DNA of 63,101 nt, counting the filler, from Reticulomyxa filosa (lineage: Eukaryota; Protista; Foraminifera), in the NCBI GenBank assembly GCA_000512085.1. It is 15 parts of 15 records of this genome, joined end to end, with 100 filler letters (N's around TTAATTAATTAA, not from the genome) between each part and the next. Parts side by side here need not be neighbours in the genome. Positions count along the whole stretch, not along the records: positions 12,794 to 21,379 come from ASPP01013687.1; 14 more parts are not named here. One strand, given 5' to 3'. The notes under the pieces were generated by a model. The model was given only the letters and a program-made list of their open reading frames with translations, was not told the DNA's origin and made no database searches. Shown one piece after another: positions 1 through 63,101 of this stretch (position 1 is its first letter; every line of letters starts with the position of its first letter). Position numbers and translations under genes: made by a program.

Positions 1-443
1 AAAAATGATCTTGATGTTTAAATCTTTATTTTTCATTGAGAAAATCGATTCTCTTCATATAGTGCCATTTAGGTGTTGCAGTTTTTTTTGCAATCTACTG
101 TATCTATGACGTCATTTTCACTGATAAATCATTAACACCACTATTAGCAACTGTAGTATTAATTTTATTTCTCCTTTTTGATCATAAGAGGGGAATATCT
201 TTTAATAGTCAGCACTTTTTTCAGTCAAGTTTTTTAAAAAAAACAAGATTTCAAAAATACTTTATCAATCTTTTTTTTTTGTGGATTTTAAAATATAATT
301 TTAAATAAAGTATTATTAGCAGTTCAACACAATATAACATGAAATTGAGATAATGCGTTTGTCATTATTTATTCACTTGAAAAAAATTTATCTTGAACAT
401 AATTTTTGCACGATAACAAGTTTGTACTGAATGACATTTGTGT

Positions 444-1260
444 CTACTTCTTTTCGGTGATAACATCAACCTTTTTATCAGTTTCTTCTTTAGTTACTTT
501 TTCTTCCTTATTCTTTGTGACATTATTTTTTCTGACAATCATCAGCGCACCACTGTCAGTAATTGCTGTAAGAATAAATGTCAAAACTTCATCACCACTC
601 ATGACTTGAGGGCTGTCATTAGATGAATCCAAGTTCCACCAAACATCACCACACTTTCTAATAGTTAGCCAATGTCTCCCTTTGAAAACACTAAATTTTT
701 TTTTTGGAATATTCAAAATAAAGCCTTGAAAGCAGTCTCCCAAATCGCTTTGTTCCAATGACAACGAACTAACTTTTTGTTTATTTATATGTATTATAAA
801 CATATCATATACCAAATTATTTATTTATGTAAAAAAATACCGTCCTCTAAAATAACATAAATTTGTCACTACTGAACTTTTTCGTGTATCGAACCATTCT
901 GTTGTGTAATCCATCTTTTCTAATGCTATCATCATCACATTGGCATCGTAATTCCCATCACCACTTTTGCGTTAATTATTATGTTGTTTCATACTTTTAT
1001 TTTGATTTGCGTATAAAATGCACATTATTATTGCCATGCCTCAAACTTAACAACCAAGAACGGTGCTTATTGAATGAACTAGGATCCAACTCTTCGCAGA
1101 TTTGATCAAAATCGTTTTGACAGAACTTTGGAAAACCTAGTAGTGCGTTGACAGCGTGCACCAAACATAAGCGCTTGGACTGCTTTTCATGATAGGGATA
1201 TTCGTCACATTCCTTTTTTTTTGTTTTTTCTTCTTCTTCTGCTGACTTAATCAGGCCATT
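444..1260 (-). CDS. JOSD: Josephin-domain deubiquitinase (JOSD1/2-like), multi-exon; exact start unresolved
   Basis: Minus-strand exons read YHEKQSKRLCLVHAVNALLG (catalytic Cys, ~1140-1195), GDGNYDANVMMIAL (~915-963) and GRHWLTIRKCGDVWWNLDS (His, Asp; ORF 444..815). All are Josephin hallmark motifs. Confidence 0.88.
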
Positions 1261-1489
1261 ATTTGTTTATTTGTACATGCTGTTCTCAAGGGAAACGTCC
1301 CTTTATTTTATTAACATGTGTACATTTTTCTATTAGATGTATCTCTCTAAGAAATGCACAAATAATTTTTCTCTTTTTCAAATTAAATGCCGCAAATTTT
1401 TTGAATGGAACATTGACAAAAAAATCACTGCAAGGGGTGAAAAAAGGGCACTGACTTGAATCAAAACCGAACTAAATAAAGCTGTAATC

Positions 1490-2284
1490 ATGGTATATTT
1501 GTATGCGTACAAAATTGGAAATTCCGTCATAAATTTGGTTCTTTTTTATTGACAATAATATTACAGGGAAAGTTCGTTGTGAAAAAGCATCAGTTCCAAC
1601 AACAAAAAAAGATGATGAACATCAAAGCAAAGCTTAAAGCAGCAAACCAACTGAAGAAAAAAGTAGAAACTCGCACTCCCCGGACGGATGAGCAAGGCAA
1701 CAATGTGACCTCCAAGTGAACTTCGGTGGTTTTTTTTTTTTTTTATAAATCCATTTGTTTGTTTGTCATTCCTCCCCTTCTTTGATCTTTGTTAAAACCC
1801 CTGAATTTTTTTTTTTTAATGAAAGTTCAGACCTGAGCACTTCAACGAATTATTTTTTCGCCATAACACGGCATTGGGCCCCCCTTATCATATAATTTGT
1901 GATACAAACTTTTTCTATTATGCACGAAGAGCAAAGAAAGACATATTCCGTGAAATGACGCGAATATTGCTTAGTAAGTGCTATTTGTATGTAACTGACT
2001 GCATTATAGCTGAAGCAGAGAGATTGGGTCGCAAGTACAAATCAATGTTGCGAAGTATGAAAGATCCACGTATTCGGAGATTGAAATGTCAGCATAAGGG
2101 TACTTATGCTGATGACTGCCTTTGCGCTCGTGTGGAAGCACATCGTATTTATTTGGTTGCGACATGTGATAGAGATTTGAAGAAAAGGCTACGCAAAATA
2201 CCTGGAGTACCTATCGTCTTTGTTCAGGCCCATCGCTTCACTGTTGAAAGACTGCCCGAGGCCTACGGCGCTCCCAAATTTTAA
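1490..2284 (+). CDS. FCF1: rRNA-processing PIN-domain protein Fcf1/Utp24
   Basis: ATG at 1490 is followed directly by a GT..AG intron (1493-1566), then an exon giving MGK..., then a second intron ending at 1830. The last exon reads LFFRHNTALGPPYHIICDTNF...HKGTYADDCL...VATCDRDLKKRLRKIPGVPI. Confidence 0.95.
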
Positions 2285-2669
2285 TCTTCACATTTTTTTT
2301 GTTTTGGTCTTGCTTTTGTTTTTGTTTTTATTGCACTGTATGACAATTCAAACGCATCAATACTAAAAGTTCTATTCCAGGCTTTTCTTTGTTCCTTGCA
2401 TTTGCATTGTATGTTAAATGATTTTATTGCAACTTATTTTTTTTAATGGGTTATGGATATATTGGGGTCTCTTTTCTTTCTTTGCAAAAACACATTGGAA
2501 TTTTTACAATTGCTACGCATTCAATATTGAGTGGAAAAATTCACCCCAAAGCCAAGTTTATTTTAAATATGACAAAACAGACAAATCGATGCCATAATCA
2601 CAACACGACGCAATTTTCAGTGCTTGGTTGTAAAAATTTTGAACTTTTTTTGTCGGGAAAAAGATTATC

Positions 2670-2790
2670 ATGACCACGATACCAGAAGAGCTACAACAGC
2701 AAATCGAACAAAATCGTGTTGCGGCACTGGAAAGATACCAACTACGACGAAGGCGAAGACAAGTCCATGCTGCGGCATTGTTTAGTGTTT
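2670..2790 (+). CDS. 5' exon of a probable RPA32-binding-motif protein (SMARCAL1/TIPIN/XPA/UNG-type N-terminus); truncated by contig end
   Basis: ATG at 2670 reads MTTIPEELQQQIEQNRVAALERYQLRRRR, matching the ExxxxIExNRxxALxR RPA32C-binding helix. It is too short for the ORF track. Confidence 0.5.
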
Positions 2791-2992
2791 TTAGTTTTTT
2801 TTCCAAAGTGGGCTGACGACAATGTTTTTGCAAAACAGAGAAAGCCGTAAGCCTGAACAAGTAACCAATGTTTATCACGTTAAGTGTCATATAAATTTCG
2901 CACATTTTTTATTTTTGTAAAAGGGAACCACAAAGATTTGAAGCCCCTTTTTTTTTTTTTATTCAAAAAAAAACTAGCATTTTGTATCTTTG

Positions 2993-3092
2993 NNNNNNNN
3001 NNNNNNNNNNNNNNNNNNNNNNNNNNNNNNNNNNNNTTAATTAATTAANNNNNNNNNNNNNNNNNNNNNNNNNNNNNNNNNNNNNNNNNNNN
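2993..3092. other. Artificial contig linker (44 N + TTAATTAATTAA + 44 N), first of 14
   Basis: Identical 100-nt blocks at 2993, 6248, 7491, 12694, 21380, 22551, 28129, 32374, 42569, 49296, 50704, 54476, 56195 and 58561. TTAATTAATTAA places stops in all six frames. Confidence 0.98.
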
Positions 3093-3099
3093 AAAATAT

Positions 3100-3175
3100 T
3101 CAAATTTTTTAAACAATTAGGAAAGATGTAATGAAAACCAAAATCATATTTAAACTACAATTTGTAGATATTTTT
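3100..3175. repeat. Degenerate inverted copy of 5409-5487 (possible transposon terminal inverted repeat)
   Basis: The reverse complement aaaaatatctacaaattgtagtttaaatatgattttggtttt aligns with 5409 aaaaatatctacaaaccgtgtagtttttaaatatcattttggtttt. Confidence 0.55.
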
Positions 3176-5404
3176 ATGGTGCCATTTTGGGGTCAACTTT
3201 CTTTTCAATTATCAACCAAAGAAATTTACTTCAACTGAGCATGCTATACGAATAAAAATAGTCAAAATAGATCTCTTTGAATTTGGTTATTTGGAATTTA
3301 TCTTCATCAAATCTTTTTGTTAAAAAACAGCATCGATATTTCAAAGATATTCTTTTACAAAAGTATCTCCATGTTCATCAAGTAAAATAATAAAATAATC
3401 ATTCTATGATTATGAGTAAAGCTTGTAAAAAAAAAAAGAGAGTTATGGCATGCTATAAAATTTGGCCGACAAATAATTAGAAAACATTACAATAGATAGT
3501 CCTATTTTCTAGTAACATAGGGTAAGGCCCTAACAGTGTAAAGGAAGTTCCTGCGTGACTAAGGAAACCCCTTTTTTACAGCAACTTACTCATTTACCTT
3601 TTCTTCCAACTTCTCTTATTCTCTTGTTGTTTATATTCTTCTTTTATTTAAACTAATTTTGTTTTTGAAAGATTGCTTAAAGAGCAACTATTCATATTAC
3701 ACTTGACATTTCAGTCTAGACAAGCTAGTCAACTTCCTACAAACAAATAAATATTTTTCGTAATATTAAAAAAACTTTGATTAGAAAGTGACAAGTGCTT
3801 GTATTAGATACTAAACATAATTGAAAAAAAAACAATAATAAAAAGTTCAATTATTAAATCAATCTATGACTATAAAAAATGAATAGTCTCACATTTGTGA
3901 AATTCTGGCAAAAAATCTTGAGGTTGGGCATAGCTACAGCATTAAAGAAAACGAGTCGACTATTAATAATTTTAGAAATCAAAAAATATGTTAGTGGTCA
4001 GTTAAACATTTGAAAAAGATTTTAAAATACTGTAAATTTATTAATTGTATAATTTAAATGAATTTATTAAATTGCATCAACTATGAAAAATGTACAACAA
4101 CGCTTAGTGTAAAAAAAAATTGTATGTTCTTTATTGTGTAGCGATTACATATCTTTGTCAAATAATGTAACATAATAATACAGTAAATTTGTGCAGTGAT
4201 TTGTGTATTATGACTTGCAATGAAATAGTCTCATGTACTCATGTATCCACGCATCATCTATCAAAACAAATGAGATTGACAATAAATGCTTGTTCCATAA
4301 CTTTCTGCAAAAATATCACCATAAAAGTATTTTTGATATTTGAATCGTATGTAATTGACAATAGCTTTTGAACAATTGCAAAGTCGAAGATTCAATGGGG
4401 AGACTATCAAAATACAATAGAATGAATCTTATTTTGTATCTTCATTTCATTTTTGGTTAAAAAAGGCAAACAATTGAAGAACTATTGATAATAAATAAAA
4501 ACTCTTAATGATAACTTTCTTTTCACAAAATCTTTCATATAATATCTATTAATATTGCAATGAGAGTTGAAACAAATAAATACAAAAAGACGATATATAA
4601 GTGTTTCAATATTACATATGCCAATATTATTTGAAAAATAATGAAATAATTTTGAAATGCAAAAGTCTTTTTGTTGTTTTTTTTGCCTACAGTCAATATA
4701 ATCTGTTTGTCCAACAGAAAAATAATTTATAAAAAGTGTTCTGCATGTGCTTAATCTTGGACCACTAAAATATTAATTATAGTGAAACATTGTGAACAAT
4801 TAGCAAAAATAACAACGATAAGTTCTTTTACAAACTTAATTGAAAAGATATAGATAAAAATAGTTTAAATGATATATCATACGCATAATACACTTTGTTA
4901 AAAAATTTTGCTTAATTGCGTCACTTTTTTTGGTGTAATTTCAATTTGCTTTTCAATATCTTTAAATAAGTTAAAATTTTCATTAAAATTTATCATGTAG
5001 CATGTTGAACTTGTCCAAATGAAGGAAAAGGTGATCAAATATTATCTTAAAAATAAACTTTAGTTTTAAAATTAGAAATAAATATTAATGTTTTTTAAGT
5101 TTCTCATTTGTAGAAACTTCAAAATAACTGAGCTAAAACAATTTCATTTGCAACCACAAATGAGAATGTTAAATTTATGTTGTCAAAAAAAAAGAATGTT
5201 AGTGCAAAGGTATCCAGTTTGAAATCAAGAAATAAGCAACATTGTAAGTAATTTATTTAACAAAAGAATTAAATTACTTGGCTCATGTCATTTGTTTAAA
5301 AAAAAAGCAGACATAAATACAGTAAGAAAGTTGACACCTAAAATGCCACCTTATAGAGATAATTGTGTTTCTACATGAAAAAATAATATTTAATCAACAT
5401 TTTT

Positions 5405-6110
5405 TTTAAAAAATATCTACAAACCGTGTAGTTTTTAAATATCATTTTGGTTTTTTTATTAAGCCTTTTCAATTTTTTCAAAAATTTTATCTTTCATTTA
5501 CTTTAAAAAAAATTTTTTGTGGTTGCCTGAATATTATAAGATTTTGTTTTTTTAAAATTTAATTCAAGTTTACTGACGTGTTATATTTCCTTTTACTTTT
5601 TTAACTTCTGTATTATCTTTGGCATCGACTTTATTAAGGTTTCACAAATGTTTTTTATATTTTTTCACATTCTATTTCAAATTTGTTCCAAAGTTCTTCA
5701 GTGGTATTAAATGGTCCTTTTTTGTGAATCCTTGTATTTACTATCCACCAAAGATTTTTAATTGGATTTAAAGCAGGTAAATTTGGAGAAAATTCATTAT
5801 TTTATTTTTTTTTGTTTTAACATTTCATAATTTTTTCGACTTATGGCATGTTGCATTATCTTGCTGGAGAATCCAATCTCTTTATTTTCTAAGCAGAAAT
5901 TGACGATCTTTAGCATTTCGTCAGATAAAATTATCAATATTTACTCCATCTTACAAAAGTAACATGTTCCTAATGCTCCAAAACATGACTAGACTAAAAT
6001 GCTTCAATCACCAAATTTTGTTATTTTTGTTATAAGATTTTCATCTATTGGTTATCAATCAATATTTCGGCAACAAAATAATAAAACGATAATAATCAAT
6101 ATCGAACACC
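5405..6110 (-). mobile_element. Decayed Tc1/mariner (IS630-Tc1-mariner) DDE transposase relic
   Basis: Minus strand reads WILQQDNATCHKS (~5837-5875) and, after a stop and frameshift, SPNLPALNPIKNLW (~5748-5790). These match the QQDNAxxH and SPDLNPIENLW motifs, with the catalytic E changed to K. Boundaries approximate. Confidence 0.8.
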
Positions 6111-7590
6111 TAAAAAAAAAAAAAAAGGAAAATTTCAAAAATTGTTTAAAAAAAGATTGTCAAATTTCATGACTACGAGAAAAATACGATTGTCAACTTT
6201 TTTAAAGAAATTTTACCAAATCAAATGAAAGATTAAAATTTTTGAAANNNNNNNNNNNNNNNNNNNNNNNNNNNNNNNNNNNNNNNNNNNNTTAATTAAT
6301 TAANNNNNNNNNNNNNNNNNNNNNNNNNNNNNNNNNNNNNNNNNNNNCTTCAAGATTAAACAATTGTTGAATGTTTTTTTATTGAACTAATAAAGTCTGT
6401 CAATAGGACTTATTTATGAAAAAACTTATGATAATTTTTTCTCTTTCAAGCAAAAAAACATTGTTTGTTAGTAAGTATTGACAATGCTGGTCAATTTAGT
6501 TTTTGGAAGTGATATCACATATGAAGAAACGAGCTTTTTTGTAACTGTCCGATACAATATCAATATTGTTCTCTTTTTGCCAGCCATAGAAATGACAATC
6601 CCAGAAATAACAAGTATCTTTTCAATCATGTCAATAATATTGCAGGGTATTTTTTTGAGTTTCAAAGAGACAGTTCATTTTTTTGCATATCTGATCTATT
6701 TTGTTTTTTTTTTCAGCCAACAGCAACACAAATAAGTGAAATTAGTTGTGTTTATCAAATCTCTGATCTGTGAGACGTTAGCCAGAAAAGAGTTCACACT
6801 AAATGTAATACGAAAGGGCTTTTTTGCTCAAAGAGCCTGATTGTCAATAAACAAGTAAATTAAAACAAATTAAAGAGAAATGACACGAAAAAGAGGAAAA
6901 CAAAACAAGGCAGAGTGAAGAAGGTTGTAAAGGAAGTTTAACCCACTGGGGGTTCCTCGGGTCCTCCCGGGTTCAAATCTTTGGAATAGGGACTTGTACT
7001 ACAGATCTTTTGTTGCAAATCTACTAGTTTTAAATTTCTCTCTTAGCCCCTGAAAGTGTTCCATTCCCAGACTTTATGTGTATCATTAAAAAAACCATTT
7101 TGTTTATCAAAGATCATTTTCACGCAATCATAACAACAGCTTTACATAATTTTTGTTTCAAAGCAAAAGCTGATTTGGTCCTGAAGTAATTCAACAGCGT
7201 TTGAATGCGTTCTCAAGGGAAAAAAAAGGAAGTTAAAACAAAGTGAGGCTGAGTGTCGAGAACAAAACAATCCACCTATAAAAACACTATAATGGAACAA
7301 AAAACAGCAATTTAAGAAAAGATAGAAAACTGAAAACGTAAAAAAAAAGAGAAAACATAAACAAACGAACATATCAAGCGCGAAATCGCTTTAATTATGA
7401 TCGATTCATCAATCATAATAAGTAATCTACAACTATAAACGCTACAACACAAGTATTAATATCACAAACAGCGATGATATTGTAATTGAGNNNNNNNNNN
7501 NNNNNNNNNNNNNNNNNNNNNNNNNNNNNNNNNNTTAATTAATTAANNNNNNNNNNNNNNNNNNNNNNNNNNNNNNNNNNNNNNNNNNNN

Positions 7591-7866
7591 ACCATATTTG
7601 AGGCAAAAAATCGACATTGTCGTCTGAGATTTGATACAAATGAGTCAATAGATATTTGCGAACTTCCTATTTCGACAATCAAATGTCACGTGTATCCCAA
7701 GATTGATTCTAATTACTACAAGAAAATTTTGCTTTCTTTTTTTTTGCTTATTGTTGTCTTCAAACAAACACACGAAAGAAATACACACCACATGTTTGGC
7801 AGTATCCAAATGCTCGAATATCACCCAAGAGTCTAAGACCTGGTCATTATTGGACTTCAATGCCAT
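7591..7866 (-). CDS. 5' end of a PI4-kinase III-beta/PIK1-like gene (helical domain), truncated by contig end
   Basis: Two phase-0-joined exons: MALKSNNDQVLDSWVIFEHLDTAKH | EVRKYLLTHLYQISDDNVDFLPQI. This resembles the PI4KB/PIK1 helical motif YLxNRLxxxxxxDVDFYLPQ. Confidence 0.55.
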
Positions 7867-8898
7867 CTCCAATTACTATTAGTGCCAAAGAAAAACTCGC
7901 CTTTTTTTTTGTGCGTACGTTTGTGAACGTCGCACTCCACAGCAACACTACGCTTTTTTTCAAACAAAAGCTGTATGTAATGCTTTCATAAAATAAAAGT
8001 TCTTGTGTGACTTCAACACTTTATTTGTTGTCACAACATTATTTAATCAAAATATAAACAAAAAAACGAAATGAAAACATTTCCAAACGTTTACAGAATC
8101 AACAAAAAAGCAGAAAGGGATATCATTAACATTAATGAAATTATATAGCCATCTCATATGCACTACTTGCGTTCTACATCGAACTTATGTGTTTGTATTT
8201 CAAATCAACTGTAAGTGCCTTTCTTGTGGATGAAAAAAAAAGCGTCCTGGGTTTTTGTCCCTTTTTTAAAACGTCCCAAGCGCCGTGGGTTACCCTACGT
8301 AGACTCATGGACATGGATGAGTAGATGAGCTATGTGGAAAGGTGGAATAGTCTTATGGTGATGGATTTTTGGTGATACTGACTCTAATTTTATTCACTTT
8401 AGGAAAGCTTTTTTTGAGTCGAGAAGTGTGTAAAAAATATCAATAGTGTGAAGACACCAGCGACTTCAACAATGCACTTATACACACAAGCTTTGATCCA
8501 TGCCAATAGATGTACGACGTCGTAGGACATCACTAAGATCATTCTTTATTTTATTTATTCCAGCAAAATAAAAGTCCTCTGATAGCATAAAAATCTTTGT
8601 ACTGACATTAATTTGAAAGAGGCAATATTGTTCTCCATGGCTGAGAAACTCAAGTAAAAAAACAAAAAGTTTGTTTTCAATGAAAATGATCAAGTTAGAA
8701 ACTTGTGAAACAATGTTTTACAAAATTGTATTGTATTACTATTGTTACATTTTAAAATAAAAGCTAGAATGGGAAACGTAAAGTGATCGAAAGAATAAAA
8801 GATCTTTCAAAAAAACAAAAGCAATTGATAGAACATCCAATTATTTTCTATTATTATTGCTATATTATTCTTACTTTTATTCTATCATTGTTCTTCTC

Positions 8899-9956
8899 TT
8901 ATTCTTGTAATCGATACAAAATACTGCCACCTTCTGGGAGATACGTGATATTGGAAGCATTAGCCAATGTTTGAGCAATTTCCTTGGCCGCCTCAATTTT
9001 TCTAATGTCAACGAGGCCACGTCCAGATGTTTCAATGCTGTCCGAGATCAACTTCGCGGCCTCGGCTTCACCTTCAGCACAAATAATGGCTGCCAGTTTC
9101 TCCTGTTCGGTCTTAGCAACAATGAATTTTGACCTCTCAGCATGTTGATGTGCAACCTGCTTTAGTTCCACTGCCTTCATAAAATCTCGTGAATAAGACA
9201 GTTGAGTCTATTACAAAAAATAAAAATACTCATCATTTTTTTTTTTATTAAAAAGGGACAAAAAAAAAAAAAAAATTCTAACAATTGCCACGTCGTCGAT
9301 AACAATGTTATAATCTTTTGCTCTTTCAATCATATTTTCGCGAATAAGCATTGACACTTCTTCTCTTTGAGTCAACAGTTGATCCGCATTGAACTGGGCC
9401 ACCACTGATTTCAATATCTCTTGGGCCACTGATGGGAGCACCTTTTCGTTGTAGTTCTCTCCAATGTCGCTGTACATTTGAGGCAGTTTTAACACGTCCG
9501 GATGGGATAGTACTCGCAACGATATGCGTGATTGTTGCAAATCTTGGGTGCCTGCACTCTGATCTTTCACTGAAAATGGGATTGTTCTGATTGTTTATGG
9601 TGAGAATAAAAATACTCGGAATTTTACAGAAAATTATTGTTTTTTTTTTTAATAAGAGAAAATATTTTTTTTTTTTTACAAACCGAACGTCGAAAATGAT
9701 CGCACGTTGCAAAATTGGAACCAATAAATGCGTGCCTTCACCTTTCACGGTGTTTTGGACTCCTTGATATCGATCGTAAATCACCGCTGTTTGTGTGCAC
9801 ATTTTTTTTCTCTCTTTTTGCTGTTGTCTAGGGCGTTGACGACTAAAGGAGACACCAACCTCTATGTCCAGCATCAACATTGTACATGCTTGTGTTCAAT
9901 AATGTCCCAAAAGCACTCAATCCCACCGCTATGCCAATTAGTCGGCCTGAAGACAT
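8899..9956 (-). CDS. PHB: Prohibitin (SPFH/band-7), 4 exons
   Basis: Exons 9860-9956, 9684-9786, 9283-9586 and 8899-9207 with GT-AG introns. Motifs [59 protein letters not shown]. Confidence 0.95.
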
Positions 9957-10365
9957 TATAACAAAGAATTTTTCTATAAGTATTCAAGTACACCTCACAG
10001 TTTTTAGTCTCGATTGTGAAAAAACAAAAATTTTAATCTAATTAGGCTACAATGTTTGACAAGAACAAATTTACGTGAATGAACTAGGTAGTTTCATTTT
10101 TTTTTTGCAAAACAAAATATTTTAAAATCTTGTTTCGAATTGGCAATTTACATCCTGTCCATTTGTATCATTTAAAAAATTCACACGGAAGAAAGGAAGC
10201 CAGAGAACTAAAATTGTACCAAAAAGTTTGAAAACTTGTCGAGGGCACACTTTAAAATTTGGAACTACCCTGTTTTTTTTTTTGCGGTATTAGTTTTGAT
10301 TTCAAAATTGAGTTAAATTTTGTTTATTTTTAAGAATCGTTTTCTACTTCGTCGCGTCGAGAAAT

Positions 10366-10647
10366 ATGGCATCATTGGAGGATTTAGACAAACCCGTGAC
10401 TTTGGACGAAATCAAGGCCGTCGACGCCGCATTCCAGCCTATGTTGGCAAGTCAACTGTTAGACAAGACGTTTAATGAGGTGAGTGAAAACGCAAAAGCA
10501 AAAGACGACGCACAAAAGGAAAGACTTGATGTTTGCTCCGCAATACTGGAATCAGGAATTCAATTGCCAGGATTTCCATCCAAAACACACGATACTTTGT
10601 TGAAACAAGTCAAGAAACAGCTCACTAAAATCACACAAAAAGAGTAG
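10366..10647 (+). CDS. Small hypothetical protein (93 aa), single exon, divergent from prohibitin
   Basis: ATG-initiated ORF, GC-richer than its flanks, with protein-like composition. No family recognised. Confidence 0.6.
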   Translation: MASLEDLDKPVTLDEIKAVDAAFQPMLASQLLDKTFNEVSENAKAKDDAQKERLDVCSAILESGIQLPGFPSKTHDTLLKQVKKQLTKITQKE

Positions 10648-11581
10648 ATCACGAAAAGAGTAGATCACGAAAAATTCTTAACAAATTATAAAAAAAAAGA
10701 CATACTTTTTTTGAGTTTTGAACCTATTGTCGAATATGAAGTTGCTTGTTCGTACGCAATGTCGCGAAAAGTGTTTTTTTTTTTTAATTGTTTTTGTGTG
10801 TTGAATTAAACTTTACAATGGCGATTTTTTTGTTTCAAGTAGTAGGCCTGTTTTTAACGTGCAAACAACGACTAGCACCCACTTGAGAATTGCCTCTCTG
10901 GAAAGCTTCACATGCAACAGTCATAAGTGTTGCAAATCGTTGTTCGAAAACAGTTCCGCGGCTTAGGTTTTTGTAATTGCTCACAAACGGCAATACGTTC
11001 CGACAAAATTGTGCGACCATTCATATTTTTAAAAACTCTGATTTTTTATGGATATTTCAACCAACGTGCAAATATCCTTTACAAAATGCAAGAAAACTTG
11101 AACGAAACAGAGTATGACGAATTTTTTTGTTTGTGTTGGGCCAGACTTGAGTGAACCATATGTGGAAAGAAATTAAATGGAATATTTGCTTATCGTGTTT
11201 AATGTCCTCCTTCTCATAAATTTGCTAAACAAAATATTATTTTTTAGGCACAAATTGCGATTGAAAATAAATTGGTTTGGTTCAATGAATACAACAAAAT
11301 GGTCTCTGTTTTGAAGAGTAACATTCGTTCGTCGTTTTATTTGACCAGAAAGCAGGTTTTTGCAAATTTTTTATTAAGAAATTGATAGAAAAAAACTGTT
11401 GATAAGGCATGTAAAAAATAAATAAGAAATTAAAATATAAATCATGAACATACTTCAGATTAAATTTTATTCTAAAAGTTAAAATTGATAGTATAACATT
11501 GAAACAATACAAAATAAAAAAACTACTCATCGGCTGTCTCTCTTTTCGCACTGTTTCAGCGGCGAGTGGCAGTATTTCCTC

Positions 11582-12650
11582 TTAAAGGGATATGCTATTA
11601 CCATCTGGTGGATGAGAGCAACAAGCGGTCCATCCCTGCCAACAGCACGTCAAGATACACTTCACAAGCAAAGCGATTGCAACAGGTCCGATCAGTACGA
11701 TAGCCATAAAAAGCATAAGCCAGCCACTCCAACAGCCAACTGTATATGCATTCCCTCCCCCCCCCCCAAACACATACATGCCCAAGTGCAAGTTCGAAAC
11801 AATATTGAAACTCTTTTTTTTTCCCTTCCTCTCTTTTTTTTTAAAAAAATATACATATATGCATGTATAAATGCAAATATTTTATCTAACATAAGACATT
11901 TTGGAAATTCCATTGATTTTGTTCACAACAGTCGCAACTCGAGCAGTAAGATTCAAAGCAGCACCCACAGGGGAAAACGATACATGCAAATGGAATGGCA
12001 AGGATAAGACAAGGGATCGAAAAAATAATTCCTAAAAATCCCAAAGGTACCAGTACCCACATTGAGATTTGTTCATGTGTTTCGAATTGTTTACCAGCGC
12101 ACATTCCATTTCGAAAGTGAGAAGGAATCGGAATATCTTCAATTTCTTCCATACATAGCCAGCAAAAAGAGCAATTACATTTCGCACACTTTTTTTTTTT
12201 TTTATGCGTATTGTGTTGTGTACGTATTAGGAAGTTAAAAGACAAATAAAAAAACCAAAACAAAACAAACAAAAAAACTAAACTACACGAAACTTTCATA
12301 TGATTGCAACCGCCAATCTTTTCAATAAAGTATCTACATTGAGGGCAGTTTTTGGCATTTTTGGTAATTTTTTGACTTAGTTTGTCTTCTTTGACCATTC
12401 TAGATTCGTACGCTTCGCATGTCTCTTCGTTGCCATGAGCAGTGCTATGGTAAAAACAATAGAGTGCTGCACATTGCGAACAGACCATGGACGGATAGTG
12501 CGGATCTCCGATCTGCGTGTGTTGGCACGAAGGGCACTGTCTTGCATTTGGATTTTCCAAGTTCTCTTTGAATCGTTGATACTTTTGAACCACCACAGTG
12601 TCAAGTGTTCCTAAAATGTCGGACTCATCCACATTTTGACCACAATGTGG

Positions 12651-12655
<5 letters not shown>
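11582..12655 (-). CDS. RBR (RING-IBR-RING) E3 ligase with C-terminal Cys-rich transmembrane segments; 5' end missing
   Basis: IBR CPSC...CSQC..YCFYHSTAH; RING2 KNCPQC..IEKIGGCNHMK|CAKCNCSFCWLC with the catalytic Cys; hydrophobic segments WVLVPLGFLGIIFSIPCLILAIPF and WLMLFMAIVLIGPVAIALL. Confidence 0.88.
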
Positions 12656-12688
<33 letters not shown>

Positions 12689-12871
12689 TTTTTNNNNNNN
12701 NNNNNNNNNNNNNNNNNNNNNNNNNNNNNNNNNNNNNTTAATTAATTAANNNNNNNNNNNNNNNNNNNNNNNNNNNNNNNNNNNNNNNNNNNNTTTTTTT
12801 TTTTTTCCCCCCCCCAAAAAAAAAAAAAAAAAAAAAAGATTTTTTAAAAAAAGTTAATAGTAAAACGCAAG

Positions 12872-13625
12872 TTGAAATCAACAACGAATACATTAAATGT
12901 AAACGATCACAAAGTTTTGCGAATGCTCGGAAAGTTTACCTTTTTGACAATGCTTACATTTTTGTCGACATTGCTGTTAGCGAGTACCACGCTGGCTAGA
13001 ATAGGTATTCAAAGCAACAATCCCGATCCACTCTTTTATTTTGTCATCGCGATGTTTGTCACCTGTTCTGCACTCAATTCCATTGGTTTAGTGGATTATT
13101 TGTCACATGCGCTTTTTTTGTGTGCTTCGTAGCATCTTATATACATACATATAGGGTGTATGTGTTGTGTACGTTGCAACTATATACATTTGAACCACTT
13201 TAACATGTACGTGTGAGATACTTACATGCAAAAAAAAATATATAAAAACAAAAATAGTGTTTTTTATGCAGTTTAAGTTTGCCGATCCCGTGTACCGATC
13301 AATTTGCAAACCCTGTTATCTATTGTTTTATCGATTTGACACCACTAGTACGTTAAACTGGTTGGAGAAAGAACGCAAATTGTCTGACAGACAACGGAAA
13401 ATATTGGACCAAAAACGCAAGGGATCTGCTGGGAAGAGCGCCAAAAGCATCAATATTGTGTCGGCAGTATCCACAGAAGAGTTACCAAGACTGGACAGCA
13501 ATAACGACTTATTCAGTACCGTCAAGTCTGTTCCCGCAACTGTTGAGGTGAGTTCTGAAATAGTAGGCTCTCAGGTCGCCTTTGTTGGCTATAAACCTGA
13601 AGTGAGCTCGTCTGGACAGCCTTAA
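12872..13625 (+). CDS. C-terminal part of a multi-pass membrane protein (possibly 7TM-like)
   Basis: Two hydrophobic helices in ORF 12872..13132, a probable intron, then YRSICKPC and a Ser-rich cytoplasmic tail (ORF 13257..13625). Confidence 0.5.
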
Positions 13626-14596
13626 ATAAAAAAGTTTCAAATAAAAAATATTCTTTGCTATCCTATTTCTACTCTTTCCCTTCCCTTTTTGTGGCCTCTC
13701 CATTTGTCGATTGAAACACAGCAAGAATGAAAAGGAGGTTGTCGCTTGTTCAGTTTAATAAACGAGCAATTTTTGTTATCTCTTGCGGAGATGTCCACTT
13801 GTGAGTATTGAAGTGTTTTTGAATTTCAAAAACATATTTACAATTTCTGTTTTTTGTTTATAAAAAAAAAGTAGGTTGCTCTAATTTGCTTTTGTTATGT
13901 TTTTTTTTCGATGGTGTTGTGATTGCAATTTGAATGACCATAATTTTTTTTTTTCTGTTTTGTTTGTTTGCTAAAATCAGCAAAGAGTTAATGATTTTGT
14001 TTTTTCCCTGGAATACCCTTCTTTCCCTTCAATACGTTGAACAAAAGAGTTAAACTTGATTCTGTAATAATGCCCTCGTTAAAGTAAATTTCTAGAAATT
14101 GCTAAAGTCAACCCGATACGTTTTAGAAAAATCCCTTGATTGTACAAAATATAAATAAGCAAACCAAATTTGCAACTTTTTCTGAGGTACACGTGAGAAA
14201 TAATCACTTTTTATTTATTAAAAAACGCCAAAAGTGTGCTCTCAATGAATCTGATAATTCCTGTTGAGCCTATAACACAAAAAAACTAAAGTTAGTTAGG
14301 TTTCCAAGTCTATTTGAAATTTGAAAAATTTCGTAAGGAAAAGAAATAAAATAAAAATATTTTAATTTCTTTTTATTTTTTATTTTGTATAAAACGTGCG
14401 CACACAATCGTCTCGCTATTTTTTACTATTTTTTTAATTCTCTTTTTATTAGTACTGGCCCAAACAAACTAAGTTGAGAGACGGCGTTTTTTTTCTGAGG
14501 GCAACATATAAAGGACTGGGGCTCTAGGAATTGTAATCATTAATATAAATAAAAAAACGACACATTCTTTCAATATTAGATTAATTCTTTCTAATA

Positions 14597-17500
14597 ATGA
14601 CAGGTATATAAAAATGATCGTTGATATTTTTTTTTGAGTCCACCTCTTTTTTTTTACTCACCTGTCCTCCAGAAAACTCGATAATCCGAGGTTGGAAGAA
14701 TGCACTCGCTGGATCAAATCACTTTCAAAAATATGGACTGGTGAGAGAAAAGTCAGGAGCACACGTATTATACCAAACAAAGTATTACACAGAGGAGCAA
14801 TTCAATGCAATCAAAAGAGACAAAATCCCAGTGTTATTTTTGTTTGGAGACAACGAGTTGGATAACAAGAGGAAAAAAAGAGTGGAAGCGAGGAGAGGCA
14901 CAGTAGGACAAGCGAGCGTAGCAGGGAAAGAAGGGTTTGAAGACATCATATCCTATGGGATCATCACCGTGTGGACTGCAGTTTCAAATGAAATGCGTTT
15001 TTTTTTTTAAAAAAACAAAAATAAATGAAAGAAAGATACAAAAGTCATTTCAACAATGTCATAAAGTTGTCATTTTGTGTTTTTATCTTTGCAATGAAAT
15101 ATTGGGGAGAAAGAATCACGCAATTGAAGTGAAAATCAAAACATGGGAAAGTGCATTCAAATACTTACTTTCACGAATCCAAGAAGGGTATAAACAGCTT
15201 TTTTTTTTTTTTTTTTTGAAATGTCAAGAGTATAGCAAATTGAAATTTTACAATTTTGGATTGATCAAAAAAAAAAAAAAACAGAGTGACGATTGTAGTA
15301 CCTTCTCCTTCTGAAAAAGAGATTAAATCCAATCAACAAAAATTTCTTGATTCAGTTACATTGCCCTATTTGTTTAGGGAATTCTTTGATTTTGTTGATT
15401 GATCACACGTATATATAATGCGTAATGCTTCAATAGCACGGCAAACAAGTTATATTTCACTCAATGGGCACTGGTATTGCAGGCGCTCCTTTGATTGATT
15501 TGCAAGTGTTACAGTCATTCCTCGATCTTTTGGTTGGTTTTCTCTATTCTCTTTTTCTCCTTCTTCATTCTTTTTTAAAAGACAACGGAGACGGAATTGT
15601 CATTGTGCAATGCAACTCGAAACAAATAGGAACAACAAATTGTGGACGCGAGACGAATCAATTGTGGCCTTTCGCAGTCAAAAAATGAGAAAATGTAAGT
15701 GACAACAGCCCAATGCAATATGAATGCACGTAGCATTTAACATGCATGCACAACAGCTAATGTACAAATGAAAGCTGTGTGTGTGTGTATGTTGGTACAG
15801 TGAATTTGAGCAACAAGACATAAAGAACTCGATGAGCAACAATGAAAAGACTAAATCGAATATCGACGTGCACAGTAAACAAAACACAGAGCTGCTCAAA
15901 TTGTTGGAAACAAAAGATCTACAAATCGACCAATTGCGAAAAGGATTGGCTCAATTGAAAAGTAACAAACAAGACTCTGTTTCAATATACAAAATACATT
16001 GTTCAAAATTGTCTTTTTCCAACAAAAATCAATTGTTTTTGTTTGTTTGAATTTTGAAAAAGGTATGTATACGACGGCATTGCAAGATCACACAAAGCAA
16101 CGTGAAGAACTGCGAAACGAGCTGTCGATAACACTGAGAAGTCAAGAAAACAACAAAATAAGTGAAAATGAAGAAAAGAAAGAAAAGGAACAAGAGAATG
16201 AAAAGATGAAAATGGCACAAGCAAAAAAAGAAGAAGAAGAAGAAGAAGCAGTGAAAAAGGAGTTGGATATACTAAAAGCGAAATACCGTGCACTGGAGCA
16301 AGAAAAGACGCAGTGGACGACAAGTGAGACAAACCGAATGCAAAACGAGGAAAAGAAATGGAAGCAGGCGAATCACGGCTTGCAAAAGCAAAAGGATGAC
16401 TTAAAACAGGAACTTGATAAAGTGACGCAACAAAAGAATCAGTTGATGCAAGAAAAGAATCAATTGGCACAAGAAAAGAATCAATTAACACAAGAAAAGG
16501 ATCAGTTGGTAAAAGAAAACAAAAAACTCGAACGAGAAAAGCAGAATCTCGAACGACAGAACAATGCTCTAACACAAAGCAATGAGAAGCTCGTGCAAGA
16601 GAACACTCAGCTGTCGCAGAACAATCACGACATAAAGAACGAGGACAACAATAAGAATGACGACATGAATCAAAAGCAGTTGCAAGAGATCCAGCGACTT
16701 AGACAAGAGAATAAGAGCCTTGTGGAGGAACACAAACGACTCAATACACTGTTGGCAGCGACTCCAGATCACTCCAAGCTCGTACAAGAGAACCAACGAC
16801 TTTGTGAAGAACATCGACAACTTGTGCACGAAAACAATAGCTACAAATCGCTGTATAGTATTACCAGGACATTGAAACAAAAAAATGATAGTTTGATCCG
16901 ACAAGTGTTGGATTTGAAACAAGAAAATGAGAGACTTACTTTGTTTCAATCTACACACACATTGTCTTCTAATCCTTTGTCTGTTATCAACTCTCCTACT
17001 TTCAATGTCCCCGCTTCTTCTTCTTCTTCTCTTGATGCAAGTTCACCCTCTGTCGACACAGATGTCACTGACTCGCAGCTCCTCGTGACAACCAGCGTCG
17101 TCACTCCAGGGAATGACCCTTTGCCAGTGGCAGCCAAGGCAAAATTGGATGACAATGATGCCCTTAGTACTGATGCACAGCCAAATGGTCATGACAACGA
17201 CAATATCAATCCACTTGTTTTATCAGCTCACGTCAGACAAGAGGAACGATCCTCGCCCGCAAAGCAACCGATTGCTGCAGATGCAGTCGCAGGTTTTTTT
17301 CTTACTCTTATCCATTGTGTGTGTATGTGTGTGTGTGGAAGAAAAAAAGAACATAACAAACATTGGACAGCCAGTGAAGTAGACCGGAAAGAACCCCAAA
17401 TGTTTTGACAATTCGTCTCCTTTAGTTTTATTTGTACAGATTGTAAATGGATTAATTTGTTGGACACACGCAATATCAATAAACACACATACAACAAAAG

Positions 17501-18626
17501 CCAAGATTCAATCATTCAATTGGAATTTGACAAATGGAATACAATATTCACAAAAGAAGCGAGACGATGCCCTTTATTTGTTTGGTGCCATCCTTCCTCC
17601 AAAAATCCACAAATACAAATTCTCTACAAACCGTCTTTATCGACGCAAGTCCACACTTTGGATGTTGGTGCAAAATTTACGTATCAAAACGAAAAAGACA
17701 CTTTCGAAGTCACCAAGCTCACTCCCACGACCGCCACTGAGACAAATCTTCGAACCAATCAAACCTCGTCAATTTTTTCCAAACAAAAAGGTTTTTATTT
17801 TATATTTGTATTTATTTTTCCCATCTACTCCAAAATCACGTACGTATGTATGCATAAGGCATTACAAATACTCCACCTTTGCCCACTTGGTGGTCGTACG
17901 ACTCTGTCGATACATCGGATCACTCCGTTCCTTGGCGTGATGTCACGGATGTCAAGACTGAACGACTCTCAGATGCACTGGAACAAGTGAAAACGCATAT
18001 CAGAGACAGTCACATTCAAACCGCTTGGCAGATTCAAAACATGGAGTTGTGGGCAGCTTATTGCTCCAACAAGTTGTCTTGGACCCATCATCAATTGCGT
18101 TCTGTCATCACTTTTGTGTTTGTGTATACAGCCATATTGCAAGTACTTTGTCTTTTTTTTATCTTCTTATGTAGCAAAGGAAAAAACAAATGAAAAGTAT
18201 CTTTGGCTCGGGACAAACGGCGATCAATGGAAGGACATTTGTACCCAAGTTTTGTTCCAATGAAATCCAAGCTACTTTTTCATTTTCAACACAATCCTTT
18301 TTTTTGTTGTCAAATCAATTACAATCAAGGGATTCCAAATCGATCAATATAACGAAGGCATGCATGGGCTGTATTTCTATCAAACGCCCGATCAAGCCTT
18401 GCAACATAAAGGCAGCGCAACTTCTGGAAAATTCCGCCACCTAATTTATGCTATTGTCCTGTGTGGAGAAAGTGATATTGCACCCTCAAGTACTCAGCAA
18501 CGGCCTAACAAACCCAACACATCAATCCCATTTGAGACATTGGTGGACGATCTGAAAAATCCAACCTTCTACGTTGTTGGTTTCCAAAACCAAGCATATC
18601 CAATTTTTTCATTTCAATTCCAATAA
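14597..18626 (+). CDS. Multi-exon protein: phage-type macro-like module + coiled coil + WWE-like segment + divergent PARP/ART catalytic domain
   Basis: Mostly phase-consistent GT-AG exon chain starting at ATG 14597. It links LFLFGDN..RGTVGQA..SYGIIT..TIVVP..MGTGIAG to the coiled-coil ORFs (15781, 15999) and then to LPTWW..IQNMELWAAY..NEKYLWLGT..ICTQGF..HGLYFY..VLCG..VDDLKNPTFYVV..QAYP. Confidence 0.8.
16428..16520 (+). repeat. 21-bp coding tandem repeat (heptad QEKNQLx, ~4 copies)
   Basis: caagaaaagaatcaattggca-like units encode QQKNQLMQEKNQLAQEKNQLTQEKDQLV. Confidence 0.85.
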
Positions 18627-19662
18627 TTAAAGACGAATATTCTACGTGAAGAAAAAAACTGTGCAAGATTACAAATAACATAAATGAATGTCCTTTTGTT
18701 TTTTATTCGATTAGAGGAACCAAATAAAGTAATCATTTTTGTGTGTTGGTTGTTCAACATTCAAATACAATTCTTTTAACGTGTAGGACTTAGAAGTAAT
18801 CAATATTGGTAAAAGAAAGGATTATTACTTTTTTTTTCTCAAGAGAATGTTAAAATTTGACATTGTTAAAACGAACTCTGTTTTTTCTCTATCGTCGCAA
18901 AATGCGAATAATTTAATAAAAGGTGTATTGCACGTGATATTCATTATTCTGGAAAATTGGCCAAAGCATTAAATTATTCTATTGCGTAAAATGTCCTTCT
19001 AATAAGGGATATAATAGAACACGTAGCTATTGTAGAGAGATGCAAGAAAGAGGGTTTTCTAAAGATTATTGGAGAAAAATGAAAGTGAATTTAAAAAAGA
19101 AAGAATAAAGAGTGTTCTCTCATTAAAGAGTTTGATTATTACAACTCTGGAGTCAGTTTGACTCTACACTATTGAAGTTTATGTTAATATGTATCTGTAT
19201 AAGTTCGTAATCAATTGATTTTCGAATTTATGAGACAAGACTGGAACAAATGTGAAGGTTTGAGGTATAGAGAATACACATATAATTAAAATTTTGTCAA
19301 AAGCACAGTATCATATCATATGGTTCATTTTTCGTTTTGGTTCTGTTCAATGGAAACGTGCTATTCCTTTTTTCCTCTTGCATCGTGTCTTGAAACACCA
19401 TAAAATCAAACTTTTCAAACATTTTAATTTATTTATGAAATCACATTTTTTTCTAAAATAATATCCACAATAAAAAAATGCAAATTTTGATTTTGGCGCG
19501 TAGAAGAACATCCTTTATGAAAACAAAGGATGAACGATTTTGAAGCTATGCAACTTCAATGGATGCATTTGTTGTGTTGAAGTGTGCTTGGGTCTTGGAA
19601 AGAACCTTTAAAAAGGAACTTTTCATGCAACTTCGCAATATAGAGAAATTTTTTCATCCAAT

Positions 19663-21379
19663 ATGACTTCTTTGCTGTCAACTCATGGACTTGATAATAA
19701 TGAGGACGAGCTAAAATCAAAAGAAAAAATAAAACGGAACTAACTAACAACGACAACAACGATAACAATGATAACAACGATAACAACGACAACGATCTAT
19801 TTAGTGATATAACATTAGATTTAGTAACAGCAACAAAAGAATTGATAGCATTACGCGAAACAAAAGGTAATCCATTTCCATCCTTTGTAAAAATAAAAGA
19901 GAAACCTCAATTGGTAAGTATGGTAGTAGTAAAAAGAGAAAAAACACAATGGGAATGGAGAACAATAATAACACACGTAATTCATCCAATGGGAACATTT
20001 CGAATAGCATGGGATTCATTTGTATGGCTATTATTATTGTATAGTTTGATTGAAGTACCATTTACATTAGCATTTGGAATTCCAACAAATTTATTTACAA
20101 CATGGTATGGTATTGTTAATTTTTGTATTTATGTTGTGTTAATGTTGGATATAGTATTGAATTTTCGAATGGCATATTTTAATAATTTTGAGCGTGGATT
20201 TCGAAGTGAAATTGTAACAAATCCAAAAAAGATAGCAAAAAAGTTAAGTAGAATAATATAAAATGAATAATATAAATAAATAAAAATAAAATATATTTAC
20301 ATCATATTATATAATAGATATTTAAAATCATGGTTTATATTTGATATAGCAGTATCATTACCAATTGAATTTATATTTAATAATAGTGATAATAATAATG
20401 CAACACCAGATTTACTTTTATTAAATAAAATATTTCGTATTCAAAGAATTTTTCGATTAAAAAAATTTATTCAATTTTGGTCACATTTTAAAAAAAATAG
20501 TTTACGATTTCGACGATTTTCAAATGATAACCGTGTATCTCTAATAATATCATTTTTAATGAATATACTTGTAAATCATATTGCTGCATGTATTTGGTAT
20601 GCATTAGGAAATTCAAGTAATCATTGGACTTGGATAGATGAACATGGCTGGCGTGAGAAAGGTATATCATTTTTATATACAAAATCATTATATTTTACAG
20701 CAATTGCATTTTATATTACTGGTTATGGTGATATTACACCTGTTAATCAAAATGAAATGGTATTTACAATGTTATTAATGTTATTAGGATTATTTTTATT
20801 TAGTTATTTTGTTGCAAGAGCAGCTATGTTAGTAGTAGTTGCTCGAGATACACAAAAATTAAATGAAAAAATGAATGAAGGATATGAATTTTGTCGATTA
20901 AAAGGTCTTTCTGATTATGATTCACAACAAGTATTAACAAATATTGAATATGCTTGTCGAAGTGATACTTTTGATGATGATTTACGTATTTGGCCAACTT
21001 TACCTCGACATATATTATTAAAATTAATTGGTGATGAAACAACATCTAAATATATTCGTCCTGCACGTATTATTGTTAAATCATTATTTGGTAAATGGAT
21101 TGATGATGATGAAATATTAGGAAGATTAGCATTACGAGTTAAATCAATATTTTGTATGGATTATTTATTTAATAAAGGAGATTATTTTAAAGCAATATAT
21201 ATTCATAATGAAGGATATTGTGTAAAATTTCAATATTATTCACGTAGTCGTTATCGTGAATTTACTGCAAGTAATGCTCATTTAATGAAACAAGGAAAAA
21301 AAAAATTAAAAGTAGAAGATGTAATGGGTGGTATTAAGATTCGAAAAGGAGATGTATTTGGAGGTATTATTATATATAT
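19663..21379 (+). CDS. Cyclic-nucleotide-binding-domain cation channel (KCNH/HCN/plant Shaker-like); 3' end truncated
   Basis: VIHPMGTFRIAWD, DIVLNFRMAY, an intron at ~20243-20318, YLKSWFIFD, S4 KIFRIQRIFRLKK, NHIAACIWY, pore GYGDITP, and a CNBD start LFNKGD..IY..G..KGDVFG. Start ATG at 19663 needs a 1-nt fix in an A-run near 19725. Confidence 0.9.
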
Positions 21380-21479
21380 NNNNNNNNNNNNNNNNNNNNN
21401 NNNNNNNNNNNNNNNNNNNNNNNTTAATTAATTAANNNNNNNNNNNNNNNNNNNNNNNNNNNNNNNNNNNNNNNNNNNN

Positions 21480-22550
21480 AACAAGTCAATTCAACAAATA
21501 CAAACAGATAATGAAATAATTAAGAAAGATTTAAATGATAAAGAAAAACAATTAACACCTAATTATGAGAAAATCATTAAAGAATTAAAAGAAAGTTATC
21601 AAAATGATCAAAAAGAAATTGAACAACAAAAACAATCAATTCATGTCAATTCATTTTCATCTTATACCTCATCAACTCATACTGTCAATTTTCAAACATT
21701 TCGTTCATCGTCCAAATTAATCAATACATTTAATGGACACACAAGAATTGTGAATAGTATTGACTATTCAACATTTGATGATCATCAACTTATTTGTTCT
21801 GGATCATATGATAATACAGTTCGTGTATGGAATGTAAATACCAACAAACGAATAAAATTATTCAGTGGGCATTCAGATATTGTGTCTTGTGTGAAATTTT
21901 CATCATATCACTATCATCATCATCGTCGTAATGTCATTTGTTCTTCATCACATGACAAAATAATTCGTTTTTGGTATATCAAAGATAATCAACAATTTCA
22001 AATATTTAATGAACATAATGGCAGTATTAATGGAATTGCATTTTTCGACATTTAATGGTGGTAGATATTTGTGTTCTGGATCTGGTGATGTTACTATTCG
22101 TTTATGGGATGTTGAATCATCAAAAATCATTACATGTTTTCAATGAACATCAAAATGCTGTCCAATGTGTTGATATTTCACCATTGCAAAACAATAACAA
22201 GAATAATAACAATAAAAGTAATAGTATTGGCGTGATTGGTGGTAATGGATATACAATTTGTTCTGGATCATGGGATAGAACCATTCGAATATGGGATATT
22301 GAAACAACCAAACAATTAAATGTATTCAAGGGACATGATAGTTGGATTTATAGTGTAAAATATGGATCAAATGAATTATTAAATACAATATTATCTGGGT
22401 CAAGAGATGAAAGTGTTCGTTTGTGGGATATTCGATCTGGTAAACAAATTCAAGTGTTCAATGGACATACAAGTGATGTTTATGCTGTTGAATATTCACC
22501 ATTTGTAGTAAATAATGATGAAATTAGTGGTAGTTCAAATGTGATATGTT
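21480..22550 (+). CDS. WD40-repeat protein fragment (frameshifted)
   Basis: Repeats FNGH..ICSGSYDNTVRVW, ICSGSWDRTIRIWD and LSGSRDESVRLWD. Frameshifts fall in homopolymers near 22045 and 22125. Both ends are cut by linkers. Confidence 0.92.
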
Positions 22551-23201
22551 NNNNNNNNNNNNNNNNNNNNNNNNNNNNNNNNNNNNNNNNNNNNTTAATT
22601 AATTAANNNNNNNNNNNNNNNNNNNNNNNNNNNNNNNNNNNNNNNNNNNNCGTGCAACAACTTGTTTTTGCTTGGCTCTTTTTTTTTGTTGCTGCTGCTG
22701 TTGTTATTATTACTGTTGTTATTGTTGTCATTGTTGTTTGCTTTCTTTTCTTCTTTTGCTTTTGGGTTCATTTTTGGAGAGGAAGGGGAAAAGGGGAGGA
22801 GGGGGGGAAGGAAAAAAAAACAATAACAATGACAGACATAATTTCTTTTTTTGCTTTTTTTTTAGCTTTCATTTCTTACGTTTTTTTGCAGATTTTGATC
22901 CGAGGAAAATACATCTTTTTTACATTTTTATTATAATTAAAAAAAAAACATACAAGCGAATGCACTCTATTTTCGGAATACTATCGTTCAGTAAGGTCGC
23001 TTTGAAAACGGGGTCGAACAATGCGCAAACTGTCACATGGAATAATTCCACATGTTGGTAACGACATCATCATCGTTTTCATTTTTTTTTGCAATTTCAA
23101 AAAGAGTGAAAAAAATACGGGCTATCTCCACTTTACAAAAAAAAAAAGGGCTTGTTAGAAATTTTGTTTGCTCTTTTTAAAGAAACAAAAAGTTCTCCAA
23201 C

Positions 23202-25525
23202 ATGTTTAATTATGCCTTCCAAAGTTTGACAGAATTACCCAATTTATTATCATGCTCACAATGTATTATGTTTAATGACGAAATCCTTGTTTGTGGAGGT
23301 TCTGAAACTAACGAGTGTTATTCGTATCACACATTGAAAAAACATTACAAATACATTTGTTCCTATCCCAATGATGTTAAATTTAATGGACATTGTGTGT
23401 TACAATGGAAACATTCACAAACCGAAGCAAATAAAATTCATTTATTATCATTTGGGGGACAAGGCAAAGATAAAATGAAACAAACATTCTCAATGACTTA
23501 CCAAAGTGTTTGGGATAACAATAGCTACCAAAGTGACGTCAAATCTGAGCCTGGTTCAGTTGTGCAAACACCCAACGTTTGGAATCGACATGAACAAGAT
23601 AGCAAGATTGGAACAATCGAAGATAATTTGGAGGGTATGCGTGGGTTGATTGGTGGGAAGAACAACGATTTATTGTTTATCACCCATAATCCACAAAACA
23701 TTGAAGTGATTGATTTGAAAATAATGAAATCTTTGACTGGTATTAGAAATAATATAATGCCAATAAAAAAACATGAATATGGAATTGGATATCATTGTTT
23801 TGTGCCATTGACAATGAATAATGAGAAAGTGATCAATCATTTCATATTATTTTGTCATAGCACAGGATTATTAATAAAATATGACGAACAAAACAAAGCC
23901 TTTGATTGTGAAGAATTACCAACTTGTCCTTATTTGCAACAGTTCCGCTCTTATTCATTTGTTTATTGTAATGATTGCATATTTACATTTGGGGGATTGA
24001 ACATTGCCACTTCTTGCAGATCCAAAAATGTGAGCATGTATTCAATGAAGGATAAAATTTGGAGCCAGTGCAATTCCACCTTGCCAAAAGAAACCAGCGC
24101 CACTTTTGCGCTTTTGGACAATAACAACATGAATGTTCACATAATTGGTGGGAGGAATACACAAAATAAAATACAAAAAACACATTTGAGAATAAACGCA
24201 TTCGAACTGTTTGAAAAATCGCAGTTGTACAAAATGGCAAATGCAAATGCTCAAGAAATTGTTAGGTTGAGAAAGGAGATTGAAAAAATGAAATTGGAAC
24301 GACCTTACGTGATTCCAATGGAACGTGTGCGGGAATATGCGAATGATAGGAAAGAGCAAAACGAAGTCATAAGTGATAGCTCAGAGGAAAAAATGCAAAC
24401 GGAAATGAAAATTTTTGAAAAGCAATTGAACGAATGGAAACAAGAAAAGAGAATTATATCGCATGAAATGGGTTGGAATGATATTTGGAGTTATGATGGC
24501 GCTTTTCAACAAATTAAAAACAAAGATTTGACTCGGATGGACAATATTTCTTCTTTTCTTAAAACCCTACTTATTTTTCGAAATTCTATCAATGTTTGTT
24601 TTTGTCTTTTGTTATTTGTTATATGTTATTATTATTATTATCATTAAGTATTCAAAAGATATATACATATGCACATATATGTATATCGCAGTTGAGCATG
24701 AATGCACAACAAAATATGGTAAAGAAATTACTGAAAGACAAAACGCAATAAAACAGCAAATTGCAAAAAAAATTGTGGAGAAAATGCAATTGAAAGAAGA
24801 GGCAGATGCTGCGGTTATGAGATATGGAACATGTATGGGAGAATATAACAACCTTTGTTTGATTGAATCTGAATTAAAATGGAAATTCAGCAAAACCAAC
24901 AACACATGATTCAAATTAACGAAACGAATGCTTTGAATGGCACGTTGTTGAAATGTTGTGACGAATTCAATATCAAATTGCAGCAATTGATTGAAGGCAG
25001 CCAAAAATGGAAAGAGAAACAATGGAGCGAGTTAGAAAAAAAATGGAGTGTATGGAATTCACAAGAAATTGCCATTTTCGTTGCACACACTTTGAAATGT
25101 AAAAAATCCAAAGTAAATTATTTCCATGAAATCATTGAAAGGAAGAGGCTTGATCGAACATCTCTATTGAAAATGTCAAAAAACGATTGGATGGATATAT
25201 TCAATTTGGAGACGTTTTCTCAAGCTTGTCTTATTCACGATTCATTTACTCAAATTTGTAATAAGTATCCTATTCATGTTATTGACTCTGCTGACAACAA
25301 TGCACAACAAGATATTCCAAAAGAGTTTTTATGTCCATTGTCCAATTGTATAATGAAAGATCCTGTCATTGCATTGGATGGAGTCACTTATGATCGATCA
25401 TCAATTCTTAATCGTTACCATACTTTTCCCAATGCTGCTATCCTACTCATGATGGACATTTAAAACTTTATCCTGATTTTGCATTGTTTCAAAAAATTCA
25501 AAATTTTTTGAAAATGTCAAAGTGA
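23202..25525 (+). CDS. Kelch-repeat + coiled coil + SAM-like + U-box E3 ligase (paralog A)
   Basis: Kelch motifs ILVCGG, LLSFGG, IFTFGG, IHIIGG-like; coiled coil; WNSQEIAIFV..LLKMSKNDW (SAM-like); U-box IPKEFLCPLSNCIMKDPVIALDGVTYDRSSI. Frameshifts near 24880 and ~25430. The true end DGHLKLYPDFALFQKIQNFL is inferred from paralog B. Confidence 0.85.
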
Positions 25526-26067
25526 AATGTGATAACTTTTTAAAAAAAAAAATTAGAGAAATTGTAAAAAATTTAAATTGAAGTTATTTGTAAAACATGT
25601 CACTATGTTTTTGTTATTGAAATTGAGTGTATTTCTATTTTAACTTAGAAGAGATTGTTATTTATTTTTGTTAGATTTAAACCTTTCACAATATCCCATT
25701 CTTCATTTATAATTTCTTTGCATTAATGGGACTGTTTGTGTATTGCATTTTAGTTGTTAGTGTTTTTTTTTAGATGATTTCTATTGATTCGACTAGCTTG
25801 TGTTACCTTTATTGGATAAATTAGTGTTGCAAAATGTTCTTGAATATTGTCAGTACTTTGTGAGAGATTGATTAATGACGTTCCCTGAACGAGTTGCCAA
25901 TAGAGAATAGATAAAAGCTTTTTTTTTGGTCAATTGGCCCTGAATTTGAACTGCTTTTCACACTTTTATCCTAATCTTTGTTTGAATTAGACAATAACTA
26001 AATTCTAATAAAACTACTTTAACAAATACGTGCACTAATGAACATTAATAAAAAAATAAATAAATAA

Positions 26068-28128
26068 TCAATTACATTGGAGGAAATGTTTAATTTTTTG
26101 AAGCAAACTGTAATCAGAATATAAGACTAGTTGTCCATCCTTAAGTAAGCAAGAATAATTTGGAAGATTGTGATAATAATTAACGATGGACGATCGATCA
26201 TAGGTAATACCATCCAAAGCAATAACGGGATCAGTCATTATCGTTGTAGATAATGGACATAAATATTCTTTCGGAATATGGGTATAATAATTTACATTTG
26301 GATTAGAACTGACAGGCTCTGAAAAAATGCTATTAGAAAGTTTGGCAAATGTATCATGAATCAAACAGGCTTGTGAAAAAATGTGAATTTGAAAAATTTC
26401 CATCCAATCTTTTTTGGATAAATCCGATAATGCCTTTGGTTGAATTTGGGCATTTTTGATTATTTTTTCAAAATTAATAATTTCAGAATGTTTCGAATTC
26501 AATGTAAAACCAATGAAACTAGCCATTTTTCCAGAGTCCCATTCCAACCATTTCTTTTTCTGCTCTTTCCAATATTCATGCATTTCTGACTTGGATTCTT
26601 CCATCCATTTTTGTGTGTTATTATTCATTTTATCAAATTGATCTAATAATTGATTATGCCTCTGTTTAATGCCTTCAATTTTTGTTATCAGCCTTTGCGC
26701 TCCTTCTTTTGCAGTTTTAGTTTTGTATGCCATTTGAAAACATTCATTCAGTTCATTGATATCTCTAACATATTTTACATAAAGTTCATCCATCTCGCGT
26801 TTTCTTTTTTCCTTTTGATCCTTTTTTTCTACCCACTCTTTATTTTTCTTTTCATCTTCGTTGACACTTTCTTCCAATTTTTTTGATCTTTCTTCTAGAT
26901 CATTCTTTTTTTTTTTTAGGTATACACAGAATATATATATTTATACGTATACATTATTTACAGCATAAACTCTATTGTTTATATATACATATATATAAGT
27001 AACTTGAATTGAAGTTTGAATCTTTAGCAATTCTCGAATGGTACCCGATATTTTTTCAAATTTCGTTTCATTTTCTTCTATTGATCTGGCAAACTTTCCA
27101 TCGCATCCCCACGTACTCATTTCACTCCATACTGTTTTCCAGTATATTGGAGTTTTACTTTCCCATCCTTGCAATGTATTTTCCATATTTTGCATTGTAT
27201 TTTCGATATCACTCCATCCTTTTGGGATTGACTCATATGGCTCTGTTTTTATCGGAACTTCCAAAATTTTTTGAATAAAATATGGTCGTTCGACTTTCAT
27301 TGTTTCAATTTGTTGTTTCAATTCTGTTAACAACTCATCCGTTTTTTTGTTCAGCGCTTGTTTCTCATGGGTTAGATTTGTTGTATATTGTGTTTGCTCT
27401 TCTATTAATTTTGACAACTTTTCCTTTTCCCCCACTTTCAATAATTGTCGCACTTTTACGTGTATGTGCGTTTTTTGGACATATCCATTGATATCAGTTC
27501 CACCAAAGTTATGTATAGTATTTTTTTTATCTATTACGGCAAAAGAATCCCAATTTTCTATTGGCAAAGTATCCTCACATTCGCTCCATGTTTTATATTT
27601 CATGGAATACTTCCACACTTTTTTATGTATGTTATTGGTGGCACTATCCTTCCCTCCAAGCAAAAAGACATAATCATTATGATGTACAAACGAATAAAAA
27701 TTGGAGTCCTTCAGGGCTGGACAAATAGGTAATTTTTCGTATTCAAATGTTCTGTTGTGTTCATTGAAGTTGATCAATAATCCTGTATTATAGCAAAACA
27801 GTATGAAACAATTAGTTACACAATCATTTCCTATGGTCAATGGCACAAAACAATGATGACCAATTCCATGTTGATAGGCCTCTACTGGTAGTACATCTGT
27901 GTCCAAAATGGAGCCTGTGTTTAAATCAATTACTTGAATTTTTTTTGGAAAGTGAGTGATAAATAATAAATTATTATCATTTCCACCAATCAATCCACGC
28001 GCTCCCACTAAGTTATCCTCGAAGTCACCAATTTGGAAATGACATTGTTCCCATTGAGATTTGACATTATAATCGTCCCAAACACTTTGATATTCCATTT
28101 TAAATGCGTACTTATCTTTTTTTTCGGG
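26068..28128 (-). CDS. Kelch-repeat + coiled coil + SAM-like + U-box E3 ligase (paralog B), 5' truncated
   Basis: ORFs 26941..28098 and 26068..26877 share RGLIGG.NN.LLFITH.P, GIG.HCFVPLT, FSQACLIHD and IPKE.LCPLS..IM.DPVIALDG.TYDRSSI with paralog A. Confidence 0.88.
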
Positions 28129-28249
28129 NNNNNNNNNNNNNNNNNNNNNNNNNNNNNNNNNNNNNNNNNNNNTTAATTAATTAANNNNNNNNNNNNNNNN
28201 NNNNNNNNNNNNNNNNNNNNNNNNNNNNAATTTTGAAATTACAAATAAG

Positions 28250-29320
28250 ATAATAATTATTAAAAAAAGTGTGATGTGTTTTTTGTATCAATTTGCGTTA
28301 TTTTCAAAAATGTTTGACCTTTTGAAATATACGTTTTTATGAACGATTGGTTCAGTTTTTTGATTATGCACGTTTTTGGCGTTTTGGCAATGATGATGTA
28401 ATGACACATCAAGAAATTAGTATCAATGGTGTTTTCATTTAAAAATCCGAGAAAAAATTAAATTATGAAAGAACTTCAAAACATACTTGGTTGTTTTTTT
28501 TTAAGGATAGGATACGCTCAACAAGCACAAAATCTATTGCAAAGGTTGGATTAAAGACGTTGATATCATCAACATAGGAAATGATACTGATCACCATAAA
28601 ATTGTGGATAAATAATATCATATGGTTCTTTTTTTAATTCAAACTCAAATTTGCTGCACAATAATTTGATAATGGCAACAACACAAAAAATGATTGATGT
28701 AATTGTCATCAATGTCTAATAGATTATTGTTTGTGACATTGTCGCCAATTGATTTCGTATTTTAAATATTGATCTCATGGATACAGTGATGACATATTTT
28801 TCTATTCCATACAACAGAGTTTAATCAAAACTTTGATTATTGCACAAAACCATCGACAATGATTTTTATGTTATGTTTTCAATGATTGTGAAGAAAGTAA
28901 TTGTTCTTTTTCTGTTTATCGTTTGGTGTTGCCAGAATATTTTCAAAACAAATTCCGCTCTATCTTTAGATTAATGGATTAACAATAATCACATCGAAAT
29001 AATCCAAAATGTGCTTAACAGCATAAAATTGTTGTTGATGACAGTGTCATTACTCCCTTTGAATTAGATACTTTATTTACCCTGTCATGCAAATTGATTT
29101 TCTTGGGAAAAAACATCGAATTTCAAGTATCATCAAGAAGAAAAATCAAAATAAATTACATTAATGATTGATTTTTGTTTCTATTTATTGCCTTCTTTTA
29201 AATAATGAATATACTCTAATGTGATAACATTTGATTACAAAGAAAAAAACTCAATGCATTATCTATTGTCCACTGAAACGGACTTGTTTATTTTCGGATT
29301 TTTGAAAACATCGATTTGTC
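28250..29320 (-). mobile_element. Highly decayed Penelope-like retroelement reverse-transcriptase relic
   Basis: Collinear minus-strand motifs: SFD*TLLY (~28810-28833), FEF..YPQFYG (~28593-28651), ISYVDDINVF (~28554-28584), FLDVSL (~28399-28416) and VYFKRSN (~28312-28332). A possible PKIHK-like SKIRK lies near 29300. Confidence 0.55.
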
Positions 29321-31093
29321 ATTACACGATTATTACCGAAACACCGAAAATATTTTAAAAAAGAAATGATAACAATACGTATATAAATGTTTAATTTTTC
29401 TATAAATGACTTCATTTATATTATGTATTTGTTCATCATATTGCACAATTATTCAAACATTTACATTATTTGTTACAATGCATTTCAAATAATACTATTT
29501 GAAAAAATAGATATATATTTTATCATAATGTAAGTTTGTTTTATATTCCTGTACATATGATTAGAAAAATTTATATTTATTATGAATAAATAATCATATT
29601 TCCAGAAAGAAGCACATTCAATACACATTTATAATATTTTAAAAAGAAATTACGAAATTATCGATTGATTACATTTTTTATTTTTGAAAAGATCAATGAA
29701 TGAAATTGAAAGAATAATCCAACATATATTTTCGTTTCGTATTTTGTTATTATTTGACAAAGTTTCTTGCATAGTAGTTTTTCCTTTCTTTGCACAAATG
29801 AAAAACAGCCAAAAATTATTCTTTTTTTTAAAGTCCGAACGAAGTAAACTAATTTTATCAATACTTCAAACAATTTTATGTATTAAATGTTGTAGATCTA
29901 GTTGAAGCAATTGTTTATTTGTTCAATTTGGGGACTAGAGTTTATATTTTTACATATATTTATTTATACAACAATACCGTGCACTTTGGAAAAAACGTTT
30001 AAGAAAGAATATTTCACATATATTACATAATACACTATCATTTCGACATACAATAAAATTTATTTTAGTTTAAATATCTTCTCTTTTGTTTTGTTCTATT
30101 AATTAGAGCTAATACAAATATACAAATGATGTTTGATTTTTGTAAATGTGATAACTACAATAATTTGACTTACAAATTTTCGTCTAAAATTAAAAAAAAA
30201 TGGCATTGCCTTGGATAAACAAAATGAATTTAAAGACATGCACATTTTGTAAAATCTGTTTGAAGTTAACCACGTTGATATGCTACAGTTTCTATTTCTG
30301 CTTTGGTTGTAAGATCGGACATTATTTGAAATTGATCCTCTTTCTTTTGATGAGCCACCAATAACTGGCAAAAATTTATACTATGAAACTTCATAACCTT
30401 CGTTGTACTCACTTTTTTTCGATTTGATAAATTTAATGACATTATTCTATAATCTTATTTAGCATTTCATTCGATAAACAAATTATTCTTATTTAATCGA
30501 ATAAACAAAATAAAAACATAAATAAAATTAACTTTTTAAAAATGTTTAACGTAACTTACAAATACTAGTGATTTAAGCGTTGACATTTTGCAACTGCTTT
30601 TTCTTTAATAATATAAAATGCGAAATATTTAATTTTTTTTTAGTTCAATGAATTGACTTTGATCCAATTTTTTTAAAGTGTATTTGATTAAAAAAAAAAC
30701 CCAAAAAAGATTACAAAAAGTGAATTGTAAATCATCCTATCACCAAGCATGATGCTTCTCACCAACTTATACCCTCCATATGTTTCAACAATGAAGAAAA
30801 GTTTCACTGAAGACAACACTTGCGTTGTTAAATGTATTTTTAGTAAATGAGCTATCACACAAACTACGGCACACACAGCAAGTGTTTTTATTCAGTGAAT
30901 AAGAATACTGTTATACAAAAGCTAGCCAGTGTGTGAATTTTCAAATGCAGTGCAAGATTTGTTTTTGTTTGTCCGGTGCACTCTCTTTCAAGTTAATGTA
31001 TGTTGATAGAGATTAGAGATTAGAGATATAGATAGAGAAAAAATGATCTCTGTGGTTTACAAAAGGATGGTTTTTTGAAGTGGCTGAGCTTAA

Positions 31094-32373
31094 TCAACGG
31101 CAAAAATGGCACTTTGATTCTTTCAAACACCACCATATTGGACAACCGAGGCATATGCTATATTCACGATAAAGACATGCTTGATTGTCAAACCATGTAA
31201 TATTACAAAAAAAAAAAAAAGAAGAGATCAGTACAAAAACATACCAAGTGCAAAACATATCATCGAGTGTAGGATATTTATCTCGATTGGTTGTTTCGAC
31301 ATTTAAAAGCGACTGCCTTTCGTGTTGCAGATCATCATTATTAGTTTCTTCTTTTTTTTCTTTAGGAGATGCAGGCTGTTCTCCGACGGCAGGGTCGGAT
31401 GTGGTATTCTGTTGTACCAGCAGTTCTTTGTGTTGGCGCTTCAGCTGCTGCAATTCGTTGTCCAGCGCTTGCGTTTGAGTTTGGTAATTGTGTTCGCGTT
31501 GCTTCAGGTCGCGTTGCAAAGCGAACACCTGTTCGGTCAATCCGTTGATTTTCTGTTCATTGGCCCGTTGTTGCGTGCCACCATCCTGTTCGACCTGACG
31601 CAATCGGCTTTCCAAATGTTTTATTTTCTCCACGTCCTTTTCGGACTCTTGTTTCTATTGGACATTTAAAAAAAAAAAAAACGTATAACAAAAAAAAAAA
31701 ATCACAGTTATATACATATAATATATATGTATATATATATGTATATATAAACATATATTAAAAACTTGTTTTTGTAAGATTTGATCTCTTCTATTCAATT
31801 CCAATTTCAATAACTCGACTTGATGAGCGAGACTATGCTGGGAGAGCTCCAAAGTATTGATAGCATGTTCCTGTTCGGTGGCGCGTTTATGAAAGCCATC
31901 GGCCTTGTATCCATAGCTTTGGTCGACTTTTTGCAATTCGTTTTCGTAAAACATCTTGAGCGTGTCGTATTTGACGGCCCAGTCTTGGACCAGTTTGGCA
32001 TGCTCTTGTTGCATCAACTCGGTCTTTTCCTTCAGTTCATTGACGTGGCGATTCTCCAAGGTAAACGACAAGTTTTCGAGCTTGACTTCGTATTCGTTCT
32101 TCAGTTTGTCCATCTTCTCCGCCCATTTTTCGTTCAGTTCTTCGAGTTGCTCTGCCTCCAATGCCCTGGCCATCGACCCCGAGGCCGACCTCGTGCTCGA
32201 CGGCGAGGCGTGGAAGCGGACGGTTTTCTGCGATACGTCGCCCATCGATACGTCTTCCTCCACGTCACTCACCACCCGTCCAAGCGGTTGGCTGACGATC
32301 GAGTAGTTGCCACTGTTCATGCCAAACAAGTCGTTATTACGTTGCGACGACTCTGCAAAGATTTTGCTGAAAT
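31094..32373 (-). CDS. Coiled-coil protein with a Cys-rich C-terminal tail
   Basis: ORFs 31655..32329 and 31094..31633 are heptad-rich and separated by introns. The protein ends ICLGCPIWWCLKESKCHFCR. Confidence 0.7.
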
Positions 32374-32473
32374 NNNNNNNNNNNNNNNNNNNNNNNNNNN
32401 NNNNNNNNNNNNNNNNNTTAATTAATTAANNNNNNNNNNNNNNNNNNNNNNNNNNNNNNNNNNNNNNNNNNNN

Positions 32474-35400
32474 AATTGCAGCAACTCCACTCCACTCTGG
32501 CAGGAAACAATGAGGAAACGGGTCAATCATTGCACAATGGCCATTCGGGGGACAACGAGCTGCAAAAGCAATTGACGCACTGTCGTCAGGAGTTGAACGA
32601 TCTGCACATTGCAAACGAAGCTGTGCACATGCAATGCACGCAATTGCAAAGCTCTCTCACACTTTTACAGGTAGCATACTTTGAAAAATTTGAGGAAAGA
32701 AAAAAAAAAAAAAAGAATTTACTTTAATAAAACACATTTGTGTGTTCATATGCACGGCGGGGGGGGGGGGGATGTGACAAGAAACAAAAAGAAGAAGTGG
32801 TAAAGTTGTTGAGCGAGGCAAATAAAGCCCAGTTACGAATGACAGCAAAAGAGAAAGATAATGATAAAGGAACGAGCACGAACTTGGTCGAGCAAGTGCA
32901 TTTAGTGTTGGAGGCGCATCGCTGTCTGCAAGATAAGTACGAGTCACAGAAAACAGAGCTCGGCAGAATGACCGAAGAGGCTTGGCATTTACAACATTTA
33001 AACCAGCGTTTTGATGAAATCAAAAATCTATTACTTTCCGGTCAAAAGCAGTCTTTGATCCCCGTGTCCATTCCAGCCAATGAACGTGTCAATGAAAGTG
33101 CCAACAGCAATGATTTGAACGACTCGAACTTTACGAACTCGCTTATGAGTAGCGTCTGTTTGTTCGATACCATGCCTGCTGATGGTTATCTATTTCTTTC
33201 TTTTTTTTTTTTAATAACAACAAACAAACAAACAAACAAAAAAAAAACAATATGTAAATAATATGTAGACGTACTCAATACCTCGATTCAAAAAATGGAG
33301 GAAATATTGAAAAGCCAAGTGGACAATTTGAGTAGGGAAAAAATGGAGCTGACACAACAACTGACGAGCTTGCGACAGGAACGTGATGAGTTGCATAAAG
33401 ACGCCTTGACGCAGTCTCAACAACTGCACGCGCTTCAACAAGCGTACGACCAACTCGCCGATGAATTAAAACAAGCGCGGCACGAGTGCGAAACTTTACG
33501 TGGCCATCACCAGAAACTCACCAGTGACAACAAAGACGTCGTCCAGCAGTTTGAAAAAGAACTTCGCGAAATCACGACCCAAAGAGACTTGTCTCTTCAA
33601 AAACTTCAATCTCTCGAAACGCAAGCCGGACATTTGGAAAATTATCTGTTTGTTTGCGGAGGGGAGGGAGGGAAGGAAGGGGGGAGAAAAAGGCTATACA
33701 TGTATATACGTACACATATGATACAATCAGGAGATCGACAATGAGTAGTCGAGGAAAGAGTGCATCAAGCAGTAGTCCAATTAAAATGGAGGTTCAACGA
33801 GATTGTCAACAAAAGTATGAATTTCTTTCTTTCAAACAAAATCAACAAATACAACTGTTTTTTTTTTAGGAATTGGGAGGGGAGAGAAAAAAAAAAAAAA
33901 AAACAATTAAATAAATAAAAGTAATAGAGATGACAACAAGATCGAAGTCAGACAGAGTGAAGAAACAGGACAAAGGCCAAATACGCCCAATGGCATGATA
34001 TTAAATCGTGTGAAAGAGCTTATCACGAATTACTTGGAAGCCTACCAACAAATGAAAAGTAGTTTGTTGTCGGAAAACCAAATGCTGCGTCAGCAAATCG
34101 CAACCGCAACGAGCGAACGAGCAACGCTGCAAGAGCAAATTCGTCAAAAAGACGGTGAATACAAAAAGCTGAAAGACCAGTGTCAGCATCACATGTCTGA
34201 ACTGCAACAAATCCAGTCCAAATCAACAGCCAATATGGAGGAATACCAAAAAGCGTACGAACAATGGGACTTGAAAAAGTCTGAGTACGACAAAAAGATA
34301 CTGGACTTACAACTCGAATGTGACGCTATCAAAGTTATTTATAATTACTCTTTTTTTTTTTTTAAAAAAAATAAAAAATAACAATAATAATAACAAAATT
34401 TAGGTTCATTTTTTTGTTTTTAATTGTGAACATGCATAAATAGTTTGAGTTGACAGCAAAAGGAACGATAGAGGATGCGAACAACGTGCAAGAGCTGAAT
34501 CAACACTTGGAAAGTTTGAAAATGAAATATGAAAAGCGAATCGAAAGCATAAAACAACAGTTTTCAGAAAAAATCAATGTGATGAATGTGACGGTGACGA
34601 AATTGAATAATATGCAAACAAAGCTGTTGAAAGAGACTCAACACTTGACAATTCAATTGAAGCAAAAAGAGATGGATTATGACGAATATGAAAGAAAATG
34701 CCGCGAATTCGAGAACGAGCTGAACAATTCCAAAAATGCGTGGGCAGGCAAAGAAAATAAACTCCGAGATAAATATGAACAAGCGCAGAGCCAATCGAAA
34801 CAAGAACTAGAGTCGGTTTGTTGTTCTCTTTGACAAAAGAAAGAAATAAGACGGAGAGGGGAGCAACGAAGGAGAAATAAATATGTGCATATACATACAT
34901 ATATGCATATATAATGATCCCATTTAATAGATGAAGAGCGACATCCAAAGTTTAGAGAATGAAAAGAAAGAGCTAGAAAAAAAAATAGAGAGCTTGGTCC
35001 TTCAAATGACCGAAGTTTCACAAGAAAGAGATACGTTACAAAACCAGTTACAAGTGACCAAAGACACGCTGACAGCATGTTGTAGAGAGCGCAATCAAAT
35101 GGAGGAGAAGCTTCATGACGCCACCCAACAACTTCAAACAACTAAGCAAGACTGTGAGACATTGCACTCAGTTATGTTTTTTGTTTGTTTGTTTTGTTTT
35201 TTTCAATTCTTTCTAATCCTCTGATACATCATCTGTGATTATACTACTCAGGTTAACCAAGAGCTTAGTGAAAAGCAATCCAAAACCCTTAAAGATTGCC
35301 AAATGCGCATTGAAAATGCATTGCAACAAAAAATGTCGGTCGACGTTGGTAAGTGAAACAAAAAGATATCCTTTGTCTCTAATAGTGTTTTATTATTGTT

Positions 35401-37635
35401 ATTATTTTATTTGCTATTTATTTCTTTATTTATTTTTTATTTGTTCCATTTGTACGTATATGGTGTATACGTTGCAAATGTGGAGAGGATTTCAAAACTG
35501 ATACCACTTTTTACATTTGAAAAACACATTTTAGAACTGAAAGAACTGCAACAACTCCACGACGCCAAAGTGAAGGGAATGGAATGCCAATTGCAAGAAA
35601 CGATGCTAAAATACCAACAGTTTGTGCAAGAAAATCAGTCGTTGCAAGACTGTCGTGATCAAAATCAAGTGTTGGTGAAACAAAATCAACAATTGCAAAA
35701 ACAAGTTAAGCTATTTCACAAAAAATTAGATTTTTGTCAGCAAAAAAAAAAAAATTGTAATAAATATTTGCTCAGCTCGAAGACAGTCGAAATGATAACT
35801 CGAAACTCAGCGAAAAAATAGACCAACATTATTCTCGCATAAAGGAGCAAACTGTGGAATTGAAACAACTGGAAAACACATTAAAAAATAAAGACTTACA
35901 AATAAGCGAGCTGGAAAAAAAATTGAAAACTATCCATGCTGTAGATACTCCAAGTCCACCTATGGAAAGATCGTCCAAACAAAATACCAAAGTGAAATAT
36001 GATGCAATTAACCCGCAGCAATCACCACCAAAAAATGGTAAAAAAGACAACATAAAAGAAACAAAAATCAATATAATTGTAATAATCTAATATGTGTACC
36101 ACAAACTGGTGGACTGTGATAGATCCTTCCATTGAAAGGTTGCTGAAGACGCTGGACCAGGCAATTGCTTGTTTGAAAAAGAAATTAGTATTTACGGTAT
36201 TAAGCGTATATTCTTCCCCTGACTCTCCAAGTGCATTGGCTGTTGAAGAGGGCGCAAGGTCAGCTGTGCATCCCCTTGATCTTCCTTCCTATTTACAGCA
36301 AATTATCACAGAAATTGTCAGCTTTACGCGCTATGGCGATGCATTGCAGCAACAGTGTCTTAAACAGGGAGAAAGATGTAAAGAATTGGAGACACTTTCT
36401 GGTAAAAATATGCAGGAGTTGGAGCGGCTCACGAAGGAAAATGTTGATTTACGCGGTGAAATTGACGACTTCAAGGTAACTCAAACATACCTAGCCAAAT
36501 GCTCTATGTTTTCTTTTTTTTTTTTTTTTTTTTGCAAATGTATTGACTTGTTCTCGCGTGTTGGCAACTACAGTTTCAATTGACAACCAAATCCAAGCAT
36601 TTGAAGATGCTCCAAAAAAATCAGGAGGAGTTGGAGGCCAGTTTGAAGGATTGCACACAAAAATTAGAGTTGGCAAGACAGCAAATAGCGCAAGCCGATA
36701 TGTTTTTCGAAGGGGAGAGAAAAGTGCCTATTGCTAAGAAAACCAAGATATTTGGGCAAATTGACAATAACAGTGCTTCTTCCGCTATTATTACTAAATC
36801 AGAAGAAGATAAAAACTTGAAAGAGCAACAAAGATTTGATGTTGGAAATGAATTGATCTTCCAAAAACAATTACAATTACTACGAAAAGAATATTGTGAT
36901 GTTCAACAAAAATTAAAAGATTCAGAGCATAAAAACAAGCAGTTACAGTTAGAGATACATCAACTGCAACTGAAATTAGAAAATGCTGAGTCCAAAAGGT
37001 ATTACACATGCACATTAATATTTTTTGGAAAATTATACTGATATGTTGTATGTTGTCTTCTCATCTACACATATTAATATAGTCAAACCTTGTTATGTGA
37101 AAGAGATCGATTGAAATTAGAAATTGAGAAACAAAATACTCTATTGAATCAGTTGGAAGAAGAACAAACAACTGCTACCTCAACAAACATGTATGTATTT
37201 TGTACTAAAAACAGAAGCATTAAGTTATTATAAATTTGGATTGATTGCGTTGTAACAACACACAGAAAAGAGCGTAACCAATTTTTGATAATGGAAGAAA
37301 AAGTCAAATCAGCTCAATTTGAGATGGAGAAAACAAAAGCAAAAGCAGAAAAGCTGCGCAGTCAAAGAGATTATGCCAAGGAGAAATATAAAGAGCTCAA
37401 GACAAAGTTTAATATGCTGGAACAAAAATTTACTTATCTTGCGCGCAGATTAAGCGAAAGAAATTTGATGTCAACTGCTTATGGTCCCTATGATGAAGCA
37501 ATGGCTGCAACGTCCATTCCCATTCCTCAGCTGCTTAATCATGTAAACGCTGTTCCAAATCTAAACACTTGGAAGAACGTTGGTTCTGATGCTCAAAAAA
37601 ACAATATACCTATCGATCAATCGACAGAAGGTTGA
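32474..37635 (+). CDS. Large multi-exon coiled-coil protein, 5' truncated
   Basis: A chain of E/Q/K/L-rich exons (32476, 32740, 33295, 33995, 34450, 34931, 35396, 35854, 36092, 36580, 37285) separated by short GT-AG introns. Confidence 0.8.
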
Positions 37636-38012
37636 TGTGACAAATGTTTTTATTATGGTTCTTGGTGAGAATAGAGGGTGGGATTGTGTTTTGCTTTGAT
37701 AGTATTTTATTTTTCTTTTATTTAAAAAATCTATTTACTAATTTGCAATTTTCTTACAAACCCCATATATCCAAAGTTAGCTTCAAAAAAACGAAGGCAA
37801 CTTTCGTATTCAATTTTTAATATCTGCCATGTTAGACATAGGCTTAAAACAGATACATGTGCAAGATCCATTCATTATTTGATACATCCAAGTACACAAA
37901 CGATTTTTACACGCTGTTCAATTGACTAACTTTATACAAAAAATTTTTTGTTATCCTTACCTCATTGTTACCAAATAATGTGTGACAAGAATTATCTCGT
38001 TCCATCACATAT

Positions 38013-40509
38013 CTACTCCTTTTCCAAACTTTTTTTTAATTTCCTGCTCTCCAGGTTTAGTTCTGGTTGTTTGTTTCCCATTGTTCTTTTTTTTTGTTTG
38101 TGACTTCGTTTTTTACTTTTTTCTTTTTCAGGAGTTTTATACTCAGGTTGAGTCGCAGCAATTTTTTCTTTGTCATCCTTTTTTGAAGGTATAAATCCTG
38201 ATTTCATTAAACTCAGTACTCTGTCCACCATTTTTTTTTGTCCGATTTTGGCTGTAGGAAAGACAAACACCCAATAAAAATTATTCACAATTTTGCTGCA
38301 TGCCAATATAACGCGTTACGTTTTTGTTCAGAACTGTCTCAGTCATCAATAATGTGGCAATTGATGTAGAAGAAGTCTTGCGTCTTTTGCTTGGTTTCAT
38401 GATCTTTGGCCTGTTGACATCATTTGGAAATGAGTGACATATGATATTCAGGGAAGTATCATTATCTTCTTTGCCATTATTGGTGTAATGGAAAGAATCC
38501 TTGCGCTTCTGTAATACATATTTAAGAAAAATATAAAAATTTAATTGCTTCAACAGGTGACAATATTACCTTCAAAACTTTTGACCAATCGTCAAAAGAA
38601 GTCATAGTAGGGTATTCATCGTGCTCCATGTTGATTTCATCCGGTGACACCTTGAGATTTATCAGAGTGTTCTATAACAAATATAAACAAAAAACTCTGT
38701 ACAAAAAACATTTTTACTTGACTGTTGTCGTTTGCTTCAAATCCTTCTTCAATTCTGCTTGCTTTTGGTGAATTGGCACAATAAATACTACTACTTGTGT
38801 GTGGTGACAGTAAATTATTGTTATTTCTTGTTGTCTGTGAAATAGTATTTTGTTAATTCACAAAACACTAAAAAGCTCCACATCCTTTTTGCTGCCACTT
38901 AAAATGAATACAGTTTATCCTTTATTAAAAATTATAAATAATCAACATAAATGAGTCAAACAAAGATAGAATCACTGTGTTACCTCTACAATATAATTGG
39001 GCCCAGCTGTATTTTCGTTTGTGTGTCCTTGGTGTCTTACGTCTTGTCCATTGTTATTTTTTGTGTTGTTGATCGTATACTTTTCTATTAAATTTAAATA
39101 TTCGTTTTCTTTTATTTCACCGGCCTCTTGTTGAGATCTTTGACCAAATTCCTGTATTGTACATAGCCATTAAAAAATTTCAACAAATCCGTATGGTTTT
39201 ATTTGAATGATGCAAATCTTTTCACAAAATATTACCAACAGAATCCTTGGTAGTGGCACCATACCTTGTTTCCGATCTCCCACAGTGAAGAATTCAAATC
39301 TATGTCTTCCTGTGATTATAATGTCCACAATGTATATTTTTTTATTGGAATATCCAATTTGATGAGATAACAAGACAAAAAAAAAGTGAAACTGGTGGTA
39401 AAGTTTGTTCGTCAAAACATCTTTTCTTATTGAAATCAATATCACTCACTTGACTTGAGTTTAGTCCAAAATCAGTAATGCCTTGACCTTTTTTTTTTTT
39501 TGAGTGCTTGCGCTTTATGACGACAAGAAAAGCAAAAACAACATTGAAAACTAACATCCAGTAGATCCGTCTACATGCTTTTCCGAGCAGATCGTCGTTT
39601 CCACCATTTGTTGTTCAATTTTGATTTGGTATTGTTCGTTAACGCAGCTGTCATAGCTTTGGCTTGTTAAATCAAACTCTTTTATTGGCTCTGCGAGTTG
39701 TCTTAACGGCCGATAAGCGTTGTTTAATAACATCACTTGCTTTCCCAATTGCTGCAATTCAGGCAAAACATCCTGATTAAATTGATGTTCGATTTCTCCT
39801 TGTATTGACTGTTCAAGTCCTTGAGTTGCCCTATGACAATATTGTTATTTTCTTATGTCGTCTTTCCATTCTTGTTGTAGATTCATTTAAAAAGAAAATT
39901 TATTATTTTTTTTGAATGATAAGTTGGACAAAGCGCAAATACACATCATTTGTTTCAAAACTAACTGTTCGATTCGACACAGCAAGGACTGCATTTTCTG
40001 TTTTGCTTCTCTCATGCCTTGCCATTCTTGTTGCAGCTGTGAACTCGGTCCATCATCTAGTTCTCTTGTGGAAACACGAGGACATAACAAAGCAAAAGTT
40101 TTGATAAGTTAGAAAAAAAACAATCTAAAGACAATCATAACTCACTTTTGGATTTGAGAAAGCGCACACTTCATCTTATCTCCTTTTTTTTTTATCTCCT
40201 CCATATTAGAATTGACTTCTCTGTTACATTCCATTTTTACCAGTTATTTATTTTGTATACCAAAACAAAAACAAAAAAAGACATATCGTTTGAACAATAC
40301 ACTGTTTTCTTTTTTTTTAGCCAGTACTGTTTATGATTGCGCAGCTCGAGGAGCACGTTTTCGTGAAAGGATTTCACTCCGGCAAGAAGCTGATCTTCTA
40401 CACCCAAATGATCACTGTTTGTTCGATCACTGGGACTTTGTCTATTACTTGAATTTCCACTCACACCTCCAGGTATGGCACGAAATAAAGTACTAAGAAA
40501 TGAGGCCAT
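38013..40509 (-). CDS. Multi-exon hypothetical protein
   Basis: ATG at 40509 (MASFLSTLFRAIP), followed by coding-like minus-strand segments at 40237, 39887, 39551, 39170, 38281 and 38013. No family recognised, and the 3' end is uncertain. Confidence 0.55.
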
Positions 40510-41243
40510 TCCTTCAACCGCGCTAGGAGTTTTGGTTGGTAGGAAACATTCAATACAAGAGATATGAAAAAAACACAATTAATGTGCACTTACTGCGAAG
40601 GTGGGCATGTACTTTGAGTCGACGATGAAAAGCTTCCACTGGATCCGTTAAAAGAGGAATTCTGCTCTTTTTTTTTTGTTTTGTTTTTTGTGTTTGTTGC
40701 AACCAATTAAAAATTGTTAAGTGTAAAACAAAAGAGAAACATTTTCTCACGAAAATAAGATGTTTGTGATTGCGGATCACAGGTGTCTGGAACTTCACGC
40801 TGAGATAACTCGTTGCTCATGCTTTGGGAGAGTGGTGCACGGCGGACATTTGAGTCAAACTTTTTTTGGTATTGTTAAACAGCACAATTTAAGTTCAAGA
40901 GTTTTCAAAGAGAAATATGCATTTGTACTTGATTTCTATAAACTCTTGGAAACTGTCTCGCTCTCATTTGTCGATTTGTAGTTTTAGCGGGCCGTAGACT
41001 CAAAAACAGATTTACGTTCCCTTTTTTAAAACATAAAACACAATGGTGCAGCTCGTAAATTTTCGCGTCTAAGCTTAAGTTATTGAAGCAAATAATGAAA
41101 GAATTTGAAATACATAAAGTGTCAATTTTTAGTAAAGAAAGCAAGCACTCGTAAAAAAGGAGAAAAAACCAGAGGGGGTTTTCCAAGTTTTTTTTAGTAT
41201 TATTATTGGATATTTTCGTCCCGTATCTTGCAATTATTGAAGA

Positions 41244-42271
41244 ATGGCACTTTTAAATCTGGAAAATGACGTGATTGTATTCATTATATTTGTTTTAATT
41301 TGGATAACGGGTTGGTGTGCCGTCATGTCTCAGGAAAAACTTTCTCTGATGGCATACGCCATGTTTTTTCCAGCAGTTGGGGCTATAATAGTCCAAATAA
41401 TCTTTGGTGAAGACGTGATAAATTTCTTATCTGTATCTTTGTGGATGGACATGAAAACATTACTCTTTTGTGTGCTAAGTGGAATATTGGGTGTTGCATT
41501 TGTACTTGCGAGTGTGATAACCTCATATTTTTTTGGATGGGTAAAAAGTACCAATAAGAAAGCGTTTGACAAAGAATTGGTTAACCCTCATAATAGTAAT
41601 TACATTTCAGGATTTCTACGAGCAGGAGGGGAGGTCATTTTCATAAGCATGTATACATACATACTCTAATCTATTTGCGTGCACACGTATACTACTACGT
41701 CCATTCCATGCACATATTATTTGCTTGTTTGTTTGAAGGCAATTAAAAAATTTTGAGCCACAAAACAAATCAAAAAAGAAATATACAATATATACATATA
41801 CATATATATATATATTTTTTTTTTTTTCCTGACTTTCATTTTTCATTGCAGGAGTTAGGATGGCGATGTTTTTTGTTTCGAAAGCTAATTGAAAATGGAA
41901 AACATACGTTCTGGGAAAGTTGCGTAATATCAGGTGTAATATGGTCATTGAGCCATTTGCCAGTGATGATAATATTGACCCGGAGATATAACCACAAAGA
42001 CCCCTTTCTTTTAATATTTTTTCAATTTTTTGGTATCGCTTTGTCTGGAGTGATTTACAATTGGCTTGCTCTCCGAAGCAATTATTCGTGGTTTGTTGTG
42101 TCATTCCTACGCTTTACTTTCAACCAAATCAATCCGCAGTTGTTGGGAAATATATATCTAAACAAGCCTGGCTATCTTGGAGGCGATCTATGGCGGATCA
42201 ATGCCGAAGGTGGAATTAGTGGTTGTATTGTGGGTCTACTTTGTTGCTGTTTAATCGCTCTCTTCGACTGA
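41244..42271 (+). CDS. CPBP/Abi (type II CAAX protease family) intramembrane protease-like protein, 2 exons
   Basis: Intron 41634-41851 joins RAGGE|ELGWRCFL (EExxxR motif). SGVIWSLSHLP supplies motif 2. Several TM helices. Motif HxxxN reads RFTFN. Confidence 0.85.
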
Positions 42272-42760
42272 CACTATACAGCTTCTTGTTTTGTTTTTTT
42301 TTGCACATCAAGTGTCAAACTCTTTCGAAATGCGTCTCTTTTCCACTCAAAAGTATATAGAAAGATGAATGAAATTACTGTTATACTCAAATTGTCACAA
42401 TTGGCCTTGATCTTTTCACAGCTGTGACACCTTTCAGATGCAGTTTCATTTCAAAAATAAATTTTAGAAGCATGTTCTGTCAAAGTGACTTATTGCACTC
42501 TGTTAATATTCGAAATATGTTGAACTTTTGAAATAAAATGCAAGTTTCAACTTAGTCCAAAAAAAAAANNNNNNNNNNNNNNNNNNNNNNNNNNNNNNNN
42601 NNNNNNNNNNNNTTAATTAATTAANNNNNNNNNNNNNNNNNNNNNNNNNNNNNNNNNNNNNNNNNNNNTTTTTTTTTTTAAAAAAAAAAAAACAAAAAAA
42701 ATTAATTATTTATTATTGCTATCATTATTATTATTATTATTATTTCTCAAAAAAAAAAAG

Positions 42761-45700
42761 GTTGCACAGTGATAGCTCAGTATTTGAAAGAAGCCCCATA
42801 TCCTCCCAGTGAAATACGGCTGTCACAAAACCGCATTGGGGTGAAAGGTTTTTCAGAGCTGATGGACGCGATCAAAAGCCGCGAGACAAGACGAATGACA
42901 ATCCAGTATCCGATGATCCCATGGAGCCGCTATCATCTGCAAAACCGACTGCCGCTGTGGCTGGAGTTGGAAGACAATCACATTGATATGGACGAAGCAT
43001 TGGCACATTGCAAGAAACAATCCATCCGATTTTGTCTGGCCGAAAATCACGTGGAGAAGAAGTTGCTGCATTCGTCGACCGATGTCTCCTCGTCTTCGAC
43101 GTCAACAGGAGGATCCTCCCTATCTGCACTAAACAAAGCAAGTGCAATGACAGCAAACGGCGCGAATGCGCAAAATACGAAGGACATATATGGATGCAGG
43201 ATCGGAGAAGATATGAATACCATTGCGTGCTGTCATAACCGAGCGTGTGTGCCAACACCCGAAATGATGGAGTACTACAAGAAATGCCAACAGGATTTGA
43301 ACACATTGGTCGCGGCCGTGGCCAAGAGCAAGAAATACAATCATGCCACGTACTCTCCCGTGCTGGATCTGCGAAAAAACTATGGTGCGCTGCAGTACGA
43401 TCTCGAAGACCAACAGCTGTTGGCCCAGCTCAAAAACAACAACAAAACATGCGTCAAACTTTGTCCTTGCTTTCCCATACCCAAAGAGTGGGCCTTTGAA
43501 ATACCCATGGTTCATTTGCATCGTCTCAAAAACCAACTCGTCAATCATTTGGAACATCTCACTCAAGTCGATTCCAATGGCACCCTATCTTCGACATTTG
43601 ACGCTGGACATTTAGCAAAGCCTACGCAACATGTCTTGGACGAAGACTTGGTTGAAGAGAAAAAAGAACCTTCTTCTTCTTCTTCTTCTTCTGAATATTC
43701 CATGCAAGATGAAAAAAAAATAGCGGCGACAGATACGTCGGATCACAGTAGTAACAATAACAAACACGATGATAATGGCTTGTATTTGGTTTGCGATGTA
43801 CATGCTCTTACTGGAATGAACACAACTGTAAATCAAAAACGAGCAGATTGGGAGTTGGCCGCAAAGAATTGCGAACTTATTCTTGAGTTGGTTCGACAGA
43901 AAGTAATTCGGACGGGAAAATCACCACCCAATTCCAATGCCTTTGAAAAAATGCTTCGCACCCAAATCTTGCCCAATCTCAAAGCTGACTTGGAGCCACA
44001 TCAAATCAAACAAATGTACAACGATCTTGCCATCCACTCCAAAGTTTTTTAAATATTTTTTTCTTCTTCTTTTTAATTTTAAAAAAAAAACATTGAATAA
44101 ACAAACGACACTCTATTTTTATGTTTGTGTTTGTTTTGGAATAAGCAAGTGAATAACATCCAAATTGTAAACAATAATGTCATTTCGTCTGCCATTCAAC
44201 GTGCGACATACGCAATGCCGGAAAAGCTCCCCATGGAAAGAGACTCGAACGAAACGTGGAAAGAGTTTTTATTAAAAGACATTATTCGTCCCTTGGGAAT
44301 AACCATCAATGCTAATGAATTGAATTCGCATGTGAAAACGGCGCGTGCGTTTCGAGCGAATATTTTCGCGTTGCAACAGGTCTGTGCTCTGTGATATCTT
44401 TGTTCTCAAAGAAAGATGAGAAGAAAAGAGAGAAAGAAAAGAATGCTGTTTGGTATTGGCATAGTCGGAAGATTCAAATGTATTCAATTTCGATAAATTG
44501 ATGGAGAAAGCGGCGAAACAAGAATTCGGATTTGGAATGCCGAAGCAACAGGACAAAACCGTGCTCTTGGTCCCTTACACGACAGTCCAAGAACTGGAAA
44601 ACATAAAGACCACTCGAAAGAATACCGTTCGTTCACAGAAGCTGACAGGATACAACGGAGTCTTTGATAAGGCATCGCGGCTTAAATTTTTGCAAATCAG
44701 TTCGCAAGAAATGGAAGTATGTCAATTATATTTGTTGGAGTTGTTACTATTATTATTATTATTATTTTGTCATTTTTTTTTTTTTTTTTGAATTTCAAAA
44801 TTCTGTGTTGTCTCTTTCTTTTGTAGTCTATTTCTGTGTGTATATGTTGATTTGGTCTCTTTCTATCAATGACGTCCCTCAGATCAATATAGAGTTGCCT
44901 ACCACCGTATGTGAAACATTCCGGGGCGATTGTGCACGTGGCCAAAATGTACCACTCGCGACTCAATACCGCGTCGAATATTAACTCGTTTTTATTAACT
45001 TGGAATTATAATGACGTGTTTTTCTTGGCCGTTCGAAAAGGCATTCCTGTCGTTGCCTTGTCCGATCTCAACAAAGAGCTCGCAAAGCATCTGGACAAAC
45101 CATGGTCGGCATCCTTGTTGAGGCCCATCCTCAGTCACATTTACGCCAGGTGCAAAAATCATTCGGTCGTAAATTCATCCCAAATCGCTTCCGTTCCTTA
45201 CTTTAATCATGGTCCCCCTTCTCATATTGCCTCTGCTCTACCACAGTTTTGTTTGTTGTTTTTTTTCATTTTCTTACTCCTCGCTTCTCTATTTATTTAA
45301 ACATGTACATAAAATATATACATTATACAAATGAACGGAAAATAGATGGAAACCTCGGGAGCCCCAATCGGTGAATAATGGTATCCAGCCACAAACGACT
45401 TCATTTCAGCCACAGCCGAACCACTCTTCATTTCAACCACAGCCGAGCCACTCTTCATTTCAACCACAATCGAATCATTCAATAGCAATGAATGACGCGG
45501 ATCGCGAGAGTGTGAAGCAGATATTGAACACCCTCTATCCTGAGATGCTTCAAGCAGTTAGCATTGCTACCCAACTGACACACGCCTTGGAATTGCAGAA
45601 TTTGGTGATTGCAAGTGGACAAAATATGAACGATAACACGTTTAATGTCCCAACACATTGTGCCACCGACGCAAGACATCACTTGTCTCGCTGGAATCAA

Positions 45701-46379
45701 ATGTTGGAAAAGTTTAACTCGTTCAACATTCACAAGTTTTTGGTTCACAAATCGTTTGCAAGTGCTGCTCCTTCGCCTCCGCAAAATCATTACAACCAAT
45801 CCAACGCCGTCCAGCCGACAGAACACTCGCAGCCTACTCAAAACTTCCGGCCTCAGTCTGCCATTCCGGCAAATCCTGCTTTCCGAACAATTTCTGCCCC
45901 TCAATCGACTCAACCTTTCTATCCGTCCCGTGACTCGCAAGTGACCAATAATTCCTCTTATACATTCGTGTCTGTTCCCGATACGTCCGCCAGTCAAAAA
46001 CCTTCGCAAACGTACACCACTTATCAACTGGCGCATGCTCCCAAGCCATCCCGGGACCACTCGCAGCAACCAACCAACGACAAAAACGTGGAACAAAAAG
46101 AAGGAGCACAAACCTGAAGTGACAGAGCAAAAAAAAGAGGAGAAACCTATTAAAACACAGCCAGAGACAGTCGTAAAAACGGCTGACAACAGTCAAGACA
46201 ATGCTTTGCGATCCGCTGCTCCTGTTACCATTTCCGTGAAAGGTCCAAACACTGAAATTTATGGGGAAGATCTCGAAAATGCTGGAACTGATGACATTGT
46301 CGTTGTGGTGGAGGATTATGCGCGTAAATTGTTCTTAGATGAAGGTAGTGTGTCCATGAAAAAACCTTTGGGAGTCTAA
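42761..46379 (+). CDS. LRR-containing protein with a degenerate PIN-like domain and a Q/P/S-rich tail; 5' truncated
   Basis: LRR EIRLSQNRIGVKG and PLWLELEDNHI. PIN-like motifs YLVCDVHAL, VLLVPYTTVQELENIK and LLTWNYN..LAVRKGIPV. A frameshift near 46100 links ORF 45371 to 46035..46379. Confidence 0.7.
45383..45481 (+). repeat. 27-bp coding tandem repeat (SSFQPQPNH, ~3.5 copies)
   Basis: ccactcttcatttcaaccacagccgag-type units. Confidence 0.85.
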
Positions 46380-46950
46380 CTTTTGTCCTCTTTATTATGT
46401 GGGACGGGTTCTTGTTTTATGCGTGAATTATTGATGTAGCGCATACTTTTGTCACAAAGATGTTGCTTCACTACTGCCAAATCAAACCTTTGTTAATGCA
46501 ACTATGTGACTGGTGATTTATGCGAAATGCTACCCTTTTTTTTTACTGAAATCTTATTGCTCGCATACAACATTCTCAAAAAAAATACTGAAGAAAATTT
46601 TTTAAAAATGAAAACTAATTCTTTTTATCCAAGAGCTGCTCTTTTGGAACAAAGCAAATTATGTTACCCAATATTTAGAAAGCTTTTTTGTGATTCCTTT
46701 TTATGTAAAAATTACCACAAGCAACAAGAAAAGAGAGGGAAAAAGAAAAGCAGTATTTATTTGCAACGCTTTGCTCAACAAAACGCAAGCCACCCTTTTT
46801 GAACGCCTGCTTCTCCGTATATATTTGGATGAAAAACAAGCAAAGACTTACTTGTCCTATAGATCACCCCTTTAAAACGGAATTTCAAAAAAAAAAAAAA
46901 TAGCGGCAAATTGTCTTTAATTCTGTGATCATTCCAAAGGGTTAGCGGGG

Positions 46951-47918
46951 TCAATGATGATCATGGTGATGATGGTGATCATGATGATGGTGATCATGAT
47001 GGTGATGACTATCGATGTGATGACTATCGATGTGATGAGTTATCGGATGGTGATGAACATCAAAATGATGATGGCTATCGTGATGCTGGAAGGGCACGGG
47101 CACAATTGGCGCTTGGAATTGAGGGCCGTCAACGCGAAGAAGGGTCAACGGGTCATTGGGGTGGCAATCCACATCGTGAATAATATGTACCATTTCTTTA
47201 GTGATATGGCAAAAGTATAAGGTAAGCAATGCTAAAAAAGCAGAGACTACGCCTTCCAAAACAAATGCATTAACCGTCCACCAAAACGTCATTATAAAAA
47301 GAAAGCCGCCGAAAGTGACAAATAAAGTAGATACATTCGCAAATACCTTTCAATAAATCGTTTTGCCCCCACATACCCATAAAAGCACATTATTGTCGCA
47401 AATATAGTGATTATCCATATCCATGTACTGTGTGCTATCGTCGCCAATGAGCTGCATAAAAACCATGCTAACGCTTGAACCACGGCAGTTGCTCCTGAAT
47501 TTTTGTTTGTCAAATTATTTTTCTTTACTTTTTTTTTAAAAAAAAAGCAAACGAAACTGATGCCTATGTCGTAGTTGAAAACAAAGCAACATGTTCGGTT
47601 ATTGAGTCTCGCCATGATTGCTGTGTGTCGGTCGGCCACTGGAGATTCAACAACTGCTTGTATTGGCTGCGACATTACATATGTTGACTGTACGGGTGGA
47701 ACTTCTGCGTAGGGTGGTGCGGATGGTTGCTGCTGTGCCACGTAGTTGGGAGGGACTTGCTGAGCTACGTATCCCGGCTGTTGAGGGGACTGATACTGTG
47801 ACTCTCCCGATTGTACATTCATCATTGCCTGGCTCTGCTCTCCAACGAAGCCTGGACCCAAATCTTGGCGCAAAGGTATTGTCTCATAAGACTCTCCGGT
47901 CTCTCCTTCACCTTGCAT
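46951..47918 (-). CDS. Small multi-pass membrane protein with N-terminal PY-type motifs and a C-terminal His/Asp tail
   Basis: Q/P-rich N-terminus (PPNY, APPY), about 4 TM helices, and tail HHIDSHHIDSHHHHDHHHHDHHHHHDHH. The two ORFs meet at 47292 via a 1-nt shift in a T-run. One intron is likely at ~47497-47570. Confidence 0.75.
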
Positions 47919-48229
47919 AATTTTTATCTTTTTTAGTCGAATTAAAAAAACTCTTTTTGTGCGACCTGCTCAACAGGTATTGTCTTTTATGCAACTCAGT
48001 GAGTCATTGGTCAATTTTATACAGATAATATTTAGGCAAGATTTTCAGCATATCTACAGATCGTATACTTTTAAATTTGTTTGACTTTTTATTATTATCA
48101 ATTTTTTAAAAAAATTAAGCTTTTTTTTTTTTGCGTGCGGAAAGTATTCTTTGATATTCAACACTAAAAATTTTGCAAAAAAAGTTTTGATGTTTTTTTA
48201 GTGACAAAAATCATTTATATAAATAGTGT

Positions 48230-49295
48230 CCTGTGTTTCCACACAATACAACTGCACCACTGTTACTCTTGCAAAGTTCTTGTGTAACATGTTTCGTCGC
48301 ACTGCAGAGGTTGTCAAATATTTCTGTTTCGCTGACATCAAAATACTTCTTCAGAAAGTGGCATCTCCAGTTTGTTGCAATTTCGTTTCTGTTTTAACAT
48401 ATGCAAGAAACTCCCGATATTCGAGCTAATGTTTCAAAGTTTTCTTGTTTCCAATTAGTGGTCTTTTCCTTTGTTTCAATGAGACTGTTCTTGCATGACT
48501 GTTTGCTTCGGCAGAAACCACTCGCACGCAAACAATTGTGATTTGAGATATGAGGCAAGTACTTGAAGATAAGCATTTATAGGCATCAGATAGGACGATG
48601 TTCCACATAATCTCAAATGAACTGCTTCTCACAGATGCTGTTACATTGCGCATCAAGCAATTCATTTGTATTTTCCGCACGTGCAGCCAAAGGAGCTACA
48701 TTTTCATCATATATTAAACGCTTACAACGCCAAAGTAGTGCAATAGCCTTTCATTAAATTTTTCTTAAGCCTGTTAGCTTGATTTTTATTTATTTATTAT
48801 TTTGAACAATGTATTGACTTTTTTTTGATACTAATTTGCCGTATTGTACTAATACGCATAATCTCTTTTTTTTTCTGCAAACAATGGCTAATGTACGTGT
48901 CAATGATATTCTTCACAAATAAAGGATCACACAAGCAGGCCTTTTTTGTTCGTAATAACTCGATGCACAACTTTGGCTTTATCAATTAAAGTATATGCGC
49001 AAGAATTTCAATGACCACTTGTATCAACTGAAAGTATGTTTCATTTAACATAATGCCTTTTGCCTCGGTTTTGTTTGAGCACACCGCAATATTGATCAAT
49101 GTCCTAATATTGATAATGGAGCCACGATCAAGAAAGGTCTAGTCATATGTTAAATTTGGCTGTCAATTGAATTTGAAAGCATCATCGTCTTTCAAACCCT
49201 GTTTCTTCAGCCAAAATACAAGGTCGTCTGTTCAGTCAATTGTGGGTCAACCAAGTTTACACACAAAATTTGTTAAGGTCGATTTGGAGGGATCC
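48230..49295 (-). pseudogene. Decayed coding sequence, possibly starting with a SAM-like segment
   Basis: Coding-like text (DDLVFWLKKQGL; IKPKLCIELLR) interrupted by many in-frame stops. Confidence 0.35.
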
Positions 49296-51199
49296 NNNNN
49301 NNNNNNNNNNNNNNNNNNNNNNNNNNNNNNNNNNNNNNNTTAATTAATTAANNNNNNNNNNNNNNNNNNNNNNNNNNNNNNNNNNNNNNNNNNNNGGCAA
49401 AGTTGGATTGAATGATTATTTGTTTAACATCTAAAGATCATAGTCTCCTGATTGTATTTGGTTTGAAGAAGAAGAGACTGATGGAATGTTTGCTGTACCG
49501 AGATTTACGTCGCAGTTGGTGGATAAATATCCAGACATTGCTTCCAGATGTCAATGTATTGTCACTATCGATGAAATATTTCATTGTTGGGGAAACCAGA
49601 TATTATGATCAAGGTTGTCAAGGCAGCAGCGAAGTTTGTTATCAATACCAAGAGAAAGATTTAAATCAATTTTCAAGTTTTTCAAGACAATTTCAATTTA
49701 AATGGAATAACTTTAATGTTTTTCTTTAATTACTTGTGTGGACCTTCTGATTTTGTGAGGTTCTTTCTTTTGTTTTATTTTTCTTCTCTTTTGAGTACTG
49801 TGTTCTATTTCTTATGACGAGGTGCTCTTTTAACTTGAAAGCCTGAGCTTGTGCAGGTAGAGAGTGCAAAAAGCAGTGCGAGTTGAGGTTGAAGCGATAG
49901 TGGTCCAATACTTGACACGCCCACTGCAGTCCATCTAAAAAAAAAAAGAACCTTTCGTTGATTTTCGATCCTTTGTGAACCTTTTTGTCAGTTTCTGGGG
50001 TCTTTTTGTTAATTTCCGGACATTTGGTGGCCTTTTTGTTAGTTTCCTGGCCTTTTCATTGATTCCCGGGCCTCCGTATGCTTCTCGCGTGTTTTTGGCA
50101 CCTAGTCCGAAAACATTTGTTAATGAGATGCCGGCCGCGATTGAAGGATGTATTTTGGCGCCACTGGCATTTGCCCCTGTTGGCTTTTTTAGTTAGCCAA
50201 TGATGATGAAGTGGATATTAATTTTTTTTTTTCCAATCCATATTAATCTCCTTGTGATCATCCTTCCATTAATTTACCAACACTTGATAGCAATGCGATT
50301 GCCTATGTTTCTTGCACTGACTGTGATCTCTATCATGCTTGGAAATATGCACAATGTTTGCCAATTCCAAATGTTTTTGCCAATAGACACGCTTTGTCAG
50401 TGTATGATCTCTGAATTTGTCTCTTTGTTCATTATTGCTGGAATAATACATATCTTATTGGTGTTCAATGCTTTGAATTGTGAATAAATTTCTTGTGTTT
50501 CCTTCATGAAGCGAATTTATGCTGTTTACCATAAGTTGGTGCTTTTCCAATTCAATTTCCTGGCAACTTATATATCATCAGATTCCTGCTTACGAAATTT
50601 GTCTTTGATTTTTGAACTCTCTTTGTAATCGTCATAAACTATCACCTCCACCATAGCTTGTTGCCTTTCCAAATCGTTCTGATACCAATTGTCGCTTCTC
50701 CAGNNNNNNNNNNNNNNNNNNNNNNNNNNNNNNNNNNNNNNNNNNNNTTAATTAATTAANNNNNNNNNNNNNNNNNNNNNNNNNNNNNNNNNNNNNNNNN
50801 NNNGGAGATTGATGTCGTGCGGCCCTGACTTTTTCAAAAAGATAATCAACGACTTGTTCAAAGAGTATGAAAGACCGTAATTGAAAGCATTGACAAAAAT
50901 GTCATCATCTTCATCATAGCATTTGCTCTTTGGAATGTAATCATGCAAGTGGAGAATCATGGCCATTGAGCAAACTCAGAAAGAAAAGTGCACAAAAGCC
51001 AGCCTCAGTAGCTGCCTCAAGATCTCAACCAATTCCAAGTCCAGCATGAGTTTATGGCTCCTAATTCGAGTTATGGCTCCAGTCCGCAACATTTCTTTCA
51101 CTTTGGTATTCATTTATGTATACGTAGAAATGATGTAATGTATATTCTCTTTGATACATATCCAATTGCTCAATTTCGGAAAAAAAAAAATAAATAAAA

Positions 51200-52013
51200 A
51201 CTAGAAAGGATCATTCGGTGAACCAGTGGAAGAAATATCGAAACTGATGTCGGGATTGGAATCGCAGCAACACTCAGCAAGAAAAAATCTTGCAAAGATT
51301 GGGAAAAGAGTGGAAATGGAATCTCAAACGAAAATACGGACTTACGTAATGACAAAGTGCATCAACCCAATGCGATGCAAGAGCAAGTGTTTGAACACGC
51401 AAAGCAATTGGTCAAATCCGTCTTGGATGGGTACAACGTGTGCATATTTGTTAAGTCCCTGCATTCCTGAATTTTATACAAAAATTTGATAACATTATAA
51501 TGTTGACTTAAGTTGAATTGGGGAAAAAAAAAAAAAACATAAATAAATGAGCATAGCAGTCGATCTCATAGCATATTATCTATTGAAGTGGTTGGAGATA
51601 ATCATGTCACTAGTGACAAACTGCATTTGATTGACTTGGCTGGAAGTGAGCAAACTTAGAGATCTGGATCCGTTTGTGAACGAATGACAGAGGCAAGAAA
51701 CATCAATTGCTCCTTGTCCGCTTTAAGCAATGTTATTGCTGCCATTCGTAATAAAGATCCACGTGTACCTTATCAAAACAGTAAATTAACTTTCTTGTTG
51801 GTAAGTTTCTTTTTGTAGTTTGATTTGAAATAATTAATAACACTTTTCTTTTTAAAAAAATAAATATAGGATGCCAGTTATAAACATTGATGTTTGTGAA
51901 CATCTCGCCATCTGTCCGAGATTTTAGATGGAACATTTTGCTCATTACAATTTGCAGATAGCGTGAAAAACTGCCTTATGACAAGCAAATCGAAATGTAA
52001 TAATAGCAAATGA
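51200..52013 (+). pseudogene. Kinesin-14 motor-domain pseudogene
   Basis: [57 protein letters not shown] and KTLMFVNISP. The P-loop segment is absent, and there is an in-frame TAG at 51657-51659 plus frameshifts. Confidence 0.85.
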
Positions 52014-54036
52014 AGGTTATGCCAATAGCGAGTCTTTGTCTGGATCAACAAGAGAAACTACGAAGTGAATTTACAGAAAATGAAGATACAAGCAAACATT
52101 ATACGTACCGCAAACGAAATGGCAAGCCAAACATTTTAACATAGCAAAACAGCACCGGAAATGTGTCGGGGTCAAAATGTAATGCCAATAGGAAGTCGCT
52201 CTGCAAGTTCACAGAACTTGTTAAGGAGTAAAATACAAAAACATTCTTTCAAATTGGCTGTGTCTTCCAAAATCTGATTGTTCAATTTTGAACAGTAATT
52301 GAGTATATTTTTCGTGTTATTTAATTTTTTAATGAATTCATATTTAATTTTCATTCGACTATCGAAAACTTTTGAAACAAAGAGAAAAAAATCAATAGCA
52401 ACAAAATACAATAATTTCATTCTTGACAAACAAGTGGCAAAAAAACCATTGGATAGAAAAAGAAGAAATATTTCCTTGATATGAGCATCATCAAAAATTT
52501 CAATATCTTTGGTTCTTAATTTTGGTAAAGGTCAATATCATGTGTACTTTTTTTTCTCAATCAAAGATTTTAATTTCTTCAAATTAAGGCGTTGTAGCAA
52601 ATTTGCAATTTTCAAAAAAAAGACAAAACTCAATAGTTAATCTTGATTTAGATTACTAATATTAATTCTTAAATTTATGAAATAATTTGTTATTACATTT
52701 CTGTTAATTTATATTAAATTTCACTTCTGTTTTTCGAAAAAAGTCCTTGTTACAACGTCAATTTTTATATATTTATTTATTCTGCATCAAATTGCGAATA
52801 TGATAGATTTTTTAACGTTAAAAAAAATTATTTCATTACAATAAAAAGAAAATTGTTGTGCTGTTAGTGATGAACTTTTTTCTCCCTTTTTCTACAGTTT
52901 TGCTAGTAAGTTTGTCCAGTGTCCAGCGTGAGTGGAGAAAATATTGTCGATCCCCGCGTATATTTCGTTTCGAGAAAGGTAGCCAAACAACTTTTAACAT
53001 TTCAAAAAACAAAGAAAAAAAGAAAAAGTTTGGAGCAAAGAAAAAATCACTTCAAAAAAAAAAAAAAGAAGAATGCGTTGAAGATTGTTTGGTTGGTATT
53101 GAAATTGTGGGTTCCAGTATCATTTCAGCTGCGGGCTCCGCCGTCATTTTGGTCGTGGGTTCCGGTATTATTTCGATTAGAGATTGGTATTGTTGGTGGT
53201 GGGTTCCTGTATTAGTGTAAGTGGAGCTAAGTCAGCCGTCAGCGCACTACAGCGCTTACTACAGCTGCGATGTATTATCGCAACATTGTGCGTGCGACAC
53301 AGGCGCATCGGTGTTTGTAGCAAGGCAAAGTCACGTCAAAGGCTTGCATTAAATACATCACCGATAATATTATGCTTGCAGTACTGATGTGGCGATGTCC
53401 ATCTGTGGATGGACATAAGATCATGTCTCCCCCCCCCCCCCTTGGTGTTACCGGCAGTGCGCCGTGCTAACAGAGGGACGAAGAGACCATACGACTACGA
53501 TAAAGGCGCCTACTGGGCTGACGACGGCCGTCACATGACATTCATCCGAGTCTCGAAGTTATTTGTGTTTTATTAATATTTGAATTTACATCCATACTAA
53601 AACTGACTGTCTTTTTTTTGTCAATAGATTGGTATGGAATTATGATCAAGATTATGGCTTTGCTTATCGATATTGTCAATGATTCCAGATACTTTTCTCG
53701 TTTGTTTTTGAGGTTGTTTTTTTTTTCCCTTTTTGCAATTTTTGTCCCTCTTTGCTCCCTTTGTACCTTTTCCTCCCTCCCCCCCGTTGCTACTTTTCAC
53801 TTCTTGCACTTTTTTTGATCACGTTTATTTTATTTCACTTCACTTGCATTTTTTTCCACTTTTTTTTTTTTTTGAACGATTAGGATGAGGGAGTTCACCA
53901 TTTGTACTTGCTTGTTGAGTGTGTCAGCTTTTTTTTTTTTCCTCACTGCGTTTGTTCTTTTTTTTTTTTTTTGATTGATTTGGATATTTGGTGCTATTTG
54001 TTGGTGTGATATCCAATTGTCATTATAATGGCGCAA

Positions 54037-54227
54037 TTATTCCTGATTCCTGGTTTTCCTGTGATGCTTTTCAGTTGGCTCCTTTGATTTTCTTTTGTGT
54101 TTATTCCGCACGCATGGCAGGCCGATTATGTGATGCAATGTTTGCATCAATTCAGGGGTCGTGACGCCACCAGTCCTGCAAGCAAAAGGGTCCACATATG
54201 TGGACAAACATAATGACGACGTCGATG

Positions 54228-54259
<32 letters not shown>

Positions 54260-54475
54260 CCCAACAGACGCGGTTTATCTATGGACAGCCATATGGCGTG
54301 TGCCAGTAGATATTCACGCGCTTAGGGATGCATAGCATCCCATTTTAAGTGGCCTGCACTAACGAAATGATAGAGGATATATGCAAGCAATCACCTGGAT
54401 GGTGTAATTGCTCCCAATCCTCTACAATCAACACTACTGTCATGGAAAACGGCCGTCATAAGCGCAGTGGCTTCG
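54037..54475 (-). pseudogene. Possible decayed arginase/agmatinase (ureohydrolase)-like fragment with a poly-Ser microsatellite
   Basis: IWLSID...YVDPFACRTGGVTTPELMQTL resembles SxDxDxxDP..GGxTxxE. In-frame TGA and TAA occur upstream. (GAC)n repeat at ~54212-54259. Confidence 0.3.
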
Positions 54476-54575
54476 NNNNNNNNNNNNNNNNNNNNNNNNN
54501 NNNNNNNNNNNNNNNNNNNTTAATTAATTAANNNNNNNNNNNNNNNNNNNNNNNNNNNNNNNNNNNNNNNNNNNN

Positions 54576-54613
<38 letters not shown>

Positions 54614-54627
54614 TCCAATTTCAATAC

Positions 54628-55463
54628 TTAAACTTTTTTTTTTTTGTTTGGTTGCACTTTTTTTCTATTAACTTCCCAGTCCATGCGCGTCATCCCTAAC
54701 TGCTTTGACCATAATTTTTGTCGGGATTTTTGTGTTTTGATATCTTCTCCTTGCAGGATTCCAATCATGTCAATCAAAGACAACAGAAATTCGATAAAGT
54801 CCAACATGACAAAATAAAAAATCCCTGTTGGCAATAAATAGATCACTGCAAATATCACCAAAAATCCTTCTGAATTTTCAAACGTGCCTCTTGTCATAAA
54901 CAATTTTACTCCACTCGAATAGCTTACAAAAAATGGAGCTGAAACGCTCAACAACAATATTATTGCTAACCAAAAATCACCATCTTCTCGAAACCGTCTT
55001 TTGTTTTGTTTTTTTTTTTTTTTTTTTTTTTTTTAATTAAACACAAAGCGTTCAACAAAAAATACGCACACGTAATATTGCACCCCTTTTGCTATACTCA
55101 TGCACTTTTCTTTTTCTCTTGCGCACATAGTTTCTCCCTCTCAAATGATTGAAACGCATAAGATAGAAAATTAGACATTGCCCTGAACTGATACAACAAG
55201 CAATCCGTGACCAAGTCAAATAAACTGAAACCACGGGATATTGTCCTACCGACCACGGCAAACACTGTTCGATATCGCTGTATATTGAAATTCTTTTCCC
55301 ACCATCTGTTCCAGCGCCGAACTTTCTCCTCATCAAAACAACGACCGCAACAACAACTTTCAATTCTGTCGTCAGACGTGGAAAATATTGGTGACGATTG
55401 AATATCAATTGTGTCTTTTCTTTCTTCTCGTCTATTTAAATTCACTTCCAATTGAACATTCAT
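54628..55463 (-). CDS. Multi-pass membrane protein fragment
   Basis: ORFs 55098..55463 and 54628..54957 have TM helices (FSLFDLVTDCLLY; FLVIFAVIYLLPTGIFYFVMLD). Both ends are uncertain. Confidence 0.55.
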
Positions 55464-56162
55464 TTCGCTTGTCGAGAGAAATGTGTTTGTTCGGAAAGCC
55501 CTCTAAGTCAAAACGCAAGAAACGTGCAAACATTTTTTTTAAAAAAAAATTTGTTCTAAATGTAAGAATTTATCACAAAATGATAAAATACACCTCTGTG
55601 GTGCTTATTACCTTTCGTCGGACACGCGGATTCTATTATTTTGATACCGAGAAAGATTTGTAGTTTCTGGCATACGGTGTTTACCACGGTTTTAAAGACA
55701 TCTAATTTACTTGTTGCAAAAGTTGTTGATTGTCCACTTTTGTTAACAATTAACATAAAAGACGCGTTTAGTCCTTTTTTTAAGTTGGACTGTCGGCTTT
55801 GTAAAATTGGAAGCAAAAACACAAAACTATAACAAAGACATAACATTGATGAGTTCTGAATTAGGTTTAATAACTGGTAAATGGGACATTACTTTAAAAA
55901 ACGGGACAGAATGTGTCTATGACATCTCTTCAGGTAGTGAGATATGTGACGGAAGAAGATGAGCAACCCACCACGAGTGGAGCTAAAACGGCTTGATAAG
56001 CTTCTGTTTTTTGTTGTATTATTCTGAAAAACATGTAGATGGATTGGTGCGTACAAAACCCCGTGGTGTATTTGGCTGGAACGACGACATTCGAATTGGG
56101 TTTGATCCAGACGCGAATCAATATGCAATTGAGTTACAATGCAATGAACGCCGCCCCGTTCC

Positions 56163-56194
<32 letters not shown>

Positions 56195-57026
56195 NNNNNN
56201 NNNNNNNNNNNNNNNNNNNNNNNNNNNNNNNNNNNNNNTTAATTAATTAANNNNNNNNNNNNNNNNNNNNNNNNNNNNNNNNNNNNNNNNNNNNTTTTTT
56301 TAAGTTTAATTTTTTGTAGTTTTATATTTTTTCTTTCAGCATTATCTAAGTAATATATCACAATGTTCATTATATCGTCATTGAATATTTCTTCATAAAT
56401 TTCAAAGTTAATTTTATAATTTAAGTTTGAAATAACTTCACTTAGCTTGACTCACACTAAACCTACCAAATGTTCGAATGCTATATCAATTTATCATATT
56501 ACTAACAACGGCACATTTCTTAAAAAAATATAGTTGAAAATTTTAAAATGGCAAATAAAAAATAGCAAAAATGAAAAAAACTAATTTCATATTTAAAATT
56601 ACAATATCTGCATATATTTTTGAAAAAATGTTTATTTTTCGTGTAGAGATATATTGCCTTTATAATGTAATGTTTTTCTTTTTTTCATACTCGTCAAAAA
56701 TATTGCGATTGTGTGCTTTTACTCTTTTCACAGGCGTATTTTATTTTTCATATTTTGCTCTCTTCAACATAAATTGCTCACTTCATTTTCACTTGAACGC
56801 AAAATAAAATGAACTTAATTCAACTTTAATAGAAAGTCTCAGATATGCCAAAAAATTGCCAATGAAAATGAGATAGTTTTTTTCAAGTTACATTATGATG
56901 AATATTTAATGCACATCAAAAAGAACTTTCGGAGCGAAATGGTAAAAGTTCCAAAACATTGAGAAACAAATTTATCGTTCACTTGTAAGTGAGAAAACAA
57001 CATTTCAATGTATTTGTATTTGTTTA

Positions 57027-57400
57027 TTATGTTTTTGTTTCGCCCTCAGAAATATTCGATTGTGTAGGGAGCTGCTTTTCCATTTCAATTAAGCTTTCGA
57101 ACAATTTTTCATGATGGAGATCTTTGCATTCCAACGTCTTATTTCCATTTGTCCCATGTAATGTAATTGAACTACTCTCTTCAGTAGTAACGTTATTCAC
57201 TTTAAATTTCATCTCAGGATTCCAAAAGCGGATCACTGGGCAGTAGTAATTCAAAAACCATCTCTGGCTTCGATTTTTGGTAAAGAAGTTTAACTCAATC
57301 ATTTTTGTGTTTTGAAAACTTACTTATCAAGTTGCAAACCCTTTTCAAGTCTCTCAGGAGAGAACGTCAAGCGGCCTCCACACTTTGCCAAATATGCCAT
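57027..57400 (-). CDS. Mitochondrial ribosomal protein L51/S25/CI-B8-domain protein (mS25/mL61-like)
   Basis: RWFLNYYCPVIRFWNPEMKF matches the RxFxxxxxPxlxfxNP signature. ATG at 57400 needs a 1-nt fix near 57327. Confidence 0.65.
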
Positions 57401-57675
57401 TAGAGATTTTTTTGTTTTCTTGTCTATTTTTTAAAAAGGGGTCTCTTGATTTTTTGCATATTTCATTACAATGTTGTTATTTCTTTTTGGCTACGCTATA
57501 ACCTAAATTTCATATTCAATTATCTATTCTCTTTTTTAGCCTCATGCTTTACTTCGAATAAACAACATCCTTACAAGGCTGTTTTTGTCAAAACTTTTTT
57601 CAAGGAGTTTTGCGTGAAGCAGCTAAGATCAAAAAAGGGGGAAGAGGGAAGGAAATATTTCGGAATTCTCGCATA

Positions 57676-58560
57676 ATGGCGTCAAATAAACCTCCATTTA
57701 ACAGTTCCTTGACCGAAGAGGACAAAAAAGCGTTGAAGTCTGAGCTTTTGGAAGCTAAGTTGACGTTGTGAGAAAAGACAAAAAGCGAAAATTTTGTTGT
57801 GTACGACGGGATAAACATCTGCAAAACGTGTAGGCGCTAATACGTTGTAAACAAGATGACATAGTGGAGATTAAAGAGCCTTGCGTCGAGGACCAAGGAT
57901 CAAAGTCCAAAGATGAGACAGCAAAGGAGCAAAAACGAATTAACGAAGAGCTAAGAAAAGATTACAACAAAAGTTAAGTATATGCATATATGTATATATG
58001 TGTGTATGACAGACAATATTCCAAAAATATGTAACAGAAATTGCAGAAAAAATCTTGGAACGACAGCCGTTACAAAAAACAAAAATTCGCAATGTAAGCA
58101 AAAGCAGTAGCAATAACAGCAGTTCCAGCACGACGACAACAACGACAGATACAAACAATGCGAGTGACAAGAACGAGACAAAGTCAGAAGAAGAGCATAG
58201 GCCGAAGGAGGTGCCAAGCAAAGACGAAAAAGAACAAGAGCAAAAAAAAGAAAAAGAAATGCAAATTCGTCAGAAAATTCTGGACGAATCATGGTGGAAT
58301 GATCTGATCAGTAAAGAAAAGCAATTTATGACTGAGTACAACGACAAGTTGAATCACGCCAAGTCGCTGCTACGCTATCAAAACCATCAAAAGAGAACAG
58401 ATAATAATAACGATGACGATGATGAAGATGACATAACCATTAAAGAGTACGAAGACGAGTTTTGGAAAGAAGTACAAAGAAAAGAAGAGGACTATCTAAA
58501 GCAACATGATATTCCATCTTCGTTAGCATCTTCAAATCCTTCTTCTTCTTCTTCTTCTTC
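57676..58560 (+). CDS. Hypothetical charged/low-complexity protein, 3' truncated
   Basis: ATG at 57676, apparent introns, and ORF 58055..; lies divergent from the mitoribosomal gene. Confidence 0.55.
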
Positions 58561-60519
58561 NNNNNNNNNNNNNNNNNNNNNNNNNNNNNNNNNNNNNNNN
58601 NNNNTTAATTAATTAANNNNNNNNNNNNNNNNNNNNNNNNNNNNNNNNNNNNNNNNNNNNAAACAATACATACGACACACATACAAATAAATAATCAATA
58701 TACGTATACAGATGTTATGAAAAAAACTTTTTCAAGTAATGGATCCAATCACGGTTATACCATCAGGCAGCAGGAAAAAAGACATGCGCACAAATGATCA
58801 ATCAAATAACAGTAATTTCTTGGGCTCTTATGTCGAATGCGATTTGATGGAAGAATTGCCATTGAAATCAAATATTTATTAATTTTGCACAGTTGAATGG
58901 ATTTGGAAGCATGCATCATTGAAAAGCTCGTCCACTAGAACTTCCATTTTGTGTGGAGCTTCCATTTTTTGAATAGGAGCAATTCGTTCGAATCCACAGC
59001 AACGCCTTTGTGAGTGAGCGAGAAGGGAAGGAAGTGCGTAATATAACCGATTGCTGGCATTAACGTTTGCCCACGTTATCAATCCAACACATTAAAGAGA
59101 TTTATTGCAATGCTTTGCCAAATGGTGGAGCGACTATACAACAACTGAGTCCAAATATTGTCGACACAACGACAGTCCAATGTGTCAGAACAATTGACCA
59201 ATAAATAGAAGAGTATGGACTGCGTCGTCATCGCTATCACCATTATCATCATTTGCACTGCGTTTAACATTGCCACACCAGTCAAGCAACTTACATTGGG
59301 GGGGCGCACTATGTGAAGTTGGTACATATTTGAGGATCCGCAAAGTCGCCAATCGTGTGTGTGTGGAGAGCCATTCTATAACCAAGATAAAGTCGACGAA
59401 GATCTTTCTTTTTTAAAAATAAATCTAATGCGGCATTGTCACGGAATAATATTTGTCTTCTTCATTATCATCACCAACATCTTATTCCTTGTCTTCCAAT
59501 TCAGTCGCTGCTACAGTAATATCAACTACAAAGTCCATCAGTCATAGTTGCACTTGTGATGAGGAACGCATCTTGGTATTGTCAAATTGGAGCGAGTATT
59601 TCCAAAAAAGACTTTGGCGATACAATGATCAATGGTAAAACGCTTTTTTTTTCTTCAGCATTGAGCTTAGTATTTGTTGTTCTTTTTTTTTTTTTTTTGT
59701 GTTGGGTTTGAGTCGACGCGCATTTTGACATTTGAATCACATAGGAACTTTGGAGCAATCAAACATCAAATTAATGCAAATTGGCTACTCGTACCCAATT
59801 ACCAATATTCAATGTCACTCGCGAGCTCCTGGTTCATTCTATCAGCACACACACGGACCAAAATTCAAAGTTGCGCATATCCGCACGCACATAATACGTT
59901 TCAATACGAATGGTCCATCCATATGTTTTTGATTTTTCTTCAGCGCCATCAACTTGTAGCTGATACCAAGCTCGCGATTTCATTTGGTGAATTTGCTACC
60001 TATGTTGATAGCAGGATCACACGCCCAAAAACTCATATCCACATTCTGGGCATCATCGTTTCGGCGACTTGGATCATCATTGCAGCGACGCTTTTATCTT
60101 CTCACAAGTATTAATCGCTTTAAAGTAGCGTATTCCGTTTACGGGCTACCGTGCACTACACAACAATTTGCCGTCTATTGCGAAGTGTGCGGTTCCAAGG
60201 AACGGATCGTGGCCAACATGCCATTGGTCAATTCCATACTCTCACCAAATTGAAAAGGCTAATCGTCGTTTTCTTCGAGGCCTGCTCGAGTTGCGTCGTT
60301 GTCTTGGTCGAATGTGGGCAACAAATTGGCTATAATACTGAAGCATGAGTGAGTTATTACATGTCCTTGCTTCACTGAAGCACCTTGTTCGTCCCATCTC
60401 GATTTGTTGGATATTCGGTCCAAGTGTCGATTTCGATACCAGAGATTTCTTATTCTTCCCTTTTTGCAATTTATGCTGTGCGTCCATGACGTCCACTGCG
60501 CAATTTTGCCCGGTCTCCA

Positions 60520-62100
60520 TCTTGGTTACATTCCATGCAAATATACAGCATCCAGGTCTTTTTTTTAAAAAAAAAAACATAATTATTGAATTTTGGTTTG
60601 TTCATTTGTTCTACTCTATCTTCTATCTAAATAACAATTGACAAATAATGACAAAACTGCATGTGTGTTATCATTTGCCCACCGGTATCTTTAGATATTC
60701 TTTCTGAATCAAATGCCGTCTCCTTTCGTGCCTTTTCCAATGTATGGTATGTCTATTTTTCCAAATTCAAGTTCAACATTATACGTCGTTTGAAAAAAAA
60801 ATGGTCAGATTAACTTTTTTTTCGCACTCGCCGTTCAATGCTGGATCTTCCATTTTGTCGTCGCTTTCATCTGTTGCTATAGTGTCCGGAACTGATTGAA
60901 TCTTGAAAATTGGTATTCGTTTGGCGAACATGCATATTCTTTTTGAATATACATTTTACATTCGCACCAGGTCACCAATTGATATACGTCTTTAACTACA
61001 AACAAATATCGCACAACAAACAAAAAAAAACTGAAGGTAGTGGTATTGATCTATCGTCAGGAGCATATACGTCTATAAAGAAAGCACGAGATATCATTAT
61101 ATATTTAAAAAAATTATTTATGAATAAACAAACATACTTAATTAATGGCAATGCTATCTCGATCAATGATATGGTCCAGACAAATATATTCGATCATTCT
61201 GGAACGATTCTTGGCCGGATTGACTTTTTCTTCCAATTTCAATTTAGTCTTTGCCTTTTCCAACTCCTTTTTATCTGGTCACCATCTTTTTGCCTGGACG
61301 AAGTTGTTGGTGTTGAGTTGGATGATCGGTATTCGAACGCTCACGACAGGCACCAACGACGATATTATCTTTCACACGTTACCTGGACACTGTATATTTA
61401 CAAGACGATGCAAAAGCAAAAAGTTTGATCCAATGCATTCAATGCAACTTATCGTCATTACATTGACGCACACTATACGATTGCTGGGATTGAACTATTT
61501 CAATTTGGAGTCGCATTGGAAGTTTTCGGGTCCACCACTTGAGAAATGAATCCTTTTTGCGAGAAGTGACCACTACATACGTCAGCTTCAAAACATTCTT
61601 TCATCACGATGTGCCATTTTGCCATACGAGTTCCATTGTCCAAATCCAAACCAGCGTCATCCTTTCGTGAAACCAGTTTATCATTCGCGTCTTTCTATGC
61701 TGTGTTTGCCATTGAACGTCAACGCGACAGTTTTTCTCACACTGTATTGAAACAAACACATCTATGATAATACAAAGTAAATATACTTTTTTTTTCTAGT
61801 GAACTTGGAACCATTATTAATCGTAACCATCGTTCAACTCATCATCCAGTTCAATTCACAACATTTCTTCGCCACGACAAAGCCAGCTACGCCGATACAT
61901 TTCATAACACTTTTACGACCACGAGCCAACGTTTATCTTTTTTTTCTTGGATCGATCCAATCTTCTTCGTCGACTGCACCATCGGCAAATATCTTGAAAC
62001 GAACAACTCCAACTTTCCACGTGCTGTTCGCAATCGATCTTTATTGGGCATTCACTTCATTCACCCATCTTTCTTTGAATATTGCGCTAATGCGCATCTT
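60520..62100 (-). pseudogene. Tandem CAP-Gly-like domain array pseudogene
   Basis: Repeated decayed units: DRLRTARGK.GVVRF, LARGRKSVMKCIG..F..IELDD, AGLDLD.W, NRIV..IECIG, EKV..IEYI and IGDLVR. Many stops and frameshifts. Confidence 0.65.
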
Positions 62101-63101
62101 TCAAGTTTATGGGATAAAATTCCCTTTTTACTTTTTCAATTCCCATCCCTTTTTTACATTTTCTTATTATTTTTTTCTTTCTTTTTTTCTTTTTTCTCTT
62201 TTAATCTTTTTCATCTTTTTTTTTCTTTTTTTCACATTGCCTTTTTTTAATTTTTTTTTTCTTTTTCATTTCCAACTTTTTTTCTTTTTTTCTATTTTCT
62301 CATTTTTCATTTTTATTTTTCATTTTTCTCAAACAAAATTCCCCCTTTTTTTCCCATTATTTTTCCACTTTTTTTTCCACCAAATTTTCCCCTATTTTCT
62401 CCAATATTTTCTTTTTTCCCATTTACCTACCCTCAAATAGAAATAAAAATAAAAAATATAAAAATCTTTTATTTCCTTTGAACCCTATGAATATACCACA
62501 AATTGAAATAATTTTTTATTTTAAAAAAATCAAACAAAGACATACATTTGTTGATGAGCTAAAAGCTCAAATTCAATTATCTATTTTTTTTTCTTTTGTA
62601 CGGTGAGGGGAGGGTACAAATAAATTTTTTGATGGGGGCATGCCTATCGAAATCACATAATCATTTGATAAAAAAATAAAAATAAAAAAAACAAAAGATA
62701 CAAACTCTTTTATTTTATTTTGGATGCGGGGTGGCTTCAACCCCAAAATTTTTCTTTGCAAATTTTTTATTTTTTTTGGACAGACGGGTCGAGGCTATAA
62801 TTGAAAACACAAACAAAATTAATTATGTTAAAAAAAATATTTATATAAAATAACAAACCTTTGTTACTCCTTGCGGAGACGGGGGGCCTTACCCCATTTT
62901 TTATTTTGCCCAAGGATGCGATGCATCCAAATGAAAAAAGCATAATTTTTTTTTATCAGAGTGCGAGAACTGTTACAAAAAACAACAACACCACTCTTTT
63001 ATGTTGCAAAATTTTTAAAAAAACAGAAAAAAGACGTACCAGTGCTGAGAGAGGGCAATATCACCCTAATTACGAAATGGTGCGAAGAGACAACCAAAGA
63101 A

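What the first reader, a model, noticed from the sequence alone, without database searches (positions are those of the whole stretch)
14597..18626. Phage-type macro-like module fused through a coiled coil to a pseudo-PARP: candidate undescribed ADP-ribose signalling/defence protein
Seen in sequence: a GT-AG exon chain joins ORFs that the track shows separately (e.g. introns 14604-14672 and 15188-15284, an intron ending at 15629, and an acceptor at 17858). One junction, near 15000-15110, is unresolved. The N-terminal module reads VLYQ..LFLFGDN..RGTVGQA..YGIIT..VTIVVP..MGTGIAG. From recollection this is the pattern of small phage/bacterial proteins 'VFGDN..G.GGQA..GIPT..P.DGLGTGLA' (DUF7831/A1-like, thought to be macro-fold related). 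A long coiled coil, a WWE-like stretch and a PARP12/14-type catalytic domain follow. Established: animal macro-PARPs (PARP9/14/15) pair ADP-ribose readers with an ART domain in antiviral defence. Inference: this is a convergent macro-PARP built from a horizontally acquired reader or eraser domain in a protist.
Basis: partly seen in the sequence, partly recalled or inferred. Interest (0 to 1): 0.85.

Follow-up and report, generated by a model that had tools for sequence, protein, structure and literature searches.

The report
Phage-type DUF7831 domain fused to PARP
A gene of the foraminifer Reticulomyxa filosa, annotated in GenBank as two genes, most likely encodes one ~990-residue protein that joins a domain otherwise seen here only in phages and bacteria (DUF7831) through a coiled coil to a PARP-like ADP-ribosyltransferase domain lacking its key histidine; this gives the first functional hint for DUF7831.

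Summary
The piece is R. filosa contig ASPP01013687.1. GenBank splits the locus into RFI_17810 (219 aa) and an 823-aa gene. A 12-exon, all GT-AG chain (14597-18626, 990 codons) joins them in frame.

- **One gene:** a metagenome contig carries the same junctions as contiguous ORFs, and transcriptome-derived proteins of the foraminifer Bolivina argentea have the same layout in one protein.
- **N-terminal module:** it is a divergent DUF7831 homologue (hhalign 96.6%, E 6.5e-10). The Pfam score is below threshold (22.8 against 27 bits).
- **C-terminus:** it is a PARP12/14/15-type domain. Its triad is Leu-Tyr-Phe here and His-Tyr-Ile in Bolivina, so "pseudo-PARP" is reasonable for this copy only.
- **ADP-ribose link:** it rests on fusions, to DUF4326 and SLOG domains in phages and to WWE-PARP in foraminifera.
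- **Not shown:** a WWE domain in this copy, expression (no RNA runs were listed), horizontal transfer and a defence role.

This is a new variant of the multidomain PARPs, of moderate interest.

The parts
14597..14603 (+). Exon 1 (ATG ACA G); same start as GenBank RFI_17810
   Evidence: P0001 begins MTENSII
14673..14980 (+). Exon 2: first half of the DUF7831-like module (VLYQ, FLFGDN, RRGTVGQA, YGIIT)
   Evidence: Exhaustive phmmer finds foraminiferal relatives; hhalign against the DUF7831 profile gives E 3.9e-5; tblastn with Bolivina proteins gives 6e-11
15114..15187 (+). Exon 3: long helix of the module (NHAIEVKIKTWESAFKYLLSRIQE).
   Evidence: Spacing is identical to Bolivina P0006 and to contiguous ORF1 of L006
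15285..15354 (+). Exon 4: VTIVVPSPSE strand and a foraminifer-specific insertion
   Evidence: tblastn of L006 ORF2 covers 15295-15351 and continues in exon 5 with a 2-residue gap that fits the intron 15355-15436
15437..15532 (+). Exon 5: GKQVIFH strand and GTGIAG loop, the last DUF7831 motif. It lies between the two GenBank gene models.
   Evidence: tblastn with Bolivina P0129/P0007 gives E 0.001-0.003 and with L006 ORF2 72% identity; GenBank gene limits
15630..15694 (+). Exon 6: linker, in frame
   Evidence: canonical donor GTAAGT at 15695
15801..15961 (+). Exon 7: start of the coiled coil. It contains the ATG (15832) that GenBank uses as the start of the 823-aa gene, in the same frame.
16063..17292 (+). 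Exon 8: about 290 residues of coiled-coil-like E/K/Q/L/N-rich sequence with heptad (21-nt) repeats, then a Ser/Asp/Pro-rich linker
17440..17790 (+). Exon 9: region directly upstream of the PARP domain, in the position of the WWE domain of PARP11/12/14-type proteins. WWE identity is not confirmed.
   Evidence: No Pfam, PDB or BLASTP hit; language-model nearest clusters carry a WWE label at 0.78, a lead only
17859..18098 (+). Exon 10: N-terminal part of the PARP-like domain (..IQTAWQIQNMELWAAY..). An alternative donor at 18104 pairs with an acceptor at 18179.
   Evidence: order and pattern parallel Bolivina and PARP12
18175..18248 (+). Exon 11: NEKYLWLGT, the NAD-binding histidine position occupied by Leu (CTC)
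   Evidence: Pfam PARP E 0.015 on this 30-aa piece; aligned under NEKWLYHKT of Bolivina, which aligns to LFHGT of PARP12
18330..18626 (+). Exon 12: GLYFY (triad Tyr kept) ... PTFYVVGFQNQAYP (third triad position Phe), then the stop codon
   Evidence: phmmer against PDB finds PARP15/12/14/ZAP at E 0.01-0.26; tblastn with Bolivina gives 0.03

Best explanation
The locus 14597-18626 is one 12-exon gene of Reticulomyxa filosa encoding a protein of about 990 residues. In order it has:
- a divergent DUF7831-type alpha/beta domain, a family otherwise seen here in tailed phages and bacteria;
- about 290 residues of coiled coil;
- a low-complexity linker;
- a stretch in the position of a WWE domain;
- a PARP12/14/15-type ADP-ribosyltransferase fold whose NAD-binding His is Leu (triad Leu-Tyr-Phe).

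Shown: the in-frame gene structure, the DUF7831 homology, the PARP-type C-terminus with the His substitution, and the same architecture in the foraminifer Bolivina, which keeps a His-Tyr-Ile triad.

Inferred: DUF7831 binds or processes an ADP-ribose/NAD-derived ligand. It recurs fused to domains of the NAD/ADP-ribose network and its confident model most resembles macrodomains. On this reading the ancestral foraminiferal protein is a mono-ADP-ribosyltransferase that carries its own reader or eraser module and oligomerises through the coiled coil, functionally parallel to macro-PARPs. The R. filosa copy, having lost the catalytic His, most likely acts as a non-catalytic binder or scaffold, as PARP13/ZAP and PARP9 are thought to. 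A role in defence is speculation.
For: Gene structure:
- All 11 introns are GT-AG and 68-147 nt long. There is no internal stop, and exon GC is 0.41 against 0.30 for introns.
- Exon 5, which carries the last conserved DUF7831 motif, lies between the two GenBank models.
- Contig L006 has contiguous ORFs spanning exons 2+3 and exons 4+5 plus coiled coil, with identical spacing.
- R. filosa paralogues L004 and L005 repeat the exon pattern.
- Bolivina argentea proteins P0006, P0129 and P0007 carry module, coiled coil, WWE and PARP in one protein.

DUF7831 homology:
- hhalign of the foraminiferal alignment against the phage alignment gives 96.6%, E 6.5e-10, over 119 columns, with FGDN / R-x-G-x-GGQA / G-I-x-T / v-v-P / GTG aligned.
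- Pfam gives 8.9e-5, PHROG 2072 gives 1.1e-4, and the language-model search gives 0.93.
- Window exon 2 alone gives 3.9e-5.

ADP-ribose link:
- ESM Atlas clusters fuse DUF7831 with DUF4326 and with YAcAr-SLOG domains in phages.
- In the pLDDT-94 phage model, 13 of the 14 best VIA-align matches are macrodomains: Poa1p, TARG1, nsP3, DarG, PARP14, PARP9 and others.

PARP domain:
- The Bolivina domain matches PARP12 at 2.3e-22.
- The window exons match at E 0.01-0.015.
- Leu aligns under His.
Against: - No RNA evidence for this gene: no sequencing run was listed. GenBank models two genes.
- Window exons alone give no Pfam DUF7831 hit. The Bolivina module scores 22.8 bits, below the gathering score of 27.
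- Foldseek finds nothing at E <= 0.001.
- Neither sequence profile search supports a macrodomain. The PDB search finds none, and in Pfam one of 29 members gives only a chance-level hit to ThsA_Macro (E 0.26).
- Several residues invariant in phage DUF7831 (Lys of A-T-K, E-P-N, Asp of D-G-x-GTG) are replaced in foraminifera, so the activity may differ or be lost.
- A WWE domain is not detectable in this copy.
- The Leu codon differs from a His codon by one base, and the assembly is a draft.
Confidence: 0.6

Rival explanations
1. There are two separate genes, as in GenBank: a small DUF7831-like protein (RFI_17810) and an independent coiled-coil plus PARP-like protein starting at 15832. The in-frame chain between them is fortuitous.
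For: The GenBank annotation has a 219-aa gene and an 823-aa gene. Short forms of the family do exist: paralogue L005 and contig L006 end after a coiled coil without a PARP domain. No RNA data were available.
Against: The 219-aa model cuts the domain before its last conserved motif (GTG loop, exon 5) and reads through intron sequence. In every relative the module runs directly into a coiled coil in one ORF. Exons 5-6-7 join in frame into the very frame of the 823-aa model. Bolivina proteins carry the full fusion.
Confidence: 0.1
2. It is one gene, but DUF7831 is a generic three-layer alpha/beta domain unrelated to macrodomains and to ADP-ribose, for example a methylase-like or phosphatase-like fold or a protein-interaction module. 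On this reading the fusion to PARP says nothing specific about its ligand.
Against: There are three independent fusion contexts, all within the NAD/ADP-ribose network: DUF4326, YAcAr-SLOG and WWE-PARP. In the high-confidence phage model, 13 of the top 14 matches out of 48,161 chains are macrodomains. The conserved motifs sit at strand ends and in Gly-rich loops, as in nucleotide-binding sites.
Confidence: 0.25
3. The R. filosa copy is a decaying paralogue without function, or the Leu at the His position is an assembly error and the enzyme is in fact active.
For: The assembly is a draft and CTC differs from CAC by one base. There are at least four paralogues in R. filosa. The PARP-like domain is so diverged that the 823-aa product has no Pfam hit on record.
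Against: The 990 codons are intact across 11 introns, with no stop or frameshift. Other NAD-site positions have also changed (third triad residue Phe; His at Tyr+11), which fits long-term evolution as a non-catalytic domain better than a single-base error does.
Confidence: 0.1

Closest known systems
DUF7831 (Pfam PF25176; PHROG 2072), e.g. Phaeobacter phage MD18 QJA43078.1 and Caulobacter phage CcrRogue gp298
   Same: The order of secondary-structure elements is the same, and so are the motifs: Y-Q near the N-terminus, F-G-D-N, R-x-G-x-G-G-Q-A, G-(I/V)-x-T, v-v-P and G-T-G-(L/I). hhalign gives 96.6% and E 6.5e-10.
   Different: The phage and bacterial proteins are standalone and about 125-150 aa long, or are fused to DUF4326 or SLOG domains. 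The foraminiferal module has two insertions: about 10 aa after FGDN and about 20 aa before GTG. It lacks the invariant E-P-N, the T-K lysine and the D-G aspartate. It scores below the Pfam threshold and is fused to a coiled coil and WWE-PARP.
Macro-PARPs of animals (PARP9, PARP14, PARP15)
   Same: An N-terminal alpha/beta module, possibly ADP-ribose-binding, combined with a C-terminal clade-3 PARP domain. The PARP domain's nearest solved relatives are PARP12/15/14. As in PARP9, this copy has lost the catalytic His.
   Different: There is no canonical Macro domain (no significant Pfam Macro hit). A long coiled coil separates the modules. The resemblance is one of architecture, not membership, and the ADP-ribose activity of DUF7831 is untested.
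PARP12/PARP11/PARP13 (ZAP)-type WWE-PARP cassette
   Same: Bolivina relatives have WWE repeats directly upstream of a His-Tyr-Ile PARP domain that matches PARP12 at 2.3e-22. The R. filosa domain has a degenerate triad, like ZAP.
   Different: There are no CCCH zinc fingers. A WWE domain is not detectable by sequence in the R. filosa copy. The N-terminal partner is new.
Viral multidomain ADP-ribose-processing proteins (SLOG-Macro-NADAR-DUF4326 fusions; Iyer et al. 2022, PMC9503650)
   Same: DUF7831 appears in phage fusions with DUF4326 and YAcAr-SLOG, in the slot where these papers describe Macro and NADAR partners.
   Different: Those are phage and giant-virus proteins predicted to counter host ADP-ribose signals. 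Here the domain sits in a cellular eukaryotic protein next to an ADP-ribose writer-type domain.
A1S_2505 family phage non-structural proteins
   Same: They are structural neighbours of DUF7831 in the ESM Atlas (TM 0.60-0.66).
   Different: No sequence-level match was found here (NCBIfam scan empty), and their function is also unknown.

Membership tests
DUF7831 (PF25176) | Pfam HMM score at or above the gathering score (27 bits) | tested here: not met
   The Bolivina module scores 22.8 bits, E 8.9e-5, over profile positions 6-106 of 118. Window exons alone give no hit. Phage members score 151 bits.
DUF7831 (PF25176) | Profile-profile homology over the whole domain | tested here: met
   hhalign gives 96.6%, E 6.5e-10, over 119 columns. 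Window exon 2 alone gives E 3.9e-5. PHROG 2072 gives 1.1e-4. The language-model search gives 0.93, with 24 of 30 hits.
DUF7831 (PF25176) | Invariant residues of phage members (G-D-N, G, Q-A, R, N, G, T-K, P, G-x-G-x-S) | tested here: inconclusive
   Kept in the window: FGDN, R, GQA, G-I-I-T, P and GTG. Replaced: the second Gly of GGQA (Val here, Gly in Bolivina), E-P-N, the Lys of T-K, the Asp of D-G, and Ser to Ala.
Macro domain superfamily | Macro fold: a structural match clearly above background | tested here: inconclusive
Macro domain superfamily | Sequence-profile match to Macro families | tested here: not met
   In a Pfam scan of 29 members at E <= 10, one has a chance-level ThsA_Macro hit (E 0.26). 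A PDB profile search finds no macrodomain.
Macro domain superfamily | Binding or hydrolysis of ADP-ribose derivatives | not testable with these tools
   This needs biochemistry. Only contextual evidence is available.
PARP catalytic domain (PF00644), clade 3 (PARP12/14/15 type) | Significant match to the PARP catalytic domain | tested here: inconclusive
   Window exon pieces match only weakly: Pfam 15.2 bits against a cut-off of 26.7 on a 30-aa exon, and PDB PARP15/12/14 at E 0.01 on the last exon. The joined protein was not searched. The Bolivina relative scores 44.6 bits and matches PARP12 at 2.3e-22.
PARP catalytic domain (PF00644), clade 3 (PARP12/14/15 type) | His-Tyr-(Glu/Ile/Leu) NAD-binding triad | tested here: not met
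   The window has Leu (YLWLGT), Tyr (GLYF) and Phe (PTFYVV). Bolivina has His, Tyr and Ile.
WWE domain (PF02825) | Profile match upstream of the PARP domain | tested here: not met
   Window exon 9 gives no Pfam, PDB or BLASTP match. The language-model lead of 0.78 is below the usable level. Bolivina P0007 scores 22.4 bits against a cut-off of 21.1.
Macro-PARP (PARP9/14/15) family | One or more canonical Macro domains N-terminal to the PARP domain, with orthology to the animal genes | tested here: not met
   There is no significant Pfam Macro hit. The N-terminal module is DUF7831-like, so the resemblance is architectural only.

The most novel reading that the evidence does not exclude
DUF7831 is a previously unrecognised, minimal macro-like domain that reads or erases ADP-ribose or an NAD-derived nucleotide. 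Large phages of alphaproteobacteria would use it against host NAD/ADP-ribose-based immunity. An ancestor of foraminifera captured it and fused it to a WWE-PARP mono-ADP-ribosyltransferase. That would create, independently of animals, a writer-plus-reader/eraser 'macro-PARP', of which the R. filosa copy has become a non-catalytic sensor or scaffold.
Probability: 0.3. Interest if true: 0.75.

Novelty: new variant of a known kind. Interest (0 to 1): 0.55.

Why it matters
DUF7831 has no known function, and no paper in the searchable library mentions it. A fusion to a PARP domain, conserved in two foraminifera, acts as a 'Rosetta stone' link. Together with the phage fusions to DUF4326 and SLOG domains, it gives a concrete hypothesis that is cheap to test: the ligand is ADP-ribose or an NAD derivative. 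That hypothesis covers a family found in 102 of the 50,697 phage records searched.

It also corrects a split gene model in the R. filosa annotation. It adds a domain partner to the heterogeneous clade-3 PARPs of Rhizaria, which the 2014 survey (PMC4245714) described without this domain. If the macro-like reading holds, it would be a second, independent origin of the macro-PARP design.

Tried and rejected
- **RNA evidence:** The look-up of sequencing runs listed no run.
- **Window exons against profile libraries:** Pfam, PHROGs and NCBIfam gave nothing for the module. The exons are too short, so uninterrupted Bolivina proteins were used as proxies.
- **PDB sequence searches with exon 2, exon 9 and exon 10:** nothing.
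- **Word-based search with the Bolivina module:** only one more Bolivina fragment.
- **tblastn against phages:** hit H1 was an unrelated ORF, glycosyltransferase-like by my reading of its sequence, and was rejected.
- **PADLOC and NCBIfam on DUF7831 and on the Bolivina domains:** nothing.
- **Phage neighbourhoods of DUF7831:** rIIA/rIIB in phiCbK-like phages, a CCA-adding enzyme in MD18, and tRNA genes in Phosso. These give no functional clue.
- **Dictyostelium homologue:** a search for the one hinted at by a phage annotation label found none within the length window and no paper.
- **Upstream ORF 13257-13625 as a 5' exon or PH-like piece of this gene:** rejected. It has no similarity to the Bolivina N-terminus. 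It ends in a stop codon that overlaps an AATAAA, about 970 bp upstream of the ATG.
- **Alternative donor 15394 for exon 4:** rejected in favour of 15355, on spacing with L006.
- All searches were made exon by exon or with database proteins.
- **Phylogeny of foraminiferal against phage modules:** not attempted. Only about 60-110 poorly conserved columns are shared, and the foraminifera would form one long branch.
Full report
**Origin and annotation**

The piece (window 12794-21379) is the whole 8,586-bp contig ASPP01013687.1 of the Reticulomyxa filosa draft genome GCA_000512085.1. R. filosa is a foraminifer (Rhizaria).

GenBank calls three genes on it:
- RFI_17810, 219 aa, window 14597-15402;
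- an 823-aa gene, window 15832-18626;
- a 522-aa gene, window 19530-21353. Its largest ORF matches ion-channel families (Ion_trans_2, 5.5e-9).

Neither of the first two products has a Pfam hit on record.

**Checking the observation**

- The ATG is at 14597.
- Introns 14604-14672 and 15188-15284 are present, an intron ends at 15629, and an acceptor AG lies at 17857-58.
- The motifs VLYQ, FLFGDN, RGTVGQA, YGIIT, VTIVVP and MGTGIAG are there.
- A long E/K/Q/L-rich ORF follows, then a C-terminal PARP-like sequence.

I extended this to a complete chain of 12 exons with 11 GT-AG introns of 68-147 nt. It has 2,973 coding bases (990 codons plus the stop) and no internal stop. Exon GC is 0.41 and intron GC 0.30.

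That step is left out.

**Junctions supported by relatives**

An exhaustive phmmer search of 1.84 billion representative proteins with exon 2 found only seven proteins at E <= 0.001:
- this gene's own truncated model (P0001);
- three R. filosa paralogues, RFI_14723, RFI_20226 and RFI_10572;
- one JGI metagenome protein (P0003);
- two long proteins of the foraminifer Bolivina argentea from the EukProt set (P0006, 953 aa; P0007, 528 aa; a 985-aa cluster mate, P0129).

The JGI contig L006 holds two contiguous ORFs. One spans the equivalents of exons 2+3. The other spans exons 4+5, the linker and a coiled coil.

tblastn of these ORFs on the window gives 9.7e-29 for exon 2 and 1e-11 for exons 4 and 5. 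Exactly two query residues bridge the proposed intron 15355-15436. That selects donor 15355 over the alternative at 15394.

This gives 39 residues from G-I-I-T to the v-v-P proline. The count is the same in Bolivina P0006, and the part covered by the L006 ORF keeps the same register.

Paralogue contigs L004 and L005 repeat the same exon pattern.

**One gene or two**

The 219-aa GenBank model ends inside the domain, before the GTG loop. It also contains translated intron sequence.

Exon 5 lies in the gap between the two GenBank models. Exons 5, 6 and 7 connect in frame to the very frame in which the 823-aa model starts, at its ATG at 15832.

In every relative the module runs directly into a coiled coil within one ORF. 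In Bolivina the protein continues through WWE repeats to a PARP domain.

No RNA runs were listed for this sequence, so expression and splicing remain untested. I put the single-gene reading at about 0.85.

Short family members without a PARP domain do exist. The L005 paralogue ends before a kinase gene on the opposite strand, and L006 ORF2 ends after its coiled coil.

**The N-terminal module**

Window exons alone are too short for the profile libraries. The uninterrupted Bolivina module (P0006:140-310) hits two of them:
- Pfam DUF7831 (PF25176) at E 8.9e-5 and 22.8 bits, below the 27-bit gathering score, over profile positions 6-106 of 118;
- PHROG 2072 at 1.1e-4.

A weak tblastn hit led to Phaeobacter phage MD18 QJA43078.1. 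Its relatives number in the hundreds, and all those listed carry PF25176.

Further evidence for homology:
- Profile-profile comparison of a foraminiferal alignment with a phage alignment gives 96.6% probability, E 6.5e-10, over 119 columns with all motifs in register.
- Window exon 2 alone gives E 3.9e-5.
- A language-model feature search places the Bolivina module next to DUF7831 clusters (0.93; 24 of 30 hits).

The homology claim is therefore well supported, although the foraminiferal branch is divergent:
- It has two insertions.
- It has lost the E-P-N motif, the Lys of T-K and the Asp before G-x-GTG.
- It fails the Pfam threshold.

**Is DUF7831 macro-like?**

An AlphaFold2 model of the phage protein built with 93 sequences is confident (pLDDT 94, pTM 0.88). 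It has four strands alternating with helices.

Foldseek against the PDB finds nothing at E <= 0.001. Its top rows are dual-specificity phosphatases with TM of about 0.3.

Sequence profiles give no link to Macro families.

My reading is that a macro-like fold is the leading candidate, at about 0.45, but it is not established.

**The link to ADP-ribose**

The link rests more on context than on fold:
- ESM Atlas clusters show DUF7831 fused to DUF4326 (96 members) and to YAcAr-type SLOG domains (152 members) in phages. The A1S_2505 phage family is a structural neighbour.
- Iyer et al. describe DUF4326 as a rhodanese-phosphatase-type domain. [quoted passage not shown]
- In foraminifera the same domain is fused to WWE-PARP.

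These are three independent fusions inside one biochemical network. They are the main reason to propose an ADP-ribose- or NAD-derived ligand, at about 0.5.

Phage gene neighbourhoods added nothing.

**The C-terminal half**

The Bolivina PARP domain reaches the Pfam threshold (44.6 bits). It matches PARP12 (2.3e-22), PARP15 and PARP14, and has a His-Tyr-Ile triad as in PARP12.

In the window:
- The last exon matches PARP15/12/14/ZAP at E 0.01-0.26.
- The 30-residue exon 11 matches Pfam PARP at 0.015.
- Exon 10 carries the I-Q-N-x-x-L-W-x-x-Y pattern typical of this clade (my knowledge; compare).

Aligned with Bolivina, the window reads NEKYLWLGT under NEKWLYHKT, GLYF under GTYF, and PTFYVV under PTIFVI. 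The triad is therefore Leu-Tyr-Phe.

From established knowledge of PARP9 (Gln-Tyr-Thr) and PARP13/ZAP (Tyr-Tyr-Val), loss of the His predicts loss of NAD binding or catalysis. This is an inference, at about 0.65. A single-base assembly error cannot be excluded.

A WWE domain is detectable in Bolivina (P0007, 22.4 bits against a cut-off of 21.1). It is not detectable in window exon 9; there is only a 0.78 language-model lead.

**Mechanism proposed**

The ancestral foraminiferal protein is a clade-3 mono-ADP-ribosyltransferase with WWE readers, a coiled coil for oligomerisation, and an N-terminal DUF7831 module that binds or trims an ADP-ribose-type ligand. This is functionally parallel to animal macro-PARPs without being a member of that family.

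The R. filosa copy studied here has probably become non-catalytic and acts as a binder or scaffold.

Defence and horizontal transfer are plausible but untested. However, a phage protein annotated 'DDB_G0286989' hints at a Dictyostelium homologue that I could not retrieve.

**Novelty**

No paper in the library mentions DUF7831. The 2014 survey of PARPs, which included R. filosa, lists other unusual Rhizarian clade-3 partners but not this one (PMC4245714).

I rate this a new variant of a known kind (multidomain clade-3 PARPs). Its moderate interest lies mainly in the functional lead it gives for a phage domain of unknown function.

Noticed in passing
window 12872-13625 (+): This looks like the 3' end of another gene that GenBank does not annotate on this contig. 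A hydrophobic exon (12872-13132) is followed by a last exon entered after an acceptor at about 13270. The last exon ends at the stop at 13623-25, which overlaps an AATAAA. GC is 0.40-0.42, against 0.27-0.29 in the spacer up to 14597.
   Followed up: partly
window 19530-21353 (+): The downstream gene (522 aa in GenBank) is an ion channel (Ion_trans_2 5.5e-9, Ion_trans 4.4e-6). It has an Asn/Asp-rich (NND)n repeat at about 19728-19799. It is unrelated to the finding.
   Followed up: partly
L005 (ASPP01017256.1) 1609-3119; L004 (ASPP01010706.1) 3063-4634: R. filosa has at least three more paralogues of the module (RFI_20226, RFI_14723, RFI_10572), and their gene models look similarly truncated: those read here run into non-homologous sequence. 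The L005 copy seems to be a short form, with the module plus a short coiled coil and no PARP domain. A kinase gene with EF-hands follows on the opposite strand. L004 runs off the contig end.
   Followed up: partly
L006 (JGI 3300030740, Ga0265460_10186038) 3-1059: This environmental contig carries an intron-free version of the module plus coiled coil, split into two overlapping ORFs (3-392 and 346-1059) by a frame shift. It is either a spliced transcript with an indel or an intronless relative. The sample type is unknown to me.
   Followed up: partly
L007 (Pseudomonas phage phiPto-bp6g) 1453-1836: The depositors labelled this DUF7831 protein 'hypothetical protein DDB_G0286989', a Dictyostelium discoideum gene identifier. 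This suggests that an amoebozoan homologue exists. If so, the domain is not restricted to foraminifera among eukaryotes.
   Followed up: partly
L008 (Caulobacter phage CcrRogue) 5001-5450; L001 (Phaeobacter phage MD18) 1501-1890: In the phiCbK-like phage CcrRogue the DUF7831 gene sits immediately downstream of rIIA/rIIB, and in CcrPW and CcrColossus the match abuts the annotated rIIB gene. In MD18 it lies two genes upstream of a CCA-tRNA nucleotidyltransferase. Of the 102 phage records with a match, most infect alphaproteobacteria (Caulobacter 41, Rhizobium 26).
   Followed up: partly
P0006 vs P0129/P0007 (Bolivina argentea), module residues ~255-275: The Bolivina sequences differ by a segment of about 20 residues (..LQNQIYFYNGKQIIFH..) inside the module, between the v-v-P strand and the GTG loop. 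These may be isoforms or assembly variants. In R. filosa the segment is present, encoded at the end of exon 4 and the start of exon 5.
   Followed up: no
window 15199-15217, 15267-15281, 15776-15795, 17316-17337: Homopolymer runs (T19, A15) lie inside intron 3. A (TG)n microsatellite lies inside intron 8 (17316-17337), and a shorter TG-rich run lies in intron 6. Several introns begin GTTT.
   Followed up: no
P0006/P0007 residues 1-110: The Bolivina proteins have an extra N-terminal region. By eye it resembles a PH-like domain (..F.L....F.C....C.EW...L). It is absent from the R. filosa gene, and Pfam did not report it.
   Followed up: no
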